IMG/VR virus record: IMGVR_UViG_3300045580_000382
Source of the DNA: an uncultured virus (IMG/VR IMGVR_UViG_3300045580_000382)
Lineage: Duplodnaviria > Heunggongvirae > Uroviricota > Caudoviricetes
Length of the DNA: 21,201 nucleotides
Direction: 5' to 3' (one strand)
This document shows positions 1-21,201 of the stretch, one piece after another. The stretch's first letter is position 1, and each line of letters begins with the position of its first letter. A model generated the notes under the pieces. It was not told the origin of the DNA and made no database searches. It saw only the letters and a list, made by a program, of their open reading frames with translations. Position numbers and translations under genes: made by a program.

Positions 1-1
1 A

Positions 2-127
2 GTCTTCACCTCTACCCTGGCGTCATTCGGTATTGATGCTCAGGCCAAGCAGAATGCTTTAGCCAAACCCACGGCCCGCACGTACAAACCGATAAATCGT
101 AAGAGCAATACTACCAAAGCCAGCTAA
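2..127 (+). CDS. 3' end of a partial small membrane protein gene (VFTSTLASFGIDAQAKQ...KAS*)
   Basis: Open frame from the window edge to TAA at 125-127. VFTSTLASFG resembles, from memory, the 'FIASVFTGTLATFGV' motif of a cyanophage small membrane protein family. Not in the ORF track. Confidence 0.55.
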   Translation, partial: VFTSTLASFGIDAQAKQNALAKPTARTYKPINRKSNTTKAS

Positions 128-844
128 TAAAGGACCAATCCTTTTAACATAATTGTTTAGCTTTTCTTCTAAAGGTAAGCGATCAAAAGTATAAGTATTT
201 TTTAAAGAACGGACATACTCCCAGAGGGGAAGTTGTACATCAGGAGGTACAACAGGATTAAGCCAAGCACTAACTTTCTCTTCTTTATCTTCTACAAGGA
301 ACGTATCATTGTAGATTCTTATACGCTGTATGTTATATTCTCCAGTATAGTCAACTTTTTTATCGCCGATCTGATCTGCAACCCAGAAGGTTACATCAAC
401 TTGGACCCGTTGCCGTGGTGCCTGCAGGAAAGTCATATCTAATTCAACATCACCATTGTGAATTGAGTAGGGTTTAGTGACACCGTTAATACAGATCTGA
501 ATTGCCCCTGGATATAAACTGCTTTTTGTAGGAAACTCTTTACAAGTTAGAGGCTTTGCCATTAACCATGTAGTCCTGGTGAGTACAAAGTAAGGACCAA
601 AGATTAATGTTGTTACAAGTGCACCGACAATTAAGATCTTATTCTTATTTCTACGGATGAGATTTTCTATCTCATCTTTAATGTCTTGTGCCTTACCAGA
701 ATGGAAGACAACAAGATTCCTAAGGGCATAAAGCCTGCGGCGAAAGCCTAGTTCATATTGGTTTTCTTCTGCAGCAAGAATGATTTTATCAATCTTCTGC
801 AGTATTACAACGTGATCCGTGTCAATACTTTGCTGGTTTGGCAC
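59..844 (-). CDS. Hypothetical membrane protein (two hydrophobic segments), AT-rich
   Basis: 261-aa ORF with hydrophobic stretches ILIVGALVTTLIFGPYFVL and IGPLLAGFGSIALTIY; GTG start just downstream of the polymerase gene. Confidence 0.65.
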   Translation of the reverse strand: MPNQQSIDTDHVVILQKIDKIILAAEENQYELGFRRRLYALRNLVVFHSGKAQDIKDEIENLIRRNKNKILIVGALVTTLIFGPYFVLTRTTWLMAKPLTCKEFPTKSSLYPGAIQICINGVTKPYSIHNGDVELDMTFLQAPRQRVQVDVTFWVADQIGDKKVDYTGEYNIQRIRIYNDTFLVEDKEEKVSAWLNPVVPPDVQLPLWEYVRSLKNTYTFDRLPLEEKLNNYVKRIGPLLAGFGSIALTIYRFVRAGRGFG

Positions 845-873
845 GGCTAAATTATTGAAGCTGTTATTCTATT

Positions 874-2721
874 TTAATGAGTTTCTTGCCAATTCTTACC
901 AGTTCGGGCTTCACCTGTTAATGGACATTTAAGCTGGAAGTATTCACCTGACTTACGGAAAGAATCAATAGCTAACTTGATATACAGATCAACATATTCA
1001 GGTTTAACTAAGGACTGATATTCATCATGGACGTGTGCTACAAATCCCCAGTCCTTAGCAAAAACTAATCCTTCATTAGTGAGATCATCGTACAGAATTG
1101 TTGTTGCTTTCTTTACTGCGATAGCTCCTGTGGATTGCAGAAGCTGGTTGAGGGCAGAATGTTTAGAGCGAATCTGTAACCGGCGCCCATCAATACCAGT
1201 GAGATAGCCACGTTGCGTAATGCGATCTTCGATGAGATCTTTAAGCTTCTTGATAGCAGGTAGATTGCTATAGAACGTATCAATAGTTTTCTTACCCTGC
1301 TTGTACTGGGTATCGACACTTTCGTCAGGAGATATAATGGATCCAGTCTTTTTTGCGCCGCCACCATACAAGATGCAATAAATAAGCCGCTTTGAAAGAT
1401 CACGGGTAGCTTTGCTGATCTCACCTACACCATCGTAGATACCAAACAGTTTGGCATTATATGTGTGGATATCAAAACCTTCTGTACTAACTAGCCTGGC
1501 GTACTCACCATCATCAAAGTAAGCAAGCCAGGAACCTAGCGCCCTGAGTTCGAGTCCAGAAGCATCAGCACCAACCAGCAGCCAATCATCAGGAGCATAA
1601 AACAGAGCCCTGCACTCAGCTCCAAAAGCGTGACCAACACTGGGGACTTGAGCCATATTGGGCCGCTTGTGGCTGCATCTGCCGCTAATGCAAGCGTTAG
1701 TAATAACTTCGCCATGAATACGGCCATCGTTATAAATCCTGCAATGCTTTAGCCATGCTTCTTTCCCTTCAGCAATTTGGCCAAGCCTTTTATTAAAGAG
1801 CTGATACTCAGCGAGGAGCTTAGCTTCTGGATACTTCTGACCAAGGATTTCCAGAACATCATCGTCCACTTTTGGCTTGCCTTTCTCCGTGGATTCAAAT
1901 GTAATTTCTGGATACTTAGCAGTAAGTCGTTGCGATATCTGTGTCCTGGAAGCAGGGTTGAATACCGTAACCTCCGTTTTAAGTTGTTTGCCAGTCTTTT
2001 CCGACCAGCGTTCCTTCTCGATTGGCGGGAAGGTTGTTTGCAGTTCATCCTCAAGCTCAGAGCGTCGAGCTTTGAGCGTGTTGACCAACGCATAGGCTGC
2101 CTTTTCATTGAAGGGAAACCCAAATGCTTCCTGCTGTGCCATGACTAAAGCAAATTCATGCTCTAGTTCTAAACACCTGGGATCCAGCTGTTGGCAGGAA
2201 AGATATTCATATAGTCTAGTCGATACTTCTACGTCACCTTCACAATATGTTTGCATTGTTGGCGACCATTTCTCCCATACATTCTCTACTTCATCATTAT
2301 CTTTTTTACTTTCTTCTTTGAAGTTAATCTTACTGACGCCAAGGCGCTCACCCCAGGCGGCAAGGCTGTGACGACCGAAATATTGACGTGGGATATGGGA
2401 GAACTTAGCAGCGTCAACAGGCTCCATCTCAGGGCACATAACCCTGCTGACAACTAGCGTGTCATAGTATTGAACAGTAGATTTTAATTGGAACCTTGGG
2501 TATATTTTTTTGATAGCAGGTATATCAAACTTGATAACATTATGACCAACGATTAATGTTGCTTCTCTTATGAAATCAAGTGCCATCTCTAGGCTGTGAT
2601 AGCCAAGTTGATCGGCACAGCTGATGATATTACCAGTATCTAAATCACGTAGCACGATGCAATGAATTGTGTCCATTGCTGGCAACAATCCATTACTCTC
2701 AAGGTCCAATACTAATCTCAT
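874..2721 (-). CDS. polA: Family A DNA polymerase, T7 gp5-like, with 3'-5' exonuclease
   Basis: ExoI DLESNG, ExoII GHNVIKFD, ExoIII YCEGDV; HSLAAWGERLG; motif A DASGLELR; motif B RDLSKRLIYCILYGGG; motif C HVHDEYQ. Confidence 0.97.
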   Translation of the reverse strand: MRLVLDLESNGLLPAMDTIHCIVLRDLDTGNIISCADQLGYHSLEMALDFIREATLIVGHNVIKFDIPAIKKIYPRFQLKSTVQYYDTLVVSRVMCPEMEPVDAAKFSHIPRQYFGRHSLAAWGERLGVSKINFKEESKKDNDEVENVWEKWSPTMQTYCEGDVEVSTRLYEYLSCQQLDPRCLELEHEFALVMAQQEAFGFPFNEKAAYALVNTLKARRSELEDELQTTFPPIEKERWSEKTGKQLKTEVTVFNPASRTQISQRLTAKYPEITFESTEKGKPKVDDDVLEILGQKYPEAKLLAEYQLFNKRLGQIAEGKEAWLKHCRIYNDGRIHGEVITNACISGRCSHKRPNMAQVPSVGHAFGAECRALFYAPDDWLLVGADASGLELRALGSWLAYFDDGEYARLVSTEGFDIHTYNAKLFGIYDGVGEISKATRDLSKRLIYCILYGGGAKKTGSIISPDESVDTQYKQGKKTIDTFYSNLPAIKKLKDLIEDRITQRGYLTGIDGRRLQIRSKHSALNQLLQSTGAIAVKKATTILYDDLTNEGLVFAKDWGFVAHVHDEYQSLVKPEYVDLYIKLAIDSFRKSGEYFQLKCPLTGEARTGKNWQETH

Positions 2722-2733
2722 ATTGGGATTACC

Positions 2734-2967
2734 TTAGAAGAATTTTTTATAGAGTCGAGCTACGTTAACAATCTCAAGGTTGCCTGCCAGGTCTTTGGCC
2801 TGAAGCATTTGTGAAACATTCTTTGCTTCTGTCAGGTCCGGCAAGCACATTGCTTTGTTTAGTATCTTCGTACTACTTACATCTTGTAAGTGAACGCCGT
2901 CCTTCCCTGGCGTCAGACATAACACCTGGGATAGATCGTAATTGCAAAGGACATAGCCACGTTGCAT
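2734..2967 (-). CDS. Hypothetical protein (MQRGYVLCNYD...)
   Basis: ORF packed between neighbours; ATG at 2967 is preferred because it avoids overlap with the upstream gene. Confidence 0.7.
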   Translation of the reverse strand: MQRGYVLCNYDLSQVLCLTPGKDGVHLQDVSSTKILNKAMCLPDLTEAKNVSQMLQAKDLAGNLEIVNVARLYKKFF

Positions 2968-2971
2968 TGGA

Positions 2972-3250
2972 TCACCCCTGCATCTGTTCAGGAATGGCAC
3001 GCATCAGGAAGATATCCAGTGCAATATGCAGCAGCATCGGTGCCATGATCAGGGACTTACTAGGCAGACCACCAAAGAGAGAAGCCAGTTTGTCAGAGAG
3101 ATCTGTTTTATGTAGCTCTTGAAATTCAATAGAGAACATGTGAGCTATGCTGAGCAAGAAGTCTTCCAGATCTTCGTCAGCGTTCTTGAGGCGCTCTACA
3201 ATTTCCCATAGTTCTGGATCCTTTTGAATAATATCAAGTAGATCGTCCAT
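2972..3250 (-). CDS. Hypothetical acidic helical protein (MDDLLDIIQKDPELW...)
   Basis: Protein-like composition from the ATG at 3250; the N-terminal extension in the track overlaps the plus-strand gene. Confidence 0.7.
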   Translation of the reverse strand: MDDLLDIIQKDPELWEIVERLKNADEDLEDFLLSIAHMFSIEFQELHKTDLSDKLASLFGGLPSKSLIMAPMLLHIALDIFLMRAIPEQMQG

Positions 3251-3253
3251 ACC

Positions 3254-3856
3254 ATGACCTATAAAGTATGCCGCAAGCGTAGCACCAGTACTTTTAAGAT
3301 CAATGATCAATATTGTAAAATCTTTTTTACGCCATTAAAACCTTGGAATGGCGACTACTGGATCTGGGATATAGGTTTTGCTGTTAGCAAATCTAAACGT
3401 CAGCTAAATGATTGGTATGCAAAAAAGAAAAACAAACGCACAAAGAAACTAACCAGTCAGCTGACAGGTAAAGGAGGAATCAGAACCTTAACGGAAGGAT
3501 TACGTACTGTTCTAAAGATGCGCTGGACATTAGAGCCTGGCGATTGTCTATTTCTTGATTGTGAATCCTGTGAACCAGAGAAGCAGTTCAGAGCTTACTG
3601 CCGTTGGTTAAAGGATCATCCGGACTGGCGTGTTGATGTAGAGGGTAAAAGGTTTTGGTGGCACCGCCCGCCTTATGCAGATGATCCTTTGTATGAACTA
3701 GGCAGAATTATTCCAAAGGTTCCGGAAGATCTGCTAGCTCCCGTGGTGGACGCAAACTATTTTCAATCGTTTCTATTTGATCCGTTTCCTGGAGTCCTTG
3801 AAGATATGCTTGGATCCATGGCTCAAACACACTGTCAATCAGACCAGGCTCAATGA
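3254..3856 (+). CDS. Hypothetical Trp/Lys-rich protein, counter-oriented
   Basis: 200-aa ORF filling a gap with no long minus-strand ORF; its C-terminal ~50 codons overlap the 3708-3986 gene. Confidence 0.7.
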   Translation: MTYKVCRKRSTSTFKINDQYCKIFFTPLKPWNGDYWIWDIGFAVSKSKRQLNDWYAKKKNKRTKKLTSQLTGKGGIRTLTEGLRTVLKMRWTLEPGDCLFLDCESCEPEKQFRAYCRWLKDHPDWRVDVEGKRFWWHRPPYADDPLYELGRIIPKVPEDLLAPVVDANYFQSFLFDPFPGVLEDMLGSMAQTHCQSDQAQ

Positions 3857-3986
3857 CATTACAGAGCTGGTAGTAACCAGAACGTAGGGACTCAATGGAA
3901 TCTGCATCACCCACCTGTAGGAGGTGATCAAACATGGCAGCAAGCCAGCGGTTAGGTTCACGCCTGGGGTCAAGCAGTTGGGTCAT
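3708..3986 (-). CDS. Hypothetical protein
   Basis: 92-aa ORF, ATG start, globular composition. Confidence 0.65.
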   Translation of the reverse strand: MTQLLDPRREPNRWLAAMFDHLLQVGDADSIESLRSGYYQLCNVIEPGLIDSVFEPWIQAYLQGLQETDQIETIENSLRPPRELADLPEPLE

Positions 3987-4131
3987 ATCCGGTTCTGTGG
4001 CTCCGTATCAGAAAGCATACTGGCCACTATAAACGATAGGTTAACAATAACAAGGTAACCAACCGGAAGATTAAAGTTAAACAGAAAGATAATATTGATT
4101 AAAAGCCAGAGCAGAAAAACAAGTGTAGAGG

Positions 4132-4362
4132 TCATTCAATTTCAATAATGACACGACGAAGACAGCCGCGACTGTCACGTTGAGCGTAGACAACAAATTC
4201 ACCATCTCCAACTTCAGTATCAACAGAAGTAAACAGATTCCAATTAGGAAGCTGAACAGTATCTGTAGCCGATACTTCGAGATAAGATGGATCAACAAGA
4301 GCGATTGAACCGGAATCACAGGCAACTCTCCCTATGATTTTTGGTTTTGATAATACAGCCAT
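4132..4362 (-). CDS. Small beta-rich protein, DUF4241-like
   Basis: IGRVACDSGSIALVDP and GDGEFVVY match the remembered VDSG...GDGxYPV pattern. Confidence 0.55.
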   Translation of the reverse strand: MAVLSKPKIIGRVACDSGSIALVDPSYLEVSATDTVQLPNWNLFTSVDTEVGDGEFVVYAQRDSRGCLRRVIIEIE

Positions 4363-4551
4363 GGTAGGTTTTTGTAAAGCACATAGAACCTATTATACCA
4401 AGGGGCCGTAGAAGAACTACGCCAGGCCCTGGGGAGCAGAAGTTTTTGTAGTTTCCTTCTGCTGGTAAGTGAACAGCCCTGCCGTGTAGCTATCGGTGGG
4501 GCTGCGCCCCAATCTTAATGCTAATTTAAGAAGTAATGTTACCCGATAAGC

Positions 4552-4567
4552 TGTAACAATTACTACA
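4552..4567 (+). promoter_or_regulatory. NtcA-binding site TGTA-N8-TACA upstream of a -10 element (TACAGT, 4574-4579)
   Basis: TGTAACAATTACTACA is a perfect GTA-N8-TAC with T/A flanks, 33 nt upstream of the DUF4278 ATG. Confidence 0.75.
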
Positions 4568-4600
4568 TTTATATACAGTTAATTGTATGTGGCAAGTGCC

Positions 4601-4753
4601 ATGACTCAATTAACTTATCGCGGTGTTTCTTATAACAAAGAAGAGGAAGCACTCAAGAATCGTAACTGGTGGAACCTTGCTCACCGACCCACGTTGTGGT
4701 TGAGCTATCGCGGTGAGAAGTATCGTCCTATCCAGACTGGCGGACTGTTGTAA
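4601..4753 (+). CDS. DUF4278-family small protein (50 aa)
   Basis: MTQLTYRGVSYNKEEEALKNRNWWNLAHRPTLWLSYRGEKYRPIQTGGLL has two L-x-YRG-x-x-Y motifs; below the ORF-track cutoff. Confidence 0.85.
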   Translation: MTQLTYRGVSYNKEEEALKNRNWWNLAHRPTLWLSYRGEKYRPIQTGGLL

Positions 4754-4756
4754 CAG

Positions 4757-5050
4757 TAGAGGATCCCGTTCACGGGTTTTAAATAAGGGTCGGCCCTTAT
4801 TCCTCTATCTGCTTCATCGTTGACATCACAGCTTCCACTCTGTGATATCGACACCCAGTAGCGCTACTGGACGGTCTGATCAGAACCAGTGAAATTATAA
4901 AAGAAATGTGTTCTAGTATGCAAGCTCCACTTATTTTTGTGGAGCGTTACCCGCAGCTCAGATGTGGTTAAGGTCAGAGCCTCGAGAAGCCTGACTGAAT
5001 CTGAGAAGAGTTGTGCCCCTAGGACTTCCACTCCTGGGGACACATCTTCT
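4757..5050. ncRNA. Putative structured non-coding element (at least 6 consecutive stem-loops)
   Basis: TAGAGGA..TCCTCTA three-way junction; ATCACAG/CTGTGAT; CCAGTAGCGCTACTGG; GCTCCAC/GTGGAGC; CTCAGAT..ATCTGAG enclosing GTCAG/CTGAC; AGAAGA..TCTTCT hairpin; no credible ORF. Confidence 0.5.
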
Positions 5051-5106
5051 TGTGTAAAAGGTTGGCCGGTGGTGGGTCCTCAGCTATAGTATTTGGATTT
5101 AGAGAA

Positions 5107-5589
5107 ATGGACAAACTACAAATCCTACAAGAGTATTTAGAGCTTGATCCCAAAGTGCCTAGCGGTCTTCGGTGGAAAAAATCTACTAGTAATTCTATTA
5201 AAGTTGGAAACCCCGCTGGAAGCTGTGATTCCCGTGGCTACTATAAACTGCAATTACTTGGTCATCATTATAAATGTCATCGAATTATACTTCTACTTAA
5301 TAATATTTTTCCACCAGAAGGTTATACTCAAGTAGATCACATTGATCGCAACCCAAGCAATAATTTAATATCAAATCTTAGATGGGCGACTCCATCACTT
5401 AATACAAGAAACTGCAAGGTAACCGGAGAAATACCATATCGATATGTAAGGCGCAAAAAATCTGGACGTTTTGAATCACAATATAAACATCCAATAACAA
5501 AAGAAAAGATTTATGTTGGTGTTTATGTTGAAGCAACAATAGCTTACAAGGAAGCACTAGCACACAGGCTAGAAAATCATTGGATCTAA
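5107..5589 (+). CDS. Free-standing HNH homing endonuclease (HNH_3 type, AP2-like C-terminus)
   Basis: SGLRWK, AGS..GYY, HRII, VDHIDRNPSNNLISNLRWAT..N, IYVGVY; likely start ATG 5107 (MDKLQ). Confidence 0.92.
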   Translation: MDKLQILQEYLELDPKVPSGLRWKKSTSNSIKVGNPAGSCDSRGYYKLQLLGHHYKCHRIILLLNNIFPPEGYTQVDHIDRNPSNNLISNLRWATPSLNTRNCKVTGEIPYRYVRRKKSGRFESQYKHPITKEKIYVGVYVEATIAYKEALAHRLENHWI

Positions 5590-5591
5590 TA

Positions 5592-5679
5592 GGGGTGGCC
5601 GGTGACCAGGGCTCACGCACCACTGGCCTCGCTGCAGCCGGCCGCTACAGACGCCTAGAGCTTTAATAAAGATCTAGAA
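5592..5679. ncRNA. GC-rich structured motif (bulged long hairpin plus a second hairpin)
   Basis: GTGGCCGG pairs with CCGGCCGC and encloses CCAG/CTGG; followed by a CTAGA..TCTAG hairpin; lies between convergent genes. Confidence 0.45.
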
Positions 5680-5681
5680 CG

Positions 5682-6617
5682 TCATACTAGCAGCGCCTCC
5701 CGGGGTGCCGTGGCTGCCTGCTGGTGTTGATCCACCGTCTTAATGATCTCTTCATAGGCACGGAAGATCCGGTCACCTGACTTGAGGAGATCTGCTACCA
5801 CATCATCAGACGCAGTGTTGTGAGAAATAATATAAGTAAAGCTCCGACTACCAAGATCCACGCCGTAGTAAGAGCAAACAAGATAAGCAACTGACTCTGC
5901 TTCCAATTCTTTGATGGAGGAGGAGTCATGTTCCTGATACTCATCACGGTTGTGAAGGATGGCATGTCCCAACTCATGAGCCATGACACTGACTGCTGTG
6001 ATCTCATTGAGTTCACTGCTGATCTCAATCTTGCTGGCGCGGCCCTGATTAGCAAACCAGCAGCGGCCTAGTGCAGAACCAAGATCAGTTGCAGAACAAC
6101 GCTGCACCTCAACGCTACGGCGTTTAGCAACGGCAACCATACCATCCATGACATGAGAGGAAATGTCTCCCTCTAGCTGTGCCATCATGGTGCTGGTGTC
6201 TGGTTCAGGGATTGGATCTCCCTCTGTTTGATGATGGTCGTAAACTTTAACGCCACGGAAACGAATCGGTATTTGTTCGGCGCTACCGTCTGCACGCCGG
6301 ATAACCTGACCGCTATCGTCAGTTTTATTAATCAAGATTGGCGCCAAGATCCAGATCGGATTGGTAAATTCACCCTTCTTAAGTTGCCGATTAAACTTCT
6401 CGTTCCACTTACGAATGCCCGCAACAAATGGGCTGAACGACCAGCCACGCTTGTGTTGCGCCATCATAATGAGGAGCTTGTTGTTGAAACTATAGTCATG
6501 TATGCACCTGATAGCAGAAAGAAAGCCGGTCCAATCCTTAGAATCAAGAACAGATTGAATGCCATCCTTCAAAGCTTCAAGAGCTTTTTCTGGAACCTTT
6601 GGTAGTTTGTTGTCCAT
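5682..6617 (-). CDS. ArdC-like protein: N-terminal ssDNA-binding domain plus zincin-type metallopeptidase domain
   Basis: YSFNNKLLI, VAGIRKW..RQLKKGE, IWILAP, VYDHHQTEG (ArdC-N pattern); AHELGH (HExxH) and ELEAESVAYLVC. Confidence 0.88.
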   Translation of the reverse strand: MDNKLPKVPEKALEALKDGIQSVLDSKDWTGFLSAIRCIHDYSFNNKLLIMMAQHKRGWSFSPFVAGIRKWNEKFNRQLKKGEFTNPIWILAPILINKTDDSGQVIRRADGSAEQIPIRFRGVKVYDHHQTEGDPIPEPDTSTMMAQLEGDISSHVMDGMVAVAKRRSVEVQRCSATDLGSALGRCWFANQGRASKIEISSELNEITAVSVMAHELGHAILHNRDEYQEHDSSSIKELEAESVAYLVCSYYGVDLGSRSFTYIISHNTASDDVVADLLKSGDRIFRAYEEIIKTVDQHQQAATAPREALLV

Positions 6618-6640
6618 CGTGGTGTGTGCAAATACGTTTT

Positions 6641-7099
6641 TTAATTGACAAATTTTTCAACAGCGCTTATTGCTTCTTCCTCTGATTTAAAGTTACCTAA
6701 AAACTTACGTTTACCTTCTATACGAGGGCCTCTTGCTTTCCAAACATTATTTGAACGGTCATAGTAAACATATTTACAAGATTTGTACCTCTGACAGTTT
6801 TTAGTATTTTCAGATTGTGTTATTTGACGCAAGTTTTCTATTTTGTTATTTGAAGGGTTATTATCTTTGTGATCAATAACTAAATTTTTATCAAGATTAT
6901 TACCATGCCAAACCCATATCAAACGATGAAGAAGATATTGACAATTCTCAAAGCAAACTTGATAGTATCCGTCTGCTCTTAAAATACCTATGGATTTATT
7001 TGTTTCTTTACATATCAAAAATCCGTCTTTGTAATCAAATCGTTCTTTTAATTCTTTAGTTGAAGGACATTTTTTCCGAAAATCAGGGTTAAAAGTCAT
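6641..7099 (-). CDS. Free-standing HNH homing endonuclease with AP2-like tail
   Basis: LKERFDYKDG, LLHRLIWVWH, IDHKDNNPSNNKIENLRQITQSEN, FLGNFKSEEEA; much more AT-rich than its neighbours. Confidence 0.93.
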   Translation of the reverse strand: MTFNPDFRKKCPSTKELKERFDYKDGFLICKETNKSIGILRADGYYQVCFENCQYLLHRLIWVWHGNNLDKNLVIDHKDNNPSNNKIENLRQITQSENTKNCQRYKSCKYVYYDRSNNVWKARGPRIEGKRKFLGNFKSEEEAISAVEKFVN

Positions 7100-7147
7100 A
7101 GTAGAAACTAAAACAACCTGGGACTTATCCTTACGGTGCCCAGGTCA

Positions 7148-7309
7148 TCAAAAGATTGTTGATTGTTTATACTTTATTCTTTCTGGAACATGCTCTAATG
7201 CCTGGCGGATAATCCTGAGTGACGTTGTGTACTCACGAGTATCTGGCTGGCCATAGACTAGGTTTAACCAGTGAGCTAAAGCAAGATCCTTGAGGTTGTC
7301 ATCCTCCAT
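7148..7309 (-). CDS. Small hypothetical protein (53 aa, MEDDNLKDLALAHW...IIRQALEHVP)
   Basis: Manually translated; resembles the C-terminus of 8632-8985 (LKEQAL...IILNAIECLPD). Confidence 0.6.
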   Translation of the reverse strand: MEDDNLKDLALAHWLNLVYGQPDTREYTTSLRIIRQALEHVPERIKYKQSTIF

Positions 7310-7336
7310 GACCCAGCAGCAGGGGGCTGATCTATC

Positions 7337-7990
7337 CTAGATAACCCAGTCGTTAGTGCCGCCTAAGGCTTCAGCAATCGTTGGGAACTGCCCACAAAAG
7401 ATCTGCTTGGCATCCTTAGCGATCTGCATGTGCTCCATCTGGGTGCCATGCTTTTCACGTAGGGCAATGTAGGTAATCCAGGAACGGAGTGAACCGTTCA
7501 TGTAAATACGGGTTGGAGATGCGAGAGGAAGAATGCTACGTGCACATTCCTTAGCTACACCACTGCTGACCATCTCTTGGTAGAGATGCTCAGCTTCTTC
7601 AAAGAGTGTACTGATGCGCCTGTAGTACTTGCCAGTCAGCTCAGCATCGAGATCATCGATGGAGTTCTGCCTGTTCTTTGTATCCTGGCGGCGCAGATGC
7701 GGCACATAGGTTGAACCTAATAGATTGATATCTGCGTAGCGCTGACTGAATTCCTGGAAGGAAAAAGAACGGTGGCGAATAATCTGCGCAGAGATCGCAC
7801 GTGTTGTGTGGATCTCTAGGCACATGTTCGCCATTTCAAATGGAGACCAGTGAGCGTGTTTGATCAGATACTGAAGCAACTTAGGAGCAGTCTCCATGTT
7901 GTTCTCATTGGCTGGCGCCGAAACGCGAGCCATCTTTGTGATCAATGCTTCAGCATCTGGCGTTGACCAAACCAGTTCAACAATGCTCAT
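7337..7990 (-). CDS. thyX: FAD-dependent thymidylate synthase
   Basis: HWSPFE, QIIRHRSFSFQEFSQRY (RHRx7SxR motif), GVAKECARSILP, LREKHGTQMEH. Confidence 0.97.
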   Translation of the reverse strand: MSIVELVWSTPDAEALITKMARVSAPANENNMETAPKLLQYLIKHAHWSPFEMANMCLEIHTTRAISAQIIRHRSFSFQEFSQRYADINLLGSTYVPHLRRQDTKNRQNSIDDLDAELTGKYYRRISTLFEEAEHLYQEMVSSGVAKECARSILPLASPTRIYMNGSLRSWITYIALREKHGTQMEHMQIAKDAKQIFCGQFPTIAEALGGTNDWVI

Positions 7991-8169
7991 TGTTCTGTTA
8001 GTTGATTGTCAACCAGCATACAAGAAAGACAGGAAACTAAATGTTCAATGTCTTTCTTTTTTAAGAAATCAAATGTAACAACAAGAGATCCACTGCAGAT
8101 CGAGAATGAATACTCATCTGCTAGTACATCAAAAAATCCTGTTGCTTGGATCGGAGGTTCCATTAACAC
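7987..8169 (-). CDS. Hypothetical protein
   Basis: 60-aa ORF with an ATGA overlap onto the thyX start. Confidence 0.55.
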   Translation of the reverse strand: MLMEPPIQATGFFDVLADEYSFSICSGSLVVTFDFLKKKDIEHLVSCLSCMLVDNQLTEQ

Positions 8170-8420
8170 TCCTCGTGTTCAAACACAAGACGCTGACTGG
8201 CATGATCACTGGGACGGACTGCTCCATCCCAAAGAACTTGTACCCATTTACGCTTGTAACCTTTGCCATCTTCTTTAATGAAGACTGCTTTAACTTCTCC
8301 TAGCCTGGAGGGAAAGACAACATGAGGTTTGCTGTTGGGTGATAGTGGACCACCCATTCCTTTCTTGTTGTACTTAACCCGATCACCGGGTTTGAACTCA
8401 CGCCGTGCTTTACCGCTCAT
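8163..8420 (-). CDS. Small SH3/KOW-like barrel protein (paralog of 8982-9308)
   Basis: FKPGDRV...RLGEV...VQVLWDG...HASQRL. Confidence 0.65.
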   Translation of the reverse strand: MSGKARREFKPGDRVKYNKKGMGGPLSPNSKPHVVFPSRLGEVKAVFIKEDGKGYKRKWVQVLWDGAVRPSDHASQRLVFEHEEC

Positions 8421-8446
8421 AATTTAAGGATAATAAGTGGGTCTGA

Positions 8447-8632
8447 CTACTGGGCTTCAAGTTCGGCAGCAATGGACTTGAGATGCTCTTCGCAGCACAT
8501 GCCGTCCCAGTCAGAAAAGAACTGATCTGCAGCAACACGCAAAACAGCAGCGGCGGTCACTGCATCATCAATGTCAGCATCGCGGTAAGCATTAAGTACC
8601 GCTTGTGCAGCTGGTGAAAGTTGTTTTTTCAT
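8447..8632 (-). CDS. Cyanophage-type hypothetical protein (LSPAAQAVLNA...AAAVLRVAAD...IAAELE)
   Basis: Motif pattern recalled from cyanophage early genes; coupled to the upstream stop. Confidence 0.7.
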   Translation of the reverse strand: MKKQLSPAAQAVLNAYRDADIDDAVTAAAVLRVAADQFFSDWDGMCCEEHLKSIAAELEAQ

Positions 8633-8985
8633 TAGTCAGGAAGGCATTCAATGGCATTAAGGATAATGTCATATTGTTTCTTATCAATTCCAGATTCCAC
8701 CAGAACATCTAAAGCCTGGAGTGCCTGTTCCTTCAGGGTTAAACCATCGGGACGACGGAACTCATAAAGCTTTTCAGCTGCTTCTTCTGAGTCTTCGTAC
8801 TCATTGGTTTCAACCCATTCGCAGCAAGCATCGAGTTCCTGATCAGCACCCCAGCGTGCTGCTTGATAGATCAGGTTTGTTGTTTGAATATCTTCGTTAT
8901 CGTTCTGCCATTCCACAAGCCACTGCATGATGAGATCAGCAGGTGGTGTGATTGGATGACCAGTGTCACTCATGAGAAGGATCAA
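8632..8985 (-). CDS. Cyanophage-type hypothetical protein (HPITPP...AARWGADQELDACCEW...LKEQAL)
   Basis: Motif pattern recalled from cyanophage early genes. Confidence 0.75.
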   Translation of the reverse strand: MILLMSDTGHPITPPADLIMQWLVEWQNDNEDIQTTNLIYQAARWGADQELDACCEWVETNEYEDSEEAAEKLYEFRRPDGLTLKEQALQALDVLVESGIDKKQYDIILNAIECLPD

Positions 8986-9308
8986 TCGAGAAGGGCATAG
9001 TGATCCTCACGGATCTTGTCGTACTCAGACTCTAGGCAAATGCGCATCTGCGAATGCTGTGATGGAGTCTTCAGTCCATCCCAGAGCACGCTGACATAGC
9101 AGACCCTGGCGGTACGACCGTTACGAGAAGAAAGAACTTTAATGGTGTTATCAACGACAACACCGCGACGATGCGTGGCGTATTGCTTAACTTTTTCTCG
9201 CGCTTCTTGACGGATCGCAGAAAGCAGAGAAGCTTTAGGCCGCTCTGCTACGCGATCACCTGGTTGAAACCTAGGCTGGACAGGAGGCTGCTTCCGAGTC
9301 GCTGTCAT
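8982..9308 (-). CDS. Small SH3/KOW-like barrel protein (paralog of 8163-8420)
   Basis: FQPGDRV...RRGVV...VSVLWDG...HSQMRI. Confidence 0.7.
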   Translation of the reverse strand: MTATRKQPPVQPRFQPGDRVAERPKASLLSAIRQEAREKVKQYATHRRGVVVDNTIKVLSSRNGRTARVCYVSVLWDGLKTPSQHSQMRICLESEYDKIREDHYALLD

Positions 9309-9477
9309 CAGGTGCGTCGAGCTTGAGGTATTCGCGCATCATGGTAGCAAAATCTTCGTCAGTGAAATCTTTAATAAAGTTGTACTCAGGATGAGTCTCC
9401 TCGTCCCATTCAAAGGTAAAGATGCCGGTCTCATCTTCAAAGCTGACGGTGAGGCCGTCTTCACTGGAGATTTCCAT
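9271..9477 (-). CDS. Small, highly acidic protein
   Basis: 68 aa, about 21 D/E. Confidence 0.65.
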   Translation of the reverse strand: MEISSEDGLTVSFEDETGIFTFEWDEETHPEYNFIKDFTDEDFATMMREYLKLDAPDDSDSEAASCPA

Positions 9478-9546
9478 CGTAGTAAGGAATGTTGACTTAT
9501 CTTACTACTGATTAACAAGGAAAGCTAAGCAAGAAAAAAGCCCTCA

Positions 9547-9939
9547 TTAGGAGGGCATGGTGTTCTTAATCCAGGTGCGAACTGTTGTTTCACCCATATC
9601 AAGTTGTTTAGCAATGGCCTTAAAAGTAAGGCCTTCTTTTCTGAGCTGATGACAGATTTGTAACTTGGTCTCGTAAGGTGAATCCTTAAGATAGCTAGTG
9701 ACTGTTGATTGATCTACATCAGTAAAGAGTGGATGCTCTTTAACTTGCTCTTTGATCTTGCGAATACGTGGTGCCTTAGGAGGATGAATATCTAAGACAC
9801 CAGTGATGCGGATGGACCTGGCGCCAGGATGACTAGCAAGTGCTTTGTCCTGTGCATCCAGTCCATCCTTTGCCCTGATCTTAGAAGCAACAGGCTTACC
9901 GTCTCCGTACTGGATGAGGATGCTGTAAGTCTTCTCCAT
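9547..9939 (-). CDS. Protein with a C-terminal helix-turn-helix
   Basis: LRKEGLTFKAIAKQLDMGETTVRTWIK. Confidence 0.8.
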   Translation of the reverse strand: MEKTYSILIQYGDGKPVASKIRAKDGLDAQDKALASHPGARSIRITGVLDIHPPKAPRIRKIKEQVKEHPLFTDVDQSTVTSYLKDSPYETKLQICHQLRKEGLTFKAIAKQLDMGETTVRTWIKNTMPS

Positions 9940-10352
9940 CAGATACGAACGTGCTTCCAGCTAACGTTGTCAACGACGTTCTTCACTGTAGCGGGATGAA
10001 CGTTGTATGCCTTGGCGAGTTCAGCAAGCAAGGCCATCTTGGTAGAGAAGCTCTTGACAAATTTAGAGTCGCTCATCATGAGACGGATCTCACGAACGGA
10101 TTGTTCGTTGAGCTTGGACATACCATTCAGCTCACCCATGCGCTTATCACCACCAGCGCGAGAGATGCTCGGCATCTTGACCTGGGTGCTGTGCACCTGG
10201 GGCAGAACCTGATTTAAAGGAGCGGTGATACGGATACGCTCTTCACCACGTTGTGCGGTGAGAATCAGTTGTCCGTCTTGCACATCGATGCTGGGTGCAT
10301 CGGCTTTGGAGAGTTCGAGGAGCTGAACGGGTTGGAAATTAAAAGGCGACAT
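9939..10352 (-). CDS. DNA-binding protein with the HTH module typical of HNH-endonuclease C-termini, no nuclease motif
   Basis: GELNGMSKLNEQSVREIR...LAKAYNVHPATVKNVVDNVSWKHV; start placed at ATG 10352, after a TTGCACAC leader. Confidence 0.7.
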   Translation of the reverse strand: MSPFNFQPVQLLELSKADAPSIDVQDGQLILTAQRGEERIRITAPLNQVLPQVHSTQVKMPSISRAGGDKRMGELNGMSKLNEQSVREIRLMMSDSKFVKSFSTKMALLAELAKAYNVHPATVKNVVDNVSWKHVRI

Positions 10353-10467
10353 GGTGCGTGTGCAATTGAGGTTGCGCCGTTTGCTTGCAAATACTAGCGG
10401 CGGCGATCTAGACTGGCAATGCACCTTCGGAATGGAATCCGGAAGGCTGTGTGTGCAAAGCAGAATT

Positions 10468-10498
10468 TGGACTGGGGTGGTGCCCGGTCCATTTTTTT
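10468..10498 (+). terminator. Rho-independent terminator-like hairpin plus T7 run
   Basis: TGGACTGGG..CCCGGTCCA followed by TTTTTTT; the G.U pair favours the plus strand. Confidence 0.55.
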
Positions 10499-10716
10499 AT
10501 CTAGGATGTAGTACACATGTATTTAGTTAGGTGTTATTTATATAGTTATTACTTTGTATATATTTAATATACTTACGTGGCGGTGGGCCGTTCTCCAAAG
10601 GGAATGTTTTTCTGATTTATCTGCAAAATAAAATGAAGCCGAACAGTAGTACTGCCGGCTTCTTCAAATAGATTTAATTGTTTATTAGATTATTTATGTT
10701 AGGTTAATGATTCGCT

Positions 10717-11268
10717 TCAGAGCCATTCAAAATCTTCTTCAAACCACTTAACAAATTCAGGGCTACCTTTTGCATAGCGCTTACCATCAACCATATACAT
10801 GATGTTAATGTCTTTCTCTTCAGACATTGTTAACAGCCATTGCAGATCTGTGCCTTTAATTACTGCACCACACTCTGCAATTTCAATATAGTCTTCCAGT
10901 TCACCGTTGTTCTTCCAACTGCGCCAGCTACCAATCAGCTTGGACTTGTTTGGTTTCATCCACTCTGGGAATAAACCGTCCATTAACCAGGCGCACTTGT
11001 ATGCACGGCATGGATCTTCTGGTCGCTGCTCATAAACGGTGCAGCCATTACAGCCAACGTAATGGCAGGGAGAACCATACGTTAACTCCTGGCCAAAGAC
11101 TTCTGCATAAAGCCAGCCATGGCAGCAGAGATTACAGTCACCACATTCACGTTGAACCTCAGGTTCTTCAATCTCTTCGATCTCCGCCTTCTCTTTCTCC
11201 TTGAGGGCGATAGCACTGTAGATCTGATTAAGATTCTTAAGATCCTGAGTGTTGAATAGTTTTTTCAT
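10717..11268 (-). CDS. YkgJ-like CxxCxxCC cysteine-cluster (Zn/Fe-chelating) protein
   Basis: RECGDCNLCC...PCHY...GCTVYEQRP..CRAYKCAWL. Confidence 0.85.
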   Translation of the reverse strand: MKKLFNTQDLKNLNQIYSAIALKEKEKAEIEEIEEPEVQRECGDCNLCCHGWLYAEVFGQELTYGSPCHYVGCNGCTVYEQRPEDPCRAYKCAWLMDGLFPEWMKPNKSKLIGSWRSWKNNGELEDYIEIAECGAVIKGTDLQWLLTMSEEKDINIMYMVDGKRYAKGSPEFVKWFEEDFEWL

Positions 11269-11297
11269 GTGGACTGTTCGTAAGCAGTTGATCTAGC

Positions 11298-11480
11298 TTA
11301 GCAGTCATTACGAGATAAATCTTTCTTGTATTCGTAAAGACCACGGAAGAAACAACCGGAGACGAATCTCTGGAAATCTGTTTCATCCCGAACAATACCG
11401 AGACCTTTGAGGGTCGTCAATAGACTGGCGATATCCAAGCGTTGGTCATCGCTAAGAAAAAGATAACCTCTGTCCGGCAT
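11298..11480 (-). CDS. Hypothetical protein
   Basis: 60-aa ORF in the gene run. Confidence 0.6.
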   Translation of the reverse strand: MPDRGYLFLSDDQRLDIASLLTTLKGLGIVRDETDFQRFVSGCFFRGLYEYKKDLSRNDC

Positions 11481-11544
11481 GTCAGTTGAGATTTATTGTT
11501 TATTGTAGCTTACCGGACAAATTGGCACATCAATGTTAGGAAGA

Positions 11545-11793
11545 TCACATCTCTTCAAAGTAAAGAAACTTCTTAATTTCTTTATCATTTGCAAGAAGTA
11601 ACTTCTCAATCGTCTTCAATTTCTTTTCAGCTGATAGAGCACGGTTGCTCCAGTAAGTAAGCTGTTGATTGGTTTCTGTTAGTTGTGATTCCAGAGCGTT
11701 TTGAAAGATTGCACTGGGGCTAATATCAAGACCAGATGTTTTCCACCTGGCGTGCATATCATCTGGAATACTGACTGATAGTACGACTGCCAT
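11545..11793 (-). CDS. Ribbon-helix-helix (CcdA-like) DNA-binding protein with coiled-coil tail
   Basis: VVLSVSIPDDMHARWK..LDISPSAIFQNALE has the beta-strand / helix / helix pattern. Confidence 0.65.
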   Translation of the reverse strand: MAVVLSVSIPDDMHARWKTSGLDISPSAIFQNALESQLTETNQQLTYWSNRALSAEKKLKTIEKLLLANDKEIKKFLYFEEM

Positions 11794-11855
11794 AAAAAAT
11801 CTGTGTTACCTCGATACAAGATAACACAGATTCTTATTGCTCTATTTAATTAAGG

Positions 11856-12065
11856 TCAGTGCTCAACCCAGTCAAGTACCTTGCTTCCTCCTGGCGACAC
11901 AGTTGATACCAAAGGAACAGGTTCTGCTACTGCAAGTTGATCATTGACAAGACGCATGGCATTGGAGAACTCAATGGCATCGTCAAGATTTGGGAAGGCA
12001 GGAGCAAATGTGCCTACGTCATGATGATGGATCATGACAAGGTAGGCAGTCACAGGGAGTTTCAT
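11856..12065 (-). CDS. Hypothetical protein (MKLPVTAYLV...)
   Basis: Likely start ATG 12065. Confidence 0.6.
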   Translation of the reverse strand: MKLPVTAYLVMIHHHDVGTFAPAFPNLDDAIEFSNAMRLVNDQLAVAEPVPLVSTVSPGGSKVLDWVEH

Positions 12066-12121
12066 GTGTTGAGGAAGGGTTCCCCCAAGGATCAGTGACG
12101 AGGATGATCCTTGGAGTGGAT

Positions 12122-12289
12122 TCAAACTAGCATGAATGGGCCGCTCTTGTACCAAAGAGTTGGATTCTCTTTGACAGCTTGATCAGCTTCTTCGTGATTG
12201 GTAATCTTGATGACTTCGCTTTTGCCGTCAGGACGTTGTGCAAGGATTGCCCATGCCAGTTTTCCTGTTGAGTTCATATTGGATTCCAT
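12122..12289 (-). CDS. Hypothetical protein (55 aa, MESNMNSTGKLAWAILAQRPDGK...)
   Basis: Manually translated; ACC-ATG context as in neighbouring genes. Confidence 0.6.
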   Translation of the reverse strand: MESNMNSTGKLAWAILAQRPDGKSEVIKITNHEEADQAVKENPTLWYKSGPFMLV

Positions 12290-12364
12290 GGTAGATATTT
12301 TCCATCCGGTAATTAATTATCGAGGGCACAAACCTGTCCAAGTACGGTGTTGTGTAGAGCTGAG

Positions 12365-12412
12365 AACCATTGCTACGACAGGGTTTGTAGGCAAACCAGC
12401 GTAGCAACGGTC
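12365..12412 (-). other. Long intergenic RNA hairpin (possible RNase III-type site)
   Basis: ACCGTTGCTACG..CGTAGCAATGGT (12 bp, G.U on the minus strand) enclosing GGTTTG/CAAACC. Confidence 0.5.
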
Positions 12413-12471
12413 CGATAAAAGAAGCTGAAGTTAACCTTAAGTTTTCCTTATCGTTTTATGAATAGGAAAGG

Positions 12472-12741
12472 TTAGATACCGTACGTGAAGTGGTGGCGTA
12501 ATGTCCTGAATAATTTAGGAATGCGCTCGACCAAGGTAGCGATTTGCCATGGCTTGACCACCCGCCAGCTCTTGAACTTATAAATCTTGTCAAGACTCAT
12601 GAGTACCAAGATGACTGAACAGCTGTCATAGATGATGCCAATGACCATCCGTACCTTGCGCCAGACAGTCCAGAACTGCTTGGTGCGAGCAAACTTGGCG
12701 TTACCTCGATAGAACTGATGTGCTTTAGTGCGGTACACCAT
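12472..12741 (-). CDS. Basic hypothetical protein
   Basis: TAATG coupling to the upstream gene. Confidence 0.65.
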   Translation of the reverse strand: MVYRTKAHQFYRGNAKFARTKQFWTVWRKVRMVIGIIYDSCSVILVLMSLDKIYKFKSWRVVKPWQIATLVERIPKLFRTLRHHFTYGI

Positions 12742-13133
12742 TAGCCCATCACCACAGTTTGAGAGACAGGAAGCAGAGAAACGGAACGTTGCCTGCTGAT
12801 CTTGTTTTGAATGGCAAGAACAATGTCCTGGATCTTGCTACGCAGAGAAGTAAGGATTGTTCTGCCGTATTTCCTGACGAGATAGGTCAGGATTAGTGCA
12901 GCACCAACGATGGCTGCAATCTTGAGGGCAACAGTTGATCCAGCAAGCAGTGCAATCATGTCATTGCATTGCTCTTGGCTTGCAGGAACCGTTGCTACGA
13001 CAGGGATTGGACCAACACCTGGCGCCATCTGAGGGATGGGAGGAATGGCCGGGAGTTGTCCTCTGGGTGTGACCAAACCATTGAGCAGACTGATCTGCCT
13101 GAGGTTTGTTAGGTATTCAGCTGGTGAGAACAT
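12741..13133 (-). CDS. Hypothetical membrane protein
   Basis: Hydrophobic segment ALKIAAIVGAALILTYLV followed by RK. Confidence 0.7.
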   Translation of the reverse strand: MFSPAEYLTNLRQISLLNGLVTPRGQLPAIPPIPQMAPGVGPIPVVATVPASQEQCNDMIALLAGSTVALKIAAIVGAALILTYLVRKYGRTILTSLRSKIQDIVLAIQNKISRQRSVSLLPVSQTVVMG

Positions 13134-13259
13134 TGGATTGTGTGCAAAAAAGAACCGTGATCCAACAGCTCAAAGCAGGAGGACCACGGCAGAAGTAGTT
13201 TAAGAGCACAGCCTGGTGAGAACTGTTTGTGCAATACACTTACATGATTCTTATGAGTC

Positions 13260-13556
13260 TCAGTCTGTATCTACAGCAGTGAGTTCAAGCCGGTCCATCA
13301 GGTCAGCTTGAGGCTGCGTGTCCTTGGGATCGATCCTGGCGATGATGTTATCCATGAGGTCAAGAGCAAGGTCGAGACCCATTTCTTGTTCGCCATGAAT
13401 ACTATCAATAAAGAGAGGATCCTCAAGCAGGTTCGTAAGTGTGCTTTTGACATTAAGGAGTACTTCAATGAATTCTAGTTGCTTCTGGTCGGCTGGTGAT
13501 TGACGGATCTTCATGGCGTTCACGTAAGCGGTGTATAGATTCATTGCAGTGTACAC
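13260..13556 (-). CDS. Hypothetical protein
   Basis: 98-aa ORF; start uncertain. Confidence 0.65.
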   Translation of the reverse strand: MYTAMNLYTAYVNAMKIRQSPADQKQLEFIEVLLNVKSTLTNLLEDPLFIDSIHGEQEMGLDLALDLMDNIIARIDPKDTQPQADLMDRLELTAVDTD

Positions 13557-13560
13557 CTAA

Positions 13561-13884
13561 TCAGTTTTGATTGTCTGGTTTGTACCAGGGTGCAGTGATC
13601 TGTAATGTACCGCCAAGAAGTTCCTGTGCTTTAGATCCATCAGGTTTGTGTTCCCTGATGATCGGTGTTACGTATTTCTTATCGTGTTCAATTTGCATCT
13701 CCTGTTGGAGCTTTTCAATTTGCTTATCGACTTTAGTCATGGTTCGTTCTGTTTTCCATGCTACCCAGTCCGGGAAGCAGTGAGCACGGATCGCTTTGAT
13801 CAGTGGATTCATTTCCAATGATCTCTTGTAGTCGATAAGGATGTTAGTTATTTCATAGAGAGATGCATTCCAAATGTTGTACAT
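13561..13884 (-). CDS. Hypothetical protein
   Basis: 107-aa ORF; start may be internal (MNPLIK). Confidence 0.65.
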   Translation of the reverse strand: MYNIWNASLYEITNILIDYKRSLEMNPLIKAIRAHCFPDWVAWKTERTMTKVDKQIEKLQQEMQIEHDKKYVTPIIREHKPDGSKAQELLGGTLQITAPWYKPDNQN

Positions 13885-13902
13885 GATTGAAGTAAACCAT
13901 AG

Positions 13903-14247
13903 TTACTTCCAGTCTGTAGCATCTCCTTCTATTTCACGTTTGTATTGTTCTAACTGTTCCATAATTTTCTGTTCTTGAATATCACCCTCTTCGATGTTAG
14001 ACATCATGAAGCGGTTGCCATTCTCATCAATAAAGCCACCAACAAAACCAGCACCTACACGGTCAGCTGCCTCCTTCATCCTGGCGACAAGTTGCATTGC
14101 AGCAAGTTGACGCATGGAAGGAGCAGATGTTTTGGTGAGGTCCTTGCTGCCATCGTTTGCGTCCCAATCGATGTTGTTCATAGCTTTGGCAATGAGTTGT
14201 TTGTTGGAGTTACGGTGAATAAAGAACTTAGGAACAGTGCTCATCAA
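13903..14247 (-). CDS. Hypothetical protein
   Basis: 114-aa ORF overlapping the upstream stop. Confidence 0.7.
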   Translation of the reverse strand: MMSTVPKFFIHRNSNKQLIAKAMNNIDWDANDGSKDLTKTSAPSMRQLAAMQLVARMKEAADRVGAGFVGGFIDENGNRFMMSNIEEGDIQEQKIMEQLEQYKREIEGDATDWK

Positions 14248-14576
14248 TCATCCCAGTTATCACAGGTATCGTGTTCACTCACAACAAACTGGAGACGCAT
14301 GTCACCTGTTTTGAAACGCTGGGCATGGAAACCACCAGTGGCCCAGTAGCGTTCCTTCTGTGTACCTGCTTGATAGAGAAGATGACGAGCAGTTTCTTTC
14401 ATGCGTTCAATAGTAGGAACGCGGGAGGTTTGATCTAGTTCGTCATCAATGTGTTGCCATTTCCAATCAAGTGCAACCATTGCGCGTTGCACTTTATCAA
14501 AGTCAAAGTGATCGATGATGTACTTAACTTTGAGAGCAAGATCTTCGATGGAAAGAAGTTCTTTCTTCTTAGGCAT
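14244..14576 (-). CDS. Conserved phage hypothetical protein (FDFDKVQRAMVALDWKW...ATGGF)
   Basis: Motif pattern recalled from many phage genomes. Confidence 0.75.
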   Translation of the reverse strand: MPKKKELLSIEDLALKVKYIIDHFDFDKVQRAMVALDWKWQHIDDELDQTSRVPTIERMKETARHLLYQAGTQKERYWATGGFHAQRFKTGDMRLQFVVSEHDTCDNWDD

Positions 14577-14578
14577 GG

Positions 14579-15370
14579 TTAAGAAGCAACAGTAAGTTTA
14601 GTGACGTTGAAGTGACGGATCCACTCCACTAATTTGATCGTGTCTTCCTTATTCTCTAGGCCGATACAGCCTGAGGTACCTGATTCGCCGTTACTCTTGC
14701 CCCAGCTGGGGTCTTGATGGAATCCAAGAGCACTACGACCTGTGGAGAAGAGTGGCATGATCGGTACCCAGAAGCCTTGTCCGAGTTCTGGATCACTGAA
14801 CGGACCCCGAGCAATACCGTAACGGTCAATGCTATATACACCACGGGGGAGAGGAGCTTTGGTACCGGCAACATGACGATCACTAGTTTGACGATAGGAA
14901 CGGCCTGTTAAGGCAGGTAACGTTTCAAGAACTGTTCCTTTGCTATCGACAAGTTGCAGTTGCCACAGCGGATCCTTGGTAGTCTTGACCTGTTCTTTTG
15001 TCCTGGTGAGAACCAGAGATGCAGATGGACGGGATGCTGGCTGTGGAAGCAAGTTCTTCCAAGACCAACCTTGTTTCATACGGATCTGTGGACGAGCTGA
15101 TCCAGGCTCATCAATGGTTCCTGGACCTGCATCAGCGTCCGCAGGAAGGATTGCAGGAGGAGGTTCAACAGGTAATGACTGTGTGGCATTGGCCTCCCCT
15201 GGAGCAACCTGTTGAAGAGGTTGAGTAGGGTCAGGCTGGTTCGCCATCAGGTCATAGACCGTCGGATGTCCTGCTGGATGATGTGCAAGCAGGACCTTGG
15301 ACAGGCTGTACTGACCGACTGCTGTGAGAGAACCAGCCGCTAAAGCGAGAAGGATCATTTGCTTATTCAT
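14579..15370 (-). CDS. Secreted or membrane-anchored L,D-transpeptidase-fold (YkuD/Tlde1-like) protein
   Basis: Signal-like N-terminus MNKQMILLALAAGSL, Pro-rich linker, PLPRGVY, catalytic H-x..SGC motif in GFHQDPSWGKSNGESGTSGCIGL. Confidence 0.85.
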   Translation of the reverse strand: MNKQMILLALAAGSLTAVGQYSLSKVLLAHHPAGHPTVYDLMANQPDPTQPLQQVAPGEANATQSLPVEPPPAILPADADAGPGTIDEPGSARPQIRMKQGWSWKNLLPQPASRPSASLVLTRTKEQVKTTKDPLWQLQLVDSKGTVLETLPALTGRSYRQTSDRHVAGTKAPLPRGVYSIDRYGIARGPFSDPELGQGFWVPIMPLFSTGRSALGFHQDPSWGKSNGESGTSGCIGLENKEDTIKLVEWIRHFNVTKLTVAS

Positions 15371-15406
15371 GGAGTGCAAAGCAAGGAACTGAGTGGTCAG
15401 TTCGGG

Positions 15407-15802
15407 TTACATGTTACCTGGACCACTTGAGTAGATGCCTCCACCTGTGTAAAAAGGAGGCGAATCAAAGTTGCCAGGTCCGCTACTGCGTGGAGCAGGC
15501 GGTGCAACAGGGACAGGAGCAGGTGATGGAGCGCTTTCTTGTGGGACAGGAAAGTTTTGAGTAGCAGCTTGAGGAGCTGGGGTTTGTGTTTCAGCAGGAG
15601 CTGCATTGGTTTGAGGTTGAGGATTAAGTGTTGACTTGTACTGTTGCGTTGCTTCTTCTATTGGTTGTTCAAGTTTGCCTGGAGGATCAGGACTGCGCCC
15701 TGGTATCAGAGCGGAAACAATGGAAGAGATGAGAGAAACAGCAACAGCAGCAACAACAAAGGCGCCAAGACCGGCGCCAACAAGAAGGAGTTTCTTAAGC
15801 AT
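15407..15802 (-). CDS. Membrane-anchored Pro/Gln-rich protein
   Basis: MLKKLLLVGAGLGAFVVAAVAVSLI, then a P/Q/A-rich tail with SSGPGN twice; start placed at ATG 15802. Confidence 0.75.
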   Translation of the reverse strand: MLKKLLLVGAGLGAFVVAAVAVSLISSIVSALIPGRSPDPPGKLEQPIEEATQQYKSTLNPQPQTNAAPAETQTPAPQAATQNFPVPQESAPSPAPVPVAPPAPRSSGPGNFDSPPFYTGGGIYSSGPGNM

Positions 15803-15804
15803 GA

Positions 15805-16083
15805 TTACCTGCACAAGTAATCGGAACGCATCCAACCAACGAGGCCATTGTATTCAACGCGATACCACTTGAGGCGGTCGCTGCCCCATACCCAATTCAG
15901 TGCACGGATGTATTCACTGTTGGGGATGGAAGCAATGATGTAGTTGTTCTTGCTTGGACCGTTGCGTAGGTTGACACTGGAGTGAGGGTCAACTGTGCAG
16001 GTCATGGCCCACTGTGCTTGGGCGGGCAAGGAACCAAGCAGAAGGATGCTGGCGGTAAACAGTGAAGTGAGGAACGGTTTCAT
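15805..16083 (-). CDS. Secreted bacterial SH3 (SH3b) domain protein
   Basis: Signal peptide ending PAQA; VNLRNGPS...WYRVEYNGLVGWMRSDYLC. Confidence 0.9.
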   Translation of the reverse strand: MKPFLTSLFTASILLLGSLPAQAQWAMTCTVDPHSSVNLRNGPSKNNYIIASIPNSEYIRALNWVWGSDRLKWYRVEYNGLVGWMRSDYLCR

Positions 16084-16155
16084 GGTTGAATAAAGAAGAA
16101 GGGCACTAGTAGAGATGTACTAATGCCCTGTGTTGTTTAGATATTGTAAGCCTAA

Positions 16156-16452
16156 TCAGGAGTGCATCTCCAGGTGCTGCTTCCATGCTGCATTCAGCAT
16201 CTCATTTGCAGTCACTGGAGGTTCACCACCTGTATTGTCGTAGAGATATTGAGGAGTTGGATCATCATCCCAGGCCTCAAGGAACTTCTCAAGGGCAGGG
16301 ATGATTTCATCCTCAATGATTTCCATAGACCAGTAAGGTTCAGCATCCATTTGATGCTTCCTCTGGTCATCAATAAGAAGCTGTTTAACACGCTTCTCCA
16401 TGCAGTAGATCAGGCTATAGAAGTCCTTGATCTCAGTGATGTTGTAAGACAT
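16156..16452 (-). CDS. Hypothetical protein (...DPTPQYLYDNTGGEPPVT..EM..AW)
   Basis: Start placed at ATG 16452, after a TTTGCACA leader. Confidence 0.75.
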   Translation of the reverse strand: MSYNITEIKDFYSLIYCMEKRVKQLLIDDQRKHQMDAEPYWSMEIIEDEIIPALEKFLEAWDDDPTPQYLYDNTGGEPPVTANEMLNAAWKQHLEMHS

Positions 16453-16487
16453 GGTGAATGTGCAAAGGTGTGGTGAAGATGCAGTGA

Positions 16488-16649
16488 TCAACGAAGAGTA
16501 AATAACCCTTCGTCATCAAAATCACTTTCATCTTCTCTGATTAATGGCAGCATATCTGTAGTGATGAAATTCTCATCCAACAGATCTGAGTCATCGTTGT
16601 CGTCCACATACTCTGGTTCTTGCCAGGAGTAAGGAACATTCCAACCCAT
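16488..16649 (-). CDS. Very acidic 53-aa peptide
   Basis: MGWNVPYSWQEPEYVDDNDDSDLLDENFITTDMLPLIREDESDFDDEGLFTLR (17 D/E, 2 R); alternative ATG at 16667. Confidence 0.6.
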   Translation of the reverse strand: MGWNVPYSWQEPEYVDDNDDSDLLDENFITTDMLPLIREDESDFDDEGLFTLR

Positions 16650-16707
16650 GTACGGTGATTCGTGCATGATTGTGTAGCGATGTGAACTACGCGTACCCTG
16701 GACCTCT

Positions 16708-16729
16708 TGATATTGTATAAATTAATACA
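16708..16729 (+). promoter_or_regulatory. Extended -10 (TGnTATTGT) overlapped by an NtcA box TGTA-N8-TACA (16714-16729)
   Basis: TTGATATTGTATAAATTAATACA; GAGGA Shine-Dalgarno follows. Confidence 0.7.
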
Positions 16730-16746
16730 AACCAAACGAGGAAGTC

Positions 16747-16896
16747 ATGCAAAGCGCACTGATTACGTACCTGAACAAGGTCAAGGCTACTGCAATCCGT
16801 AGTGAGAAGCAGACTTGGTATGCAATTCGTCAAGATAAAGCGGACGCCACGCAAGAAAACATGACGCCCGCTAGTTCTTATGTACTCAAGAAGTGA
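16747..16896 (+). CDS. Counter-oriented 49-aa basic peptide
   Basis: MQSALITYLNKVKATAIRSEKQTWYAIRQDKADATQENMTPASSYVLKK; has its own SD and promoter; below the track cutoff. Confidence 0.7.
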   Translation: MQSALITYLNKVKATAIRSEKQTWYAIRQDKADATQENMTPASSYVLKK

Positions 16897-16928
16897 GTGA
16901 TATCACCCCGATCTTGAGTGATCTTTAT

Positions 16929-17213
16929 CTAATCTTTCAACCAACCAGTGTTCCTGAGGTACTCAGTCCTGGTTGAGTCGAGTTCATAGTCATCAGCTGG
17001 AGGAGTCTCAGGAGTCCATGTCCAATGAGTACAGTTGTACTCCTCGATCATGTCCTGTGTTTCCTCCAGCTTGGTAATGATCCAGCCGCTCTTCCTGGAG
17101 AAGAACAGAACGTCGCCATATGGATCAGCGTCTTTCTCTGTTGGCATTGAAAGATGCTTGAGGACGAAAACGTTTTCAGGTGCAGGCATGGTTGGTGCAG
17201 GCAGAGAGATCAT
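16929..17213 (-). CDS. Hypothetical protein, DUF551-like C-terminus
   Basis: MPTEKDAD..GDVL...CTHWTWTPETPP. Confidence 0.65.
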   Translation of the reverse strand: MISLPAPTMPAPENVFVLKHLSMPTEKDADPYGDVLFFSRKSGWIITKLEETQDMIEEYNCTHWTWTPETPPADDYELDSTRTEYLRNTGWLKD

Positions 17214-17554
17214 TCGTAGTGAGGACGGGTCTCTGGATAGAAGCGAGCATAGCCCTGGGCTAAGCAGATATCGTAGAGATCGTCTTCGTAGTCTTCACTG
17301 TCGTACTTCTCGTGGAGTTCGTGGAGAACCCTGAGGGCTTGCGCTTCCGAGAAGATGCAGACGGTTTCGATGGGATAACCGCAGGGGAAGGTCCATCCTC
17401 CTTCTTCAGGGCCACCGTACTGGTGCCAGACTTGGTGGACCGTGATCGTGATGGGTTCTTCCCCTTGGAATTCTGTGTAGCGTTCATACCATTCTTTGAA
17501 CCGTTCGGTTCGCTGGATGGGTGTTTCGCTGCGGTAGGTTTGGAGGGTGTGCAT
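17210..17554 (-). CDS. Phage hypothetical protein (YGGPEEGGW motif)
   Basis: QYGGPEEGGW...YPETRPHYE; likely start MHTLQ at 17554. Confidence 0.75.
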   Translation of the reverse strand: MHTLQTYRSETPIQRTERFKEWYERYTEFQGEEPITITVHQVWHQYGGPEEGGWTFPCGYPIETVCIFSEAQALRVLHELHEKYDSEDYEDDLYDICLAQGYARFYPETRPHYE

Positions 17555-17634
17555 AGGTTGAGGATCGTTGCTGCAATAAAGAGGATGCAAACAAGAATGA
17601 ACTCAACCGGGTGGAGATCTTGTAGGGATTTCAT
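17260..17634 (-). CDS. Possible small membrane protein with a long overlapping tail
   Basis: TGCACC-ATG context; HPVEFILVCILFIAATILNL transmembrane segment; the tail overlaps the next gene in another frame. Confidence 0.45.
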   Translation of the reverse strand: MKSLQDLHPVEFILVCILFIAATILNLCTPSKPTAAKHPSSEPNGSKNGMNATQNSKGKNPSRSRSTKSGTSTVALKKEDGPSPAVIPSKPSASSRKRKPSGFSTNSTRSTTVKTTKTISTISA

Positions 17635-17755
17635 GGTGCATGACAGGTGTGAAATGATTGTGTAGGATTATCAGTCCTACAGAAAATCAAAGGGCTGATA
17701 CGGATTCGTATCGCCCCTTGACTGAGTGTAGGAGTGAGCCGTGCGCTACTTACGA

Positions 17756-18214
17756 TCAGAAAGGCACAACTTCTGCAGTTGGCTCTTGAGAGTAAGGAGC
17801 ACTGGCGGCGGCAGGAGTAGCGGCGGGCACAGCGTGAAGCGACTTACTGATGGTATTCGCTTCGATCACACCAGCGGCCTCTGCGGCCCTGTGAGCCGTC
17901 GAGATCTGACCCAGGCGTACCGTATTGACAGAGGTAACAATCACCTCCATACGGCCGCGTGGCTCGCCTTCTGGTGTCATCCAGGTGACATAACGCAGGC
18001 GTGTAGTCAGGGCAACAGTGTCACCCTTGTTGTAACGCTTGGCGATGTTCTCACCGACGCCGTTGTAAGCGATGACAGGCAGCGGAGAATCCTCTTCCCT
18101 GGCATCGAGCGGAGCAACACGGAACTGTGTGACCGAAAGAGAATCGTTGGGATTCTTGGTCATAATGTCGGACACGATGGTACCGACCAGGTTTCCGTTG
18201 TTAGCAGCAGACAT
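17756..18214 (-). CDS. ssb: Single-stranded DNA-binding protein (bacterial-type OB fold)
   Basis: NLVGTIVSD...FRVA...VIAYNGVGENIAKRYNKGDTV...LRYVTW..EG..R; Ala/Pro linker; C-terminal EVVPF. Confidence 0.88.
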   Translation of the reverse strand: MSAANNGNLVGTIVSDIMTKNPNDSLSVTQFRVAPLDAREEDSPLPVIAYNGVGENIAKRYNKGDTVALTTRLRYVTWMTPEGEPRGRMEVIVTSVNTVRLGQISTAHRAAEAAGVIEANTISKSLHAVPAATPAAASAPYSQEPTAEVVPF

Positions 18215-18319
18215 GGTGTTGTCTAGGTAGGTGTACAAAGCAGGCAGAAGCCTGCAGAAAGGGAACTAAGCCAAGGCCTAGATCCCAAAGTGCAGACATC
18301 AGAAAAGCTGAAGAAAAGA

Positions 18320-18562
18320 TTAAACTATCTCTTCTATAACTTTCTCTTGATTCATGGCTTCATTAGCAGCCATTGCTTCCTGTTCATCAGCGTAATGAAT
18401 CTCATCACGCCATTGAGCCAACTCGTTGGCGATGATCCTGGCGGCAAGCGTGGCAGGTAGAACATTGTTCTCCAACGCACGCTCACATAGGAAGTCCCAA
18501 TCATCCTGGCTGATGCCAGTCAGCTTGTTGACTCCAGGAAGGTAGAAGGTGTAGTTGTTCAT
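18320..18562 (-). CDS. Hypothetical protein, possibly RHH-like
   Basis: 80-aa ORF, ATGA-coupled. Confidence 0.65.
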   Translation of the reverse strand: MNNYTFYLPGVNKLTGISQDDWDFLCERALENNVLPATLAARIIANELAQWRDEIHYADEQEAMAANEAMNQEKVIEEIV

Positions 18563-18852
18563 AGTTGAGCATCAATCCAGTCACGCTGGATAGGATTAAG
18601 AACATCATTCAACGGCTCCTCTATCTGTAACCAGATATTCAGAAGCAGTTGATAGGAACCTAAGTCTTCCGCAATCTTATTGATTAGGAAAGTAGTGTTC
18701 CATGTATTCGGATAGCCTTGAGCAGTTTCATTGGACACGAGTTCCATGAACTTTCTCCATAGTTTTGGCTCCTCCTGACGTGCATATTCCATGAGAGGAA
18801 TATTATGCAGAAGAAGCCATACTGTGTCGTGGCTATACGTTTGTTCAGTCAT
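18559..18852 (-). CDS. Hypothetical protein (MTEQTYSHD...)
   Basis: Likely start ATG 18852. Confidence 0.65.
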   Translation of the reverse strand: MTEQTYSHDTVWLLLHNIPLMEYARQEEPKLWRKFMELVSNETAQGYPNTWNTTFLINKIAEDLGSYQLLLNIWLQIEEPLNDVLNPIQRDWIDAQL

Positions 18853-18854
18853 TG

Positions 18855-18917
18855 TTAGAGACAGAAGAACAAGAAGATGATCGTTAAGATCATTGAATTG
18901 AATAAAATCTTTCTCAT
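18855..18917 (-). CDS. 20-aa hydrophobic micropeptide MRKILFNSMILTIIFLFFCL
   Basis: ATGA overlap with the upstream stop; ends 2 nt before the next ATG. Confidence 0.45.
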   Translation of the reverse strand: MRKILFNSMILTIIFLFFCL

Positions 18918-19171
18918 GGTTTAATTGCAGCGGCTGGGCCATGCAATACCATCTTGGATACACAGCCATAGCTTTCACCTACAGCTGTCTTGAGAGATAC
19001 AATCTGATATAACTTGCTGTCACAAGTAGCAAGGACCCTGGCGTTGATCGCTTTATTCAAGCCAACGCACAGTAGTCCTCCGATACCCATTCCAAGAGTG
19101 ATACCAACGTAAGCAGGTAACTGTTCACGGTGGCGATTCATGAAATTAATGATGAAAGATGAGAGGGACAT
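18914..19171 (-). CDS. Small membrane protein with two downstream Cys
   Basis: YVGITLGMGIGGLLCVGL transmembrane segment; start ATG 19171. Confidence 0.7.
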   Translation of the reverse strand: MSLSSFIINFMNRHREQLPAYVGITLGMGIGGLLCVGLNKAINARVLATCDSKLYQIVSLKTAVGESYGCVSKMVLHGPAAAIKP

Positions 19172-19190
19172 GGTGAGCAAAGCAGAGTTA

Positions 19191-19265
19191 GCAGGGACTC
19201 ATCAGGCTCCCCATACAGGGAGCGACCGGAGGGAGCGGTTGCTGCCCTCCAGTTTCGTCCTATGC
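19191..19265 (-). ncRNA. Hammerhead ribozyme, type II topology
   Basis: Minus strand reads GGAC-GAAA-CUGGAGGG(C)AGC AACC GCUCCCUCCG-GUC^-GCUCCC UGUAUG GGGAGC-CUGAUGA-GUCC: complete core, three stems, GUC triplet. Confidence 0.93.
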
Positions 19266-19484
19266 GTCAATGAAGCGCTGCCAGCCAAGTTCTAGCTGAT
19301 TGCTCAGCTTGTAGCCCTGGTTGAGCAGCTTCTTCACACTAGAGCGGACATAATCGACAGGTGCTTCCAAGCGGATGTACTTGGATACCTGGCGGTCGAG
19401 GTCAACCTTGGTCATCTCAGCAAAGTCACCACGGATGGTGACGAGATAACCGTCGTTGCCCTTCTCGTAGATGAAAGATTCCAT
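19260..19484 (-). CDS. Hypothetical protein
   Basis: 74-aa ORF with TTTGCACAC leader; its stop codon lies in the ribozyme's stem II. Confidence 0.75.
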   Translation of the reverse strand: MESFIYEKGNDGYLVTIRGDFAEMTKVDLDRQVSKYIRLEAPVDYVRSSVKKLLNQGYKLSNQLELGWQRFIDA

Positions 19485-19557
19485 GGTTAGGAAGTGTGCA
19501 AAGAACGTGATCGATGAAGATCACAGAGAAGGAAGCACCAGGCTTCCCTCTGAGGGA

Positions 19558-19788
19558 TCATCCTTCGTCGTCGTTGAGTAGAGCAGCAAGCTCCGCCTCA
19601 ACTTCTTTCGGGATGGTATAGACACCATCGTTAGGTGCAATCAGGTCAGCAAGCTTGCGCCGTGCCCTGGTTACACCTTGCTTGATCTTCTCTCGGCCTT
19701 CTGGAGGAAGGTTACTGTAAGCAACAGCGCCGCCGATAACAGCACCACCGAGAAAAGATAGCTTGAGGACGTTGTTAAACAGTGACAT
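19558..19788 (-). CDS. Small membrane-anchored protein
   Basis: LSFLGGAVIGGAVAY followed by a charged helix. Confidence 0.7.
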   Translation of the reverse strand: MSLFNNVLKLSFLGGAVIGGAVAYSNLPPEGREKIKQGVTRARRKLADLIAPNDGVYTIPKEVEAELAALLNDDEG

Positions 19789-19850
19789 GAGTCAGAGTGC
19801 GAGTGGAAGTGATTGTGAACGTTGATAGATGAAAGTAAAAGCACTGAAGA

Positions 19851-20030
19851 TCAGATGCTGTACCCATTAGCAATGCACCAGTCACGGTGCTTCTGATCAG
19901 CCTCTACAGGCCAATCATGTGCAGAGCATTGCTTGGTGGTTGCAATATCAATCTGATCGATAACAATTTGTGTAAAGCTCACTAGGCTTACAGCCCAGAG
20001 AATGACAACAACAGCGGTGTTCTGTTTCAT
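19851..20030 (-). CDS. Small membrane/secreted protein (...QCSAHDWP...HRDWC..NGY)
   Basis: Start placed at ATG 20030, after TTTGCACAC; hydrophobic N-terminus. Confidence 0.7.
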   Translation of the reverse strand: MKQNTAVVVILWAVSLVSFTQIVIDQIDIATTKQCSAHDWPVEADQKHRDWCIANGYSI

Positions 20031-20071
20031 GACAGGGTGTTGTGTGCAAAGCCTGCGAAGGTGCAGGCCAG

Positions 20072-20124
20072 TGTTGAGTGGGGATTCGATCCCCAGCTCG
20101 CGCTTCACTCACGTGAACTCAACA
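20072..20124 (-). ncRNA. tRNA-like mini three-way junction
   Basis: UGUUGAG/CUCAACA 7-bp stem; UUCAC-GUGA-GUGAA GNRA hairpin; UGGGG-AUCGAAU-CCCCA T-arm-like hairpin. Confidence 0.65.
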
Positions 20125-20163
20125 GATAAAAGAACTTTCTCTTCCGGATTGATCCAGAAGGAA

Positions 20164-20880
20164 AGCGACCAGCGGGAGCGGAGCCTCACCACAGGTGAAG
20201 CTGATACGCACCAAAGACGGAGTACTCAGCCCACTTATCGATCATCTCCTGCAGAGACCATCGGATGGGTGAGTCCTCACCAGGCCAGACGAGCGGAGTA
20301 GGTTCCTCTCCCTGGCGCTGATCATATAGATAGGTACCACGTTGATCGCAAAGCATGAGGCCTTGCTCAGTTGTGATAGAGACCATGGAACTAATCAGTA
20401 GGACAGCAGTCAGAAGACTGCATCCAAGGAAAAAAAGCCCTGGAGGCAATCATCGCAGCAACACGAAGTTGCATCGAAATAGTTACTAAAACTGAACACA
20501 GTTCAATAAGTTTGGAAAACCCGTCAAGTTTTCCACAATTTAAAAATTTAGCTAGCCCAAAATCGCACAAAACTCCTGGTCGAAATGAGGTTGAGAAGTC
20601 TTGCGCTGCAGTGGATCTAGGGGAAATATGGGGTAAAAAGGTATAACGGAAGTGTTATACAGGGGTAAAAGAGACTACAAACTGTTCGTCCCCTACAGTG
20701 TTCAATCTTGCAACCGTCTACTCTCCAAGAGCGACCGGAGGGAGCGGTTCCCCACTCCTCCCGCATACAAAATTGAACACACAATTACAAATACTTTCTC
20801 TTCTCTAATGCGACCGAAGGGAGCAATTTCACTACACTTTCTTTTTTTTCCTCTCGCTAGCTTCTGCGAGCACAGCGAGC
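20164..20880 (+). repeat. Dispersed GCGA-SC-NNN-GS-GAGC mini-hairpin repeats (another copy at 19222-19236)
   Basis: GCGACCagcGGGAGC 20165-20179; GCGACCggaGGGAGC 20731-20745; GCGACCgaaGGGAGC 20810-20824; GCGAGCacaGCGAGC 20866-20880. Confidence 0.75.
20186..20386 (-). CDS. Hypothetical protein (MVSITTEQG...)
   Basis: Likely start ATG 20386; first gene of the leftward run. Confidence 0.55.
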   Translation of the reverse strand: MVSITTEQGLMLCDQRGTYLYDQRQGEEPTPLVWPGEDSPIRWSLQEMIDKWAEYSVFGAYQLHLW

Positions 20881-21003
20881 TTGATGTCTCCAGCGCTCCA
20901 CACCCTTAAACCCAACTTTTTAAGGCCGTTAGGGGGCAACACCTGGCGCTATTACTGTATTGATTGCACCTAAAATCAGTTATATCTAGATAAATTTATA
21001 AAA
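20450..21003. promoter_or_regulatory. Non-coding divergence region (promoters; possible origin or genome end)
   Basis: Strand switch, no credible ORF; palindrome GTATAAC-N6-GTTATAC (20641-20660) flanked by GGGGTAAAA repeats. Confidence 0.55.
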
Positions 21004-21201
21004 ATGCCTGTATCTCCGCAGGATTATGCGCTCTGGGCCCAGGCAACAGGCAATCCATACCCTAAAACACCAGAAGAAAAGGCCCGTTTAGCCCCTGAAG
21101 TGTATGATTTCAACCGGGGATTTGGTAAATTCAAGGGTTTTGATGAAGTACAGGGTTTCCAAGGGGATACTGTCTACGATCAACCCATTTCTATCCGCCA
21201 C
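21004..21201 (+). CDS. 5' part of a hypothetical protein (MPVSPQDYALWAQATGNPYPKTPEEKARLAPEVYDF...)
   Basis: Open frame from ATG 21004 to the window end. Confidence 0.75.
   Translation, partial: MPVSPQDYALWAQATGNPYPKTPEEKARLAPEVYDFNRGFGKFKGFDEVQGFQGDTVYDQPISIRH

Follow-up and report, generated by a model that had tools for sequence, protein, structure and literature searches.

A conserved type II hammerhead with predicted self-cleavage between two small phage genes, and its interrupted or replaced counterparts in related viral contigs

The early mRNA of phage T7 carries RNase III sites between its genes, at which cleavage needs the host enzyme and leaves 5'-phosphate and 3'-OH ends, and cleavage by hammerhead ribozymes leaves 2',3'-cyclic phosphate and 5'-OH ends. 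Type II hammerheads of bacteria, prophages and phages were described in 2011 (Perreault et al. 2011, PMC3088659), and the processing of long phage transcripts was already proposed in that report as a role for them. In most type II hammerheads, according to the same account, loop I forms a pseudoknot of at least 4 bp with the sequence immediately 3' of stem II. In D. vulgaris, three hammerheads of this type that lie near phage-like genes are reported to cleave in vivo (PMC8782182), and what hammerheads do for bacteria and phages has been called an open question (PMC6155905). The element analyzed here has the same core, topology and intergenic site beside small phage genes as the type II hammerheads in the account of Perreault et al. 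(PMC3088659), and differs in that its clade carries a single copy whereas those described there occur in clusters. This kind of element has been documented since 2011, and the functional reading given below, which is plausible, was anticipated in print. What is mildly new is a blind spot of Rfam, a homing-endonuclease gene inside a hammerhead, and a natural series of alleles in which the hammerhead is intact, destroyed or replaced.

The window (the whole stretch of DNA that was analyzed) comprises 21,201 nucleotides from an uncultured virus assigned to the Caudoviricetes (IMG/VR record IMGVR_UViG_3300045580_000382). All plausible genes in the window are on the minus strand, and the features discussed in the text are collected in Table 1. 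The preliminary description had taken this DNA to be that of a phage, which agrees with the presence of a family A DNA polymerase, ThyX, SSB and an HNH endonuclease on one strand and with relatives that are all IMG/VR viral contigs. The DNA polymerase of the window was at most 44% identical to the polymerases of cultured phages, and a blastn search of 18900-19800 against 50,697 phage records matched nothing. DNA matching this stretch occurs in freshwater and other aquatic metagenomes. Of the two small proteins encoded on either side of the hammerhead, the upstream one (74 aa) gave a sub-threshold match in Pfam, none in PHROGs, and no relative in a scan of bacterial genome contigs, so that no clue to the host was obtained, and the family of the downstream one (85 aa) is found neither in Pfam nor in PHROGs. 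No promoter-like or terminator-like site above chance was detected in or beside the ribozyme interval, and read-through transcription of the interval is therefore plausible.

Table 1. Coordinates of the hammerhead, its flanking genes and other features (window positions unless a locus is named)
Feature	Position	Strand	Basis or remark
Whole type II hammerhead including outer helix IIb	19191..19265	minus	sequence, MFE fold, covariation, model R2
Helix IIb	GCA 19265-19263 / UGC 19193-19191	minus	sequence
Stem II 5' strand GGAC	19257..19260	minus	partner GUCC 19198-19195
Core G12 A13 A14 (GAA)	19254..19256	minus	columns invariant in alignment A1
Stem III hairpin, A15.1...U16.1	19225..19253	minus	9 bp, bulged C, 3 bp, loop AACC
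C17 of GUC triplet	19224	minus	predicted cut 19224/19223, placed by hammerhead rules
Stem I hairpin GCUCCC-UGUAUG-GGGAGC	19206..19223	minus	GCUCCC 19223-19218 / GGGAGC 19211-19206, loop UGUAUG
Core C3 U4 G5 A6 U7 G8 A9 (CUGAUGA)	19199..19205	minus	sequence
Stem II 3' strand GUCC	19195..19198	minus	sequence and covariation
Upstream ORF, 74 aa, no known family	19260..19484	minus	stop TAG 19262-19260 shares G with first base of stem II
Downstream ORF, 85 aa from ATG 19171, no known family	18914..19171	minus	
Family A DNA polymerase	874-2721	minus	
HNH endonuclease	6641-7099	minus	
ThyX	7337-7990	minus	
SSB	17756-18238	minus	
YkuD-domain protein	within window	minus	
Exact 21-nt copy of repeat motif (stem III 3' strand + GUC + GCUC)	20729..20749	minus	non-coding-looking region, without catalytic core
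Third copy of repeat motif, 76%	20163..20183	minus	just past stop of ORF 20186-20449, then hairpin
Fourth copy of repeat motif, 76%	20808..20828	minus	
Junction hairpins of relatives without hammerhead	L014:1729-1765, L015:1730-1762, L017:1761-1793		folds computed

A complete type II hammerhead with every core nucleotide had been claimed for the junction of these two genes, and all of its elements were located on the minus strand: the core is fully present, consisting of CUGAUGA (19205-19199), GAA (19256-19254), the pair A19253-U19225 and C19224. The topology is that of type II, in which loops close off stems I and III, stem II is open, and the order is 5'-II-GAAA-III-H-I-CUGANGA-II-3'. Stem III reads ACUGGAGGG-C-AGC-AACC-GCU-CCCUCCGGU, where ACUGGAGGG is paired with CCCUCCGGU and followed by a bulged C and AGC/GCU, and the outer helix IIb is separated from stem II by UA on the 5' side and C on the 3' side in the minus-strand reading. 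Two further statements of the preliminary description, on the start of the ribozyme at the stop codon that ends ORF 19260-19484 and on a predicted cleavage between 19224 and 19223, agree with the TAG whose G is the first stem II base and with C17 as assigned by hammerhead rules. The 3' end of the hammerhead is 20 nt upstream of ATG 19171, and the predicted new 5' end is 52 nt upstream of it, close to the distance of about 50 nt given earlier. A Shine-Dalgarno-like sequence is absent before ATG 19171, including in and after helix II, and the start context of the downstream ORF, CACCATGTC, is retained in two related loci (L004 and L108).

The minimum free energy (MFE) fold of the 86-nt RNA was exactly the three-way junction, including the GCA/UGC helix, at -39.3 kcal/mol (z -4.09), a stability reached by none of 200 shuffles. 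When a 261-nt context was folded, the MFE structure retained stems I and III, the region of the stem II 5' strand was paired with upstream coding sequence, and the ensemble frequency was 0.0005. A type II descriptor written for this analysis found one site in the window. With lenient settings (stem I at least 4, stem II at least 3, stem III at least 4) it gave 2 matches in 300 dinucleotide shuffles of the window, and with strict settings (at least 6, 4 and 8, respectively) it gave one match in the window and none in 1000 shuffles. No second hammerhead was found in the window by the type II descriptor or by the covariance model R2 described below, run with filters off. Loop I (UGUAUG) and the 3' tail (CUGCUAAC) showed no complementarity by eye, and in the subfamily as a whole no Watson-Crick pairing of this loop with the tail that would make a conserved pseudoknot was seen, so that inspection by eye found no tertiary contact of the kind needed for fast cleavage. 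A 4-bp pairing of loop I with the 5' flank (UAUG/CAUA), likewise judged by eye, is present in the window, L004 and L108 and absent in L009, L010 and L072, and is inconsistent across the subfamily. By the sequence and structure definition of the class, and by the evolutionary conservation presented next, the identification of minus strand 19265-19191 as a real type II hammerhead is supported, and its cleavage is predicted.

Relatives of the 74-aa protein were found at 18 viral-contig loci (all IMG/VR; 52-93% identity), and the junction downstream of it occurs in these loci in four states. An intact hammerhead is located at the same junction in seven of the 18 (L004-6, L009, L010, L011 and L013). 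One locus (L012) has an otherwise identical ribozyme with G10.1 changed to A (CUGAAGAAUCC, L012:1780 region), by which the innermost stem II pair is broken; natural variation or an error in sequencing may account for the change. At five loci (L001-3 and L007-8) the hammerhead is interrupted within the stem I loop; L001-3 are identical over 3222 nt, and the interrupted loci represent two distinct lineages. In the other five (L014-L018) the hammerhead is absent and the junction is occupied by a strong hairpin, made terminator-like in L014 and L017 by a U-run that follows it. Two more syntenic variants, in which homologues of the two flanking genes enclose the ribozyme, were recovered by the pattern search (L072 and L108). 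An exact 17-mer match in L020 was dropped as chance (different, GC-rich context; no covariance-model match).

The stems differ among these relatives while remaining largely paired. Stem I occurs as GCUCCC/GGGAGC, GCUCUC/GAGAGC and GGCCAC/GUGGCC, stem II as GGAC/GUCC, GAAC/GUUC (L010) and AGAC/GUCU (L072), and stem III in several versions; in the CUGAUGA core only position 7 varies (C in L010, A in L011). In alignment A1, which contains eight sequences, 91.8% of the pair cells were standard pairs, compared with 36-51% when the partner was slid, all core columns except N7 were invariant, and changes on both sides were present in 9 of the 25 pairs. These values were distributed over stem I (100% paired, both-side changes in 3 of 6 pairs), stem II (96.9%, 2 of 4 pairs) and stem III (83.3%, 4 of 12 pairs). 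The covariation score of A1 was 0.354, compared with 0.201 ± 0.027 for shuffled alignments, and was reached by none of 500 shuffles, a result which, for a small sample of eight related sequences and a shuffle control that is not a probability, counts as support and not as proof. Compensatory changes in three stems and an invariant core, next to a flanking protein that is only 59% identical, argue for purifying selection on the hammerhead fold.

A wider set of viral hammerheads was collected with a gapped pattern of the core pieces, which matched 88 stretches in viral contigs corresponding to 65 distinct sequences; under a strict consecutive-pair rule, 41 of these had all three stems. A covariance model built from A1 (R1) returned 125 matches across 81 sources (213,494 bases), with a single one in the window. 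In A2, the alignment of these R1 matches by fitting to the model (81 distinct rows), 94.2% of the cells were paired and 22 of 25 pairs had changes on both sides. For model R2, 62 hammerheads at 34 viral loci were used, all from outside the subfamily of the window; it scored the window site at 73.5 bits (E 5.6e-19), with 8.5 bits for the next best site in the window, and is not to be read as fully independent, as its members were gathered with a pattern from the core of this ribozyme and aligned with R1. Parsing succeeded for 57 of the 81 class sequences and failed for 24, and three features frequent among the parsed ones recur in the window element: an unpaired A ahead of stem II (53/57), GGAC as the 5' strand of stem II (42/57) and a 7-bp stem I (42/57). 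Among 66 hammerheads from beyond the subfamily, 36 had the stop codon of an ORF of at least 40 codons at -6 to 0 nt from stem II, versus 70 of 1320 random positions, and in the wider class a ribosome-binding site and start codon typically follow 8-25 nt after the ribozyme. The window element is a member of this large class of intercistronic viral hammerheads that abut stop codons, an arrangement which Perreault et al. (PMC3088659) had reported for prophages; it differs from the arrays on other viral contigs in being a single ribozyme, and it has no Shine-Dalgarno-like sequence in or after helix II. Many unrelated viral contigs (L046/L102, L056-L058, L084-L086 and others) were seen to carry several hammerheads of the same build within 2-3 kb, with five matches in L046.

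The search with the Rfam Hammerhead_II model, which had been recommended as a check, turned out negative: no match at the gathering score was obtained in the whole window, and no hammerhead at E ≤ 10 on 19100-19350, where the sole Rfam match was a chance mgtC_leader (12 bits). The gathering threshold of RF02276 is 37 bits, and the window element falls below it. When RF02276 was applied to 12 loci with clear type II hammerheads of the same build, three sub-threshold matches were returned (31, 29.1 and 22.5 bits), all of them off-site, and none coincided with the pattern-matched ribozymes of those loci. In the consensus of RF02276, a stem II of 2 bp is followed by the pseudoknot of loop I with the 3' tail, whereas the window has a 4-bp GGAC/GUCC stem, an internal loop and a 3-bp helix. 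Since RF02276 also misses related viral hammerheads, its failure is not counted against the ribozyme, and it reflects a narrow model more than an exclusion from the ribozyme class. Rfam is blind to this viral subclass, as is evident from 125 matches of the home model in 81 loci against three sub-threshold Rfam matches in 12 loci, and because the subclass it misses is well populated, catalogue counts of phage ribozymes are too low. A separate Rfam search of 19800-21201 at E ≤ 1 returned only a miRNA match, which was judged to be chance.

The interruption of the hammerhead in five loci is due to a 563-nt cassette (1774-2336 in L001, the same in L002 and L003, and at the same junction in L007 and L008), which stands in place of 8 nt present in the L004 allele, GGGGAGCC. 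The cassette removes the 3' strand of stem I and C3, so that by hammerhead rules the interrupted allele would be dead. Its product, 166 aa long, is an HNH_3 protein (E 6.8e-9) that also resembles AP2 weakly, at a level under the Pfam cut-off; it matches PHROG 99, HNH endonuclease (2.6e-39), and is 28% identical to the HNH protein of the window. Phages carry free-standing genes for HNH homing endonucleases (PHROG 99, Pfam HNH_3) that encode this type of protein, and the cassette differs from them in being inserted into the DNA of a small ribozyme. No literature on a homing-endonuclease gene inside a phage hammerhead was found by title or abstract opening. Counted per 100 nt, the identity of L001 to L007 is 94-98% in the cassette and 76-91% in its flanks, a pattern expected of recent lateral spread by homing. 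The 3' end of the cassette is a strong hairpin (-26.5 kcal/mol, z -4.47). When whole records were searched with R2, an 83-kb relative (estimated 97% complete) contained one hammerhead, and an 80.8-kb record carrying the cassette (estimated 94% complete) contained no hammerhead match. Given this record and the destruction of the hammerhead in five of 18 loci, the ribozyme looks dispensable in this phage clade. A second hammerhead match of 35 bits was noted in the L011 lineage (record G005, 22119-22204), approximately 3 kb upstream of the syntenic one, in contrast to the single copy in the clade of the window.

Tentatively, and as a possibility rather than an expectation, the junction may be viewed as a slot for interchangeable modules that form RNA ends (a hammerhead, a terminator-like hairpin, or an HNH cassette ending in a hairpin), with the DNA of the ribozyme serving as the homing site of the endonuclease. 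If so, a homing endonuclease gene would have invaded a small self-cleaving ribozyme instead of a group I or group II intron or a protein gene, and the clade would offer natural, isogenic-like contrasts (intact, destroyed, replaced) in which the role of a phage hammerhead could be tested.

We consider it likely that the minus strand at 19265-19191 encodes a genuine and selectively maintained type II hammerhead, through which the transcript would cleave itself between cistrons and uncouple two hairpin-ended messages. Starting from the computed motif, fold, covariation and class membership, we infer that the site is transcribed, that cleavage takes place in vivo and that message stability or expression is affected. 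In the proposed sequence of events, a polycistronic minus-strand RNA would fold into the three-way junction and cut itself after C19224. The stop codon would stay with the upstream message, whose 3' end, 35 nt farther on, would carry a 2',3'-cyclic phosphate and be formed by the very stable stem III hairpin of 9+3 bp. The downstream message would open immediately with the stem I hairpin and a 5'-OH, its first nucleotide being 52 nt upstream of ATG 19171. Separate folds of the two predicted products retain these terminal hairpins. In bacterial mRNA decay, terminal hairpins hinder both 3' exonucleases and 5'-end-dependent nucleases; the cut would thus uncouple the fates of the two RNA segments, giving them hairpin-capped ends without a host nuclease, and both segments would probably be stabilized. 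The proposed cut resembles the RNase III sites of T7 in that a polycistronic phage RNA would likewise be divided between cistrons into hairpin-ended, separately stable messages, and differs in that the element is predicted to be self-cleaving, with 5'-OH and 2',3'-cyclic phosphate ends, and in that it has no sequence relationship to those sites. The stop codon touches stem II, and a terminating ribosome would therefore cover the 5' part of the ribozyme, from which it would follow that cleavage must precede ribosome passage or fall between passages.

An active hammerhead might instead end or lower expression, by acting as the equivalent of a terminator for the upstream RNA and by exposing the 5'-OH downstream RNA to 5'-end-dependent decay, in the way that the 5'-OH product of the glmS ribozyme in Bacillus is decayed via RNase J1. 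The hairpins at the same junction in L014-L018, with their U-run in two cases, fit a slot in which RNA ends are formed and also keep this reading alive, as do the strong hairpin at the end of the replacing HNH cassette and the fact that cleavage frees no Shine-Dalgarno-like sequence. We nevertheless hold it to be unlikely, in that the downstream product would open with a 7-bp hairpin and no single-stranded 5' tail, which would hinder 5'-end-dependent nucleases, and in that the ribozymes of the class typically precede a ribosome-binding site and start codon within 8-25 nt, suggesting that the downstream gene is expressed. The compensatory changes in three stems around an invariant core, beside a protein that has diverged to 59% identity, speak against the view that the element is a real hammerhead by descent which is now neutral or selfish baggage, for example the remnant of a mobile, ribozyme-flanked gene cassette, and of no benefit to the phage. 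That view, which we regard as improbable, could appeal to the 94%-complete relative lacking an intact hammerhead, the destruction of the ribozyme in five of 18 loci, the core-adjacent mismatch of L012, the presence of one copy per approximately 80 kb in this clade where other viral contigs have arrays, and the location at a mosaic boundary, other contigs switching at 19169; loss by insertion of an endonuclease gene is, however, explained by homing drive, for which neutrality is not needed.

The reading of the element as a resemblance due to chance, or as two ordinary intergenic hairpins with no catalytic meaning, is close to refuted. The failure to match Rfam would be expected of it, and part of the element is a local repeat, given that the stem III 3' strand with GUC and GC recurs three more times nearby without the core; on the other side are the absence of strict-descriptor matches from 1000 shuffles, the distance between the R2 score of the site and the next best in the window, the invariant core and the covarying stems. 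The locus is a clean test case for the role of hammerheads, as it has a single copy between two genes that are both conserved, and as its close relatives include some with an intact ribozyme, some in which insertion of an endonuclease gene has destroyed it, and some with a terminator-like hairpin in its stead.

Contigs from two other sequencing runs were observed to match the hammerhead region and then to continue in unrelated sequence beyond 19169, at the start of the downstream gene, which places the ribozyme at a mosaic boundary.

The repeat mentioned above is a motif of 15-21 nt, GCUCCCUNCGGUCGC, which corresponds to the 3' strand of stem III, GUC and the first bases of stem I, and of which four copies occur within 1.6 kb on the coding (minus) strand, the hammerhead copy being at 19220-19240. 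Copies are found at syntenic places in L001-L010 and are absent in L011-13 and L072. An interpretation of the three extra copies as decayed hammerheads was rejected, GAAA and CUGANGA not being in place; the copies may be a regulatory repeat, a family of hairpins or relics. The copy at 20163-20183 is followed by a hairpin CUUUCCUUCUGG...CCGGAAGAGAAAG (window 20110-20180, minus strand; approximately 675-715 in L001 and 1132-1170 in L004), the stem of which varies among relatives and yet stays paired by eye. This hairpin may be another intercistronic RNA element. The word GAAGAGAAAGUUC recurs after other copies of the motif.
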